A DNA stretch of 64,000 nucleotides, taken from the NCBI RefSeq assembly GCF_013122565.1, contig NZ_CP053258.1; one strand, written 5' to 3'. This DNA comes from Escherichia coli (GTDB lineage: Bacteria > Pseudomonadota > Gammaproteobacteria > Enterobacterales > Enterobacteriaceae). A program made the translations under genes and the position numbers. The notes beneath the pieces are model-generated. The model made no database searches. It was not told the DNA's origin and worked only from the letters and a program-made list of their open reading frames with translations. Positions 1 to 64,000 of this stretch are shown piece after piece (the first letter of the stretch is position 1; each line of letters starts with the position of its first letter).

Positions 1-109
1 AATGAAAGCCGAAGCGCTGGCGATGGGCTTTACCCATGCTGCATGCGGTCCGTTTGTCCGCTCTTCTTACCACGCCGATTTGCAGGCGAAAGGGATGGAA
101 GTTAAGTAA
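1..109 (+). CDS. lipA: lipoyl synthase, C-terminal fragment (gene starts upstream of window)
   Basis: Frame beginning at nt 2 translates to [35 protein letters not shown] then stop at 107-109; recognised as the LipA C-terminus. Confidence 0.85.
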
Positions 110-136
110 TCCTGTAATAATTACTTACATCTGTCT

Positions 137-170
137 GATAAAAAACCCGCTTTTTGAAGCGGGTTTTTTG
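137..170. terminator. bidirectional intrinsic terminator between convergent lipA and tatE
   Basis: aaaaaacccgcttt-ttga-agcgggtttttt: GC stem flanked by an A-run and a T-run (coordinates approximate). Confidence 0.7.
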
Positions 171-209
171 TATCGAACAAGATATTGAGGGAGCGTCCTG
201 CTCGCCACG

Positions 210-413
210 TCACTCTTTATGAGAGAGCTTTTCAGCCTGAAGATCAACGTCTGCGCCTTTTTTCGCCGCAGCATCATCATCATTCATCGCCTTCTTGAAC
301 CCTTTAATGGCCGCTCCAAGGTCTCCGCCCAGCGTACGTAACTTCTTAGTCCCAAACAGCAGAACGACCAGCGCCGCAACTACCAGCAGTTTGGTAATAC
401 TAATCTCACCCAT
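210..413 (-). CDS. tatE: Sec-independent translocase component TatE (67 aa)
   Basis: Internal ATG of track ORF 210..449; [41 protein letters not shown] is a TatA/E-family sequence with one N-terminal TM helix. Confidence 0.9.
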
Positions 414-541
414 AGATACCTTCTTGACATATAACCGGCAACAGAACACGCCTTAAAAACCAGAGAATATTAACGGTCATTCGACGCGCGCACACAATAG
501 CAATCTGTAACAAGGTGAATCAAGCGCCGAGTAAAAAAACA

Positions 542-1330
542 TCATAATAATTGCGGCGGCGCAAAGCGACGGTTGTTTAAGACGGGCAGTTGCGCGCGCA
601 CCTGACGCACACGTTCGGGCGTCACTTCCGCCATAATGAGTGCAGGCATTTCTGACGCTGCCGCAATGGTGACGCCAAAGGGATCTATAATCCGGCTTTG
701 CCCGATATTTTTGTTCCCGCACTCCCCCGCCGCCACCATATAACAGGTGGTATCCAGCGCACGAGCGGCAAGCAACGTTGACCAGTGATGCTCTTTGAGC
801 GGCCCGCGAACCCAGGCGGCAGGAAGTACCAGGATTTCAGCTCCCTGTAATGCCTGTGCCAGCGCCAGCTCTGGAAAGCGTAAGTCATAACAGGTCATCA
901 GACCGACCTTCATCCCTTCCACCTCCAGTAATGGAGCTATTTCATTACCAGCATCAACATGGCGTGATTCCTGAATGGCAAATGCATCATAGAGATGAAG
1001 TTTGGCATAACGGGCAACGATGTTTCCTGCCTGTAGCGCCACCAGCATATTCCATGCGCGCCCCGGCGTTGAAGGAACATGAATCGTCAGAATTGTCGTC
1101 ATCATGTTACGTTTACTTTCTCGCCGTAAACGTCCGAGGAATTCGCCTTCCAGCAGCTGTGCTGATTTAACCGATAGATCTGCATCATGATCATCGCGCG
1201 CCAGCAATGCTTCCGGCAGGACAAACAGCGATACGTCGTTTTCCGCCGCCTGCGCCATCAACGAGGCACAAATCTCAGCGTTCTTTTCCCACACAGATGT
1301 AACAGCAAACTGTCCTGCAGCAACCAACAT
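542..1330 (-). CDS. ybeM: C-N hydrolase (nitrilase superfamily, Nit1-like amidase), apparently intact
   Basis: Track ORF 542..1336 (264 aa) with no internal stop; start placed at third codon to give 262 aa; position between tatE and crcB matches ybeM. Confidence 0.8.
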
Positions 1331-1422
1331 TGCCACCTCCTGTCAGAGTCGTAAAATTCGCCAACGACGATTATTCGGCGTTACACTTATCACTCATACA
1401 AATCAAATAGCAGGATTTTGCA

Positions 1423-1806
1423 GTGTTACAACTTCTTTTAGCAGTTTTTATTGGCGGTGGTACGGGAAGCGTGGCGAGATGGCTGTTAAGTATGCGATTT
1501 AACCCGCTGCATCAGGCGATTCCGTTGGGGACGCTGGCTGCAAACCTGATTGGGGCATTCATCATAGGAATGGGATTCGCCTGGTTCAGCAGGATGACAA
1601 ACATTGATCCCGTGTGGAAAGTATTAATCACCACCGGATTTTGTGGCGGTCTAACAACCTTCTCAACATTTTCGGCAGAAGTGGTGTTTTTGTTACAAGA
1701 GGGTCGCTTTGGCTGGGCATTACTGAACGTTTTCGTCAACCTTCTGGGGTCTTTTGCCATGACCGCACTGGCATTCTGGCTGTTTTCGGCCTCAACCGCA
1801 CACTAA
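1423..1806 (+). CDS. crcB: fluoride ion channel CrcB/FluC (127 aa)
   Basis: Track ORF 127 aa, hydrophobic four-helix pattern with GGxTTFSTF motif; start codon appears to be GTG. Confidence 0.92.
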
Positions 1807-1809
1807 AGA

Positions 1810-1845
1810 CCAAAAAAAACCCGCTGATTAAGCGGGTTTTGAATT
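1810..1845. terminator. bidirectional intrinsic terminator between convergent crcB and cspE
   Basis: aaaaaaaacccgct-gatta-agcgggtttt hairpin with flanking A and T runs. Confidence 0.7.
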
Positions 1846-1859
1846 CTTGCTGACGTATC

Positions 1860-2069
1860 TTACAGAGCGATTACGTTTGCAGCAGAAGGGCCTTTGGCAC
1901 CGTTAGTGATTTCGAACTCTACACGCTGACCTTCAGCAAGAGTTTTAAAACCATTAGTCTGGATTGCAGAGAAGTGTACGAACACGTCTTTGCTGCCGTC
2001 TTCCGGAGTAATGAAACCGAATCCTTTGGACTCATTAAACCACTTAACGTTACCTTTAATCTTAGACAT
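1860..2069 (-). CDS. cspE: cold-shock-domain protein CspE (69 aa)
   Basis: Internal start of track ORF 1860..2153; [37 protein letters not shown] contains the RNP1/RNP2 cold-shock motifs. Confidence 0.95.
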
Positions 2070-2243
2070 CAAAATTACCTTTACATGAAAAATAGACACA
2101 AATGCTGTGTCGGTTACCAGTACACCAATTGTGGTACGCTTTGTCCAGTGCAACTTTACTAAAAAGTGATAAAAGTCGCGTTATTTTTGATGTTAATTAT
2201 TTTACTCATTGATTTTAAAGAGTTTACTAAAATTTCATTTGTC

Positions 2244-2804
2244 TCAAAACTGAAAGCGCATCCAGGCAAAGTACACATTGCCATTGTTGTAGGTACCCGG
2301 AATGTAGGTCATCTGAAAAGTCACTGGACCATAACCCACGGAGGCCAATGGCAGTAGAACCGGGAGAGGGATGTAATTCCAGTTATCGCGCGCCGTTACG
2401 CCGGCGGTGAATCCCAGACCTAAATGAAAATTTTCATCCGCCAGCGGTCGCCAGGTACTTTCCCATCCGTATCCGGCAATCGGTTCCCATTTGTTCCACG
2501 AGTCCTTAAATGCCATGGCATACAGGCCATGCCAGTTTCCTTTTTCATCCCAACGCGACTGACCAAAACCGCCACCCCACGGTCGCTCGTTATAGCGATC
2601 GGTTTTTTCTTTGTCGTAAGCGAAACGTGCATGCCAGGTGATGGCAGGAATATATAAATCATAATGTTCAGGCTGTTGCCAGGTTTGTGCAATATTTTCT
2701 CTAAACGTTGTCATCCACTCATCTGCGTTAGCAAAAACTTTACCAACGCTGATTAACTGAATAAAAACAAAGGAAAATATAGCGACATATTTACTCACGT
2801 TCAT
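2244..2804 (-). CDS. pagP: lipid A palmitoyltransferase PagP (186 aa)
   Basis: Internal ATG of track ORF 2244..2828 ([25 protein letters not shown] signal peptide); outer-membrane beta-barrel pattern; plus-strand cat at 2802-2804 confirms the ATG. Confidence 0.92.
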
Positions 2805-3284
2805 TTGTGACCATAAAACATTTATCAAAAATCTACTACTAGCATAGCAAAGCTACAATTAACATAACCTTAATAGCTCCAACATAAAGAATAATCTGAA
2901 TAGCTGCTCTATTTATTTCCGCTTGTTTAAGTTAAATATTTCCGCGCATCGATTTAAAATGATACATCGTTTTCTGCGATGGGAATAGTCATAAAAGAAA
3001 AAGCAAGTTATTACTGATAACAAAATGCAATCAAGAAAAAAATGACTTATTTTTTAATAAGATACAAAAAATTATCTTAACAAAGAATATATTATATATC
3101 GTCAACCCACGCCCATTATAGATTATTTTTTGAGCACACAACCGCAGCTAACACCATTGCAATTAACAAATTTGCATCAATCTACCATCAATTTACACAC
3201 ATTATTATGTGATAATTGCCAACTGTTAAATATGCGTTTTGTTATCTATGTATAAAAACAGCAACTTCAATGTCTTAATGGCAG

Positions 3285-3310
3285 TTTTTCTTGATTTTAA
3301 TCAGCATTCA
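3285..3310 (+). promoter_or_regulatory. FNR-like site candidate upstream of dcuC
   Basis: ttgattttaatcag resembles TTGAT-N4-ATCAA with one mismatch, about 90-100 bp upstream of the dcuC ATG. Confidence 0.3.
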
Positions 3311-3393
3311 CCGCCAATTTATTGGGCATATTTTTTCCTTAAGTTTTAGGAATTTTTTATTATTTACTTTGGGGCCTGGAGACAGGAAAAATT

Positions 3394-4779
3394 ATGCTGA
3401 CATTCATTGAACTCCTTATTGGGGTTGTGGTTATTGTGGGTGTAGCTCGCTACATCATTAAAGGGTATTCCGCCACTGGTGTGTTATTTGTCGGTGGCCT
3501 GTTATTGCTGATTATCAGTGCCATTATGGGGCACAAAGTGTTACCGTCCAGCCAGGCTTCAACAGGCTACAGCGCCACGGATATCGTTGAATACGTTAAA
3601 ATATTGCTAATGAGCCGCGGCGGCGACCTCGGCATGATGATTATGATGCTGTGTGGCTTTGCCGCTTACATGACCCATATCGGCGCGAATGATATGGTGG
3701 TCAAGCTGGCGTCAAAACCATTGCAGTATATTAACTCCCCTTACCTGCTGATGATTGCCGCCTATTTTGTTGCCTGTCTGATGTCTTTGGCCGTCTCTTC
3801 CGCAACCGGTCTGGGCGTTTTGCTGATGGCTACTCTGTTTCCGGTGATGGTAAACGTTGGTATCAGTCGTGGCGCAGCAGCTGCCATTTGTGCCTCCCCG
3901 GCGGCGATTATTCTCGCACCGACTTCAGGGGATGTGGTGCTGGCGGCACAGGCTTCCGAAATGTCGCTGATTGACTTCGCCTTCAAAACGACGCTGCCTA
4001 TCTCAATTGCTGCAATTATCGGCATGGCGATCGCCCACTTCTTCTGGCAACGTTATCTGGATAAAAAAGAGCACATTTCTCATGAAATGTTAGATGTCAG
4101 TGAAATCACCACCACTGCTCCTGCGTTTTATGCCATTTTGCCGTTCACGCCGATCATCGGTGTACTGATTTTTGACGGTAAATGGGGTCCGCAATTACAC
4201 ATCATCACTATTCTGGTGATTTGTATGCTGATTGCCTCCATTCTGGAGTTTCTCCGCAGCTTTAATACCCAGAAAGTTTTCTCTGGTCTGGAAGTGGCTT
4301 ATCGCGGGATGGCAGATGCGTTTGCTAACGTGGTGATGCTGCTGGTTGCCGCTGGGGTATTCGCTCAGGGGCTTAGCACCATCGGCTTTATTCAAAGTCT
4401 GATTTCTATCGCTACCTCGTTTGGTTCGGCGAGTATCATCCTGATGCTGGTATTGGTGATTCTGACAATGCTGGCGGCAGTCACGACCGGTTCAGGCAAT
4501 GCGCCGTTTTATGCGTTTGTTGAGATGATCCCGAAACTGGCGCACTCTTCCGGCATTAACCCGGCGTATTTGACTATCCCGATGCTGCAGGCGTCAAACC
4601 TGGGCCGTACCCTTTCGCCCGTTTCTGGCGTAGTCGTTGCGGTTGCCGGGATGGCGAAAATCTCACCATTTGAAGTCGTAAAACGCACCTCGGTGCCGGT
4701 GCTTGTTGGGCTGGTGATTGTTATCGTTGCTACAGAGCTGATGGTGCCAGGAACGGCAGCAGCGGTCACAGGCAAGTAA
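3394..4779 (+). CDS. dcuC: anaerobic C4-dicarboxylate transporter DcuC (461 aa)
   Basis: Track ORF 461 aa, polytopic membrane protein; ATG at 3394 preceded by a ggagacagg SD-like sequence. Confidence 0.95.
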   Translation: MLTFIELLIGVVVIVGVARYIIKGYSATGVLFVGGLLLLIISAIMGHKVLPSSQASTGYSATDIVEYVKILLMSRGGDLGMMIMMLCGFAAYMTHIGANDMVVKLASKPLQYINSPYLLMIAAYFVACLMSLAVSSATGLGVLLMATLFPVMVNVGISRGAAAAICASPAAIILAPTSGDVVLAAQASEMSLIDFAFKTTLPISIAAIIGMAIAHFFWQRYLDKKEHISHEMLDVSEITTTAPAFYAILPFTPIIGVLIFDGKWGPQLHIITILVICMLIASILEFLRSFNTQKVFSGLEVAYRGMADAFANVVMLLVAAGVFAQGLSTIGFIQSLISIATSFGSASIILMLVLVILTMLAAVTTGSGNAPFYAFVEMIPKLAHSSGINPAYLTIPMLQASNLGRTLSPVSGVVVAVAGMAKISPFEVVKRTSVPVLVGLVIVIVATELMVPGTAAAVTGK

Positions 4780-4784
4780 ATAGT

Positions 4785-4816
4785 AATGCCGGAGGCAAGT
4801 TTCCTCCGGCTTTATC
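4785..4816. terminator. hairpin terminator in the 40-bp gap between convergent dcuC and dpiA
   Basis: gccggagg-caagttt-cctccggc followed by tttat. Confidence 0.65.
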
Positions 4817-4819
4817 ATG

Positions 4820-5500
4820 TCACCCACTGTGGTATATGCGTTGCGGTCTGCCAACTTTGCCGTGAACAATTTCAGCAATAATCAGATGGCGGCTGGCGCA
4901 ATATTCAAGATAACGCCTGGCAGTGGTGCGGCTGATGGTCAATGCCTGCGCCACCGTTTCTGCCGTATGTTGCACACCAGGCTCTTTGAACAATTTTCGC
5001 ACCGCGTTTAGCGTCAAGGGGTCAATGCCGGTCGGCAGTTCGTCTTTGGGTTCACCACGAGCATAGGCATTAAACATCTCATCAATTTGCTTCTGGCTGG
5101 CGCTATCAATACTTTCCAGCATATGTTTACGCTGGCGGAAACGGGTTAGCGTTTGCCCCAGCCGTTCATAGGCAATTGGCTTGATGAGATAATCAAATAC
5201 ACCACAACGTACGGCTTCAGACACCGTTTCCATATCGCTGGCTGCAGTGGTAAACACCACGTCGCCGGGATAATGCGCCTGCACCAGTTCATGCAGTAAA
5301 TTAATCCCTCTACCGTCAGGAAGATAGTTATCGAGCAAGATTAGCCCCGGCTTAAAACGCTCGATCATCATTCGGGCCTGCGCCAGGTTTCCCGCCAGTA
5401 ATATCTGACTGAATCCGGGAATGTGACGAATATATTCCGCATGCATCTCTGCCAGCGGCGTTTCGTCCTCAACGATCAATAGGGTTAATGGAGCTGTCAT
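4820..5500 (-). CDS. dpiA: two-component response regulator DpiA/CitB (226 aa)
   Basis: Track ORF 226 aa with receiver domain (LIVEDE...D) and C-terminal HTH; first 10 codons overlap the 3' end of dpiB. Confidence 0.93.
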   Translation of the reverse strand: MTAPLTLLIVEDETPLAEMHAEYIRHIPGFSQILLAGNLAQARMMIERFKPGLILLDNYLPDGRGINLLHELVQAHYPGDVVFTTAASDMETVSEAVRCGVFDYLIKPIAYERLGQTLTRFRQRKHMLESIDSASQKQIDEMFNAYARGEPKDELPTGIDPLTLNAVRKLFKEPGVQHTAETVAQALTISRTTARRYLEYCASRHLIIAEIVHGKVGRPQRIYHSG

Positions 5501-7127
5501 TAGGTTTCACTTTCGGAATATAGATTGAAAATAAGGTACCGCAGGGATCATTATCTTCGAGAGTGATAACACCACCGCAGCGCGTTACGTAGCTGGCAAT
5601 CAAGTACAACCCAATGCCATGTTCACCGGGCTCGTCAGCACGCGTACTGACCCCCTGCTCAAATATTTTGTCTCGTAGAGACTCTGGAACGCCGCAGCCC
5701 TGATCGGCGACTTCAATCACCACATCATCGCCTTCATCGCTGAGGAATAATTCAACGATCTTGTTTCCTTCATCGCTACGCAGGCTGGCTTCGAAGGCGT
5801 TATCAAGTAAATTGCCCACAATGGCGGCAAACTCGGTGCTATCCAGTCCTGGCGGCAGTTGCGAAAGCTGGCTACCGGGGACGATGATCATTTTTAGCCC
5901 CAGTTCCCGGGCGCGCTGCACTTTACCAAAAAGCAGCCCCGCCACCTGGCGATCGGCAAACGCCTCGCGCAGGCTGTCAATAAGCTGTTGCTGTGCCTGA
6001 GACTCCCCCTGCACCATCGCCAGCACGCGATCATACTCTTTCATCTGCAACAGACCATTGAGCGTCGACATCCAATTGAGATGCTCGTGTCGCAATGTAC
6101 GAAGGCTCTCGACGTATTGTTTTATTTGCGTCAGTTGCGCATTGAGGGTGGAAATTTCGTCTTTACTACGAAAGCTGATAATGGCCCCCAGCAAATCATC
6201 ACCTGAACGAATAGCTTCCCGATTGGCAATAACGCTCAGACCGTTAAAGTTAGCCACCACATCCTGACGTTTTTCATCAATCTGTTCGGTAAAGAAATCG
6301 GCGGGCCTGACCACTTCAGCAATGGGTTTACCCAACCATTGCCGTCCGGGGGAACTCAGCCCCAGCATCTTTCTTGCGTTACGATTGATGGCGGTAATGT
6401 AACCGTGCGGATCCACCGCAATCAGCCCTTCATAAACCGAACTAAATAGCGCCTCTTGCTGACGGACCACGCGTGCGATTTGCTTTGGCTCCATGCCCAT
6501 CATCTGCCGACGGATATGCGCGGCCAGGAACCACGACAGCAACATCAGAATCCCTAACAGCACGACAAACACACCTGCCATTGGTAATAAAAACTCAGCC
6601 CGCCAGCTATCGATTTTACTCACCAGGTAGCCAATCGACACCACGCCGATGACTTTTCCATCGTCATCAAAAATTGGCGTTTTGGCGCGCATCGCCATGC
6701 CCATTGACCCTTTCCCGGTAATGAAGTAGCTCTCCCCTTTCTCCAGCGCGCCCTGTTTGGTGAACTGCATAGGATGACCAATTTTCTCCGGATTAGGATG
6801 GTAAAGGCGGATCGAGTGCCGGTCGCCAATCACCACATAATCAAAATCGGTATCTCTTTGTAATTTGTTAGCGATGGTCGCCAGCCGTTTGTAGTCACGC
6901 GTTTTTACTGCGCTGATGATACTGTCATTAGAAGCAATAATTTTCGCCTGATTCATTGCCATGTCGCGTACATGAAGCGTTAAATAGTCCTCAAAACTGG
7001 CCGTAAAATATTGCGCCAGGGCTGCAATGACAAATATTGAGAACACCAGAATCAGCAAAAAGATACGCAGCGGAAATGCCAGTCTTTGGAAAAATGCAAA
7101 CTGTTTATTCTCGTTAAGCTGCAACAT
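5469..7127 (-). CDS. dpiB: sensor histidine kinase DpiB/CitA (552 aa)
   Basis: Track ORF 5469..7187 trimmed to internal Met (MLQLNENKQFAFFQRLAF...) to give 552 aa; periplasmic sensor plus HATPase_c motifs. Confidence 0.9.
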   Translation of the reverse strand: MLQLNENKQFAFFQRLAFPLRIFLLILVFSIFVIAALAQYFTASFEDYLTLHVRDMAMNQAKIIASNDSIISAVKTRDYKRLATIANKLQRDTDFDYVVIGDRHSIRLYHPNPEKIGHPMQFTKQGALEKGESYFITGKGSMGMAMRAKTPIFDDDGKVIGVVSIGYLVSKIDSWRAEFLLPMAGVFVVLLGILMLLSWFLAAHIRRQMMGMEPKQIARVVRQQEALFSSVYEGLIAVDPHGYITAINRNARKMLGLSSPGRQWLGKPIAEVVRPADFFTEQIDEKRQDVVANFNGLSVIANREAIRSGDDLLGAIISFRSKDEISTLNAQLTQIKQYVESLRTLRHEHLNWMSTLNGLLQMKEYDRVLAMVQGESQAQQQLIDSLREAFADRQVAGLLFGKVQRARELGLKMIIVPGSQLSQLPPGLDSTEFAAIVGNLLDNAFEASLRSDEGNKIVELFLSDEGDDVVIEVADQGCGVPESLRDKIFEQGVSTRADEPGEHGIGLYLIASYVTRCGGVITLEDNDPCGTLFSIYIPKVKPNDSSINPIDR

Positions 7128-7507
7128 TGTTTTCCTTGCGGGTTGTCCCGAACCTCTTTGACGGATGTAATTAAAATGTTGAATCAAAATACATAGATAT
7201 TAATTATGATCGTGGCAAATTTTATTCATTAAATCAATTAAATCACTTAAACCTGCGGGTCATTTCGCAATTACATTAATTAAAAAACTTAAAACCATTA
7301 AATAAATAAAAAACCACTAACTCTATGTGAAATAAATCAAAATTTCACGCCGAAATACTCCTTAGGATGTATAGCGAAAGGAGAAAAAGATATACCTCGA
7401 TCGCCCTCCCTTTCTCCCAAGTGAAAATAAAAGGTTATCAGTTTGCAACATTGAACAACATTCGTTGCAAATCGATAACAATATGCACCTTCAGGATACT
7501 ATTTATT

Positions 7508-8566
7508 ATGTTCGGCAATGATATTTTCACCCGCGTAAAACGTTCAGAAAATAAAAAAATGGCGGAAATCGCCCAATTCCTGCATGAAAATGATTTGAGC
7601 GTTGACACCACAGTCGAAGTATTTATTACCGTAACCCGCGATGAAAAGCTTATCGCGTGCGGTGGAATTGCCGGAAATATTATTAAATGCGTTGCTATCA
7701 GTGAATCCGTTCGCGGTGAAGGACTGGCGCTAACATTAGCCACTGAATTGATAAACCTCGCCTATGAGCGGCACAGCACGCATCTGTTTATTTATACCAA
7801 AACCGAATACGAGGCGCTGTTCCGCCAGTGCGGTTTTTCCACGCTGACCAGCGTACCTGGCGTGATGGTGCTGATGGAAAACAGCGCCACGCGACTGAAA
7901 CGCTATGCCGAATCGCTGAAAAAATTTCGTCATCCAGGGAACAAGATTGGCTGCATTGTGATGAACGCCAATCCCTTTACGAATGGTCACCGTTATCTGA
8001 TTCAACAGGCTGCGGCACAGTGCGACTGGTTGCATCTGTTTTTAGTCAAAGAAGATTCTTCACGCTTCCCCTATGAAGACCGGCTGGATCTGGTGTTAAA
8101 AGGCACCGCCGATATTCCACGTCTGACTGTGCATCGCGGCTCCGAATACATCATCTCCCGCGCTACGTTCCCTTGCTACTTCATTAAAGAACAGAGCGTC
8201 ATTAACCATTGTTACACCGAAATTGATCTGAAGATTTTCCGTCAGTACCTCGCTCCCGCGCTGGGTGTAACTCACCGCTTTGTCGGTACTGAACCCTTTT
8301 GTCGCGTTACCGCCCAGTACAACCAGGATATGCGCTACTGGCTGGAAACGCCGACTATCTCCGCACCGCCCATCGAACTGGTTGAAATTGAGCGGCTGCG
8401 TTACCAGGAGATGCCGATATCCGCTTCCCGGGTACGTCAACTGCTGGCGAAAAACGATCTCACGGCTATCGCGCCGCTGGTCCCTGCAGTCACGCTGCAT
8501 TATTTGCAGAACCTGCTTGAGCACTCCCGCCAGGACGCGGCAGCTCGTCAAAAGACCCCCGCATGA
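7508..8566 (+). CDS. citC: [citrate (pro-3S)-lyase] ligase CitC (352 aa)
   Basis: Internal ATG (MFGNDIFTRVKRSENKKMAEI...) of track ORF 7367..8566; heads the citCDEFXG operon. Confidence 0.9.
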   Translation: MFGNDIFTRVKRSENKKMAEIAQFLHENDLSVDTTVEVFITVTRDEKLIACGGIAGNIIKCVAISESVRGEGLALTLATELINLAYERHSTHLFIYTKTEYEALFRQCGFSTLTSVPGVMVLMENSATRLKRYAESLKKFRHPGNKIGCIVMNANPFTNGHRYLIQQAAAQCDWLHLFLVKEDSSRFPYEDRLDLVLKGTADIPRLTVHRGSEYIISRATFPCYFIKEQSVINHCYTEIDLKIFRQYLAPALGVTHRFVGTEPFCRVTAQYNQDMRYWLETPTISAPPIELVEIERLRYQEMPISASRVRQLLAKNDLTAIAPLVPAVTLHYLQNLLEHSRQDAAARQKTPA

Positions 8567-8580
8567 GAAACAGGTGAAAA

Positions 8581-8877
8581 ATGAAAATAAACCAGCCCGC
8601 CGTTGCAGGCACCCTTGAGTCTGGGGATGTGATGATACGCATCGCCCCACTCGATACGCAGGATATCGACCTGCAAATCAACAGCAGCGTTGAGAAACAG
8701 TTTGGCGATGCAATTCGCACCACCATTCTGGACGTTCTCGCCCGCTACAACGTGCGCGGCGTACAGCTGAATGTCGATGACAAAGGCGCACTGGACTGCA
8801 TTTTACGTGCACGACTGGAAGCCCTGCTGGCACGCGCCAGCGGTATCCCGGCTCTGCCATGGGAGGATTGCCAATGA
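8581..8877 (+). CDS. citD: citrate lyase acyl carrier protein, gamma subunit (98 aa)
   Basis: Track ORF 98 aa ([24 protein letters not shown]...). Confidence 0.93.
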
Positions 8878-9782
8878 TTTCCGCTTCGCTGCAACAACGT
8901 AAAACTCGCACCCGCCGCAGCATGTTGTTTGTGCCTGGTGCCAATGCCGCGATGGTCAGCAACTCCTTCATCTACCCGGCTGATGCCCTGATGTTTGACC
9001 TCGAAGACTCCGTGGCATTACGTGAAAAAGACACCGCCCGCCGCATGGTTTATCACGCGCTGCAACATCCGCTGTATCGCGATATTGAAACCATTGTGCG
9101 TGTCAACGCGCTGGATTCCGAATGGGGTGTTAACGACCTGGAAGCCGTCGTTCGCGGTGGTGCGGACGTTGTGCGTCTGCCGAAAACCGATACCGCTCAG
9201 GATGTTCTGGATATCGAAAAAGAGATCCTGCGTATCGAAAAAGCCTGTGGTCGTGAACCCGGCAGCACCGGCCTGCTGGCGGCGATTGAATCTCCGCTGG
9301 GCATTACCCGCGCAGTGGAAATCGCTCACGCTTCCGAGCGTTTGATCGGTATCGCCCTCGGTGCAGAAGACTATGTGCGCAACCTGCGTACAGAACGCTC
9401 CCCGGAAGGAACTGAACTGCTGTTCGCTCGCTGCTCCATTTTGCAGGCCGCGCGCTCTGCGGGTATTCAGGCGTTCGATACCGTCTATTCCGACGCTAAC
9501 AACGAAGCCGGATTCCTGCAAGAAGCCGCCCACATCAAACAGCTGGGATTTGACGGCAAATCGCTGATCAACCCGCGTCAGATTGATCTGCTGCACAACC
9601 TCTACGCACCAACCCAGAAAGAAGTGGATCACGCCCGCCGCGTCGTAGAAGCCGCTGAAGCCGCCGCTCGCGAAGGCCTCGGCGTGGTTTCCCTGAACGG
9701 CAAGATGGTGGACGGTCCGGTTATCGATCGCGCCCGTCTGGTGCTCTCCCGTGCAGAACTTTCCGGCATCCGCGAAGAATAA
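8874..9782 (+). CDS. citE: citrate lyase beta subunit / citryl-CoA lyase (302 aa)
   Basis: Internal Met ([27 protein letters not shown]) of track ORF 8859..9782; 4-nt overlap with citD. Confidence 0.92.
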
Positions 9783-9792
9783 GGCAATCAAA

Positions 9793-11325
9793 ATGACGCA
9801 GAAAATTGAACAATCTCAACGACAAGAACGGGTAGCGGCCTGGAATCGTCGCGCTGAATGCGATCTTGCCGCTTTCCAGAACTCGCCAAAGCAAACCTAC
9901 CAGGCTGAAAAAGCGCGCGATCGCAAACTGTGCGCCAACCTGGAAGAAGCGATTCGTCGCTCTGGTTTACAGGACGGCATGACGGTTTCCTTCCATCACG
10001 CTTTCCGTGGCGGTGACCTGACCGTCAATATGGTGATGGACGTCATCGCAAAGATGGGCTTTAAAAACCTGACCCTGGCGTCCAGCTCCCTGAGTGATTG
10101 CCATGCGCCGCTGGTAGAACACATTCGCCAGGGCGTGGTTACCCGCATTTATACCTCCGGCCTGCGTGGTCCACTGGCGGAAGAGATCTCCCGTGGTCTG
10201 CTGGCAGAACCGGTGCAAATCCACTCTCACGGCGGACGTGTGCATCTGGTACAGAGCGGCGAATTGAATATCGACGTGGCTTTCCTCGGCGTCCCGTCCT
10301 GTGATGAATTCGGTAATGCCAACGGCTACACCGGTAAAGCCTGCTGCGGCTCCCTCGGTTATGCAATGGTTGATGCCGACAACGCAAAACAGGTCGTGAT
10401 GCTTACCGAAGAACTGCTGCCTTATCCGCATAATCCGGCAAGCATTGAGCAAGATCAGGTTGATTTGATCGTCAAAGTTGACCGCGTTGGCGATGCCGCG
10501 AAAATCGGCGCTGGCGCGACCCGTATGACCACTAACCCACGCGAACTGCTTATTGCCCGTAGCGCTGCGGATGTGATTGTCAACTCTGGCTACTTCAAAG
10601 AAGGTTTCTCCATGCAAACCGGTACCGGTGGCGCGTCGCTTGCGGTAACCCGTTTCCTGGAAGACAAAATGCGTAGCCGCGATATTCGCGCCGACTTCGC
10701 CCTCGGCGGTATTACCGCGACGATGGTTGATCTGCACGAAAAAGGTCTGATCCGCAAACTGCTGGATGTGCAGAGCTTTGACAGCCATGCTGCGCAATCG
10801 CTGGCCCGTAACCCCAATCACATCGAAATCAGCGCCAACCAGTACGCTAATTGGGGTTCGAAAGGCGCATCGGTTGATCGTCTCGACGTGGTGGTACTGA
10901 GCGCGCTGGAAATTGACACCCAGTTCAACGTTAACGTACTGACCGGCTCTGACGGCGTACTGCGCGGCGCTTCCGGTGGTCACTGCGATACCGCGATTGC
11001 CTCTGCGCTTTCCATCATCGTCGCGCCGCTGGTACGCGGTCGTATTCCGACTCTGGTGGATAACGTGCTGACCTGCATCACCCCGGGCTCCAGTGTCGAT
11101 ATTCTGGTCACAGACCACGGTATCGCAGTTAACCCGGCACGTCCGGAACTAGCAGAACGTCTGCAGGAAGCGGGCATTAAAGTGGTTTCCATTGAGTGGC
11201 TGCGCGAACGTGCGCGTCTGCTGACCGGTGAACCACAGCCGATTGAATTCACCGACCGCGTCGTTGCCGTTGTGCGTTACCGCGATGGCTCGGTGATCGA
11301 TGTTGTGCATCAGGTGAAGGAATAA
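9793..11325 (+). CDS. citF: citrate lyase alpha subunit / citrate CoA-transferase (510 aa)
   Basis: Internal Met (MTQKIEQSQRQERVAAWNRRAE...) of track ORF 9751..11325. Confidence 0.92.
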   Translation: MTQKIEQSQRQERVAAWNRRAECDLAAFQNSPKQTYQAEKARDRKLCANLEEAIRRSGLQDGMTVSFHHAFRGGDLTVNMVMDVIAKMGFKNLTLASSSLSDCHAPLVEHIRQGVVTRIYTSGLRGPLAEEISRGLLAEPVQIHSHGGRVHLVQSGELNIDVAFLGVPSCDEFGNANGYTGKACCGSLGYAMVDADNAKQVVMLTEELLPYPHNPASIEQDQVDLIVKVDRVGDAAKIGAGATRMTTNPRELLIARSAADVIVNSGYFKEGFSMQTGTGGASLAVTRFLEDKMRSRDIRADFALGGITATMVDLHEKGLIRKLLDVQSFDSHAAQSLARNPNHIEISANQYANWGSKGASVDRLDVVVLSALEIDTQFNVNVLTGSDGVLRGASGGHCDTAIASALSIIVAPLVRGRIPTLVDNVLTCITPGSSVDILVTDHGIAVNPARPELAERLQEAGIKVVSIEWLRERARLLTGEPQPIEFTDRVVAVVRYRDGSVIDVVHQVKE

Positions 11326-11328
11326 GCC

Positions 11329-12733
<1,405 letters not shown>

Positions 12734-12783
12734 TTATTTAAGCACTTGATAAATTTGGAAATATTAATTTTCGGAGAACCCGT

Positions 12784-14247
12784 ATGTCTTTAGCAAAAGA
12801 TAATATATGGAAACTATTGGCCCCACTGGTGGTGATGGGTGTCATGTTTCTTATCCCTGTCCCCGACGGTATGCCGCCGCAGGCATGGCATTACTTCGCT
12901 GTGTTTGTGGCAATGATTGTCGGCATGATCCTCGAGCCAATTCCGGCAACAGCGATCAGTTTTATTGCGGTTACTATTTGCGTTATTGGCAGTAATTACC
13001 TGCTCTTTGATGCCAAAGAATTAGCTGACCCAGCGTTTAATGCGCAAAAACAGGCACTGAAATGGGGTCTGGCTGGTTTTTCCAGCACCACGGTATGGCT
13101 GGTATTTGGCGCATTTATTTTTGCATTAGGGTATGAAGTTTCCGGGTTAGGTCGTCGCATTGCCCTTTTCCTGGTGAAATTCATGGGCAAACGCACGCTG
13201 ACGTTGGGTTATGCGATTGTCATTATCGACATTCTGCTGGCACCGTTTACACCGTCCAACACCGCGCGTACCGGGGGTACGGTTTTTCCGGTCATTAAAA
13301 ACCTGCCGCCGCTGTTTAAATCATTCCCGAACGATCCGTCCGCGCGTCGTATTGGCGGCTATTTAATGTGGATGATGGTCATTAGTACCAGTCTGAGTTC
13401 GTCTATGTTTGTCACCGGTGCGGCACCAAACGTGCTGGGTCTGGAGTTCGTCAGCAAAATTGCCGGTATCCAGATTAGCTGGTTGCAGTGGTTCCTCTGC
13501 TTCCTGCCGGTTGGGGTTATCTTGCTTATCATTGCGCCGTGGCTTTCCTACGTGCTGTACAAACCGGAAATCACACACAGTGAAGAAGTGGCAACCTGGG
13601 CGGGTGATGAACTAAAAACCATGGGGGCGCTGACACGCAGAGAGTGGACGCTGATTGGCCTTGTATTGCTCAGCTTAGGTTTGTGGGTATTTGGCAGTGA
13701 AGTCATTAATGCTACTGCGGTTGGTCTGCTGGCAGTTTCGCTAATGCTGGCCCTGCACGTTGTGCCGTGGAAAGACATTACCCGTTATAACAGCGCATGG
13801 AACACGCTGGTCAACCTGGCAACTCTGGTTGTGATGGCTAACGGCCTGACTCGTTCTGGTTTTATTGACTGGTTCGCCGGTACCATGAGTACGCACCTGG
13901 AAGGATTCTCACCAAACGCAACGGTGATTGTACTGGTTCTGGTGTTCTACTTTGCACACTACCTGTTTGCCAGCCTGTCTGCGCACACCGCAACCATGCT
14001 GCCGGTTATTCTGGCCGTCGGTAAAGGTATTCCGGGCGTACCAATGGAACAACTGTGTATCCTGCTGGTGCTGTCTATCGGTATCATGGGCTGTCTGACG
14101 CCGTATGCAACCGGTCCTGGGGTGATTATTTATGGCTGTGGCTATGTGAAATCAAAAGATTACTGGCGTCTTGGCGCAATCTTCGGGGTGATTTACATCT
14201 CTATGTTGCTGTTGGTTGGCTGGCCGATTCTCGCCATGTGGAACTAA
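12784..14247 (+). CDS. citT: citrate:succinate antiporter CitT (487 aa)
   Basis: Track ORF 487 aa, polytopic DASS-family transporter pattern; stop TAA at 14245-14247. Confidence 0.93.
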   Translation: MSLAKDNIWKLLAPLVVMGVMFLIPVPDGMPPQAWHYFAVFVAMIVGMILEPIPATAISFIAVTICVIGSNYLLFDAKELADPAFNAQKQALKWGLAGFSSTTVWLVFGAFIFALGYEVSGLGRRIALFLVKFMGKRTLTLGYAIVIIDILLAPFTPSNTARTGGTVFPVIKNLPPLFKSFPNDPSARRIGGYLMWMMVISTSLSSSMFVTGAAPNVLGLEFVSKIAGIQISWLQWFLCFLPVGVILLIIAPWLSYVLYKPEITHSEEVATWAGDELKTMGALTRREWTLIGLVLLSLGLWVFGSEVINATAVGLLAVSLMLALHVVPWKDITRYNSAWNTLVNLATLVVMANGLTRSGFIDWFAGTMSTHLEGFSPNATVIVLVLVFYFAHYLFASLSAHTATMLPVILAVGKGIPGVPMEQLCILLVLSIGIMGCLTPYATGPGVIIYGCGYVKSKDYWRLGAIFGVIYISMLLLVGWPILAMWN

Positions 14248-14278
14248 TACGTTCGCCAAACGCTGAATAAATCATCAC

Positions 14279-14312
14279 GCCCGCCAGGTAAGCCCACCTG
14301 GCGGGCTTTTTT
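14279..14312 (+). terminator. intrinsic terminator of the cit operon after citT
   Basis: gcccgccaggt-aagccc-acctggcgggc followed by TTTTTT. Confidence 0.75.
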
Positions 14313-14360
14313 ATGATTTAATAGATAGTATTCAGTGTATGTATGAGTTCCACACCCATT

Positions 14361-15167
14361 ATGAAAGCATTCTGGCGTAACGCCGCGTTGCTCGCGGTTT
14401 CTCTGCTTCCCTTCTCTTCTGCCAACGCCGTGGCGTTGCAGGCAAAACAGTATGGCGATTTTGATCGCTATGTCCTTGCCCTCTCCTGGCAAACCGGATT
14501 TTGCCAGAGTCAACACGATCGAAATCGTAACGAACGAGATGAATGTCGCCTGCAAACCGAAACGACCAACAAAACTGATTTTCTGACCGTACATGGTCTG
14601 TGGCCAGGATTGCCTAAATCGGTTGCTGCCCGTGGTGTTGATGAACGCCGCTGGATGCGCTTCGGTTGCGCTACTCGCCCAATCCCAAATCTGCCAGAAG
14701 CGCGCGCCAGCCGGATGTGTTCATCGCCGGAAACCGGGTTATCACTGGAAACGGCAGCTAAACTAAGTGAAGTCATGCCAGGAGCTGGCGGACGTTCCTG
14801 CCTGGAACGCTACGAATATGCCAAACACGGTGCCTGCTTTGGTTTTGATCCGGACGCATACTTCGGTACGATGGTACGCCTGAATCAAGAAATTAAAGAG
14901 AGCGAAGCCGGAAAATTCCTTGCGGATAATTACGGTAAAACAGTGAGCCGCCGTGACTTTGACGCCGCCTTTGCCAAAAGCTGGGGAAAAGAGAACGTGA
15001 AAGCAGTTAAGCTAACGTGCCAGGGTAACCCTGCGTATTTGACTGAAATTCAGATCTCGATCAAAGCTGACGCCATCAACGCTCCGCTTTCTGCAAACTC
15101 ATTCTTGCCACAACCACACCCAGGCAACTGTGGCAAAACCTTTGTGATTGATAAAGTGGGTTATTAA
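14361..15167 (+). CDS. rna: periplasmic ribonuclease I (RNase T2 family, 268 aa)
   Basis: Internal Met (MKAFWRNAALLAVSLLPFSSANA signal peptide) of track ORF 14343..15167; HGLWP motif of RNase T2. Confidence 0.92.
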   Translation: MKAFWRNAALLAVSLLPFSSANAVALQAKQYGDFDRYVLALSWQTGFCQSQHDRNRNERDECRLQTETTNKTDFLTVHGLWPGLPKSVAARGVDERRWMRFGCATRPIPNLPEARASRMCSSPETGLSLETAAKLSEVMPGAGGRSCLERYEYAKHGACFGFDPDAYFGTMVRLNQEIKESEAGKFLADNYGKTVSRRDFDAAFAKSWGKENVKAVKLTCQGNPAYLTEIQISIKADAINAPLSANSFLPQPHPGNCGKTFVIDKVGY

Positions 15168-15313
15168 TCATCTGATTTACAAAACACGCTAATTCGTCTC
15201 CCATAAACCATGACGATTAAGATTTATACATAATGCGCTGCATTGAGGAATTCCCTGAATGTGACGCAAATCACTTCAAAGAGTGAGCAACAGTCAGTAT
15301 CATCATGTGAGTT

Positions 15314-15348
15314 AAACCCTCGCCGCCTGACGGTGAGGGTTTTCTTTT
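15314..15348 (+). terminator. intrinsic terminator downstream of rna
   Basis: aaaccctcgccg-cctga-cggtgagggtttt-cttttgg hairpin plus U-tract (coordinates approximate). Confidence 0.6.
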
Positions 15349-15396
15349 GGGTATGTTTATCTGCGACACTCGCAGTACCGACGACATGGAGTAAAA

Positions 15397-15807
15397 ATGT
15401 CCAGACCAACTATCATCATTAACGACCTGGATGCCGAACGCATCGATATTCTGCTGGAGCAACCCGCCTATGCTGGTTTGCCAATCGCCGACGCGTTAAA
15501 CGCAGAGTTGGATCGCGCCCAAATGTGTTCGCCAGAAGAGATGCCACACGACGTGGTGACAATGAACAGCCGGGTTAAATTCCGCAATCTTAGCGATGGC
15601 GAAGTGCGTGTGCGCACGCTGGTGTATCCGGCAAAAATGACCGATAGCAATACTCAGCTTTCCGTTATGGCTCCGGTAGGTGCCGCACTGCTGGGACTGC
15701 GCGTTGGCGATTCCATTCACTGGGAACTTCCGGGCGGCGTTGCAACCCACCTTGAAGTGCTGGAACTCGAATACCAGCCAGAAGCTGCTGGCGACTACCT
15801 GCTTTAA
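15397..15807 (+). CDS. rnk: regulator of nucleoside diphosphate kinase Rnk (GreA/GreB-like, 136 aa)
   Basis: Track ORF 136 aa ([22 protein letters not shown]...). Confidence 0.92.
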
Positions 15808-15840
15808 TCCCATCTGCACAAGCGATAACTCGCTTTGCCC

Positions 15841-15862
15841 AGAGGATGCACTCGCATCCTCT
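15841..15862 (+). terminator. hairpin downstream of rnk (weak terminator candidate, no strong U-tract)
   Basis: agaggatgc-actc-gcatcctct inverted repeat about 35 nt after the rnk stop. Confidence 0.35.
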
Positions 15863-16037
15863 TTACGCAAAATCAGCAATTTTTCCTGGTTCTCACTGTT
15901 CACTTTTGCTGCAAAATTATTCCGTTTCGTTTGTGGGAATAACCATGGCAGAAGCATTTTACATCCTGATAGGATTCCTGATTATGGCGGCGATTATCGT
16001 CATGGCTGTCCTTTACCTCGAAAACCACTCCTGACGA

Positions 16038-17276
16038 TCATATTGTTCCCCCCGGCATCGCATTCACCAGACCTGAAACTGCCTTCTGCGCTGCCTCTGC
16101 GCTTTGTGCACCGGGTACCAGAATCACCTTACGGCACTCCTCTTCACGTTTTTCGAAAATCTCATATCCCCGGGCGGCCTCTTCAAACGGCATATAGTGG
16201 GTAACAATTTCTTCTGGTTTCAGTAATCCTTTCTCAATTAACGGTAATAATTCTCCCAGCCATGCGTGAACGTGGGTCTGTCCCATTTTAAACGTCAACC
16301 CTTTATCAAAGGCGTCGCCAAACAGGAAACCGTGAATAAATCCAGCGTAGACGCCCGGCACGCTAACAATGCCGCCACGCCTGACCGCCGCAATACACTG
16401 GCGCAACGCTTTACCGCTGCTGCCCTCCAGTTTCAGGTTAGTCAGCACCGTTTCCGTGGTGCTGCCTTTCGCTTCAAAACCGACGGCGTCTATTACTGCA
16501 TCCACGCCCCGGTGACCTGCCGTTTGTTCAATAATTGACTGTGCCGGATCGCTATCTTCATCAAAATTAATCGGGATCGCGCCGTAGCGGTCAGCGGCGA
16601 AACGCAAGCGGTAGGGATGATGATCAACAACAAAAATCTGTTCCGCACCGAGCAACCGTGCACAGGCGATTGTCAACAATCCCACAGGACCGGCACCATA
16701 GACTGCAACGCTTGAACCTTGTTGGATCTGCGCATTTTTTGCTGCCTGCCATGCCGTTGGCAGAATATCAGAAAGGAAAAGGGCTTTATCATCTGAAAGC
16801 AAAGGCGGTACTTTAAACGGCCCCACATTCCCTTTAGGGACGCGGACATATTCCGCCTGCCCGCCAGGAACGCCACCATACAGGTGACTATAACCAAACA
16901 ATGCCGCGGGAGCTGGTATCTGTTTTTTATTGAGCGCAGCGCCTTTACCCGCATTGGTATTTTCGCAGGCGGCATATTGCTGCAATCGACAGAAAAAACA
17001 GTCGCCACAAGCAATGACGAACGGAATTACCACCCGGTCGCCTTTTTGCAAATTTTTTACGTCCTTTCCGGTTTCAACGACTTCCCCCATAAATTCATGA
17101 CCAAAAATATCGCCATGTTTAACCTGGGGTATTTTGCCTCGATAAAGGTGGAGGTCAGAGCCACAGATCGCCGTTGCCGTAATACGCAGAATTATATCAT
17201 CTGCCTGTTCAATGCCCGGATCGGGAACATTTTCTACCTGAACGTGATGTGGGCCGTGATAAGTCAATGCTTTCAT
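16038..17276 (-). CDS. ybdR: zinc-type alcohol dehydrogenase-like oxidoreductase (412 aa)
   Basis: Track ORF 412 aa with MDR zinc-ADH motifs ([21 protein letters not shown]). Confidence 0.9.
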
Positions 17277-17496
17277 GCAACCTCCAGAGACAGTTCAAAA
17301 AAGAGTCAGTCTTTAAGGGTAGCTATCACAGCGGGAAAACGGGCGGTACCGCAGGATTTGGGAGAATTCCTGGTGTTCAGTGAGAATATATTCATCACAG
17401 AAACAGTTCGTAAGGAAAAAGAACCAGACAAATATCAGGGATAAATATTATAATCATGGCGAATGATTTGTTCATGATTAACAGGGAGAAAGGGTT

Positions 17497-17925
17497 ATGT
17501 ATAAGACAATCATTATGCCAGTTGATGTATTTGAAATGGAATTGAGCGACAAAGCTGTTCGCCACGCTGAATTCCTCGCCCAGGATGACGGAGTTATTCA
17601 TCTACTTCACGTACTACCCGGGTCAGCCAGCCTGAGCCTGCACCGTTTTGCCGCTGATGTGCGTCGTTTTGAAGAGCATCTGCAACATGAAGCAGAAGAA
17701 CGTCTGCAAACGATGGTCAGCCACTTCACCATCGATCCTTCCCGCATTAAACAACATGTCCGTTTTGGTAGTGTGCGGGATGAAGTCAATGAGTTGGCAG
17801 AAGAACTGGGTGCTGATGTTGTTGTTATCGGTTCTCGCAACCCATCGATTTCGACCCATCTGTTAGGTTCTAACGCCTCGAGCGTGATCCGCCACGCCAA
17901 TCTGCCGGTGCTGGTTGTGCGTTAA
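17497..17925 (+). CDS. uspG: universal stress protein G (142 aa)
   Basis: Track ORF 142 aa with UspA-fold ending [30 protein letters not shown]. Confidence 0.92.
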
Positions 17926-17941
17926 TTGCCAGAATAAGTAT

Positions 17942-17978
17942 CCCGCCCTGCCCGGAGTCATCCCGGCAGGGCTTTTTA
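17942..17978 (+). terminator. intrinsic terminator of uspG
   Basis: cccgccctgcccgg-agtcat-cccggcagggc followed by TTTTT. Confidence 0.75.
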
Positions 17979-17984
17979 TTGCCA

Positions 17985-18016
17985 TAAAAAAGCCGCCAGG
18001 TTTGACCCCGGCGGCT
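17985..18016 (-). terminator. intrinsic terminator of ahpCF (minus strand)
   Basis: Plus strand aaaaaagccgccagg-tttgacc-ccggcggc; on the minus strand a GC hairpin followed by a U-tract, just after the ahpF stop. Confidence 0.7.
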
Positions 18017-18045
18017 AAACAATTGCAGGTGAATCTTACTTCTTC

Positions 18046-19611
18046 TTATGCAGTTTTGGTGCGAATCAGGTAGTCAAAAGCACTCAGAGAGGCTTTGGCA
18101 CCTTCGCCAGTAGCGATGATGATCTGCTTGTACGGAACCGTCGTACAGTCACCCGCTGCGAACACGCCTTTGACGTTGGTTTCACATTTCGCATCAATGA
18201 TAATCTCACCCATGCGGTTACGCTCGACTGCGCCTTCCAGCCAGTTAGTGTTCGGCAGCAGACCAATCTGGACGAAAATACCGGCCAGTTCGATGTTGTG
18301 AATATCGCCGCTGACACGATCACGATATTCCAGACCAACGACTTTGCTGCCGTCGCCTTTCACTTCCGTAGTTTGCGCATTCAGAATGATGTCGACGTTT
18401 TTCAGGCTGCGCAGTTTGTCCTGCAGAACCTGGTCGGCTTTCATTTCTGGCGCAAATTCCAGCAGAGTAACGTGTTCAACGATACCCGCCAGGTCGATTG
18501 CCGCTTCCACGCCGGAGTTACCGCCGCCGATAACCGCTACGCGTTTGCCTTTAAACAGCGGGCCGTCGCAGTGCGGGCAGTAGGTCACGCCCTTGGTGCG
18601 ATACTGATCTTCGCCAGGAACGTTCATGTTGCGCCATTTTGCACCAGTCGCCACGATAATGCTGCGTGCTTTCAGTACCGCGCCAGAAGCTGTTTCAATC
18701 TGATGCAGGCCACCTTCAACCGCTGCCGGGATCAGTTTGCTGGCGCTCTGGCTGTCGATCACATCAACGTCGTATTCATCAACGTGAACTTTCAGCGCAC
18801 CTGCCAGTTTCTGGCCTTCGGTCTTCGGTACAGAAATGTAGTTTTCGATATCAACGGTATCGAGGATCTGACCACCAAAACGTTCGCCCATCAAACCAGT
18901 ACGGATACCTTTACGTGCGGAGTAAATTGCTGCCGCTGCACCCGCCGGGCCGGAACCGACGATTAATACGTCATAAGCATCACGCTTGTTCAGCTCTTCT
19001 GCCGCACGTTTTTCCGCGCCAGTATCAATTTTGGCGACGATTTCAGTCAACGTCATGCGGCCCTGACCAAACTCTTTCCCGTTTACGAACACTGCCGGAA
19101 CGCCCATCACGTTGCGATCGGTGATTTCGTTCTGGAAGGTGCCGCCGTCAATTGCAGTGTGCTTGATGCGCGGATTCAGTACGCTCATCAGGTTCAGCGC
19201 CTGCACCACGTCCGGGCAATTGTGGCAAGAGAGCGAGTAATAGGTTTCGAATTCAAAATCACCGTCAATATGGCGAATCTGCTCCAGCAGAGACTGCGCT
19301 TCTTTCGACGGATGACCACCGGTCCACAGCAGCGCCAGTACCAGCGAGGTGAACTCGTGGCCCAGCGGGGAGCCTGCAAAACGTGGCCCCTGGTTGGAAC
19401 CTGGGTTGGTGATCAGGAAAGACGGCTTACGCACCGGCAAGCTGTTATCTTCTTTAAAGGTGACTTTGTCTGACAGTTCTGCGATTTCAGCCAACAGTTC
19501 CTTGATTTCTGCCGATTTAGCGCTGTCATCCAGCGTGGCAATTAACTCAACAGGCTTGGTCAATTTCTCAAGGTAAGCCTTGAGTTGAGTTTTCATATTT
19601 GTGTCGAGCAT
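18046..19611 (-). CDS. ahpF: alkyl hydroperoxide reductase subunit F (521 aa)
   Basis: Internal Met ([17 protein letters not shown]) of track ORF 18046..19641; CPHCDGP redox centre and FAD/NAD GxGxxG motifs. Confidence 0.93.
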
Positions 19612-19781
19612 GTTTATCTCCTGGGCTTTAAACATCATCATGCAAGCGGCCTCTGCGGCTACCTGGATGCAGCTTGCATCATGGTGCGGGGAAGAAAATC
19701 GGGTGCCGCAGCACCCGATTAATTAGGTGAATTTCCGAAGTATTTCGCGCCGGAGTTGGTAGCGCGAAAGACGAAGGAAAT

Positions 19782-20345
19782 TTAGATTTTACCAACCAGG
19801 TCCAGAGACGGAGCCAGAGTTGCTTCACCTTCTTTCCATTTAGCCGGGCAAACTTCACCTGGGTGAGAAGCAACGTACTGGGCTGCTTTGATTTTGCGCA
19901 GCAGGTCAGACGCGTCACGGCCAATGCCTTCAGCGGTAACTTCGATAGCCTGGATGATACCCTGCGGGTCAACTACGAAGGTCGCACGGTCAGCCAGACC
20001 TTCTTCTTCACGCATGTTTTCGAAGTTACGGGTCAGGGCGCCAGTCGGGTCGCCGATCATCGCATATTTGATTTTAGCGATGGTTTCAGAGCTGCTGTGC
20101 CATGCTTTGTGGGTGAAGTGAGTATCAGTAGATACTGCGTATACGTCTACGCCCAGTTTCTGCAGTTCTTCGTAGTGGTCAGCAACGTCACCCAGTTCGG
20201 TCGGGCATACGAAAGTAAAGTCAGCCGGGTAGAAGAAGAAGACGCTCCAGCGGCCTTCGGTATCTTTTTCGGTGATTTCGATGAATTCGCCGTTTTTGAA
20301 TGCCTGGTTTTTAAAAGGTTTGATTTTGGTGTTAATCAAGGACAT
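19782..20345 (-). CDS. ahpC: alkyl hydroperoxide reductase subunit C, peroxiredoxin (187 aa)
   Basis: Track ORF 187 aa with FTFVCPTEL peroxidatic cysteine motif. Confidence 0.95.
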
Positions 20346-20349
20346 CTAT

Positions 20350-20470
20350 ACTTCCTCCGTGTTTTCGATGGGATGTAAGGTAACGAATTTTTTTCGATTC
20401 CGCTAATGTGTTTCCATTATCGAATCGATAAGTTTTACCTTACAACCTTCGTAAGACAACTTTGTGAACT
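20350..20470. promoter_or_regulatory. ahpC promoter region (OxyR-regulated by knowledge of the family; exact site not resolved)
   Basis: Location inferred from gene context; A/T-rich region with repeated cgat/atcg elements; no confident motif match by eye. Confidence 0.3.
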
Positions 20471-20718
20471 TTGCACCGCCGGCGGCGATAAAAAGTAAAA
20501 TGGGCCCCCTTTCCAGGTGACCGTGTAATCTGAACTACCCTTTGGTATCTTCAGCGCCTGTTCAGCAGGCTGCGTTGTTGCCCTTACAAATGCAACAACG
20601 ATAAGGATTACAACACCCTCATAAACAAAGGGCAATCACCTGATCTAAGCTCTTACCTATGACAGTGATAGGTTATGCCTTTTGCCCCATTTTTGCACTG
20701 ACTGAAAAGGATAAATAA

Positions 20719-21465
20719 ATGCTAAAAAAGTCACTTTTAATGACAATGCTACCTGCCATTGCCTTCGCAGAGGAACTTCCTGCTCCAGTAAAAGCGATTG
20801 AAAAACAGGGCATTACAATCATCAAAACGTTCGATGCCCCCGGAGGAATGAAAGGTTATCTCGGAAAGTATCAGGATATGGGCGTCACCATCTACCTGAC
20901 TCCAGATGGTAAGCACGCTATCTCTGGTTACATGTACAACGAGAAAGGTGAAAACCTGAGTAACACACTTATCGAAAAAGAAATTTACGCACCAGCCGGA
21001 CGCGAAATGTGGCAACGGATGGAACAATCCCACTGGCTCCTCGACGGTAAAAAAGACGCGCCGGTCATTGTCTACGTCTTCGCCGATCCGTTCTGCCCAT
21101 ATTGTAAACAGTTCTGGCAGCAGGCGCGCCCGTGGGTAGATTCTGGCAAAGTGCAGTTGAGAACATTGTTGGTTGGGGTTATCAAACCAGAAAGTCCGGC
21201 GACAGCCGCGGCAATTCTTGCCTCCAAAGATCCCGCAAAAACCTGGCAAGAATATGAAGCCTCTGGTGGCAAGCTTAAGCTAAACGTGCCTGCAAACGTA
21301 AGTACAGAGCAAATGAAAGTGTTAAGCGATAACGAGCAACTCATGGACGATCTGGGGGCAAATGTCACACCCGCTATCTATTACATGAGTAAGGAAAATA
21401 CGTTGCAACAAGCCGTGGGGTTGCCCGATCAGAAAACGCTTAATATCATTATGGGAAATAAATAA
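20719..21465 (+). CDS. dsbG: periplasmic disulfide isomerase DsbG (248 aa)
   Basis: Track ORF 248 aa with signal peptide and CPYC thioredoxin-fold active site. Confidence 0.92.
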
Positions 21466-21477
21466 AAGATAATTCAT

Positions 21478-21513
21478 GGATGGTTGAAATATACCCCTGC
21501 TTTTCAACCATCC
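21478..21513 (+). terminator. hairpin after dsbG (terminator candidate, weak U-tract)
   Basis: ggatggttgaaa-tatacccctgc-tttcaaccatcc 12-bp inverted repeat 13 nt after the dsbG stop. Confidence 0.45.
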
Positions 21514-21672
21514 TTAAAACGCATGAATTGCTCGCTCTGTGCCAGATGGCTGTGCTATTTTAGAAAAACTTAATCCTGAGTTAAGCAAAAAAACATAATC
21601 AATAAAAATATATACGCAAAAACATTGATTAAGTGAATACTTCATGGAAGAAAAATATAACCGGAGTACTGT

Positions 21673-22575
21673 ATGGCCAATCTCTACGACCTGAAAAAGT
21701 TCGACTTAAATCTTCTTGTCATCTTTGAGTGCATTTATAAACACTTAAGCATAAGCAAGGCTGCTGAGTCATTATATATCACTCCATCAGCAGTGAGTCA
21801 GTCGTTACAACGCTTACGTGCGCAATTTAATGACCCTTTATTCATTCGCTCAGGAAAAGGTATCACGCCAACTACGACAGGGTTAAATTTACACAATCAC
21901 CTTGAGAAAAACCTCAGAGGTCTTGAGCAAACAATCAATCTTGTTAATAAATCGGAAGTAAAGAAAAATTTTATTATCTACGGTCCTCAGCTCATCTCCT
22001 GTTCTCATAACCGCATGCTGATCCGCTGCCTACGGCAAGATACCTCGGTCGAGATTGAGTGCCATGACACACTTATTTCAGCCGAGAATGCTGAAGAACT
22101 GTTGGTTCATCGCAAAGCCGATCTGGTGATCACTCAAATGCCAGTGATCAGTCGTTCCGTCATTTGTATGCCATTGCATACGATTCGTAATACCCTAATT
22201 TGTAGTAATAAACATCCCCGGATTACAGATACCAGTACTTACGAACAAATTATGGAAGAAGAGTTCACCCAATTAATTTCCAAATCATCGGGGCTTGATG
22301 ACATTCAAATGGAAATAGACGAGAGGTTTATAAATCGTAAAATTGCCTTTCGTGGCTCCTCTTTATTGGCGATCATAAATAGCATTGCGATTACAGATTT
22401 GCTAGGAATAGTTCCCTTTGAACTTTATGAATCCCACCAAGAATCTCTTAATTTAAAGGAAATAAAACTAGAGCACCCCCTACCCTTGGTTAAGCTTTAC
22501 ATTTGTTACAACAAGACTTCTCTAAACAACCTGGCATTCTCACGATTCATTGACAGATTGAATGATAATTCTTGA
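21673..22575 (+). CDS. ybdO: LysR-family transcriptional regulator (300 aa)
   Basis: Track ORF 300 aa with N-terminal LysR HTH (LSISKAAESLYITPSAVSQSLQRLR); strongly AT-rich coding sequence. Confidence 0.88.
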   Translation: MANLYDLKKFDLNLLVIFECIYKHLSISKAAESLYITPSAVSQSLQRLRAQFNDPLFIRSGKGITPTTTGLNLHNHLEKNLRGLEQTINLVNKSEVKKNFIIYGPQLISCSHNRMLIRCLRQDTSVEIECHDTLISAENAEELLVHRKADLVITQMPVISRSVICMPLHTIRNTLICSNKHPRITDTSTYEQIMEEEFTQLISKSSGLDDIQMEIDERFINRKIAFRGSSLLAIINSIAITDLLGIVPFELYESHQESLNLKEIKLEHPLPLVKLYICYNKTSLNNLAFSRFIDRLNDNS

Positions 22576-22720
22576 TATATAGATTCAGAGAGAGGCTACA
22601 TCCTTTCATTTCTATTCATTTCATCAATAAAAAATAAAATACTCTACCTTACAGGACTTACTTTATAATTAACGACCTTATCTCACTGATCACCCTGTAA
22701 CGTTCAGAGAGCGTATTTAG

Positions 22721-23941
22721 ATGTCTATTTATAAAATTCCTCTTCCACTCAATATTCTGGAAGCTGCACGAGAGCGTATTACCTGGACACTCAATACCCT
22801 ACCCCGCGTTTGTGTCTCATTTTCTGGCGGCAAAGACTCTGGTTTAATGCTGCATCTGACAGCCGACCTTGCCCGACAAATGGGCAAAAAAATCTGCGTT
22901 TTGTTTATCGACTGGGAAGCGCAGTTCTCATGCACTATCAACTATGTTCAGTCACTACGCGAGTTTTACGCCGATGTCATCGAAGAGTTTTACTGGGTTG
23001 CGCTCCCGCTTACGACGCAAAATTCCCTTTCACAATACCAACCCGAATGGCAGTGCTGGGAACCTGATGTCGAATGGGTGCGTCAGCCCCCGCAAGATGC
23101 GATAACCGATCCTGACTTTTTCTCCTTTTACCAGCCAGGCATGACCTTCGAACAATTTGTACGTGAGTTTGCCGAATGGTTTTCACAAAAACGTCCGGCG
23201 GCGATGATGATCGGCATCCGTGCGGATGAGTCCTACAATCGTTTTGTCGCCATCGCCAGTTTAAATAAACAACGTTTTGCCGACGATAAACCCTGGACTA
23301 CGGCCGCGCCAGGCGGTCATAGCTGGTACATATACCCCATCTACGACTGGAAAGTCGCCGATATCTGGACCTGGTATGCTAAAAACCAAAGCCTCTGTAA
23401 CCCACTGTATAATCTGATGTATCAGGCAGGTGTCCCTCTGCGTCATATGCGAATTTGCGAACCTTTTGGCCCGGAGCAACGGCAAGGATTATGGCTCTAT
23501 CACGTCATCGAACCGGATCGCTGGGCGGCCATGTGCGCACGAGTCAGCGGAGTAAAAAGTGGCGGCATTTACGCCGGACATGACAACCATTTTTATGGTC
23601 ATCGTAAAATCCTCAAGCCGGAACATTTAGACTGGCAGGAGTATGCATTATTGCTACTCAGCAGCATGCCGGTGAAAACAGCTGAACATTACCGTAATAA
23701 AATCGCCATTTATTTGCACTGGTATCAGAAAAAAGGCATCGAGGTTCCACAAACCCAACAAGGGGACATTGGCGCGAAAGATATCCCCTCCTGGCGGCGA
23801 ATATGCAAAGTTTTACTCAACAACGATTACTGGTGCCGGGCATTATCATTTAGCCCCACAAAAGCGAAGAATTATCAGCGTTATAACGAACGGATAAAAG
23901 GAAAACGTCAGGAATGGGGGATACTATGCAACAACGATTAA
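22721..23941 (+). CDS. ybdN: PAPS-reductase-like PP-loop ATP pyrophosphatase domain protein (IbrA-like, 406 aa)
   Basis: Track ORF 406 aa; PP-loop motif SFSGGKDS at residues 33-40 (about nt 22817-22840). Confidence 0.88.
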   Translation: MSIYKIPLPLNILEAARERITWTLNTLPRVCVSFSGGKDSGLMLHLTADLARQMGKKICVLFIDWEAQFSCTINYVQSLREFYADVIEEFYWVALPLTTQNSLSQYQPEWQCWEPDVEWVRQPPQDAITDPDFFSFYQPGMTFEQFVREFAEWFSQKRPAAMMIGIRADESYNRFVAIASLNKQRFADDKPWTTAAPGGHSWYIYPIYDWKVADIWTWYAKNQSLCNPLYNLMYQAGVPLRHMRICEPFGPEQRQGLWLYHVIEPDRWAAMCARVSGVKSGGIYAGHDNHFYGHRKILKPEHLDWQEYALLLLSSMPVKTAEHYRNKIAIYLHWYQKKGIEVPQTQQGDIGAKDIPSWRRICKVLLNNDYWCRALSFSPTKAKNYQRYNERIKGKRQEWGILCNND

Positions 23942-24543
23942 CGCAGGATTTAACGCAATTTCTCGCCAGCTTGCCGGAAGACGATCGCATCAAAGCGATT
24001 AATGAAATCCGCATGGCGATCCATCAGGTAAGTCCTTTTCGGGAAGAGCCGGTGGATTGTGTTTTGTGGGTCAAAAATGATCAGCTTGTGCCAAATGATT
24101 ACAACCCAAACAACGTGGCACCGCCCGAGAAAAAATTGCTGAAAAAATCCATTGAAACTGATGGTTTTACCCAACCCATTGTGGTGACCAACACGACAGC
24201 CAATTCACTTGAAATCGTTGATGGTTTTCACCGCCATGAAATCGGTAAAGGATCATCATCATTAAAACTACGCTTAAAAGGTTATTTACCGGTGACCTGC
24301 CTGGAGGGGACGCGTAATCAGCGCATCGCCGCGACTATTCGTCATAATCGCGCTCGTGGACGCCATCAAATCACCGCCATGTCGGAAATCGTCCGTGAAC
24401 TTAGCCTGTTGGGATGGGACGATAATAAAATTGGCAAAGAGCTGGGAATGGACAGCGACGAAGTGCTGCGCCTGAAGCAAATTAACGGCCTGCAAGAGTT
24501 GTTTGCCGACCGTCAATATTCCCGCGCCTGGACTGTCAAATAA
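23914..24543 (+). CDS. ybdM: ParB/Srx-like nuclease domain protein (IbrB-like, 209 aa)
   Basis: Track ORF 209 aa; DGFHRHE motif at residues 103-109 (about nt 24220-24240); 28-nt overlap with ybdN. Confidence 0.88.
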   Translation: MGDTMQQRLTQDLTQFLASLPEDDRIKAINEIRMAIHQVSPFREEPVDCVLWVKNDQLVPNDYNPNNVAPPEKKLLKKSIETDGFTQPIVVTNTTANSLEIVDGFHRHEIGKGSSSLKLRLKGYLPVTCLEGTRNQRIAATIRHNRARGRHQITAMSEIVRELSLLGWDDNKIGKELGMDSDEVLRLKQINGLQELFADRQYSRAWTVK

Positions 24544-25704
24544 CTACAGCTGGCGCAGGCGTTCAGCTGCTGCCAGCAACGTCGATTCCTTCTTGGCAAA
24601 ACAGAGACGAATCAGTTTATGTGGGAAGGGATCGGCGCAAAACACCGATAGCGGAATCGCCGCTACGCCGTGCTCCTGCGTCAGCCACTGGCAAAACTCA
24701 ACATCATCCAGGGTAGATACGGCGCTGTAATCCACCAGCAAAAAGTATGTGCCTTCGCACGGTAAAATCTCCAGCCGACTTTCATTTAAGGCGTTAACCA
24801 GAATATCGCGCTTCTGGCGATAAAAGTCCGGTAACGCAAGATAATGCTCAGGTTCTGCACGTAGCATATCGGCAAGCGCCAGCTGTGCCGGGGTATTTAC
24901 CGAAAAGGTCAGATACTGATGTACCTTGCGAATTTCGGCACTGATGGGCGCTGGCGCAACGCAATAACCCACTTTCCAGCCGGTCATATGATAGGTCTTG
25001 CCAAACGATGACACCGCCACCGCCCGCTCACGCAACTGCGGATGCGCCAGCACACTGGCATGGCCCTGTTGTGAAAAGTTGATGTGCTCGTAGACTTCAT
25101 CGCTAATGACAAAAATCTCGTGCCCGGCGATCGCCTGCCACAAAGCGGCGAAATCAGCCTGCTGCCAGACAGTTGCACTGGGGTTATGCGGAGTGTTGAG
25201 GATCACCAGTCGGGTGCGCTCGCTTAACAATGCGGCAAATTCCTGCCAGTCAACGCGAAAATGCGGTGGTTGCAGTGCCATACGCTTCACTATTCCCCCA
25301 GAAAGCGCGATGGCGGGGGCGTAACTGTCATAGCTGGGATCAAAACAAATCACTTCATCGCCATTGCGCACCAATGCGGTAATCGCCGCGTATAACGCCT
25401 CCGTCGCCCCTGCCGTTACGGTGATATCGCTGTCGGCATCCGGTTGATAGCCATACAGACGTTCCGTTTTCTGAGCAATCGCCTCGCGCAAGGCCTGCAC
25501 GCCGCTCATGGGCGCGTATTGGTTTGCCCCCTGGGCAACGTGGTACGCCAGTCGCTCTTGTAAATAGCGCGGACCATCAAAATCAGGAAAGCCTTGCGAA
25601 AGGTTAATCGCCTGGTGTTGCTGCGCCAGCGCGCTCATCTGGGTGAAAATAGTGGTGCCAAGTTGTGGAAGTTTGCTTTGTGGAATCAGAGGGTTATTTG
25701 TCAT
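24544..25704 (-). CDS. ybdL: PLP-dependent methionine aminotransferase (386 aa)
   Basis: Track ORF 386 aa, class I/II aminotransferase pattern (SFGKTY lysine region); stop abuts the ybdM stop. Confidence 0.9.
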   Translation of the reverse strand: MTNNPLIPQSKLPQLGTTIFTQMSALAQQHQAINLSQGFPDFDGPRYLQERLAYHVAQGANQYAPMSGVQALREAIAQKTERLYGYQPDADSDITVTAGATEALYAAITALVRNGDEVICFDPSYDSYAPAIALSGGIVKRMALQPPHFRVDWQEFAALLSERTRLVILNTPHNPSATVWQQADFAALWQAIAGHEIFVISDEVYEHINFSQQGHASVLAHPQLRERAVAVSSFGKTYHMTGWKVGYCVAPAPISAEIRKVHQYLTFSVNTPAQLALADMLRAEPEHYLALPDFYRQKRDILVNALNESRLEILPCEGTYFLLVDYSAVSTLDDVEFCQWLTQEHGVAAIPLSVFCADPFPHKLIRLCFAKKESTLLAAAERLRQL

Positions 25705-25812
25705 TTTTATTGTACCTGACGAAGTTGCGTGTTGAAGGCACTATAACACGATGCTAGTATTTGGCAATCAAGACGTTTAGATGTCTAAATAAAACAATAA
25801 GGACAACACAAC

Positions 25813-26901
25813 ATGCCTCACAATCCTATCCGCGTGGTCGTCGGCCCGGCTAACTACTTTTCACATCCAGGAAGTTTCAATCACCTGCACGATTTTTTCA
25901 CTGATGAACAGCTTTCTCGCGCGGTGTGGATCTACGGCGAACGCGCCATTGCTGCGGCGCAAACCAAACTTCCGCCAGCGTTTGAACTGCCAGGGGCAAA
26001 GCATATTTTGTTTCGCGGTCATTGCAGCGAAAGCGATGTACAACAACTGGCGGCTGAGTCCGGTGACGATCGCAGCGTGGTGATTGGCATCGGCGGCGGC
26101 GCACTGCTCGACACCGCGAAAGCCCTCGCCCGCCGTCTCGGTCTGCCGTTTGTTGCCGTTCCGACGATCGCCGCCACCTGCGCCGCCTGGACACCGCTCT
26201 CCGTCTGGTATAACGATGCCGGACAGGCGCTGCATTATGAGATTTTCGACGACGCCAATTTTATGGTGCTGGTGGAGCCAGAGATTATCCTCAATGCGCC
26301 GCAACGATATCTGCTGGCGGGGATCGGTGACACGCTGGCGAAATGGTATGAAGCGGTGGTGCTGGCCCCGCAACCAGAAACGTTGCCGCTAACCGTGCGG
26401 CTAGGGATCAATAATGCGCTGGCTATTCGCGACGTCTTGTTAAACAGTAGCGAACAGGCGCTTGCCGATCAGCAAAATCACCAGTTAACGCAATCATTTT
26501 GCGATGTGGTGGATGCCATTATTGCTGGTGGTGGGATGGTTGGTGGTCTGGGCGATCGTTTTACGCGTGTGGCGGCAGCTCATGCCGTGCATAACGGTCT
26601 GACCGTGCTGCCGCAAACCGAGAAGTTTCTCCACGGCACCAAAGTCGCCTACGGAATTCTGGTGCAAAGCGCCTTGCTGGGTCAGGATGATGTGCTGGCG
26701 CAATTAACTGGAGCGTATCAGCGTTTTCATCTGCCGACTACGCTGGCGGAGCTGGAAGTGGATATCAATAATCAGGCGGAGATCGACAAAGTGATTGCCC
26801 ACACCTTGCGCCCGGTGGAATCCATTCATTACCTGCCGGTCACGCTGACACCGGATACGTTGCGTGCAGCGTTCGAAAAAGTGGAATCGTTTAAAGCCTG
26901 A
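25813..26901 (+). CDS. ybdH: iron-containing alcohol dehydrogenase family hydroxycarboxylate dehydrogenase (362 aa)
   Basis: Track ORF 362 aa, glycerol-dehydrogenase-like fold (GGGALLDTAKA motif). Confidence 0.9.
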   Translation: MPHNPIRVVVGPANYFSHPGSFNHLHDFFTDEQLSRAVWIYGERAIAAAQTKLPPAFELPGAKHILFRGHCSESDVQQLAAESGDDRSVVIGIGGGALLDTAKALARRLGLPFVAVPTIAATCAAWTPLSVWYNDAGQALHYEIFDDANFMVLVEPEIILNAPQRYLLAGIGDTLAKWYEAVVLAPQPETLPLTVRLGINNALAIRDVLLNSSEQALADQQNHQLTQSFCDVVDAIIAGGGMVGGLGDRFTRVAAAHAVHNGLTVLPQTEKFLHGTKVAYGILVQSALLGQDDVLAQLTGAYQRFHLPTTLAELEVDINNQAEIDKVIAHTLRPVESIHYLPVTLTPDTLRAAFEKVESFKA

Positions 26902-26910
26902 CGTACACAT

Positions 26911-27108
26911 TTAGCAGCAGCGCGCGCCGCCTTTTCCACCGTAGCGCGCGTCCTGCCGCTCACGGAAAAACTCCTCGTAGGTCATCGGCGTCTGATCGGG
27001 ATGGTTAACCCGCATATGTTCGACATAGTTGTCGTAATCAGGCATACCAATCATCAGTTTCGCCGCCTGACCTAAATATTTTCCGGCTTTTGCCAGTGAA
27101 TCAAACAT
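26911..27108 (-). CDS. ybdD: small DUF466 protein encoded downstream of cstA (65 aa)
   Basis: Track ORF 65 aa ([48 protein letters not shown]...). Confidence 0.85.
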
Positions 27109-27141
27109 TAATACCTCCGGTAATCAGGTTGCCAGGAGAGT

Positions 27142-27176
27142 GCCGGATGCGGCGTGAACGCCTTATCCGGCCTACA
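27142..27176. repeat. REP (repetitive extragenic palindrome) between ybdD and cstA
   Basis: gccggatgcggcgtgaacgccttatccggcctaca, canonical REP-like sequence; the same 35-mer recurs at 49068-49102. Confidence 0.6.
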
Positions 27177-27184
27177 AATGCTAT

Positions 27185-27295
27185 CAACGTGCTCGGTCAG
27201 TCCCCTCGCCCCACCGGGGAGAGGGTTAGGGTGAGGGGAAACCCTCGGCGCCATGCCAACATTCGCCAACATTCCCCCTCACTCTGACTTTAGTG
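27185..27295. repeat. GC-rich imperfect palindromic element (GGGAGAGGG / CCCTCACCC cores) downstream of cstA
   Basis: cccctcgccccaccggggagagggttagggtgaggggaaaccctc...; shares about 20-nt cores with the element in the fepB leader (coordinates approximate to about 15 bp). Confidence 0.4.
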
Positions 27296-29395
27296 CGCGC
27301 CTTTTGCCTGCGCCACGATCTCCTCGACATTTTCCGGCATCGGCTCATACGGCGTTTCTTTCGCCGTTGGCTTCGGATCTTTCAATGCCGCAAGTGCCGT
27401 CTTAATCGAGAACAGTGCCAGAACCACCACGACCACCATAAAGAAGATGGTTAACCCGGCATCCAGACGGTTGTTGAACACCAGTTGCGCCAGCTGTGAC
27501 TCAGTATACTGCGACGGAATATTGCCGCTGTCGATCATTGCCTGGAACTTGTTAGCAATCGCCAGGAAGCCGACTTTCGCATCCGGGCTAAACGCTTTCT
27601 GCCAGCCTGCGGTCAGGGTACAAATCAGCAGCCAGGCCGTTGGTACCAGCGCCACCCAGGCGTAACGTTGACGTTTCATTTTGAACAGCACTACGGCACA
27701 GAGCATCAGCGCCATCCCTGCCAGCATCTGGTTGGCAATACCAAACAGCGGCCACAGAGTGTTAATACCGCCCAGCGGATCGACCACGCCCTGATGGAGG
27801 AAGTAGCCCCACGCCAGTACGCACAGCGCCGTTGCCAGCAGGTTAGCAGGCAGTGAATCGGTCCGTTTCAGACCCGGAGACACCACGCCCAGCAGATCCT
27901 GCAACATAAAGCGCGCAGCACGCGTACCTGCATCCACCGCCGTCAGAATAAACAGTGCTTCAAACAAAATGGCGAAGTGATACCAGAACGCCACATCCAT
28001 CATGCCGCCCAGCGCGCCGTGCAGAATGTAGGCCATCCCCACCGCCAGCGTCGGCGCACCGCCCGCACGGGAAATGATCGACTGTTCACCCACTTCGCTG
28101 GCAATCTGGTTTAGCGTATCCGGGGTAATCGCAAAGCCCCAGCTACTCACCACCTGCGCGGCAGAAGCGACCACATCCGCCGTCCCTGCCGGAGCCAGCA
28201 CCGCCATCGGGCTGTTCATGGCGAAGTACACACCCGGATCGATGATACAGGCGGAAACCAGCGCCATAATCGCTACGAAGGATTCCATCAACATCCCGCC
28301 GTAGCCGATAAAGCACGCCTGCCCTTCGTTCGCCAGCATCTTCGGCGTGGTGCCGGAAGAGATCAGCGCATGGAAGCCAGACACCGCGCCACAGGCGATG
28401 GTGATAAACAGGAACGGGAACAGGTTACCGGTCCATACCGGGCCAGTGCCATCGACAAATTTGGTCAGCGCAGGCATGGTCAGCGTCGGGCGCATAATCA
28501 AAATGCCTACCGCCAGACCGACGATAGTCCCGATTTTCAGGAAGGTAGAAAGGTAGTCACGCGGAGCCAGCAGCAACCACACCGGCAGCACCGCCGCCAC
28601 AAAACCGTAACCCACCAGCATCCAGGTCAGCTGCACGCCGGTAAAGTCAAAGTACGGTGCCCAGGTCGGGCTTTCTGCCACCCAGCCGCCAGAGATAATG
28701 GCGAAAATCAGGAATACCAGACCGATGACCGACACTTCACCAATACGCCCCGGACGCAGATAGCGCAGGTAGATCCCCATAAACAGCGCCAGCGGAATGG
28801 TGAACGCAACGGTATACGTTCCCCACGGGCTATGAGTCAGGGCTTTCACCACGATCATCGCCAGTACTGCAAGGATAATGACCATGATCATAAAGCAGGC
28901 CACCAGCGCTATCACCCCGGCGGTTGGCCCCATCTCTTCTTTGACCAGCTCACCCAGCGATCGACCGTCACGGCGCGTAGAAACAAACAGCACCATGAAA
29001 TCCTGCACCGCACCGGCGAGAACCACCCCGGCGAGCAGCCAGATCATCCCTGGCAGGTAACCCATTTGCGCCGCCAGTACCGGCCCAACCAACGGACCTG
29101 CTCCGGCAATGGCCGCAAAATGGTGACCGAACAGCACTTTCTTGTCCGTCGGCACATAGTCCAGCCCGTCGTTATGCCGCACCGCTGGCGTCATACGCGT
29201 CGGGTCAACCGCCAGCACATTTTTGGCGATATACAGACCATAAAAACGGTAAGCGATCAGATAGATACAGACCGACGCCACCACAATCCACAGTGCGTTG
29301 ATCTGTTCCCCACGATTTAAAGCAATGTATCCCAGAGCAAATGCTCCCATTACAGAGAGCACTGTCCAGACGAGGTATTTCCCTGATTTGTTCAT
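27290..29395 (-). CDS. cstA: carbon starvation protein A, CstA-family peptide/pyruvate transporter (701 aa)
   Basis: Track ORF 701 aa, large polytopic membrane protein. Confidence 0.93.
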   Translation of the reverse strand: MNKSGKYLVWTVLSVMGAFALGYIALNRGEQINALWIVVASVCIYLIAYRFYGLYIAKNVLAVDPTRMTPAVRHNDGLDYVPTDKKVLFGHHFAAIAGAGPLVGPVLAAQMGYLPGMIWLLAGVVLAGAVQDFMVLFVSTRRDGRSLGELVKEEMGPTAGVIALVACFMIMVIILAVLAMIVVKALTHSPWGTYTVAFTIPLALFMGIYLRYLRPGRIGEVSVIGLVFLIFAIISGGWVAESPTWAPYFDFTGVQLTWMLVGYGFVAAVLPVWLLLAPRDYLSTFLKIGTIVGLAVGILIMRPTLTMPALTKFVDGTGPVWTGNLFPFLFITIACGAVSGFHALISSGTTPKMLANEGQACFIGYGGMLMESFVAIMALVSACIIDPGVYFAMNSPMAVLAPAGTADVVASAAQVVSSWGFAITPDTLNQIASEVGEQSIISRAGGAPTLAVGMAYILHGALGGMMDVAFWYHFAILFEALFILTAVDAGTRAARFMLQDLLGVVSPGLKRTDSLPANLLATALCVLAWGYFLHQGVVDPLGGINTLWPLFGIANQMLAGMALMLCAVVLFKMKRQRYAWVALVPTAWLLICTLTAGWQKAFSPDAKVGFLAIANKFQAMIDSGNIPSQYTESQLAQLVFNNRLDAGLTIFFMVVVVVLALFSIKTALAALKDPKPTAKETPYEPMPENVEEIVAQAKGAH

Positions 29396-29575
29396 AGTTG
29401 TTATCCGTGTGCGTGTCCATAGAGATGTTACATTTTGTTTCTATAACATCTTTGTACGATTTAACAACACGGCAACCATGTAAATCGGAGTTGAAACCAA
29501 TATTTAACTTAACAATGTTAACTCGATCACTCCGTTAACCGAGTTTTCCTGCAATCTCATTTAATTCTGTCGGGC

Positions 29576-30737
<1,162 letters not shown>

Positions 30738-30738
<1 letters not shown>

Positions 30739-31595
30739 TATTTCACCTCGCGGGAGAGTAGCTTCCACCAGGCGTCGATGGTCGGGTTTTTCGCCAGCAT
30801 GACAAAGTCGATATCGCCATGCACTTTGCGCCAGCGCGCCGCCAGCGCCATCATGCGCACCGAATCCAGACCGTAGTCGATCAGGTTGTCGTCATCGAAC
30901 GGTTCATCGGACTCGTCCAGCAACGGCAGGATAACCTCACGCAGCGCCGCTTTGCTGGCGGGGACAGGTGCTGGCAGTAATTCTTCAGTCATCACCACCC
31001 GGCCAGACCGTCCGGCCACATATTTCAGCGACATCAAATGCTCGTCACGGCTGAAATCGGCCAGCGCATCCGCCACCATAAACGGTTTAATATCGCGCAT
31101 AAATGCGTCGGTTGCGGTAGTCATACAGCCAATGTGGGCATATACCCCGGTAATAATCAGCTGGTTACGTCCACTCTCTTTGAGCATTTGCTCCAGCGGA
31201 GAACGATGAAACGCGCTGTAGCGCCACTTCACCAGCACCGTGTCGTCGGCATCTGGCGTCAGGCGATCCACCACCTTTTGCTGTTCCGGCGAACGGGTCA
31301 GGCCCGGCCCCCACATATCATTCAACAGCGCCCGATCTTCATCGCTCTGCTCTTTCGGCTGGGCGGTGTAATAAACCGGAATATTGTGCTGTTTGCAGTA
31401 GTCGCGCAGCGCAGCAATATTCGCGATCACCTGCTCCATCATCGGGCAGTTCTCGCCCCAGAAGCTGACAAAATAGTCCTGCATATCATGGATTAACAAC
31501 GCGGCACGTTGCGGTTCAAAGGCCCAGTCGACTTTATTCTTAGGGATATCGTGAGACTCCGGCAGTGCGTAAGCCTGTAATTTTGGAATAGCCAT
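30738..31595 (-). CDS. entB: isochorismatase / aryl carrier protein EntB (285 aa)
   Basis: Track ORF 285 aa with isochorismatase domain and C-terminal carrier domain (GLDSVRMMAL). Confidence 0.94.
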
Positions 31596-31608
31596 CGTGT
31601 TCTCTCCT

Positions 31609-33219
31609 TCAGGCTGATGCGCGTGACGCCAGCCACTGACGTAATTGTTTTTTATCGACTTTCCCGACCGCCGTCAGCGGAAGTGAATCCACACACTCCA
31701 CGCGATCCGGTAATTTAAATTCGGCAATACCCTGTTCACGCAGGAAACGACGCACCTGCACCGCGCGCAGCGGCTCTTTTACCACCAGATAAGCACAGCT
31801 TTTTTCGCCCATCAGCTCATCTTCCATACTGACCAGTGCGGCGTAGATCACCGCCGGATGGCGCAGCAGCAGGTTTTCGATCTCTTCGGCAGCGATCTTC
31901 TCACCGCCACGGTTGATCTGATCTTTCTCGCGCCCCTGCACGGTGATGTACCCCTCTGGATCAATAGAGATCAGATCGCCGGAACAGTAAAAACCGTTGG
32001 CATCAAAGGCGCTGGCATTGTGCTGCGGGCTTTTGTAATAGCCACGGAAGGTGTACGGACCGCGGGTCATCAGGCGTCCAACTTCCCCTTGCGGCAGTGG
32101 TTTTCCTTCGGCATCGGCAACCCACACTTCATCGTCCGGACACATTGGGTAACCCTGGGTATGGATAATTTTCTCCGCGCTATCATCAAGTCGGGTGTAG
32201 TTCACCAGCCCTTCCGCCATGCCAAACACCTGCTGCAACTGGCAGCCAATCTCAGCGGGAATACGCGCCGCAAGGGTGGCAGAAAGACGTGCGCCGCCGA
32301 CCTGTAACAGTTTCAGCGAGGCAAGCTGCGCCCGGCTTTCGCCTTCAGCCAGCGCCTGCAACCACAGGCTGACTGCCGGCGGCACCAGCGCGGTAACGTT
32401 AACCTGATGTTTTGCAATCAACGGGAAGCAAAGCGTGGCGCTGGGATCGGCCGCCAGAACAACCGTTCCTCCGGCAAGAAAGACGCCCAGCGATCCCGGC
32501 GAACTCATGGCGTAGTTATGAGCCGCCGGGATCGCGCACAGGTAGCGTGTCTGTTGTGTGAACTGACAAATCTCGACGCTACGACGCACGCTGTAGTAGT
32601 AGTCGTTATGAGTGCGCGGGATCAGCTTCGGTGTACCGGTGGTGCCGCCGGAAAGCTGGAAATAGGCCACTTCATCAGCAGGTGACGGCATAGCAGTAAA
32701 ACCGTCTGCCGGATGGTTAATCGCATCCTGCAAGTTATGCTCACCGCAGTCGTTGTGCAGTTGCACCACGCGAATGGAGGAGTGCTCTGCAACAAATGTG
32801 TTGAGGAAATCATCCCCGCTAAATAGCGCATGTTGGCGATCGGCAATCAGTAACGCCGGTTCAATCTGGCTGGCATAGGCGTTCAGTTCACTACGCTGAT
32901 GGCTGAACAGCGCCAGCACCGGCGCAACGCCCAGTTTCAGCAGTGCGAAAAAGGTAATATACAATTCAGCGACGTTACCCAGTTGTACCAGCGCGGTTTC
33001 ACCAGGTTTAATGCCCTGACGGCGCAAACTACAGGCGAGGTTATCCGCCGCCTGATTCAGCTCCCGGTAACTCAACTGCCGCTCGCCGTCGATAACCGCG
33101 ATGCTGTCACTCGCAGCATGTCGTGTCAGAATGTCAGTCAATGGCAAATCCTGCCAGTAGCCTTTTTCCCGATAGCGACGGGCAAACTCTTCCGGCCAGC
33201 GGGTAAATGGAATGCTCAT
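31609..33219 (-). CDS. entE: 2,3-dihydroxybenzoate-AMP ligase (536 aa)
   Basis: Track ORF 536 aa with adenylation-domain motifs ([14 protein letters not shown]-like). Confidence 0.94.
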
Positions 33220-33228
33220 CCTCGCTCC

Positions 33229-34404
33229 TTAATGCAATCCAAAAACGTTCAACATGGTAGAAAGTTTGACGCCTGTTTCGCGCCACTCACCCAACGGTGA
33301 CGACGCAGGCACAATCCCCGCTCCGGCAAACAGACGCACCTGATTTTCCCGCAGCTTCGCGCAGCGGATGGTCACCACCCATTCGCCGTTACCTTCGCTG
33401 TCACACCAACCCACGATGCCGCCAAACAGTTCGCGGTCGAACGGCTCCAGTTCAGCAATAACCTGGGTCGCGGCCTGATGCGGGAAACCGCTCAGCGCGG
33501 GGGTCGGATGCAGCAGACAGGCCAGAGTCAGTGCGTTTTCTTGCGAATTCGCTTTACCTTCAAAGGGAGTTGCGAGATGCCACAGCGTCGGCGTGGTAAT
33601 CAGCTGTGGACAGGAGGGAACGTGTAACTCACTACTGCGTTCGCGCAGTACCTCTTTCATCGCCTGAGTCACCAGTTCATGTTCATGGCGATCTTTTTCT
33701 GACGCCAGCAGACGATTACCCGCTTCGCGATCGAGCACTTCATCCGGCTGACGACGCGCGGAACCGGCTAACGGAATGGAGCTAAAACGCTCGCCGTCTT
33801 TACGTAGCAGCAGTTCCGGGCTGGCCCCCAGCAGGACGCCACCATCTGCCAACGGCACATGGAAGTTGTAACTAACCGGGTTTTGCGCAATCAACCGTTC
33901 CAGCAATACGCCACTATCAATGGCGGCGTCAGTGGTGATATCAATCAACCGTGACAACACCACTTTGTCGACCTGCGGCGTGGCGGTAAGTGCGGCAGCG
34001 CGAGCAACCATCTGTTCAAACGTGGTTTGTTCCGGAATTGCCTGGCGTTCCACCACGTTCAGCGACTGGCTGCGGGTGAAACGGCGTGCGGAAGCTTGTT
34101 TTTCCTGACGGGAGAACGACTGCCAGGATTCAGGAATATACAGCGACGAAGGCTGACATGGATCGAAGGGAATCGCCCCGACCATCACCGGATTTTTGAT
34201 GCCCTGCGCTTTGGCGTCGGCAAACAGCGCGGCGAGTTTTTGCTGGAAGGGACTGTCGGGCGAATCCCCATTCACAGCCGGTTCATCGAAGCGGGCGAAA
34301 CATCCTGACGTCGTAAAACTGCGGTACGGCGACATAAAGAAAAAGCGATTGGGCGCAAGTGTTGCCATGGTCTGCTGTACTTCCTCAGCCAGTGACGTAT
34401 CCAT
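33229..34404 (-). CDS. entC: isochorismate synthase (391 aa)
   Basis: Internal ATG ([19 protein letters not shown]) of track ORF 33229..34416; the track start codon is GTG. Confidence 0.93.
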
Positions 34405-34419
34405 ATCATCCTCCACAAA

Positions 34420-34460
34420 ATGATAAAGGCTTTAATAATGATTATCATTTATATTTTCGG
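34420..34460. promoter_or_regulatory. Fur box in the divergent entC / fepB control region
   Basis: aataatgattatcattt, a near-perfect match to the GATAATGATAATCATTATC Fur consensus, about 30 bp upstream of the entC ATG (coordinates approximate). Confidence 0.6.
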
Positions 34461-34589
34461 TCGCTAACCTAAAAGCAAACGCGCACTATGTCAACTCTTG
34501 AGGTAACGCAATCTGCAACTCGGGGTTGCATCTGGTTGTGGTTACAATGAAAATGAGAAGCATTATTGATGGATTCGCATAAGCGCAAT

Positions 34590-34730
34590 GTGATGGCCTG
34601 CGCCGTTCTGCCCCCTCTCCCTTCCAGGGAGAGGGCTGGGGTGAGGGTTAATGCTCGCACCAGTGCTGGCTGTTCCCCTCACCCTCTCCCCAAAGGGGCG
34701 AGGGTACGGATTGTGCGCTTTGTCGAATTT
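34590..34730. repeat. GC-rich imperfect palindromic element in the fepB leader / entC-fepB intergenic region
   Basis: ccccctctccc-ttcc-agggagagggctggggtgaggg ... cccctcaccctctcccc-aaa-ggggcgaggg: nested inverted repeats (coordinates approximate to about 15 bp). Confidence 0.4.
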
Positions 34731-34772
34731 GTCATTACGCCCTTAACCTTATTAATAACAGGAAGCTGATTT

Positions 34773-35729
34773 GTGAGACTCGCCCCGCTCTACCGCAATG
34801 CCCTTCTATTAACAGGACTTTTGCTTTCAGGAATAGCCGTAGTTCAGGCCGCCGACTGGCCGCGTCAGATTACTGACAGCCGGGGCACTCATACCCTGGA
34901 AAGCCAGCCGCAGCGTATTGTTTCCACCAGCGTCACCCTGACTGGCTCACTGCTGGCGATTGATGCTCCTGTGATCGCCAGCGGCGCGACCACGCCGAAT
35001 AACCGCGTCGCGGATGACCAGGGTTTTTTACGCCAGTGGAGCAAGGTGGCGAAAGAACGCAAACTGCAACGGCTCTATATCGGCGAACCGAGCGCCGAAG
35101 CCGTTGCCGCGCAAATGCCGGATCTGATTTTAATTAGCGCAACCGGTGGTGATTCGGCGCTGGCGCTGTATGATCAGCTTTCCACCATCGCCCCGACATT
35201 AATCATCAATTACGACGACAAAAGCTGGCAGTCGCTGTTAACGCAGCTTGGCGAAATTACCGGGCATGAGAAACAAGCGGCAGAGCGGATTGCACAGTTT
35301 GATAAGCAACTGGCGGCGGCGAAAGAGCAAATCAAATTACCGCCGCAGCCGGTCACTGCCATTGTCTATACCGCCGCTGCACACAGTGCCAATCTCTGGA
35401 CGCCGGAATCAGCACAAGGGCAGATGCTGGAACAACTCGGCTTTACGTTGGCGAAATTGCCCGCAGGGTTAAACGCCAGCCAAAGCCAGGGCAAACGCCA
35501 TGACATCATTCAGCTTGGTGGAGAAAATCTGGCTGCAGGGTTAAATGGCGAGTCACTATTCCTGTTCGCCGGTGATCAGAAAGATGCCGATGCTATTTAT
35601 GCCAATCCACTGCTCGCGCACCTGCCCGCAGTACAAAACAAGCAGGTTTATGCGCTGGGAACCGAGACGTTCCGTCTGGATTACTACAGCGCCATGCAAG
35701 TGCTGGAACGACTTAAGGCGCTGTTTTAA
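34773..35729 (+). CDS. fepB: ferric enterobactin periplasmic binding protein (318 aa)
   Basis: Track ORF 318 aa with signal peptide; start codon appears to be GTG; long structured leader upstream. Confidence 0.93.
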
Positions 35730-35732
35730 GCA

Positions 35733-36983
35733 TTAACCGTCAGACGCTGTCACCTGCGGCGGCGTCTGGCGAAAACGTCGCAACTCCACCAGCACCAGCA
35801 ATAACAACACGCCGATAATCAACAAACCAAAACCGCTCGCGCTTGCGGAAGCAACCGGTGTCATCATCGCTCCCAAACCGCCCAGCAGCGCCGCGCCTAT
35901 GGCATCGCCCGTCACGTTTTGTGCCGTCCACAAACCATTAATCCGCCCTAACATCGCTTCCGGGGTTTGCGTTTGCAGCATTGTATATTGCAGCAACGAG
36001 CTGACCGCACTCAACCAGCCGAACAGCGCCAGACAAACCACGCCTAAAATCCACATCGGCATCAGGCCAAACAGACCAATGGCGAGGAACGATCCCAGCG
36101 TGGAGAGCAGCATCAATAACCCTGGTCGCGCGCTATGCGCCAACTTCCCGCTGGTTAACGCGCCAATAGCCGCGCCGAGCGGGATCGCCGCATAGAGAAA
36201 ACCAATCTGTGCCGCCGACATCTGCCAGTTGTCAGCCAGCGCCGGATACAGTACCCGCACCGCACTCGCCATCGTCAATAAACCACCCAGCAGCGCAATC
36301 CCTCCCACCAGCGGGCTGGCGAGCAGAAAACGAAATCCTGCCAGTAATGATTTCAACGGATGCTCACGCGGCTGCGGTGGTGGTGGCAGTGCCGGAAGGC
36401 TTAACAACGGTAGCAAGGTAATAAACGTGCCCGCCGCCGCCAGTCCGTAGTTCCAGGCCACACCGCCAGTCGCCAGCAATAAACCGCCAATCATGGGCGA
36501 AATCACCGACCCCAGACGCACGGTCAACATGGTGATCGCCCCGGCCTGCATTAAGTTTTCACGCCCTACCAGTGCAGGTGTCGCCGCCAGTAGCGCCGTA
36601 ACGCCAAGTGATGCGAAAAAACCATCCCATAAACCAAGTAAATAGATTGCCAGCAATGACGGTTCAGGCAGCAGTGCATTAAGGCACAGTCCAATGAAGC
36701 CAATGCCACAGGTGCCGCGCGCCAGCAAAATCACTTTTTTGCGTTCATAGCGATCCGCCAGCACACCGCCGACCATCAGGCCAACAAACATCGCGCCGCC
36801 GGTCAGCGTCACCGAAAGCCCCACCTGCCAGGTGGAATGTGTCATCATCTGGATCTGCACCGGCACCGCGACGCCGAGCAAACCCAGAGAAACAATAGAG
36901 ATGAAACGAGCGAGGAATACTGCGCGAAACGCCGGGTGCGTTTTCAACAGGCTGAGGTTAAGCAGCCAGGATTGTTTATTCAT
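35733..36983 (-). CDS. entS: enterobactin exporter, MFS family (416 aa)
   Basis: Track ORF 416 aa, 12-TM MFS pattern; convergent with fepB with a 3-bp gap. Confidence 0.92.
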
Positions 36984-37044
36984 TACAATGCCTTGCCATC
37001 AAATATTTTAAATACCTATTCTTAGGCTGCACATGCTAACATAT

Positions 37045-37085
37045 CCAAATAAGATCGATAACGATAATTAATTTCATTATCATGG
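37045..37085. promoter_or_regulatory. Fur-box-like sequence in the divergent entS / fepD control region
   Basis: gataacgataattaatttcattatc in the 98-110 bp entS-fepD intergenic region (coordinates approximate). Confidence 0.5.
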
Positions 37086-37093
37086 AAGTTCGT

Positions 37094-38098
37094 ATGTCTG
37101 GTTCTGTTGCCGTGACACGCGCCATTGCCGTGCCCGGATTGCTGTTATTACTGATTATCGCGACGGCATTAAGCCTGCTCATTGGGGCAAAATCACTCCC
37201 CGCTTCCGTAGTGCTGGAGGCCTTCTCCGGCACCTGCCAGAGCGCCGACTGCACCATCGTGCTTGACGCGCGACTGCCGCGCACCCTTGCCGGTTTACTG
37301 GCAGGCGGTGCGCTTGGCCTTGCCGGGGCGTTAATGCAAACCCTCACCCGAAACCCACTTGCCGACCCCGGCTTGCTTGGCGTGAACGCCGGAGCCAGCT
37401 TTGCCATTGTGCTGGGTGCGGCGCTGTTTGGTTACTCATCCGCGCAGGAACAACTGGCGATGGCCTTCGCCGGGGCGCTGGTGGCCTCGTTGATTGTTGC
37501 CTTTACCGGCAGCCAGGGCGGCGGGCAGTTAAGCCCGGTGCGTTTAACCCTGGCGGGCGTGGCACTGGCGGCAGTGCTGGAAGGGCTGACCAGCGGCATC
37601 GCCCTGCTCAACCCTGACGTCTACGATCAGTTGCGTTTCTGGCAAGCCGGTTCGCTGGATATTCGCAATCTTCACACCTTAAAAGTAGTACTGATCCCGG
37701 TATTGATTGCCGGAGCAACCGCGCTATTACTGAGCCGCGCGCTGAACAGTCTGAGTCTCGGCAGCGATACCGCAACGGCGCTGGGCAGTCGCGTGGCGCG
37801 CACACAGTTGATTGGTCTGCTGGCGATTACCGTGCTTTGTGGTAGTGCGACGGCGGTAGTTGGCCCGATTGCCTTTATCGGCCTGATGATGCCGCACATG
37901 GCGCGCTGGCTGGTAGGTGCCGATCATCGCTGGTCGCTGCCCGTCACGCTACTTGCTACCCCTGCCCTGCTGCTGTTTGCCGATATCATCGGGCGGGTGA
38001 TTGTGCCCGGTGAACTGCGCGTTTCTGTGGTCAGTGCGTTTATTGGTGCACCGGTGCTAATCTTCCTCGTGCGACGTAAAACGCGAGGTGGCGCATGA
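37094..38098 (+). CDS. fepD: ferric enterobactin ABC transporter permease FepD (334 aa)
   Basis: Internal Met (MSGSVAVTRAIAVPGLLLLL) of track ORF 37082..38098; FecCD-family permease. Confidence 0.9.
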   Translation: MSGSVAVTRAIAVPGLLLLLIIATALSLLIGAKSLPASVVLEAFSGTCQSADCTIVLDARLPRTLAGLLAGGALGLAGALMQTLTRNPLADPGLLGVNAGASFAIVLGAALFGYSSAQEQLAMAFAGALVASLIVAFTGSQGGGQLSPVRLTLAGVALAAVLEGLTSGIALLNPDVYDQLRFWQAGSLDIRNLHTLKVVLIPVLIAGATALLLSRALNSLSLGSDTATALGSRVARTQLIGLLAITVLCGSATAVVGPIAFIGLMMPHMARWLVGADHRWSLPVTLLATPALLLFADIIGRVIVPGELRVSVVSAFIGAPVLIFLVRRKTRGGA

Positions 38099-39087
38099 TT
38101 TACGTCTCTCGCCGATTAATCATCACCTGTTTGCTGTTGGTTTCCGCCTGTGTGGTTGCAGGTATCTGGGGATTACGCAGCGGTGCCGTCACGCTGGAAA
38201 CCTCGCAGGTATTCGCCGCGCTGATGGGCGATGCGCCGCGCAGTATGACGATGGTGGTCACCGAATGGCGTTTACCACGAGTGCTGATGGCGCTGTTGAT
38301 TGGCGCGGCGCTGAGCGTCAGCGGCGCGATTTTTCAGTCGCTGATGCGTAACCCGCTCGGCAGCCCTGACGTAATGGGCTTTAACACCGGGGCGTGGAGC
38401 GGCGTGCTGGTGGCGATGGTGCTGTTTGGTCAGGATCTGACGGCTATCGCGCTGGCAGCAATGGCGGGCGGCATTGTCACCTCGCTGTTGGTCTGGCTGC
38501 TCGCCTGGCGTAACGGTATCGACACCTTTCGGTTGATTATTATCGGCATCGGCGTTCGCGCCATGCTGGTGGCCTTTAATACCTGGCTGTTGCTGAAAGC
38601 GTCTTTAGAAACGGCGCTAACAGCGGGTTTGTGGAATGCAGGCTCGCTCAACGGCCTGACGTGGGCAAAAATCTCGCCTTCCGCCCCCATCATTATATTG
38701 ATGCTCATTGCCGCTGCCTTACTGGTACGCCGGATGCGCTTGCTGGAGATGGGCGATGATACCGCCTGCGCGCTGGGCGTCAGCGTCGAGCGTTCGCGTC
38801 TGTTAATGATGCTGGTTGCAGTGGTGCTTACCGCTGCGGCAACGGCGCTTGCCGGGCCGATTTCCTTTATTGCTTTAGTCGCGCCGCACATTGCCCGACG
38901 CATTAGCGGCACCGCTCGCTGGGGGCTGACCCAGGCGGCGCTGTGCGGAGCGCTGTTACTGCTGGCGGCCGATCTCTGCGCCCAACAACTGTTTATGCCG
39001 TATCAACTTCCGGTTGGCGTCGTTACCGTCAGCCTCGGCGGTATTTACCTTATCGTCTTGTTAATTCAGGAGTCTCGCAAAAAATGA
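38095..39087 (+). CDS. fepG: ferric enterobactin ABC transporter permease FepG (330 aa)
   Basis: Track ORF 330 aa; 4-nt overlap with fepD. Confidence 0.92.
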   Translation: MIYVSRRLIITCLLLVSACVVAGIWGLRSGAVTLETSQVFAALMGDAPRSMTMVVTEWRLPRVLMALLIGAALSVSGAIFQSLMRNPLGSPDVMGFNTGAWSGVLVAMVLFGQDLTAIALAAMAGGIVTSLLVWLLAWRNGIDTFRLIIIGIGVRAMLVAFNTWLLLKASLETALTAGLWNAGSLNGLTWAKISPSAPIIILMLIAAALLVRRMRLLEMGDDTACALGVSVERSRLLMMLVAVVLTAAATALAGPISFIALVAPHIARRISGTARWGLTQAALCGALLLLAADLCAQQLFMPYQLPVGVVTVSLGGIYLIVLLIQESRKK

Positions 39088-39899
39088 CCGAATCAGTAGC
39101 CCGTTTGCGCGGCGAACAGTTAACCCTGGGATATGGCAAATATACCGTTGCGGAAAATCTGACTGTAGAAATTCCTGATGGTCACTTCACGGCAATTATC
39201 GGACCAAATGGCTGTGGTAAATCCACGTTACTGCGTACCTTAAGCCGCCTGATGACGCCTGCTCACGGGCATGTCTGGCTGGATGGCGAGCACATTCAAC
39301 ATTACGCCAGTAAAGAAGTTGCACGCCGGATTGGTCTGTTGGCGCAAAATGCCACCACGCCGGGCGATATCACCGTGCAGGAGCTGGTGGCGCGTGGACG
39401 TTATCCGCATCAACCGCTGTTTACCCGCTGGCGCAAAGAGGATGAAGAAGCGGTAACGAAAGCGATGCAGGCCACGGGAATAACTCATCTGGCAGATCAA
39501 AGCGTGGATACCCTTTCTGGCGGACAACGCCAGCGAGCGTGGATCGCGATGGTGCTGGCCCAGGAAACGGCAATTATGCTGCTCGACGAACCCACGACCT
39601 GGCTGGATATCAGTCATCAGATTGATCTACTGGAACTGTTAAGCGAACTGAACCGCGAGAAAGGCTATACCCTGGCGGCGGTGCTGCACGATCTTAATCA
39701 GGCCTGTCGTTACGCCAGCCATTTGATTGCATTGCGGGAAGGGAAAATTGTTGCTCAGGGAGCGCCGAAGGAGATTGTCACTGCTGAACTGATTGAGCGC
39801 ATTTATGGTCTGCGATGCATGATCATTGACGATCCGGTAGCCGGAACGCCGCTTGTGGTGCCGCTCGGACGAACGGCACCTTCAACCGCAAATAGTTAA
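39084..39899 (+). CDS. fepC: ferric enterobactin ABC transporter ATPase FepC (271 aa)
   Basis: Internal ATG at 39084 (MTESVARLRGEQLTLGY) of track ORF 38943..39899; Walker A GPNGCGKST and LSGGQRQR signature. Confidence 0.93.
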   Translation: MTESVARLRGEQLTLGYGKYTVAENLTVEIPDGHFTAIIGPNGCGKSTLLRTLSRLMTPAHGHVWLDGEHIQHYASKEVARRIGLLAQNATTPGDITVQELVARGRYPHQPLFTRWRKEDEEAVTKAMQATGITHLADQSVDTLSGGQRQRAWIAMVLAQETAIMLLDEPTTWLDISHQIDLLELLSELNREKGYTLAAVLHDLNQACRYASHLIALREGKIVAQGAPKEIVTAELIERIYGLRCMIIDDPVAGTPLVVPLGRTAPSTANS

Positions 39900-41029
39900 A
39901 CTAAGTGGTCTGCCATCATGGCATCCTGTTTTCTGGATGCCATCGCATGGCGCAACAGCACACCACCACAAGCCACCATCCCGCCGATCAACGCGGAAAG
40001 GATCACAATAATCGCCTTACCCGGACCGTCTTTTTTCACTGGCAATGACGGGCTTAACTGATATTTAAACGGCGTAAAATTCACATCGTTGACATTTGCT
40101 TTTGTTAATTGCTCGACAAGATACTGACGATTACGTAATTCACCATTCAGTTCCGCAACGTCAGTAACCGCTTTTTCAATTTCCAGTTTGCGTTCAATAC
40201 CGTCTGCGCCGAGAGAAATAGAGAAATCGGGGTCATCTTTAACGGCCTGACCATTACTGTATACGGGCTTTTTAATTCCTGCCGCGTTGGCAATGTCGAG
40301 TGAATAATTGAGGCGCTGAATGTTTGCATCAAGTTGATTTTTCGTTTTAATGCGATCCTGAGCCAGTTTTTCTTTTTCAAACTGGGTTTTGATCTCCAGC
40401 TTATTACGGACGTTTTCTAGCGACTCTTTCACCACCAACGCAGAGATATAATCGATATACCCGCTCAAAACGGTCTGCGCCTCTTCACTGGTTGGCGCGG
40501 TAAAACTTAGCGTCCAGGAGGTATACAGTGACGGTTCATCTTTTTTCTTACTGGCATTGTCATCAACCGCTTTCATTTTTTCGCTCAATGCGACAATTGC
40601 GCGATGCAAATCCAGTTCGTCGATTTTCGCCTCTTTTAATTGGTCCATCACATAAGGTGATGAACGCAGGTACTCTTCCAGCAAGCTAATTGACTGAAAT
40701 TTCTTGATAAACAGATTAAATACACCGCCACGGTCGATATTAACATCGAGATCAAGAACGCGGAGTTTGGTAAAGGTTTTCTCCAGGTCCTGCCACTGAA
40801 TGGCTTCGGCGGGAGTAATGACGGCTGAGCTGGTCCATTTTTGCGGCAGGATGAAAGAGATCAGCAAGCCTGCGCAGGCAAATGCAAAAACGACTGCCAT
40901 GACCGTTTTTTTGGCCCGCCATAAAACTTCGATTAGATTAAGTAAATCAATTTCATTATTACTGGGCGATGCCAGAGGATACTCAGGAAAATGAGCGTCA
41001 CTTCCCTGTTTAATATTCAGTGATGACAT
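39896..41029 (-). CDS. fepE: polysaccharide co-polymerase (Wzz-like) FepE (377 aa)
   Basis: Internal Met (MSSLNIKQGSDAHFPEYPLASP) of track ORF 39896..41080; two TM helices flanking a coiled-coil periplasmic domain. Confidence 0.9.
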   Translation of the reverse strand: MSSLNIKQGSDAHFPEYPLASPSNNEIDLLNLIEVLWRAKKTVMAVVFAFACAGLLISFILPQKWTSSAVITPAEAIQWQDLEKTFTKLRVLDLDVNIDRGGVFNLFIKKFQSISLLEEYLRSSPYVMDQLKEAKIDELDLHRAIVALSEKMKAVDDNASKKKDEPSLYTSWTLSFTAPTSEEAQTVLSGYIDYISALVVKESLENVRNKLEIKTQFEKEKLAQDRIKTKNQLDANIQRLNYSLDIANAAGIKKPVYSNGQAVKDDPDFSISLGADGIERKLEIEKAVTDVAELNGELRNRQYLVEQLTKANVNDVNFTPFKYQLSPSLPVKKDGPGKAIIVILSALIGGMVACGGVLLRHAMASRKQDAMMADHLV

Positions 41030-41194
41030 GGGTATAACCTGAAAATGAGTCCAATAGGGGAAAATCTCCACGGCGCTCACTTTACCAGTTGGTGAGAATT
41101 ATCCGAAGCTGAAGTTTGTAAATTCCTTCCACTGAATGAAACATTCACTCTATTTAAGAGAAATGACCAACAAACATATAAATTAAATAAATGA

Positions 41195-41229
41195 TTAACC
41201 CATAATTATTTCCTGTAATTATGGGTTAA
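41195..41229. repeat. perfect 14-bp-arm inverted repeat 15 nt downstream of the entF stop
   Basis: ttaacccataatta-tttcctg-taattatgggttaa; followed on the minus strand by an AT-rich tract. Confidence 0.6.
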
Positions 41230-41243
41230 TAGATAATATTAAT

Positions 41244-44200
41244 TTACCTGTTTAGCGTTTCGCGAATAATCGGCCCAATTTTTTCAAACGCCCCTGGAGA
41301 GATAATATCCACATGCGCACAATCCTGACGATAGATATCCAGCCCGGCTATCCACGGCGACCAGGCGCGTTCGGGGCTCATACCTTCCTGAAGCGTACGT
41401 TCAGCAACAAACAGCGTCGCTCTACCATCAAACGGTACGCTATGAGCAGTCGTCAGCAGGCGCACAGCATCAGCGTAGTTGCCTTCAATGGTGGTAAACA
41501 ACTCCGTTGAAGTACTTCCCTGCTGTGCCGCCAGGAAGGCCTCGCGTTCGCGGTTAATCTCCGCCAGCACTTCCGGGTCCAGGCCATTAGCCTCTTTTTC
41601 CTGCCAGTTTTGCGTTTCTGGCGGCCAGGTATCCAGCAAGCCAAGAAATGCCACCTGTTCGCCACGGGCACGCAGTCGCGCCGCAATACCCTGCGCCAGC
41701 GTACCGCCCAGCGAATAACCCAGCAGGTAATAAGGGCCGTGCGGTTGTTGCTCAAGTAACGTTGCCAGATGCGCTTCGCAGACTTCATCCAGATTTGCCG
41801 CGGTCTGCATGGGGCCATTGGGGCGCGGCGACTGAATGCCGATAATCGACCATTGTGGATCGAGATAACGCGAGAGCACGCTGAACTGCCAGGCAAAACC
41901 GGACGCAGGATGGAAACAAAACAGCGTCGGGCCATTACCTTCACGCAACGGCAGAATGGTTTCGAATCCCATGCGCCGGGAGCTGTCCTCTTCACCATCA
42001 ATAATCGTTGCCAGTTTGGCGACGGTTGATGCGACCATCACCTGCCCCGGCGTCACCTGACGGGCAAACTGCCGACTTAACTGCGCTGCCAGTTTCATTG
42101 CCAGTAGCGAATGACCGCCTAGCGCGAAGAAATCAGCATCGGCATCCTGCACGTCACAACCCAGCAACGACGCGAATGCCGCGGCGATAATCGTTTCACT
42201 GCCCGCTTTCGGCGCACGCCCCGGCGCTTGTGCTTTCAGTTCAGGCAACGGTAAGGCTTTGCGATCCAGCTTGCCGTTGGCGCTAAGAGGTAACTGTGGA
42301 AGTTGCAGCAGAACCACGGGCACCATATGTGGTGGCAATGTTTCGCGAAGCTGCGCCTGTAATGCGCTGGTATCCAACGGCAGGCCCGATTGCGACACCA
42401 GATAGCCCACCAACTGACGCGCATCACCACCGGTGGCTGCCGCCTGGTTAATCACACAGGCGTGGGTAACGGCTTGTTCGACACCCGGCAGCGCCTGCAT
42501 CACGCGATCGATTTCGCCCAGTTCGATACGCTGCCCGCGAATTTTTAGCTGATCGTCACTGCGCCCGAGGTATTCCACCGCGCCGTTATCGAGCCAGCGG
42601 GCAACGTCTCCGGTACGGTACATCCGTTCACCTGGGGCAAAAGGATCGGCAATAAAGCGGCTGGCGGTCAGATCGGGTCGTCCAAGATACCCCTGCGCCA
42701 GTTGAATGCCGGTGAGATAGAGATCACCCGCCACACCCGGCGGCACCGGATGCATCATCGCATCGAGAATGCGCAGGCCCGTATTCCACACCGGATAACC
42801 AATCGGCACACTGCTGCCGCGTACCTGTGCCAGTTCCTCGCCAAAGGCCGGATACCAGCTCACATCTACCGCTGCTTCCGTCGGGCCATACAGATTATGC
42901 AACGGCGCGCCGGTTAACTGTTGCCATTCGCGGCATAAATCAGCCGGTAAGGCTTCACCACTACAGAAAACCTGTTTCAACGTCGCGCAACTCTGGCGAG
43001 CGGTTTGCGGCGTCAGCGATGCAACAAATGCCGCCAGCATCGACGGCACAAAGTGCGTGGTCGTTACGCCATATTCGGCAAAGAATTGCTGCATAGCGAG
43101 CGGGTCGCGGTGCGCTTCCGGTTCAGCCATCACCAGTTTCGCCCCGGCAATAAACGGCCAGAAAAACTCCCACACCGAGACATCAAAACTGCACGGCGTT
43201 TTTTGGGCAACGACATCTTCGCCTGTAAGCGGATAATGATTTTGCATCCACAACAGGCGGTTGACGATAGCCGTCTGCCCGACCATTACCCCTTTCGGCC
43301 TGCCGGTGGAGCCAGAGGTAAAGATGATATAAGCCGTGTGATGCGGTTGTGAAAGTTGCAGCGGCGCACTGCCCTGCGGTGTAAGCGGGGCGTTATAGCA
43401 AAGGCTGGTTAAATCTGGAACATCAACAAAGCGCGGCAGTTGATCGTCGGTGGTGATTAACAGCGACGGACGCGCATCTTCCAGCATCATTTTCAGGCGA
43501 TCGTCCGGATAGCCGGTATCCAGCGGTAGCCAGGCCGCACCAGCTTCAACAATCGCATGTAGCGCCAGGGTCAAAAAGACCGAGCGCGGTAATGCCACCG
43601 CCACGCTGTCCCCTGGTTTAACGCCGTGCTCACGCAGCAGATTCGCCAGCGCCACCACCTGCTCGCGCATTTCCCGATAGCTGAACTGGTAACGCGCATC
43701 TGCCAGCGCCGGAGCATCCGGTGTTTTTGCCGCTTGTTCTGCCACCAGCGCGCTAAGCGTGGTTTCTGGAATCTCAACCTGAGTGGCGTTGATCTGCGCC
43801 AGCTGCGCGTATTCACCTGGCAGCATAATATCGACATCGCCGCACAACAGCGCCGGATCCGCGGCGAATTGGGCGATCAGCATTTTCAGGCGTTCAGCAT
43901 GCTGGATTAACGTTGGCTCAGCGTAACGCTGTTTATTGGCGAGGATTTCAATACTCAAATCACCGTGTTCATCCGGGAACAGGGCCAGTTCAAGGTCATT
44001 AACCGGACCGGTTGCCAGGGTATGGGTTTGCGCCTGAACATCAGGAATATCCAGTTGGTAATCAAAGACCTTGATATTGAGTACCGGACCAAACAGGGGT
44101 TCATCACCTGCCGCTCGCCCGCTGTCACGGACAATTTGTTCGGCATCGTAACGTTGATGGCGACGCATTTTTTTCAGTTGAGCCGCCAGTCGGGTTGCCA

Positions 44201-45125
44201 GTTCCGGCAGCGTTTCTTGCGCCGCAATATGAATACCCAACGGCAAAACGTTGAGCACGGGTCCGGTAGCCGTCAGCGCCGCCGAGCCCAGTCGACGCAT
44301 AAAGATAAATCCGGCAGCGTAGTCCATGCGATTGCACAATCGCCCCAGCCACAAAGCCGCCAGCGCAAGGGCTAAATCGGTACGCTGCACACCTGAAAGT
44401 TGCGTAGCCAGCTGGCGGAATTCCCCGTCAGTAAATTCCAGTTTCAGGCGCAGAATATCTGCCGAAGCGCTGCGCCCCGGTAAAGGTGCCGGAGAAAGTG
44501 ACGCGGGCGGCGGCAATTGACGACGCTGTTCCGCCCAGAATGCCGCATCACGCTGCCAGGCTTCGCTTTCGCGATATTGCTGGTACTCTTCCACTACATC
44601 AGCGAAAGGCGTAAACGGCGAAGCAGGCGTTGGTTCGCCACGCAGCCATGCGCAGTAAATATTGGCGATCTGGCGGGTAATGGCCGGGAAACTGAAGCCA
44701 TCGACCAGCAAATGGTGATAACGCTGATACCAGTACCAGCGGTTATCCGCCACCTGTATCAACTGATGAAAGACCAGTGGTTTACCGCTATCGACGCGCA
44801 GATCTTGTTGCAAATCCGCCTGCATTAATGCCTGCGCAGTACCGTGCGGATCAATGTTGGTTCGCAGGTCGATAATTTCTGGCAGTTCGAACGTCAGCGC
44901 ATCATCGACCCACTGCCAGACTTCGCCGTTATCTTCCGTAAAACGCATCCGCAGCGTATCTGCTTGCGCTAATCCGGCAACCACCGCGCGGGCCAGTAAT
45001 GGCGCATCAACCTCTCCGGTTAACTCAACGTAATGCGCCACGCTCCAGGCGGAGGGTAAATCCGACAGTTTTTCTGCCATCCAGATGCCGGGCTGTGCGG
45101 CGACCAAAGGTAAATGCTGGCTCAT
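41244..45125 (-). CDS. entF: enterobactin non-ribosomal peptide synthetase EntF (C-A-PCP-TE, 1293 aa)
   Basis: Internal ATG (MSQHLPLVAAQPGIWMAEKL) of track ORF 41244..45263; cat at 45123-45125 on the plus strand; adenylation, carrier (GGHSLLAMKLAAQ) and thioesterase (GYSLGG) motifs. Confidence 0.95.
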   Translation of the reverse strand: MSQHLPLVAAQPGIWMAEKLSDLPSAWSVAHYVELTGEVDAPLLARAVVAGLAQADTLRMRFTEDNGEVWQWVDDALTFELPEIIDLRTNIDPHGTAQALMQADLQQDLRVDSGKPLVFHQLIQVADNRWYWYQRYHHLLVDGFSFPAITRQIANIYCAWLRGEPTPASPFTPFADVVEEYQQYRESEAWQRDAAFWAEQRRQLPPPASLSPAPLPGRSASADILRLKLEFTDGEFRQLATQLSGVQRTDLALALAALWLGRLCNRMDYAAGFIFMRRLGSAALTATGPVLNVLPLGIHIAAQETLPELATRLAAQLKKMRRHQRYDAEQIVRDSGRAAGDEPLFGPVLNIKVFDYQLDIPDVQAQTHTLATGPVNDLELALFPDEHGDLSIEILANKQRYAEPTLIQHAERLKMLIAQFAADPALLCGDVDIMLPGEYAQLAQINATQVEIPETTLSALVAEQAAKTPDAPALADARYQFSYREMREQVVALANLLREHGVKPGDSVAVALPRSVFLTLALHAIVEAGAAWLPLDTGYPDDRLKMMLEDARPSLLITTDDQLPRFVDVPDLTSLCYNAPLTPQGSAPLQLSQPHHTAYIIFTSGSTGRPKGVMVGQTAIVNRLLWMQNHYPLTGEDVVAQKTPCSFDVSVWEFFWPFIAGAKLVMAEPEAHRDPLAMQQFFAEYGVTTTHFVPSMLAAFVASLTPQTARQSCATLKQVFCSGEALPADLCREWQQLTGAPLHNLYGPTEAAVDVSWYPAFGEELAQVRGSSVPIGYPVWNTGLRILDAMMHPVPPGVAGDLYLTGIQLAQGYLGRPDLTASRFIADPFAPGERMYRTGDVARWLDNGAVEYLGRSDDQLKIRGQRIELGEIDRVMQALPGVEQAVTHACVINQAAATGGDARQLVGYLVSQSGLPLDTSALQAQLRETLPPHMVPVVLLQLPQLPLSANGKLDRKALPLPELKAQAPGRAPKAGSETIIAAAFASLLGCDVQDADADFFALGGHSLLAMKLAAQLSRQFARQVTPGQVMVASTVAKLATIIDGEEDSSRRMGFETILPLREGNGPTLFCFHPASGFAWQFSVLSRYLDPQWSIIGIQSPRPNGPMQTAANLDEVCEAHLATLLEQQPHGPYYLLGYSLGGTLAQGIAARLRARGEQVAFLGLLDTWPPETQNWQEKEANGLDPEVLAEINREREAFLAAQQGSTSTELFTTIEGNYADAVRLLTTAHSVPFDGRATLFVAERTLQEGMSPERAWSPWIAGLDIYRQDCAHVDIISPGAFEKIGPIIRETLNR

Positions 45126-45340
45126 TGTGCCTCCTGCAACTGGGTGAAATTCGACGGTGTCAGAGTACGCCAGTGGGTTTCCAGCCACTGCTGGCAGGAC
45201 GCCTGTGACTGCGGCTGACACACAACGTCCCAGCCTGCCGGTAAGGCGCATTGTTGCGGCCACAGACTGAATTGCCCCTGCGCATTGCGCAAAATGTAAA
45301 ACGCTCCCTGCGGATCATCGAAGGGATTACTGAATGCCAT
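45122..45340 (-). CDS. ybdZ: MbtH-like protein (72 aa)
   Basis: Internal Met (MAFSNPFDDPQGAFYILRNAQGQFSLWP) of track ORF 45122..45346; 4-nt overlap with entF start. Confidence 0.9.
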   Translation of the reverse strand: MAFSNPFDDPQGAFYILRNAQGQFSLWPQQCALPAGWDVVCQPQSQASCQQWLETHWRTLTPSNFTQLQEAQ

Positions 45341-45342
45341 AT

Positions 45343-46545
45343 TCAACTCCTGTCATGGAAAAGTGGTTGCCAGAGGTCGATTAGCCCCTGCATCAAGCCA
45401 CCGCGCCAACAAAGCGCATCATGTCCGCCGTCAACCTGACGCCAGAAAATGGATACTTTTATGGGGTGTAATTGCGCATATAGCGCCTGATTGGCCCGCA
45501 TGATCATCGGCTCGCGAATACCCGCTTCCAGCACAATGCGCAGACCTTCGGCGCTAACTTCACCAGCTTTAAGCTTTTCAAGTAACACGCCCTCTTGCTG
45601 CCCGCCCCGGTGCGGCCACCAGTACGATCCTGACTGGCTTAATACACAGCCAAAGCGTTCAGGCCAGTGCAGTCCGGCATACAGCGCGGAAAGCCCACCA
45701 AAACTCTGCCCGGCGACCACGGTGCGATCGGCGCGATCGCTAAAAGGGGCAATAGCTTTCACCAGGGGTAATAACTCTTGCTGTACTGCCAGCCAGAAAT
45801 CCGCATTACACGGCAGTTCGTGGGCGCGATGCGTGGTGTCGATAGCGTCGATCAACACATACACGGCGGGAGGAAGTTGCTGACGATGGGTCAACGAAGT
45901 CAGCGCAGGCCAGACGGGCATACTCTGCGCCCAAAATTCGCCATCAAGCAAAACTGCCAGCGGGCGTTCTTCTGCTGTTGCATCACCGGTGGTAAAAATC
46001 CATACACGGCGTGAATTTTTCAACCGTTCACTTTTCCAGATAATTTCTTTGGCTGGTATTTCTGGCGCTTGCGGACAATCCCATCCCGGTTGCAGAGGCG
46101 CTTGCGGCATTTCGAGTGCAGAAACAGCGTGCCCTCGCCCGCCTTTCCAGCTTTGTGGATTCAGCGGATCGGCTATTGCCTGGGGTAATAGTTTTCGCCA
46201 GCCTTCACGTAATTCGAGGCGATCGGGGGATGGTGCAGAAAAAATGTCATCGCGTTCGGTGGGAATAAAGCAGTAGCTGCCGCGCCAGTTGGCATTGAGT
46301 TGTGTCGTCCACTGCCAGACATCAGTACCTGCAATTCGCTGCATCGACTGGGGCTGGCTGTTCTGATGATGATCGGTCACACCAGTGATGTAGACCCATA
46401 CGCGCTTTATCGTCGAGTATTCTTCAGAACCTTGGGGATCACGCCACCAGAAAGTGACCTCAAACATTTCGTCATTCAGACGCTGCCATTCCGGGCCATG
46501 TTTCGACTGCCACCAGCTCTCACTTCCTACTTTTAACGCCGTCAC
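45343..46545 (-). CDS. fes: enterochelin esterase (400 aa)
   Basis: Track ORF 400 aa with GQSFGG serine-hydrolase motif; start codon is GTG. Confidence 0.92.
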   Translation of the reverse strand: MTALKVGSESWWQSKHGPEWQRLNDEMFEVTFWWRDPQGSEEYSTIKRVWVYITGVTDHHQNSQPQSMQRIAGTDVWQWTTQLNANWRGSYCFIPTERDDIFSAPSPDRLELREGWRKLLPQAIADPLNPQSWKGGRGHAVSALEMPQAPLQPGWDCPQAPEIPAKEIIWKSERLKNSRRVWIFTTGDATAEERPLAVLLDGEFWAQSMPVWPALTSLTHRQQLPPAVYVLIDAIDTTHRAHELPCNADFWLAVQQELLPLVKAIAPFSDRADRTVVAGQSFGGLSALYAGLHWPERFGCVLSQSGSYWWPHRGGQQEGVLLEKLKAGEVSAEGLRIVLEAGIREPMIMRANQALYAQLHPIKVSIFWRQVDGGHDALCWRGGLMQGLIDLWQPLFHDRS

Positions 46546-46589
46546 ACCATAACCCCATGTTTACTGTGCAATTTTTCATTGATTGCAGA

Positions 46590-46630
46590 AATATATTGAT
46601 AATATTATTGATAACTATTTGCATTTGCAA
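46590..46630. promoter_or_regulatory. Fur box(es) in the divergent fes / fepA control region
   Basis: ttgataatattattgataactatttgc, overlapping Fur-consensus hexamers, within the 242-bp fes-fepA intergenic region. Confidence 0.6.
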
Positions 46631-46787
46631 TAGCGTAATGGCGCGCCGTGGGAAGCGCGGACATTAATTAACCAACTGCACTGCGTGTCTTTCAGGATCA
46701 AAGGCTTTCGCGGTAGCGGGCTGCGTCATGCTGGTGACGCCCCTGCCCGACAGTTGCAATTCGTGGCAAAAATGCAGGAATAAAACA

Positions 46788-49028
46788 ATGAACAAGAAGA
46801 TTCATTCCCTGGCCTTGTTGGTCAATCTGGGGATTTATGGGGTAGCACAGGCACAAGAGCCAACCGATACTCCTGTTTCACATGACGATACCATTGTCGT
46901 TACCGCCGCCGAGCAGAACTTGCAGGCACCTGGCGTTTCGACCATCACCGCAGATGAAATCCGCAAAAACCCGGTTGCCCGCGATGTGTCGGAGATCATC
47001 CGTACCATGCCAGGCGTTAACCTGACCGGTAACTCCACCAGTGGTCAGCGTGGTAATAACCGCCAGATTGATATTCGCGGCATGGGTCCGGAAAACACGC
47101 TGATTTTGATTGACGGCAAGCCAGTAAGCAGCCGTAACTCGGTGCGTCAGGGCTGGCGTGGTGAGCGCGATACCCGTGGTGATACCTCCTGGGTGCCACC
47201 TGAAATGATTGAACGTATTGAAGTTCTGCGTGGTCCGGCAGCTGCGCGTTACGGCAACGGCGCGGCGGGCGGCGTGGTTAACATCATTACCAAAAAAGGC
47301 AGCGGTGAGTGGCACGGCTCCTGGGATGCTTATTTCAATGCGCCAGAACATAAAGAGGAAGGTGCCACCAAACGCACCAACTTCAGCCTGACCGGTCCGC
47401 TGGGCGACGAATTCAGCTTCCGCTTGTATGGCAACCTCGACAAAACCCAGGCTGACGCGTGGGATATCAACCAGGGCCATCAGTCCGCGCGTGCCGGAAC
47501 GTATGCCACGACGTTACCAGCCGGGCGCGAAGGGGTGATCAACAAAGATATTAATGGTGTCGTTCGTTGGGATTTCGCACCTCTGCAGTCACTCGAACTG
47601 GAAGCGGGCTACAGCCGCCAGGGTAACCTGTATGCGGGCGATACCCAGAACACCAACTCTGACGCTTACACTCGCTCGAAATATGGCGATGAAACCAACC
47701 GCCTGTATCGCCAGAACTACTCGCTGACCTGGAACGGTGGCTGGGATAACGGCGTGACCACCAGCAACTGGGTGCAGTACGAACACACCCGTAACTCGCG
47801 CATCCCGGAAGGTCTGGCGGGCGGCACAGAAGGGAAATTTAACGAAAAAGCGACACAGGATTTCGTCGATATCGATCTTGATGACGTGATGCTGCATAGC
47901 GAAGTTAACCTGCCGATTGATTTCCTCGTTAACCAGACGCTGACGCTGGGTACGGAGTGGAATCAGCAACGGATGAAGGACTTAAGTTCCAACACCCAGG
48001 CACTGACCGGAACGAATACCGGCGGCGCTATTGATGGTGTGAGTGCCACCGACCGTAGCCCGTATTCAAAAGCAGAAATTTTCTCGCTGTTTGCCGAAAA
48101 CAACATGGAGCTGACTGACAGCACCATCGTAACGCCGGGGCTGCGTTTCGATCATCACAGTATTGTCGGCAATAACTGGAGCCCGGCGCTGAACATATCG
48201 CAAGGTTTAGGCGATGACTTCACGCTGAAAATGGGCATTGCCCGCGCCTATAAAGCGCCGAGCCTGTACCAGACTAACCCGAACTACATTCTCTACAGTA
48301 AAGGTCAGGGCTGCTATGCCAGCGCGGGCGGCTGCTATCTGCAAGGTAACGATGACCTGAAAGCAGAAACCAGCATCAACAAAGAGATTGGTCTGGAGTT
48401 CAAACGCGACGGCTGGCTGGCGGGCGTCACCTGGTTCCGTAACGATTATCGCAATAAGATTGAAGCGGGCTATGTGGCTGTAGGGCAAAACGCAGTCGGC
48501 ACCGATCTCTATCAGTGGGATAACGTGCCGAAAGCGGTGGTTGAAGGTCTGGAAGGATCTTTAAACGTACCGGTTAGCGAAACGGTGATGTGGACCAATA
48601 ACATCACTTATATGCTGAAGAGTGAAAACAAAACCACGGGCGACCGTTTGTCGATCATCCCGGAGTATACGTTGAACTCAACGCTGAGCTGGCAGGCACG
48701 GGAAGATTTGTCGATGCAAACGACCTTCACCTGGTACGGCAAGCAGCAGCCGAAGAAGTACAACTATAAAGGTCAGCCAGCGGTTGGCCCGGAAACCAAA
48801 GAAATTAGTCCTTACAGCATTGTTGGCCTGAGCGCGACCTGGGATGTGACGAAGAATGTCAGTCTGACCGGCGGCGTGGACAACCTGTTCGACAAACGTT
48901 TGTGGCGTGCGGGTAATGCCCAGACCACGGGCGATCTGGCAGGGGCCAACTATATCGCCGGTGCCGGTGCGTATACCTATAACGAGCCGGGACGTACGTG
49001 GTACATGAGCGTTAATACTCACTTCTGA
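46788..49028 (+). CDS. fepA: TonB-dependent ferric enterobactin outer-membrane receptor (746 aa)
   Basis: Internal Met (MNKKIHSLALLVNLGIYGVAQA signal peptide) of track ORF 46728..49028; TonB box DTIVVTA and C-terminal aromatic residue. Confidence 0.95.
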   Translation: MNKKIHSLALLVNLGIYGVAQAQEPTDTPVSHDDTIVVTAAEQNLQAPGVSTITADEIRKNPVARDVSEIIRTMPGVNLTGNSTSGQRGNNRQIDIRGMGPENTLILIDGKPVSSRNSVRQGWRGERDTRGDTSWVPPEMIERIEVLRGPAAARYGNGAAGGVVNIITKKGSGEWHGSWDAYFNAPEHKEEGATKRTNFSLTGPLGDEFSFRLYGNLDKTQADAWDINQGHQSARAGTYATTLPAGREGVINKDINGVVRWDFAPLQSLELEAGYSRQGNLYAGDTQNTNSDAYTRSKYGDETNRLYRQNYSLTWNGGWDNGVTTSNWVQYEHTRNSRIPEGLAGGTEGKFNEKATQDFVDIDLDDVMLHSEVNLPIDFLVNQTLTLGTEWNQQRMKDLSSNTQALTGTNTGGAIDGVSATDRSPYSKAEIFSLFAENNMELTDSTIVTPGLRFDHHSIVGNNWSPALNISQGLGDDFTLKMGIARAYKAPSLYQTNPNYILYSKGQGCYASAGGCYLQGNDDLKAETSINKEIGLEFKRDGWLAGVTWFRNDYRNKIEAGYVAVGQNAVGTDLYQWDNVPKAVVEGLEGSLNVPVSETVMWTNNITYMLKSENKTTGDRLSIIPEYTLNSTLSWQAREDLSMQTTFTWYGKQQPKKYNYKGQPAVGPETKEISPYSIVGLSATWDVTKNVSLTGGVDNLFDKRLWRAGNAQTTGDLAGANYIAGAGAYTYNEPGRTWYMSVNTHF

Positions 49029-49067
49029 TGCTAACGTCAGATTGTTGACAAAGTGCGCGTCGTTCAT

Positions 49068-49164
49068 GCCGGATGCGGCGTGAACGCCTTATCCGGCCTA
49101 CAAAATCTTGCTAATTCAATATATTGCAGGACTACGTAGGCCTGATAAGCGTAGCGCATCAGGC
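49068..49164. repeat. BIME: two REP units in inverted orientation between fepA and entD
   Basis: gccggatgcggcgtgaacgccttatccggcctaca (49068-49102) and gtaggcctgataagcgtagcgcatcaggc (49136-49164). Confidence 0.6.
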
Positions 49165-49201
49165 AGTTTTGCGTTTGTCATCAGTCTCTAATACGGTCGA
49201 C

Positions 49202-49822
49202 ATGAAAACTACGCATACCTCCCTCCCCTTTGCCGGACATACGCTGCATTTTGTTGAGTTTGATCCGGCGAGTTTTCACGAGCAGGATTTACTCTGGCTG
49301 CCGCACTACGCGCAACTGCAACACGCTGGACGGAAGCGCAAAGCCGAACATTTAGCCGGACGGATCGCTGCAGTTTATGCGCTGCGGGAATATGGCTATA
49401 AATATGTGCCCGCAATCGGCGAGCTACGCCAACCTGTGTGGCCTGCGGGGGTATACGGCAGCATTAGTCACTGTGGGACTACGGCATTAGCCGTGGTATC
49501 TCGTCAACCGATTGGCATTGATATTGAAGAAATTTTTTCTGCGCAAACCGCAAGAGAATTGACAGACAACATTATTACGCCAGCGGAACACAAGCGACTC
49601 GCAGACTGCGGTTTAGCCTTTTCTCTGGCGCTGACACTGGCATTTTCCGCCAAAGAAAGCGCATTTAAGGCATCGAAGAGACAAACTGAAGCAGGTTTTA
49701 TGGACTATCAGATAATTAACTGGAATAAACAGCAGGTCATCATTCATCGTGAGAATAAGATGTTTGCTGTGCACTGGCAGATAAAAGAAAAAATAGTCAT
49801 AACTCTGTGCCAACACGATTAA
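49202..49822 (+). CDS. entD: 4'-phosphopantetheinyl transferase EntD (206 aa)
   Basis: Internal ATG at 49202 (MKTTHTSLPFAGHTLHF) of track ORF 49124..49822; stop TAA at 49820-49822. Confidence 0.9.
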   Translation: MKTTHTSLPFAGHTLHFVEFDPASFHEQDLLWLPHYAQLQHAGRKRKAEHLAGRIAAVYALREYGYKYVPAIGELRQPVWPAGVYGSISHCGTTALAVVSRQPIGIDIEEIFSAQTARELTDNIITPAEHKRLADCGLAFSLALTLAFSAKESAFKASKRQTEAGFMDYQIINWNKQQVIIHRENKMFAVHWQIKEKIVITLCQHD

Positions 49823-49843
49823 TTGACAACATCTGGTACGATT

Positions 49844-49871
49844 CGCCCGCAGCCATCACTGACCGCGGGCG
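49844..49871 (-). other. stem-loop in the hokE 3' region (candidate hok mRNA 3'-terminal structure)
   Basis: cgcccgc-agccatcactgac-cgcgggcg inverted repeat between the entD stop and the hokE stop; no adjacent U-tract. Confidence 0.4.
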
Positions 49872-49943
49872 AAAGTGTAAAGCAGGTGCCCTACCATCCT
49901 GACCTGACAACCGGATATGCGGGGATTGCTCCCCGCACAACGG

Positions 49944-50096
49944 CTACTTCTTCGGTTCGTAAGCGAGAACAGCCTTAAACTCAATATTACGTTCCTTCAC
50001 CGTAAACTCACACAGCGAGTCTCCGACCAGAAGCGTAAATCCCAGTACCGTCAAACACAGCACTATGACTGCCACAAGGGCATATTTCGTCAGCAT
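49944..50096 (-). CDS. hokE: Hok-family small membrane toxin HokE (50 aa)
   Basis: Internal Met of track ORF 49944..50180; [50 protein letters not shown] has the Hok single-TM plus conserved Cys/EVAAF-like tail; the track ORF N-terminus runs into IS150 and is an artefact. Confidence 0.8.
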
Positions 50097-50192
50097 GTTT
50101 ATATTGCCTCCATGCGAAGAAGGGACTACCATCCAAATTGCTAGGTTTGGGTAGGTAGCCCCAGGGTGTACTGACCCCAAAAAGTTGGACAG

Positions 50193-51044
50193 TTAAACAC
50201 GAGGCATATAGGTCTGATTCCGATATTCAATTGGAGTCAGACCTTTTAATTTCAGGCTAATTCTTCTGCTGTTGTAGTATTCAATATATTCCGTAACAGC
50301 ATCCTTCAGTTCGCTTATATTACTGAACTCATCAAGATAAAAACACTCCGACTTTAAGGTTCCAAAGAAACACTCCACCACAGCATTATCCAGACAATTG
50401 CCTTTTCTGGACATGCTTTGTTTAATACCATGTTCTTTAAGGATATTTTGATATCTTCTCATACGATACTGCCATCCCTGGTCAGAGTGCAGAACAGGAT
50501 GCTCGTGAGGATTAAGCTTTTTGAATGCCTGATCGAGCATATTCTCAACCATGTTCATCACTGGTCTTTCCGAAAGGCTGTAAGAAATAACTTCATTGTT
50601 GAAGAGATCTATTACTGGAGACAAATACAGCTTGCGCCCATTGACTGCAAATTCAGTAACATCGGTAACCCACTTCTCGTTTGGCCGCGTAGCCTTGAAA
50701 TCTCTTTGGAGAACATTGGGGGCGGTTTGCCCTACCTCTCCTCTGTAAGAGCGGTATCGCTTGACCTTAATCGCTGCCTTAAGTGAGAGGGTTCCCATCA
50801 GGCGCTGAACAGCTTTATGGTTAATCTGTTTCCCTTCTCGATGAAGAGACAGCGTTACCCTACGGTATCCGTATCGGCCTCTATTCTCATGATAAATCTC
50901 ACCAATACGCTTTTTAACGTCCGCATACTTGTCAGGCTTGCTGAGAGCCTTTAGATGGTAATAAAACGTACTGCGCGGTATCTCCGCAGCCCTGAGAAGC
51001 TCATCAAGAGGATAAAACTGCCTTAGCTCGTTGAGTACTTTCAC
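50193..51044 (-). CDS. insK: IS150 OrfB (InsK, DDE catalytic domain, 283 aa; expressed as OrfAB fusion by -1 frameshift)
   Basis: Track ORF 283 aa with integrase-core DDE region; overlaps orfA in the -1 frame. Confidence 0.93.
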
Positions 51045-51562
51045 TTTTTCGTGGGATGAGCTAAGGCTTTCAGCTTTTTTAGATACACAAGCCGCGTTTC
51101 AAGAAATCGAACTTGCCTTTCAAGATCCTCAATGCGTCGGTCTTTTGACAGCTCCAATGCTGATGCCGCTTTTTCTGGATCAACTGATATTGCAATGTTT
51201 CTTTTGGTGCCAATCTTGAGCGCGCGTAAACCAGCTTCTCCGCGCTCTTCATAAACCTTCAGCCACCTGGCTACAGAACCACTACCAGCAAGCATAAAGT
51301 GAGCAGCAGCCTGATTAAGGGACATGTGCTGCTCGATCACAGCTTTCACGACCTTAATACGCAACTCTGGATCAGCACTAACACCTTTAGGTTTGGGAAT
51401 TAAACCTTTTTCTCCATGTTTTTCATAGAGGGCAACCCATGTCCTGACCTGGGTTCGGGGGACACCAAAACGTGCCGAGATGATCCTGTAACCATCATCA
51501 GTAGTGAAGTAGTGATTCACGACTTCAAGGCGCTTTTCAAAAGGGTATTTTGGCTTTGACAT
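51041..51562 (-). CDS. insJ: IS150 OrfA (InsJ, HTH DNA-binding, 173 aa)
   Basis: Track ORF 173 aa (MSKPKYPFEKRLEVVNHYFTTDDGYRIISARFGVPRTQVRTW...), recognised as IS150 OrfA. Confidence 0.93.
   Translation of the reverse strand: MSKPKYPFEKRLEVVNHYFTTDDGYRIISARFGVPRTQVRTWVALYEKHGEKGLIPKPKGVSADPELRIKVVKAVIEQHMSLNQAAAHFMLAGSGSVARWLKVYEERGEAGLRALKIGTKRNIAISVDPEKAASALELSKDRRIEDLERQVRFLETRLVYLKKLKALAHPTKK
51074..51080 (-). other. IS150 programmed -1 ribosomal frameshift slippery heptamer A_AAA_AAG near the end of orfA
   Basis: orfA codons ...CTA AAA AAG CTG... (L-K-K-L) located 11-12 codons before the orfA stop, within the orfA/orfB overlap window. Confidence 0.7.
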
Positions 51563-51984
51563 ATCAGGGGCTATTCCATTTCATCGTCCAACAAAATGGG
51601 TGCAGTACAGGGTTGATAGAAATATCTCCTGGGGCTTCATCTTTCCAGACCTCAGAGTAAACCTGAAACCGGAAAGCTTCAGGCACCCGCCGTTATCTTA
51701 CCCTTCCTCAACAAAATAGCTGTTTATTTATACAGTGAGTCCTGTTTCGGACTTCTCACTCCCCATTTGATCAACTGAAGCTGAACCCGTTTTTTTCTGC
51801 ATGCCGCAATCGTCAAAATTCTTCGCCACCAGCCAGCCGTGCCATAACTTGTCACATTGCAAAAGTAGCCAAATTGCTTCAGGCACCATCAGTTCACCAT
51901 CACCAAAAAAAAGAAACATTCCAGAACTTCCGCATCTCGCCCAGCCGCTCCGACTTCTATACTGAATAGAAAACGCCAACATAA

Positions 51985-53112
<1,128 letters not shown>

Positions 53113-53177
53113 GCCTGGAATTGCCTTACAGAAGAATATCCCTGACAATGGTGTTTTAACTTACATTTAACAATGTT

Positions 53178-53426
53178 ATGAAACACCCTTTAGAAACCTT
53201 GACCACCGCAGCAGGCATTTTGCTGATGGCTTTCCTCTCTTGCCTGCTGCTGCCCGCCCCCGCACTGGGGCTTACGCTGGCACAAAAACTGGTGACCACG
53301 TTCCATCTGATGGATCTTAGTCAGCTTTACACTTTATTGTTTTGTCTGTGGTTTTTAGTGCTGGGCGCTATTGAGTATTTTGTTCTGCGCTTTATCTGGC
53401 GACGCTGGTTCTCGCTGGCGGATTAA
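53178..53426 (+). CDS. ybdJ: small inner-membrane protein (DUF1158, 82 aa)
   Basis: Track ORF 82 aa, two hydrophobic helices. Confidence 0.85.
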
Positions 53427-53490
53427 ACGTCGATTATCGCCGTACTTCGCGGCATACTTTGCTTATTCTCCTTCGCCTAAAGGAACGTTT

Positions 53491-53859
53491 ATGGATAAGC
53501 AATCACTGCACGAAACGGCGAAACGCCTGGCCCTTGAGTTACCCTTTGTCGAGCTTTGCTGGCCTTTTGGCCCGGAGTTCGATGTTTTTAAAATTGGCGG
53601 CAAGATTTTTATGCTGTCGTCGGAGCTACGCGGCGTCCCCTTTATCAATCTGAAGTCCGATCCACAAAAATCCCTGTTAAATCGGCAAATATACCCAAGC
53701 ATTAAGCCAGGGTATCACATGAATAAAAAGCACTGGATTTCGGTGTATCCCGGCGAGGAAATCTCCGAAGCGTTACTTCGCGATCTGATCAACGATTCGT
53801 GGAATCTGGTGGTTGATGGTCTGGCTAAACACGATCAAAAAAGAGTGCGTCCAGGCTAA
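53491..53859 (+). CDS. ybdF: MmcQ/YjbR-like DUF419 protein (122 aa)
   Basis: Internal Met ([22 protein letters not shown]) of track ORF 53371..53859. Confidence 0.85.
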
Positions 53860-53952
53860 AGCGGAAATCTATAGCGCATTTTTCTCGCTTACCATTTCTC
53901 GTTGAACCTTGTAATCTGCTGGCACGCAAAATTACTTTCACATGGAGTCTTT

Positions 53953-54606
53953 ATGGATATCATTTCTGTCGCCTTAAAGCGTCATTCCACTAAGGCATTT
54001 GATGCCAGCAAAAAACTTACCCCGGAACAGGCCGAGCAGATCAAAACTCTCCTGCAATACAGCCCATCCAGCACCAACTCCCAGCCGTGGCATTTTATTG
54101 TTGCCAGCACGGAAGAAGGTAAAGCGCGTGTTGCCAAATCCGCTGCCGGTAATTATGTGTTCAACGAACGTAAAATACTTGATGCCTCGCACGTCGTGGT
54201 GTTCTGTGCAAAAACCGCGATGGACGATGCCTGGCTGAAGCTGGTTGTTGACCAGGAAGATGCTGATGGCCGCTTTGCCACGCCGGAAGCGAAAGCCGCG
54301 AACGATAAAGGTCGCAAGTTCTTCGCCGATATGCACCGTAAAGATCTGCATGATGATGCAGAGTGGATGGCAAAACAGGTTTATCTCAACGTCGGTAACT
54401 TCCTGCTCGGCGTGGCGGCTCTGGGTCTGGACGCGGTACCCATCGAAGGTTTTGACGCCGCCATCCTCGATGCAGAATTTGGTCTGAAAGAGAAAGGCTA
54501 CACCAGTCTGGTGGTTGTTCCGGTAGGTCATCACAGCGTTGAAGATTTTAACGCTACGCTGCCGAAATCTCGTCTGCCGCAAAACATCACCTTAACCGAA
54601 GTGTAA
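53953..54606 (+). CDS. nfsB: oxygen-insensitive NAD(P)H nitroreductase NfsB (217 aa)
   Basis: Internal Met ([23 protein letters not shown]) of track ORF 53902..54606; nitroreductase fold. Confidence 0.93.
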
Positions 54607-54665
54607 TTCTCTCTTGCCGGGCATCTGCCCGGCTATTTCCCCTCAGATTCTCCTGATTTGCATAA

Positions 54666-55961
<1,296 letters not shown>

Positions 55962-55963
55962 TT

Positions 55964-56000
55964 AAAAAAACCGCTCTCATCGAATGGATGAGAGCGGACA
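55964..56000. terminator. bidirectional terminator between convergent ybdG and pheP
   Basis: aaaaaaa-ccgctctcatc-gaatg-gatgagagcgg: the A-run on plus gives a U-tract for pheP on minus. Confidence 0.6.
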
Positions 56001-56028
56001 TCGTTTTGTCGGATGTAGCGTGAATGCC

Positions 56029-57405
56029 TTATTTCCGACGCAGCGTTTTAAATGCCACAAACAGGAATACAATCCACACCGGCAGCAGGATCGCTGACAA
56101 GCGCATATCATCCATCGTGCACATCAGCAGCAAAATCATGCCGAGGAAGGCAATGCAGAGATAGTTTCCGAACGGATAGAGCAGCGCCTTAAACTGTGTT
56201 TCACGCCCCTGACGTCGCATCGCTGCACGAAAACGCAGATGCGCCAGACAGATCATAATCCAGTTCAACAGCAGCGTTGCTACCACCAGCGCCATCAGCA
56301 GACCAAACGCTTTTTGCGGCAGCAGATAGTTGATTAACACCACCAGCGAAGTGATCGCTCCGGAAAGCATCAGCGAGTTAATCGGCACGCCGCGACGGCT
56401 AACACGGGTAAGGAACTTCGGCGCATTACCCTGCACAGAAAGGCCAAACAGCATGCGGCTGTTAGAGTAAACCCCGCTGTTATACACCGACAGCGATGCT
56501 ACCAGAATGACGAAGTTCAGCGCAGAAGCTACCACGTTGCTGTCGAGATTATGGAAAATCATCACAAACGGGCTACTGTTGGATTTCACTTCCACCCACG
56601 GATAGAGCGCCAGTAAAACCACCAGTGAACCGATGTAAAACAGCAGGATGCGATACACCACCTGATTTACCGCTTTTGGAATGCTTTTTTCCGGATCGCG
56701 CGCTTCAGCGGCAGTAATCCCAATCAGCTCCAGACCGCCGAAGGAGAACATAATTACCGCCAGCGACAAAATCAGCCCATTCCAGCCGGTGGCGAAGAAA
56801 CCACCGTAGCGCCAGAGGTTGTCGATACTGGCTTTCTCGCCGCCGTGACCAGAAAACAGCAGCCACAGGCCAAAGCCGATCATACCGATGATCGCCAGCA
56901 CTTTAATCAGCGCAAACCAGAACTCGGTTTCGCCATATAAGCGCACGTTCACCAGGTTAACGGCGTTGATGATAATAAAGAAGGCGGCAGCCCAAATCCA
57001 CGTTGGAACATCCGGGAACCAGTACTGCATATAGATGCCCGCAGCGGTCAGCTCTGCCATTCCCACCAGCACGAACATCACCCAGTAATTCCAGCCAGAG
57101 AGGAAGCCCGCGAACGGTCCCCAGTATTTATAGGCAAAGTGGGCAAATGAACCGGATACCGGCTCCTCAACCACCATTTCGCCAAGCTGGCGCATAATCA
57201 GGAAAGCGATGATCCCGGCGACGCCGTAGCCCAGCAATACAGCCGGACCCGCCATCTGAATCGCCGGGCCAATGCCAAGAAACAGACCAGTACCAATTGC
57301 GCCACCCAGCGCAATCAGTTGAATATGACGGTTATGTAATCCGCGATGAAGCGTCGGCTCTTGATTCGACGCAGTATCTTCCGATACGGTTGACGCGTTT
57401 TTCAC
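56029..57405 (-). CDS. pheP: phenylalanine-specific permease, APC family (458 aa)
   Basis: Track ORF 56029..57441 trimmed to residue 13 (GTG start; VKNASTVSEDTASNQEP) to give 458 aa; start codon choice is from memory of PheP length. Confidence 0.88.
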   Translation of the reverse strand: MKNASTVSEDTASNQEPTLHRGLHNRHIQLIALGGAIGTGLFLGIGPAIQMAGPAVLLGYGVAGIIAFLIMRQLGEMVVEEPVSGSFAHFAYKYWGPFAGFLSGWNYWVMFVLVGMAELTAAGIYMQYWFPDVPTWIWAAAFFIIINAVNLVNVRLYGETEFWFALIKVLAIIGMIGFGLWLLFSGHGGEKASIDNLWRYGGFFATGWNGLILSLAVIMFSFGGLELIGITAAEARDPEKSIPKAVNQVVYRILLFYIGSLVVLLALYPWVEVKSNSSPFVMIFHNLDSNVVASALNFVILVASLSVYNSGVYSNSRMLFGLSVQGNAPKFLTRVSRRGVPINSLMLSGAITSLVVLINYLLPQKAFGLLMALVVATLLLNWIMICLAHLRFRAAMRRQGRETQFKALLYPFGNYLCIAFLGMILLLMCTMDDMRLSAILLPVWIVFLFVAFKTLRRK

Positions 57406-57506
57406 GCCTTTCCCCTGTGTGTCTTTTTTGTTGAGGGGCACCTTTTAACATTTAGTGCCCATCGTCGCAAGACACAATCCACACGGTCAAACGGGGTATC
57501 CTGCTT

Positions 57507-60500
57507 TTATTTCCGTACCCGATGTCGGTGCAGCCACATCAGCTTATACGCCGCCGGGATAATAAACAGCGACAGCAAAGGCGCGGTGATCATGCCGCCA
57601 ATCATCGGCGCGGCAATCCGGCTCATCACCTCTGATCCTGCCCCCGTTCCCCACAGAATCGGCAGCAGACCGGCGATAATCACCGCCACCGTCATCGCTT
57701 TCGGGCGCACGCGCAGGACCGCGCCGTGATATAACGCCTCATCCAGCTTCTGCTCGCTGAATGTTTGTGGATTATTCAACGACGGCTCGGCCTCTATGGC
57801 GTGACGTAAATACATCAGCATCACCACGCCAAATTCGGCGGCGACCCCGGCGAGGGCGATAAAGCCAGTGCCCGTCGCCACGGAAAGATGAAAGCCCATC
57901 CACCAAAGCAACCAGATGCCGCCCACCAGCGCAAACGGTACGCTGCTGATAATCAGCAACGCTTCGCCCACCCGACGGAATGCCAGATACAACAGCACGA
58001 AGATGATCATCAGTGTCATCGGCACCATGAGTTTCAGCTTATGGTTGGCGCGCTCCAGTAGCTCGAACTGCCCGGAGAATGCCACGCTGGTGCCCGGTTT
58101 TAACTGCACTTTTTCAGCTATCGCTTTTTGCAAATCGTGAACCACCGACACCATGTCACGATCGCGGGCATCGATATAAATCCAGCTCGTCGGGCGCGCA
58201 TTCTCGGTTTTCAGCATTGACGGTCCGGTAGAGACTTTAACGTCGGCCACGTCTGCCAGGGTGATTTGCTGCTTCATCGGCGTCAGGATCGGCAGCTGGC
58301 GCAGTGCCTGCGGACTATCGCGCCAGCTTTGCGGATAACGCAGATTAATTGGATAACGGGCAATTCCTTCCACCGTTTCGCCAACCATCGCCCCGCCCAC
58401 CGCAGAAGTCACAAACAACTGCACATCCGCCACCGTCATACCGTAACGTGCGGCTTTTTCACGGTTAATCTCAACGTTGATATAGCGCCCACCTTCCAGA
58501 CGCTCGGCAAGCGCAGAAGCTACGCCTGGCACCGTTCGCGCCACTTCTTCAATTTGCTCCGCCATCGCGTCGATATCCGCCAGCACAGTGCCGGAAACTT
58601 TAATGCCGATGGGGCTTTTAATGCCGGTCGAGAGCATATCGATACGGTTACGAATTGGCGGCACCCACAGATTCGCCAGCCCCGGCAGACGCACGGTGTT
58701 ATCCAGTTCCTCAATGATTTTGTCCATCGTCATGCCTGGCCGCCACTGATCCTGTGGCTTAAGCTGGATGGTCGTTTCCACCATCTCCAGCGGAGCAGAG
58801 TCGGTGGCGGTTTCCGCTTTTCCGGTTTTGCCAAATACCCGCGCCACTTCAGGTACGCTCATAATCAGCTTGTCGGTTTTTTGCAGCATACTCGCCGCCT
58901 CTGCTGCGGAAATCCCCGGCAGCGTCGATGGCATATACAACAAGTCGCCTTCATTGATCTGCGGTAAAAATTCCCCGCCAACTTTATTGAGCGGCCAGAG
59001 AACCGTCAGCACCGAAAGCGCTGCCACCAACAGCGTGGTTTTCGGCCAGTGCAGTACTTTCAGCAATAGCGGATGATAAACACGAATCAAAAAGCGATTG
59101 AGCGGGTTACTGCTTTCCGGCGGAATTTTGCCACGGATCCAGTAACCCATCAGGATAGGGATCACCACGATCGCCAGCAGCGCCGCGCCCGCCATCGCAT
59201 ACGTTTTGGTGAACGCCAGCGGGCCAAACAGACGCCCTTCCTGCCCTTCCAGGGTGAAGATCGGGATAAACGACAGTGTGATAATCAGCAGACTGATAAA
59301 CAGCGCCGGTCCCACTTCAACAGACGCATCGGTAATCACCTGCCAGCGCGTTTTATTATCCAGCGTGGCGTCAGGATGCTGGTGCTGCCACTCTTCCAGC
59401 CGTTTATGCGCATTCTCGATCATGACGATAGCGGCATCGACCATCGCCCCGACGGCAATCGCAATACCGCCCAGCGACATAATATTGGCATTCAGCCCCT
59501 GGAAGTGCATGACAATAAAAGCAATACACAACCCCAGCGGCAACGAAATAATCGCCACCAGCGCCGAGCGCACATGCCAGAGAAACAGCGCACAGACTAC
59601 CGCCACCACAATAAACTCTTCCAGCAACTTGCCGCTGAGGTTGTCGATGGCCCGGTCAATGAGCTGGCTGCGATCGTATGTTGTAACTATCTCCACGCCT
59701 TCCGGCAGACTACTTTTCAGCGTTTCCAGTTTGTCCTTCACGGCGGCGATCACTTCTCGGGCGTTTTTGCCGGAGCGCAGGATCACCACCCCGCCCGCAA
59801 CTTCGCCTTCGCCGTTCAGTTCGGCAATGCCCCGGCGCATCTCCGGGCCAACCTGGACCTTCGCAACATCACGCAGATAAACAGGCACGCCATTTTCACT
59901 GGCTTTTAAAACGATGTGATTAAAGTCGTCGAGCGTTTGCAGATAGCCGCTGGCGCGCACCATATATTCCGCTTCCGCCAGTTCGATCGACGAACCGCCC
60001 GCTTCCTGGTTTGAAGCATCTAGCGCGCTTTTTACTTCGGCGAGACTGATACCATATTGCGCCAGGCGCTGGGGATCGATAACCACCTGATACTCTTTCA
60101 CCACGCCGCCCACCGACGCCACTTCCGCAACGTCAGGGATGGTTTTTAGCTCATATTTGAGAAACCAGTCCTGCAATGAGCGTAAATCGGCCAGATCGTG
60201 CTTACCGCTGCGATCCACCAGTGCATATTCATAGATCCAGCCAACACCCGTGGCATCTGGCCCCAGCTCGGCGCTGACTCCCGCAGGCAGCTTACCCTGT
60301 ACCTGGTTGAGGTACTCCAGCACCCGCGTGCGCGCCCAGTACGGATCGGTGCCATCTTCGAAAATGACATACACATAAGAGTCGCCAAACTGCGAGAAAC
60401 CGCGCACAGTCTTCGCGCCAGGTACCGACAACATGGTGGTAGTTAGCGGATAAGTCACCTGATTTTCAACGATTTGCGGTGCCTGCCCGGGATAGCTGGT

Positions 60501-60650
60501 TTTAATAATCACCTGCACATCGGAGAGATCCGGCAGCGCATCCACTGGCGTGTTAATGATGGTCCAGGTACCCCAGATGCTCAGAAACAACGCACCCATC
60601 AGTACCAGAAAACGGTTCGCCACCGAGCGACGAATAATCCATTCAATCAT
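57507..60650 (-). CDS. cusA: RND copper/silver efflux pump inner-membrane subunit CusA (1047 aa)
   Basis: Track ORF 1047 aa, 12-TM RND architecture. Confidence 0.95.
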
Positions 60651-60661
60651 TGGTTATTCCC

Positions 60662-61885
60662 TCAATGCGCATGGGTAGCAGTTTCAGAGCGCATCCGCTC
60701 CAGTGCGCCAGAAATATTGGCTTCGGAATCAATCAGGAACAGGCCGCTGGAAACCACCTTTTCACCTTCCGCCAGACCAGAGCGTAACGCGGTGACACCT
60801 TGCGATGCCTGGAAAACGGCAACGCGTTTCGGTACAAAGCGCCCGTCGGCATCAACGGTAATCACCCGCTGTTCGTTGCCGGTATCAATCAGCGCTTGTG
60901 ACGGAATGAGCAGCATCGGTTCGCTGGCGGTATTGAGTTGCAACCAGGCGTTCATTCCCGGTTTTAGCGCCTCGTCGGCGTTGTCGACTTCCAGACGCAG
61001 CTGCAGCGTGCGGGTCGCGGCATCCACGCCAGGTAGTAGCGTCCATTTGCGGATGGTGAGTGTTTTATCAGGTCGCGCCGGAACGGTGAGCGTAAACTGC
61101 GAGGCATCTTTCACCAGCCAGGCGATGGACTCCGGGATCGCAGCAGTGACCCACACCGGGTCCATACCCTGAATTTTCGCTACCACGTTATCTTTGGCGA
61201 TATTCATTCCCGCGCGCAGATCAAACGCGGTGATCACGCCATCAATGGGTGCTTTGAGCGTAAAGCGAGTCTGGATTTTTTGCGTGGCGATCAGGCGGCG
61301 AATATCCGCCTCCGGCATTCCCGCCAGTCGCAGCCGCTCAAGAATGCCTTCAGTCTGGGTCGCCGTACCGCCGGTTTCGCGCAGCAGTAAATACTCACTC
61401 TGCGCTTCCACCCAGTCGGGAATGGTCAGGTCGAGAAGCGGTGTGCCCTTTTGCACTTTATCGCCCACGGTAAGCGGATACACCTTGTCGATAAACCCGG
61501 CGGCGCGAGCCTGCACAATGGCATACTGATACTCGTTGTAACTGACATTCGCCGGGAAACTCTGGGCAAAAGTCAGCGGCCCGCGCGTGACGGTAGCCGT
61601 TTTCACCCCCAGATTCTGCGTCTGAGTCGGGTCAATGCGCACACCAGACGCAGAACTCTCTTCATCGGCATATTTCGGCACCAGATCCATATCCATAAAC
61701 GGCGATTTACCTGGTTTATCGAACCGCGTATTGGGATACATCGGGTCGTACCAGAATAAGATTTTACGTTCTGCGGTCGACGTTTTTTCTGCGGGTGGTT
61801 CAGCCTTTGCAAACCAGGTAAAACCTGCCGCAGAAATAATACCGCCCGCGATCATGCTGCCGATAATAAGCGCGATTTTTTTCAT
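60662..61885 (-). CDS. cusB: periplasmic adaptor (membrane fusion) protein CusB (407 aa)
   Basis: Track ORF 407 aa. Confidence 0.94.
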   Translation of the reverse strand: MKKIALIIGSMIAGGIISAAGFTWFAKAEPPAEKTSTAERKILFWYDPMYPNTRFDKPGKSPFMDMDLVPKYADEESSASGVRIDPTQTQNLGVKTATVTRGPLTFAQSFPANVSYNEYQYAIVQARAAGFIDKVYPLTVGDKVQKGTPLLDLTIPDWVEAQSEYLLLRETGGTATQTEGILERLRLAGMPEADIRRLIATQKIQTRFTLKAPIDGVITAFDLRAGMNIAKDNVVAKIQGMDPVWVTAAIPESIAWLVKDASQFTLTVPARPDKTLTIRKWTLLPGVDAATRTLQLRLEVDNADEALKPGMNAWLQLNTASEPMLLIPSQALIDTGNEQRVITVDADGRFVPKRVAVFQASQGVTALRSGLAEGEKVVSSGLFLIDSEANISGALERMRSETATHAH

Positions 61886-61900
61886 CTCATTAAACCTGGG

Positions 61901-62233
61901 TTACTGGCTGACTTTAATATCCTGTAATAAAGAAAGGTTGCCCTGCTGGACAAAATTAAACGCCACTTTGTCGCCAGTTTTAATTTCACTCATTTTCGTC
62001 TGCGGAGTGATGGTAAAGCGCATGGTCATCTCCGGCCAGTTCACGGCAGCAATCGGATCGTGATGGATGGTGATTTTTTTGCTTTCCAGATCAACACCTT
62101 TTACCACGCCGGTAGCACTAATGACCTGTGGTTGTGCTTCGCTCATGGTTTCATGATGATGTTCGTTAGCCTGGGCATTAAAGCCAATAACGGTAAACAG
62201 ACTGAACATTGCGACTTGCAGTGCTTTTTTCAT
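61901..62233 (-). CDS. cusF: periplasmic copper/silver chaperone CusF (110 aa)
   Basis: Track ORF 110 aa with signal peptide and Met/His/Trp metal site region (HHHETMSE...MTMRF). Confidence 0.93.
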   Translation of the reverse strand: MKKALQVAMFSLFTVIGFNAQANEHHHETMSEAQPQVISATGVVKGVDLESKKITIHHDPIAAVNWPEMTMRFTITPQTKMSEIKTGDKVAFNFVQQGNLSLLQDIKVSQ

Positions 62234-62256
62234 TTATTCTCTCCTGGAGTTAAAAA

Positions 62257-63639
62257 TTATTGCTGCCAACCGCCACCAAGTGCGGTATATAAAGAAATTT
62301 CGTTGACCTGACGGGCATAATTCAGGTCAAGTAAGGTTTGTCGGGTTGCAAATAAAGAACGCTCGGCATCCAGCACTTCCAGATAACTTACCGCGCCGTG
62401 CTGATATAATGCCCGCGCCCGTTGCAAAGTAATTTGCAGCGACGCCAGATAACGCTGCTGGGCGCTAATTTGATCGTTCAGGCTTTGACGTAATGCCAGC
62501 GCATCTGCCACTTCTTTAAAGGCGTTCTGGATTTTCTGTTCATAATTCACCACCGACTGCTGCTGGCGAATTTCGGCGATATCCAGATTGGCCTGGTTGC
62601 GTCCGGCATTAAAAATGGGGATCTCAATTTTAGGAATAAAATTCCACATCCCGCTGCTGGCGTTAAATAATGACGACAGATCGCTGCTGGCGGTTGATAT
62701 TCCGCTGGTCAGGCTGATAGACGGGAAAAATGCTGCACGTGCAGCACCAATATTGGCATTAGCCGCCATTAACGCGTGTTCAGCTTCCATAATATCCGGG
62801 CGCTGCAATAAGATTTGCGACGACAAGCCCGCCGGTAATTTAACGCTTTGCAGGCTGTCGCTGTTTACTGTCTGCGCTTGCGGCAGTTTACCGTAGCTTC
62901 CCAGCAACAGTTGCAATGCATTATTCGCCTGCGCCAGTTCCCCCTGACGTTTAGCGATGTCGCTGCGGGTACTTTCAATAACCCCGCGAGCCTGTTCCAG
63001 CGCCAGAACATTGCTGCTACCTGTCAACAGTTGTTTTTCGACAAACGCATATGACTGCTGATAATTACGCAGCGTTTCTTCGGCTATTTGCAATTGCGCA
63101 TACGCCAGCTGCTGATTGAAATAGCTTTGCGCGACATTAGAAACCAGCAGAATATGCACCGCGCGCTGAGCTTCCTCAGTGGCTAAATAATTTTGTCGCT
63201 CGGCTTCGCTCATGTTCTTTAAGCGCCCGAAAAAATCGAGGTCAAAGCTGGCGTTAAGGCCAGTAGAAAACTCCCGCGTCGTGGCTGAATCGCCTTTAAG
63301 ATTGCCGCTCCAGCTGCCGCTGCCCTCACCATTGAGCTGTGGGTAGCGGTCGGCATCAGTCAGACGATATTGCGCCCGTGCCTCCTGCACTTTCAGCGTC
63401 GCCATGCGCAAATCCCGGTTATTCACCAGCGCCTCGCTAATCAGCGTCTTCACCTGATTATCAACAAAAAAGGTGCGCCAGCCCGCGTTCTGATAGTTAT
63501 CTGCTGCGTTAACCAGGCCGTTCTGGCTGAGTGAGAACTGCTGAGGAACGGGCATTGCCGGACGCTGATAATCCGGTGCCAGTGAACAACCGGTTAGCGC
63601 AAGGGCCACACAAAATGGCAGAAGTTTACAAGGAGACAT
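62257..63639 (-). CDS. cusC: outer-membrane efflux channel lipoprotein CusC (about 457-460 aa)
   Basis: Track ORF 460 aa with lipobox LTGCSLA. Confidence 0.94.
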   Translation of the reverse strand: MSPCKLLPFCVALALTGCSLAPDYQRPAMPVPQQFSLSQNGLVNAADNYQNAGWRTFFVDNQVKTLISEALVNNRDLRMATLKVQEARAQYRLTDADRYPQLNGEGSGSWSGNLKGDSATTREFSTGLNASFDLDFFGRLKNMSEAERQNYLATEEAQRAVHILLVSNVAQSYFNQQLAYAQLQIAEETLRNYQQSYAFVEKQLLTGSSNVLALEQARGVIESTRSDIAKRQGELAQANNALQLLLGSYGKLPQAQTVNSDSLQSVKLPAGLSSQILLQRPDIMEAEHALMAANANIGAARAAFFPSISLTSGISTASSDLSSLFNASSGMWNFIPKIEIPIFNAGRNQANLDIAEIRQQQSVVNYEQKIQNAFKEVADALALRQSLNDQISAQQRYLASLQITLQRARALYQHGAVSYLEVLDAERSLFATRQTLLDLNYARQVNEISLYTALGGGWQQ

Positions 63640-63699
63640 AGGCTCATAATTTCTGGTGATTTTATACCGCCAACTTTACTCGCCAGGCTCTGATTTTCC

Positions 63700-63740
63700 G
63701 GTGACAGGAAAATGACAAAATTGTCATTTTGCCAATAAGC
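63700..63740. promoter_or_regulatory. CusR-box palindrome between divergent cusC and cusR
   Basis: aaaatgacaaaattgtcatttt, a perfect palindrome ATGACAA-nn-TTGTCAT, in the 156-bp cusC-cusR intergenic region. Confidence 0.6.
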
Positions 63741-63795
63741 GATTGCCATCTGATCCCGCTACTCTAGAATTGCCCGGGCAACATGCGGAGGAAAT

Positions 63796-64000
63796 ATGAA
63801 ACTGTTGATTGTCGAAGATGAAAAGAAAACCGGAGAATACTTGACCAAAGGGTTAACCGAAGCCGGTTTTGTGGTCGATTTGGCCGACAACGGGCTGAAT
63901 GGCTACCATCTGGCGATGACCGGTGATTATGATCTGATAATCCTCGATATTATGCTGCCGGACGTGAACGGCTGGGATATCGTGCGCATGTTGCGCTCCG
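63796..64000 (+). CDS. cusR: two-component response regulator CusR, N-terminal fragment (continues past window end)
   Basis: ATG at 63796 then [68 protein letters not shown] receiver domain. Confidence 0.88.

Follow-up and report, generated by a model that had tools for sequence, protein, structure and literature searches.

GUG translation starts of pheP, fes, fepB, and crcB in a segment of the Escherichia coli chromosome

Initiation of translation at GUG is a familiar feature of E. coli, where GUG-initiated genes make up 7%–14% of annotated starts and lacI is the classic example. Initiation at GUG is generally less efficient than at AUG, and the maintenance of weak start codons by selection is an established idea. 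Among proteomically verified annotated E. coli starts, GTG was found in 50 of 688 (7.3%). Several published systems come close to the genes described here. In PMC7769764, fepB is given as a gene with a GUG start, and an AU-rich enhancer in its leader (Hook-Barnard, Brickman, and McIntosh, 2007, J Bacteriol 189:4028, as cited there) is said to compensate for the GUG. So-called ambiguous starts with the gtGTG or ATGTG arrangement form another class (Kohl et al., 2022, NAR 51:271). In that paper, fes is among the 12 gtGTG-starting K-12 genes of Table 3; it is given there without a Shine-Dalgarno (SD) sequence of at least 4 nt and without a prediction of ambiguity. The position of E. coli starts has also been addressed in datasets obtained by TetRP (Nakahigashi, 2016), by Ribo-RET (Meydan, 2019), and by INRI-seq, and in TRAINSPOTTER. 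These ask the same question as the present analysis with the same kinds of evidence, and pheP serves as a positive control.

The window analyzed here is a stretch of 64,000 nucleotides of the E. coli chromosome that runs from tatE-crcB through the ent/fep genes to pheP-cusCFBA. When the annotated CDS starts of K-12 MG1655 (n = 58) were placed on it by blastn, 54 of them fell on ATG and four on GTG, the latter belonging to pheP, fes, fepB, and crcB (Table 1). An earlier note on this DNA had assigned the same four genes to GTG, and the K-12 RefSeq record (NC_000913.3) and the PGAP annotation of GF3-3 both put all four starts on these codons. GF3-3 is the closest RefSeq genome, with 99.8% identity over 1.7 kb around pheP. 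The resulting CDS lengths of 1,377 (pheP), 1,203 (fes), 957 (fepB), and 384 nt (crcB) are the same in GF3-3. The four starts are already known from K-12 RefSeq and PGAP, and published work covers those of pheP and fepB; literature searches returned no relevant explicit statement on the GTG start of pheP or fes. The experimental initiation data used below come from K-12, another strain than that of the window, and the initiation regions of all four genes are identical to K-12 from −30 to +25. Ribo-RET values were taken as re-tabulated in Table S2 of the INRI-seq study.

Table 1. Positions of the start codons and neighboring features in the window
Feature	Position	Strand	Basis or remark
In-frame stop TAG and SD AGGA upstream of crcB	1408..1415 (TAG 1408..1410; AGGA 1412..1415)	+	duplex −4.1 kcal/mol
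crcB (flc) initiation codon GTG	1423..1425	+	annotated; K-12 mapping
crcB CDS, 127 aa	1423..1806	+	ORF and annotations
AU-rich tract TTATTAATAA just upstream of fepB SD	34749..34758	+	candidate for the published translational enhancer
fepB SD CAGGAAG (−14..−8)	34759..34765	+	duplex −4.3 kcal/mol
fepB initiation codon GTG	34773..34775	+	annotated; K-12 mapping; in-frame TGA two codons upstream
fepB CDS, 318 aa	34773..35729	+	ORF and annotations
fes CDS, 400 aa	45343..46545	−	ORF and annotations
fes Met27 ATG, 374-aa product	46465..46467	−	rejected as main start; SD −2.4 kcal/mol
fes initiation codon GTG, gtGTG context	46543..46545	−	annotated in K-12 (NP_415117.2) and GF3-3; K-12 mapping
Two-codon mini-ORF ATG GTG TGA, out of frame, overlapping the fes start	46542..46550	−	read from sequence
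fes SD-like GGGG (−11..−8) within conserved aaacatGGGGtta block	46553..46556	−	duplex −5.4 kcal/mol
pheP CDS, 458 aa, stop included	56029..57405	−	ORF and annotations
pheP initiation codon GTG, read as fMet	57403..57405	−	annotated in K-12 and GF3-3; K-12 mapping
pheP SD region GGGGAAAGG (−10..−2)	57407..57415	−	best anti-SD duplex −6.5 kcal/mol
Upstream GTG heading the 470-aa pheP ORF	57439..57441	−	start of longest ORF
pheP promoter	57442..57470	−	−35 TTGCGA 57470..57465; 17-nt spacer; −10 TAAAAG 57447..57442

With a probability of about 0.93, all four genes (pheP, fes, fepB, and crcB) belong to the ordinary genes of E. coli in which translation starts at GUG. In the mechanism proposed, an SD-like purine tract 7–10 nt upstream (GGGGA in pheP, GGGG in fes, AGGA in fepB and crcB) would position the 30S subunit so that the GUG comes to lie in the P site, where the initiator fMet-tRNA would read it by virtue of its tolerance of a mismatch at the first codon position. 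Being read by this tRNA, the GUG would give a protein that begins with (f)Met and not with Val. In the SD-positioned GUG, the initiator tRNA, the Met N terminus, and the frequency of such starts (4/58), the genes resemble the canonical GUG-initiated genes of E. coli; no substantive difference was found, and all four belong to that annotated set. The share of GTG starts in the window (6.9%) gave no indication of local enrichment, with a binomial P(X ≥ 4) of 0.67–0.97 at genome-wide rates of 7.8%–14%, and a reading of the four genes as a cluster of GTG starts was dropped because 4/58 is not above chance. Nothing new about the biology follows from these starts, which are a normal, mostly conserved feature.

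The practical consequence concerns ORF tracks. Those built on the first ATG or on the longest ORF misplace starts in this window, where four genes need GTG. The longest-ORF rule over-extends 25 of the 58 genes, in which an in-frame ATG, GTG, or TTG upstream of the annotated start adds 2–47 codons, as anticipated by the earlier note, which had suspected spurious N-terminal extensions in the track. In three genes (fes, fepB, and crcB), no ATG, GTG, or TTG comes between an in-frame stop and the GTG, which is thus the first possible start of the ORF.

The kind of support differs from gene to gene: an N-terminal peptide together with Ribo-RET and INRI-seq for pheP, INRI-seq together with conservation of the GTG for fepB and crcB, and coding-type substitutions for fes. 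Initiation at an in-frame ATG elsewhere, which the earlier note had named as the observation that would speak against it, was seen for none of them, as Table S3 of the INRI-seq study lists no alternative initiation sites for pheP, fes, fepB, or crcB. None of the four appears in the TetRP supplements either, i.e., no re-mapping was proposed there. In this respect they are unlike the corrected genes of those datasets, none being listed for re-mapping or for an alternative initiation site. Pfam boundaries are helpful for pheP and crcB, neutral for fepB, and non-discriminating for fes.

The initiation codon of pheP reads CAC on the plus strand of the window and GTG on the minus strand, and the next codons are AAA AAC GCG TCA (K N A S). 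At this codon (K-12 601959–601961), TRAINSPOTTER records an N-terminal peptide, MKNASTVSEDTASNQEPTLHR, with iMet, and the entry carries Ribo-RET and INRI support alongside the peptide, both scored TRUE. Initiation peaks of 21–30 CPM were obtained in 5/5 INRI-seq replicates, and the Ribo-RET peak is 28 CPM. Such peptide and initiation-profiling data had been suggested beforehand as a check, and the published values confirm GTG for pheP. The window equals K-12 from −30 to +30 of this start, and 5,057 of 5,403 E. coli genomes share the identical 66-nt start region. The SD core, GGGGA at −10 to −6, is suitably spaced and lies in a block, aCAGGGGAAnGnC, that is kept across genera. Salmonella, Klebsiella, E. 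kobei, and a Citrobacter-like contig all carry GTG at the homologous codon. Altogether, GTG and SD are kept in five of six other enterobacterial contigs; the sixth, a metagenomic contig, has GCG, which indicates that the pheP start is not immovable. At the protein level, 19 PheP homologues have a literal V as their first residue and K/N-N-A-S after it. The promoter of pheP, with its native 17-nt spacer, has been published (Forquet et al., 2022, Suppl. Table S1), and the promoter block is conserved across genera. A simple sigma-70 consensus scan upstream of pheP found no promoter and thus missed the published one.

For fepB, GTG was found in 76 of 76 Enterobacteriaceae species, with CAGGA conserved in at least 90% across the same species. 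INRI-seq in vitro gave 16–27 CPM at this GTG in 5/5 replicates. The window leader is the same as that of K-12 from −30 to −1, and the published enhancer concerns the same gene, with TTATTAATAA adjoining the SD; between +26 and +122 there are six differences between the window and K-12. After the GTG, the TTG of codon 17, within the signal peptide, is the next canonical candidate, and the Pfam domain Peripla_BP_2 spans residues 50–297 of FepB. The in vitro footprint, the conservation, and the lack of an alternative start that would spare the export signal all point to the GTG. A similar picture is seen for crcB. INRI-seq in vitro gave 22–38 CPM at its GTG in 5/5 replicates, and at the DNA level the GTG, the AGGA, and the stop five codons upstream are kept in 5/5 genera. 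All 20 CrcB homologues that are exactly 127 aa long and retain their literal first residue start with V. With the Pfam domain CRCB beginning at residue 6 and the following ATG at codon 24, footprint, conservation, and domain boundary agree on the same start. The in vivo Ribo-RET signal is 0 at both fepB and crcB, presumably because of low expression in that experiment. Upstream of crcB, no fluoride riboswitch was detected by an Rfam scan.

The assignment of fes is the weakest of the four, and its GTG is without a detected initiation footprint: INRI-seq gave 0, 0, 0, 5.1, and 0 CPM, Ribo-RET gave 0, and TRAINSPOTTER lists no N-terminal peptide for Fes. The RNA structure predicted between −30 and +18 is unremarkable at the four starts (ranks 16, 24, 29, and 46 of 58) and does not account for the absent INRI-seq signal at fes. 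No other in-frame ATG, GTG, or TTG lies between codon 27 and the stop located six codons ahead of the GTG. The case for it comes from comparison of 28 species, in which codons 7–26 contain no stops and show nucleotide diversities of 0.20, 0.16, and 0.435 at the three codon positions. The corresponding values are 0.12, 0.11, and 0.48 for codons 29–60 and 0.46, 0.47, and 0.44 for the region upstream. Codons 7–26 thus resemble the body of the gene, unlike the upstream region, which indicates that they evolve as coding sequence; this coding pattern is seen ahead of the alternative ATG, and Met27 is not conserved. Upstream, the aaacatGGGGtta block is kept across genera, with AAGG, GAGG, and AGGG as variants of its purine tract. 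In addition, the Fes chains in PDB 2b20 (Shigella) and 3mga (Salmonella) contain the N-terminal segment.

Starts other than these GTGs can be considered for each gene. In pheP, the mechanically derived ORF reaches 12 codons beyond the annotated start, to the GTG at 57441, and PheP might be made from there as a protein of 470 instead of 458 aa, with the annotated GTG as an internal Val codon; a peptide spanning PLNKKDTQGKGVK would then be expected. The frame is open back to 57441, extended starts (e.g., MLKEAPSIKTTQGKGVKNAS and VPLQIKTRQGKGAKNAS) are picked by some gene callers in other genera, and the contig that carries GCG in place of the canonical GTG would require a start further upstream. 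However, the peptide begins with Met where the genome encodes Val, which is explained only by initiation at that codon, and both the Ribo-RET and the INRI peaks lie at the annotated site, whereas TRAINSPOTTER contains no extended PheP proteoform. The extension itself behaves as non-coding sequence: in-frame stops precede the pheP GTG by two codons in Salmonella (TAG) and by seven in E. kobei (TAA), and indels of 1–2 nt between genera disrupt the frame within the 12 codons. The Pfam domain AA_permease begins at residue 27 of the 458-aa PheP, corresponding to residue 39 in the 470-aa ORF. The SD of GTG 57441 is weak, at −2.4 kcal/mol versus −6.5 kcal/mol at the annotated start. Finally, this codon directly adjoins the −10 hexamer in the published promoter and precedes the transcription start, and owing to this placement it is probably absent from the pheP mRNA. 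The 12-codon extension is spurious and the 470-aa reading is essentially refuted. It is just as hard to credit that the GTG starts called for crcB and fepB are artefacts of annotation, with the true starts at Met24 of crcB and at the Leu17 TTG of fepB. Each GTG is the first possible start of its ORF, which gene finders favor, and the two genes share the silence in Ribo-RET. Against this stand the INRI-seq peaks at both GTGs in every replicate, with no alternative site called, the conservation of GTG and SD in all species (fepB) or genera (crcB) compared, and, for fepB, the published description of the gene as GUG-initiated. A start at Met24 would cost CrcB 18 residues at the beginning of the CRCB domain and, judging from the sequence, a start at Leu17 would strip the export signal of FepB of its charged N-region and of most of its hydrophobic core.

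In fes, translation mainly or additionally from the ATG of Met27, with the GTG as a longest-ORF choice of the annotation, is very unlikely. This start would yield 374 aa, the length of the original fes annotation, and the K-12 Fes protein record stands at version.2, indicating that the sequence was revised. ATG is also intrinsically the stronger start codon, initiation at the GTG was not seen by INRI-seq or Ribo-RET, and the Met27 product would keep all Pfam domains, since Enterochelin_N begins at residue 29. Nevertheless, this position is Met in only one of the 28 species and elsewhere Asn, Asp, Thr, or Lys; even Escherichia sp. MOD1-EC7003 and E. albertii have Asn and Thr, respectively. The variation in codons 7–26, dominated by third positions and free of stops, is difficult to reconcile with a start at Met27, before which the SD is weaker than at the GTG (−2.4 versus −5.4 kcal/mol). 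The fes oligo of INRI-seq includes Met27 and no alternative site was called, and Salmonella, Klebsiella, and Citrobacter all have a start codon at the N-terminal site that corresponds to the GTG of E. coli. A minor internal start in fes may exist alongside the GTG. A different route to the missing footprint is offered by the surroundings of the GTG. At fes, the window has the GGUGUGACG context, identical to that of this gtGTG-starting gene in K-12, and a short out-of-frame ORF, whose ATG lies at −5 relative to the GTG, overlaps the fes start. Citrobacter has the same ATG in frame with fes (ATG GCG GTG ACG). A shortening by 1 nt in Escherichia, relative to Citrobacter and Enterobacter, puts this conserved ATG out of frame and thereby creates the AUG GUG UGA mini-ORF, the stop of which overlaps the fes GUG inside a GUGUG motif. 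The mini-ORF is not discussed in the available passages of Kohl et al. (2022). From the sequence, fes initiation might hinge on a start-stop or termination-reinitiation event, or the start might be chosen ambiguously, although this is unlikely; if true, it could account for cell-free profiling missing fes even though Fes is made in vivo.

The GUG starts of the four genes, as preferred here, are each a single transition away from ATG. GTG is nevertheless strictly retained for fepB and crcB, and largely for pheP, across Enterobacteriaceae. This strict retention suggests that a weak GTG start may set low expression of these envelope proteins, and the conservation at fepB, crcB, and pheP illustrates how selection can keep weak start codons in place.

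Mapping of all 58 K-12 annotated CDS starts (MG1655, NC_000913.3) onto the window by blastn placed 54 on ATG and 4 on GTG. The four GTG starts are exactly those of pheP, fes, crcB, and fepB, the genes to which the earlier note had assigned GTG from the sequence alone; its observation is confirmed and its interpretation supported. None of these starts is new, as all four are present in the current K-12 RefSeq and PGAP annotations. Published proteomic and profiling data verify the pheP start, that of fepB is a GUG example of the textbook kind, and a list of gtGTG starts in the literature contains fes. The CDS lengths of the four genes are equal in the PGAP annotation of strain GF3-3, the best match (99.8%) to a 1.7-kb query around the pheP start, with pheP, cusA, and ybdG beneath; this query matched 5,404 of 5,426 complete E. 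coli genomes. The window is the reverse complement of MG1655 at ∼594.6–659.5 kb, with the gene order tatE, ybeM, crcB, cspE, pagP, dcuC, dpiAB, cit genes, rna, rnk, ahpCF, dsbG, ybdLMN, cstA, the ent/fep cluster, hokE, ybdK, nfsB, ybdG, pheP, cusABFC, and cusR. The number of GTG starts (6.9%) is not unusual: P(X ≥ 4) is 0.67–0.97 at genome-wide GTG rates of 7.8%–14%, and GTG accounts for 50 of 688 (7.3%) proteomically verified annotated E. coli starts.

Coordinates of GTG starts and other features in the window
Feature	Position	Strand	Remark
pheP GTG start	57405	-	K-12 annotation mapped by blastn
fes GTG start	46545	-	K-12 annotation mapped by blastn
fepB GTG start	34773	+	K-12 annotation mapped by blastn
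crcB GTG start	1423	+	K-12 annotation mapped by blastn
fes mini-ORF	46542..46550	-	ATG GTG TGA
TGAGAaGCATT block	~34733..34743		5′ of fepB
hokE CDS	start 50096	-	
sok	51533..51688	-	Rfam match
IS150	50193..51562	-	ORFs of 173 and 283 aa
ybeM homologue	542..1336	-	deaminated glutathione amidase
cspA-type thermoregulator	1812..2170	-	over cspE gene and 5′ leader (cspE start 2069); Rfam, above gathering score
rnk leader	15243..15351	+	Rfam, above gathering score
ES036 sRNA	49102..49143	+	downstream of fepA; Rfam, above gathering score

The codon at 57403..57405 reads CAC on the plus strand and GTG on the minus strand, and is followed by AAA AAC GCG TCA (K N A S). N-terminal peptides and initiation profiling had been named as the check on the pheP start, and published K-12 data already place it on the annotated GTG. 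In the N-terminal peptide dataset TRAINSPOTTER (NAR 2026, PMC13245402), row 120 of Table S1 gives the peptide MKNASTVSEDTASNQEPTLHR for b0576 (residues 1–21), which has the initiator Met still in place and whose first residue falls on the annotated GTG (K-12 601959–601961); Ribo-RET (in vivo) and INRI (in vitro) support is noted in the same row. Only initiation at that GTG explains why the peptide has Met at a codon that would otherwise be read as Val. The 60-nt context of the start is identical in K-12 and the window, and 5,057 of 5,403 E. coli genomes share an unchanged 66-nt start region. In other genera, 19 PheP homologues have a literal V first (VKNAS or VNNAS), and extended gene calls retain V at the canonical position (e.g., ...QGKGVKNAS). 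At the DNA level, Salmonella, Klebsiella, E. kobei, a Citrobacter-like contig, and another contig each carry GTG at the start, together with a conserved Shine-Dalgarno (SD) block, aCAGGGGAAnGnC.

The longest pheP ORF (470 aa) begins 12 codons upstream of the annotated 458-aa frame, at GTG 57441, and this extension is not coding. It is interrupted by in-frame stops in Salmonella (TAG, 2 codons upstream of the start) and E. kobei (TAA, 7 codons upstream), and the A-rich spacer upstream of the start varies among genera by indels of 1–3 nt. The SD energy of GTG 57441 is weak, −2.4 versus −6.5 kcal/mol at the annotated GTG. In the published promoter (Forquet et al., 2022), with −35 TTGCGA and the native 17-nt spacer, the −10 element lies directly 5′ of GTG 57441, which therefore falls between the −10 box and the transcription start. 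No in-frame ATG occurs before codon 51, where initiation would truncate the permease domain. An Enterobacter-like pheP (protein P0072) on a contig of JGI metagenome 3300011526 has GCG (Ala) in place of the GTG of all other sequences, and gene callers set its start 10–16 codons upstream. The GCG could be a real start shift, an incipient pseudogene, or a sequencing error.

In fepB, an in-frame TGA lies 2 codons 5′ of the GTG, and the nearest canonical alternative downstream, the TTG of codon 17, falls within the signal peptide. INRI-seq gave 16–27 CPM at the annotated GTG in 5/5 replicates (K-12). No Ribo-RET signal was observed at this codon in K-12, plausibly due to low expression in that experiment; fepB is repressed by Fur. 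A genome scan centred on fepC yielded 76 Enterobacteriaceae species, and all 76 have GTG as the aligned start codon, with CAGGA at −14..−10 at least 90% conserved. According to a review (PMC7769764, citing Hook-Barnard et al., 2007), the fepB mRNA is initiated at GUG and has an AU-rich translational enhancer, and in the window an AU-rich tract, TTATTAATAA, adjoins the SD. In the leader/promoter region ∼30–40 nt 5′ of the GTG, a TGAGAaGCATT block, at least 90% conserved in the 76 species, may belong to the fepB-entC control region governed by Fur. A contig titled Chryseobacterium sp. 18061 (L055) encodes a FepC of 87% identity and a fepB homologue with GTG at the aligned start, and a PheP of 87% identity (P0037) is named Vagococcus sp. 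WN89Y; such non-enterobacterial labels on enterobacterial genes probably reflect contaminated or mislabelled assemblies.

For crcB, INRI-seq gave 22–38 CPM at the GTG in 5/5 replicates (K-12). A stop 5 codons before the GTG and AGGA at −11..−8 are conserved, as is the GTG itself, in Salmonella, C. braakii, Pluralibacter, and Kosakonia, and V is first in all 20 homologues of exactly 127 aa with the literal first residue kept. The next ATG, at codon 24, is not viable as a start because the CRCB Pfam domain begins at residue 6. An Rfam scan found no fluoride riboswitch upstream of crcB.

The fes start is the least directly supported of the four. In K-12, INRI-seq showed no peak at the GTG (0, 0, 0, 5.1, and 0 CPM) and called no alternative site on the fes oligo, which includes Met27, the in-frame ATG downstream; Ribo-RET was silent at the GTG, and the TRAINSPOTTER table holds no Fes N-terminal peptide. 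The Pfam domain Enterochelin_N begins at residue 29, and Kohl et al. (2022) place fes in a list of gtGTG-starting genes with no SD of 4 nt or longer. The comparative evidence argues for the GTG over Met27. Among 28 species aligning without gaps, this residue is Met in the window alone; Asn stands there in 14 and Asp in 6, and the other members of Escherichia carry Asn or Thr. Codons 7–26 are stop-free, and their nucleotide diversity by codon position in the 28 species, 0.20/0.16/0.435, has the same coding signature as that of codons 29–60 (0.12/0.11/0.48), in contrast to a flat 0.46/0.47/0.44 in the upstream region. Translation must therefore begin upstream of codon 7, and the annotated GTG is the only in-frame ATG, GTG, or TTG between a TAA 6 codons upstream and codon 27. 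A conserved aaacatGGGGtta block provides an SD-like element at −11..−8 (variants AAGG, GAGG, and AGGG). The location of the start is shared with other genera: Salmonella has an ATG one codon earlier (MEEAL..., in agreement with the PDB 3mga chain) and Klebsiella an ATG two codons later, whereas Citrobacter and Enterobacter retain GTG. Of 5,409 E. coli genomes, 5,064 carry this start region unchanged. An out-of-frame mini-ORF overlaps the fes GTG. Its ATG is in frame in Citrobacter (ATG GCG GTG ACG), whereas Escherichia is 1 nt shorter; this length difference explains the mini-ORF, and a functional role is very unlikely.

The earlier note had also warned of spurious N-terminal extensions, and 25 of the 58 genes indeed have an in-frame ATG, GTG, or TTG 5′ of the annotated start, adding 2–47 codons; citC (+47), fepC (+47), entF (+46), and ybdF (+40) are examples. 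In fes (400 aa), fepB (318 aa), and crcB (127 aa), GTG is the first possible start after the stop in the mechanical ORF list. Six K-12 proteins of the region have accession versions above.1 (entD, fes, dsbG, and ahpF,.2; citE and citC,.4), indicating that their sequences were revised since first release. If starts were what changed, such revisions would be in keeping with the abundance of misleading longer ORFs in this region.

Pairing of SD and anti-SD sets GUG in the 30S P site, where it is read by the initiator tRNA, giving an fMet N terminus; this standard mechanism would apply to pheP, fes, fepB, and crcB. As a start codon, GUG tends to be weaker than AUG. That GTG, one transition from ATG, is kept in fepB (76/76 species), crcB (5/5 genera), and most pheP orthologues suggests that selection may favour a low set-point of translation.

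Elsewhere in the window, the ybeM homologue is an intact ORF, as in GF3-3, whereas the K-12 annotation is a pseudogene. IS150 separates sok and the upstream part of the hokE locus from the hokE frame, whereas K-12 has IS186 adjoining hokE and GF3-3 has two hokE copies without an IS. The same IS150-hokE layout recurs, with at least 80% query coverage, in 855 complete E. coli genomes.
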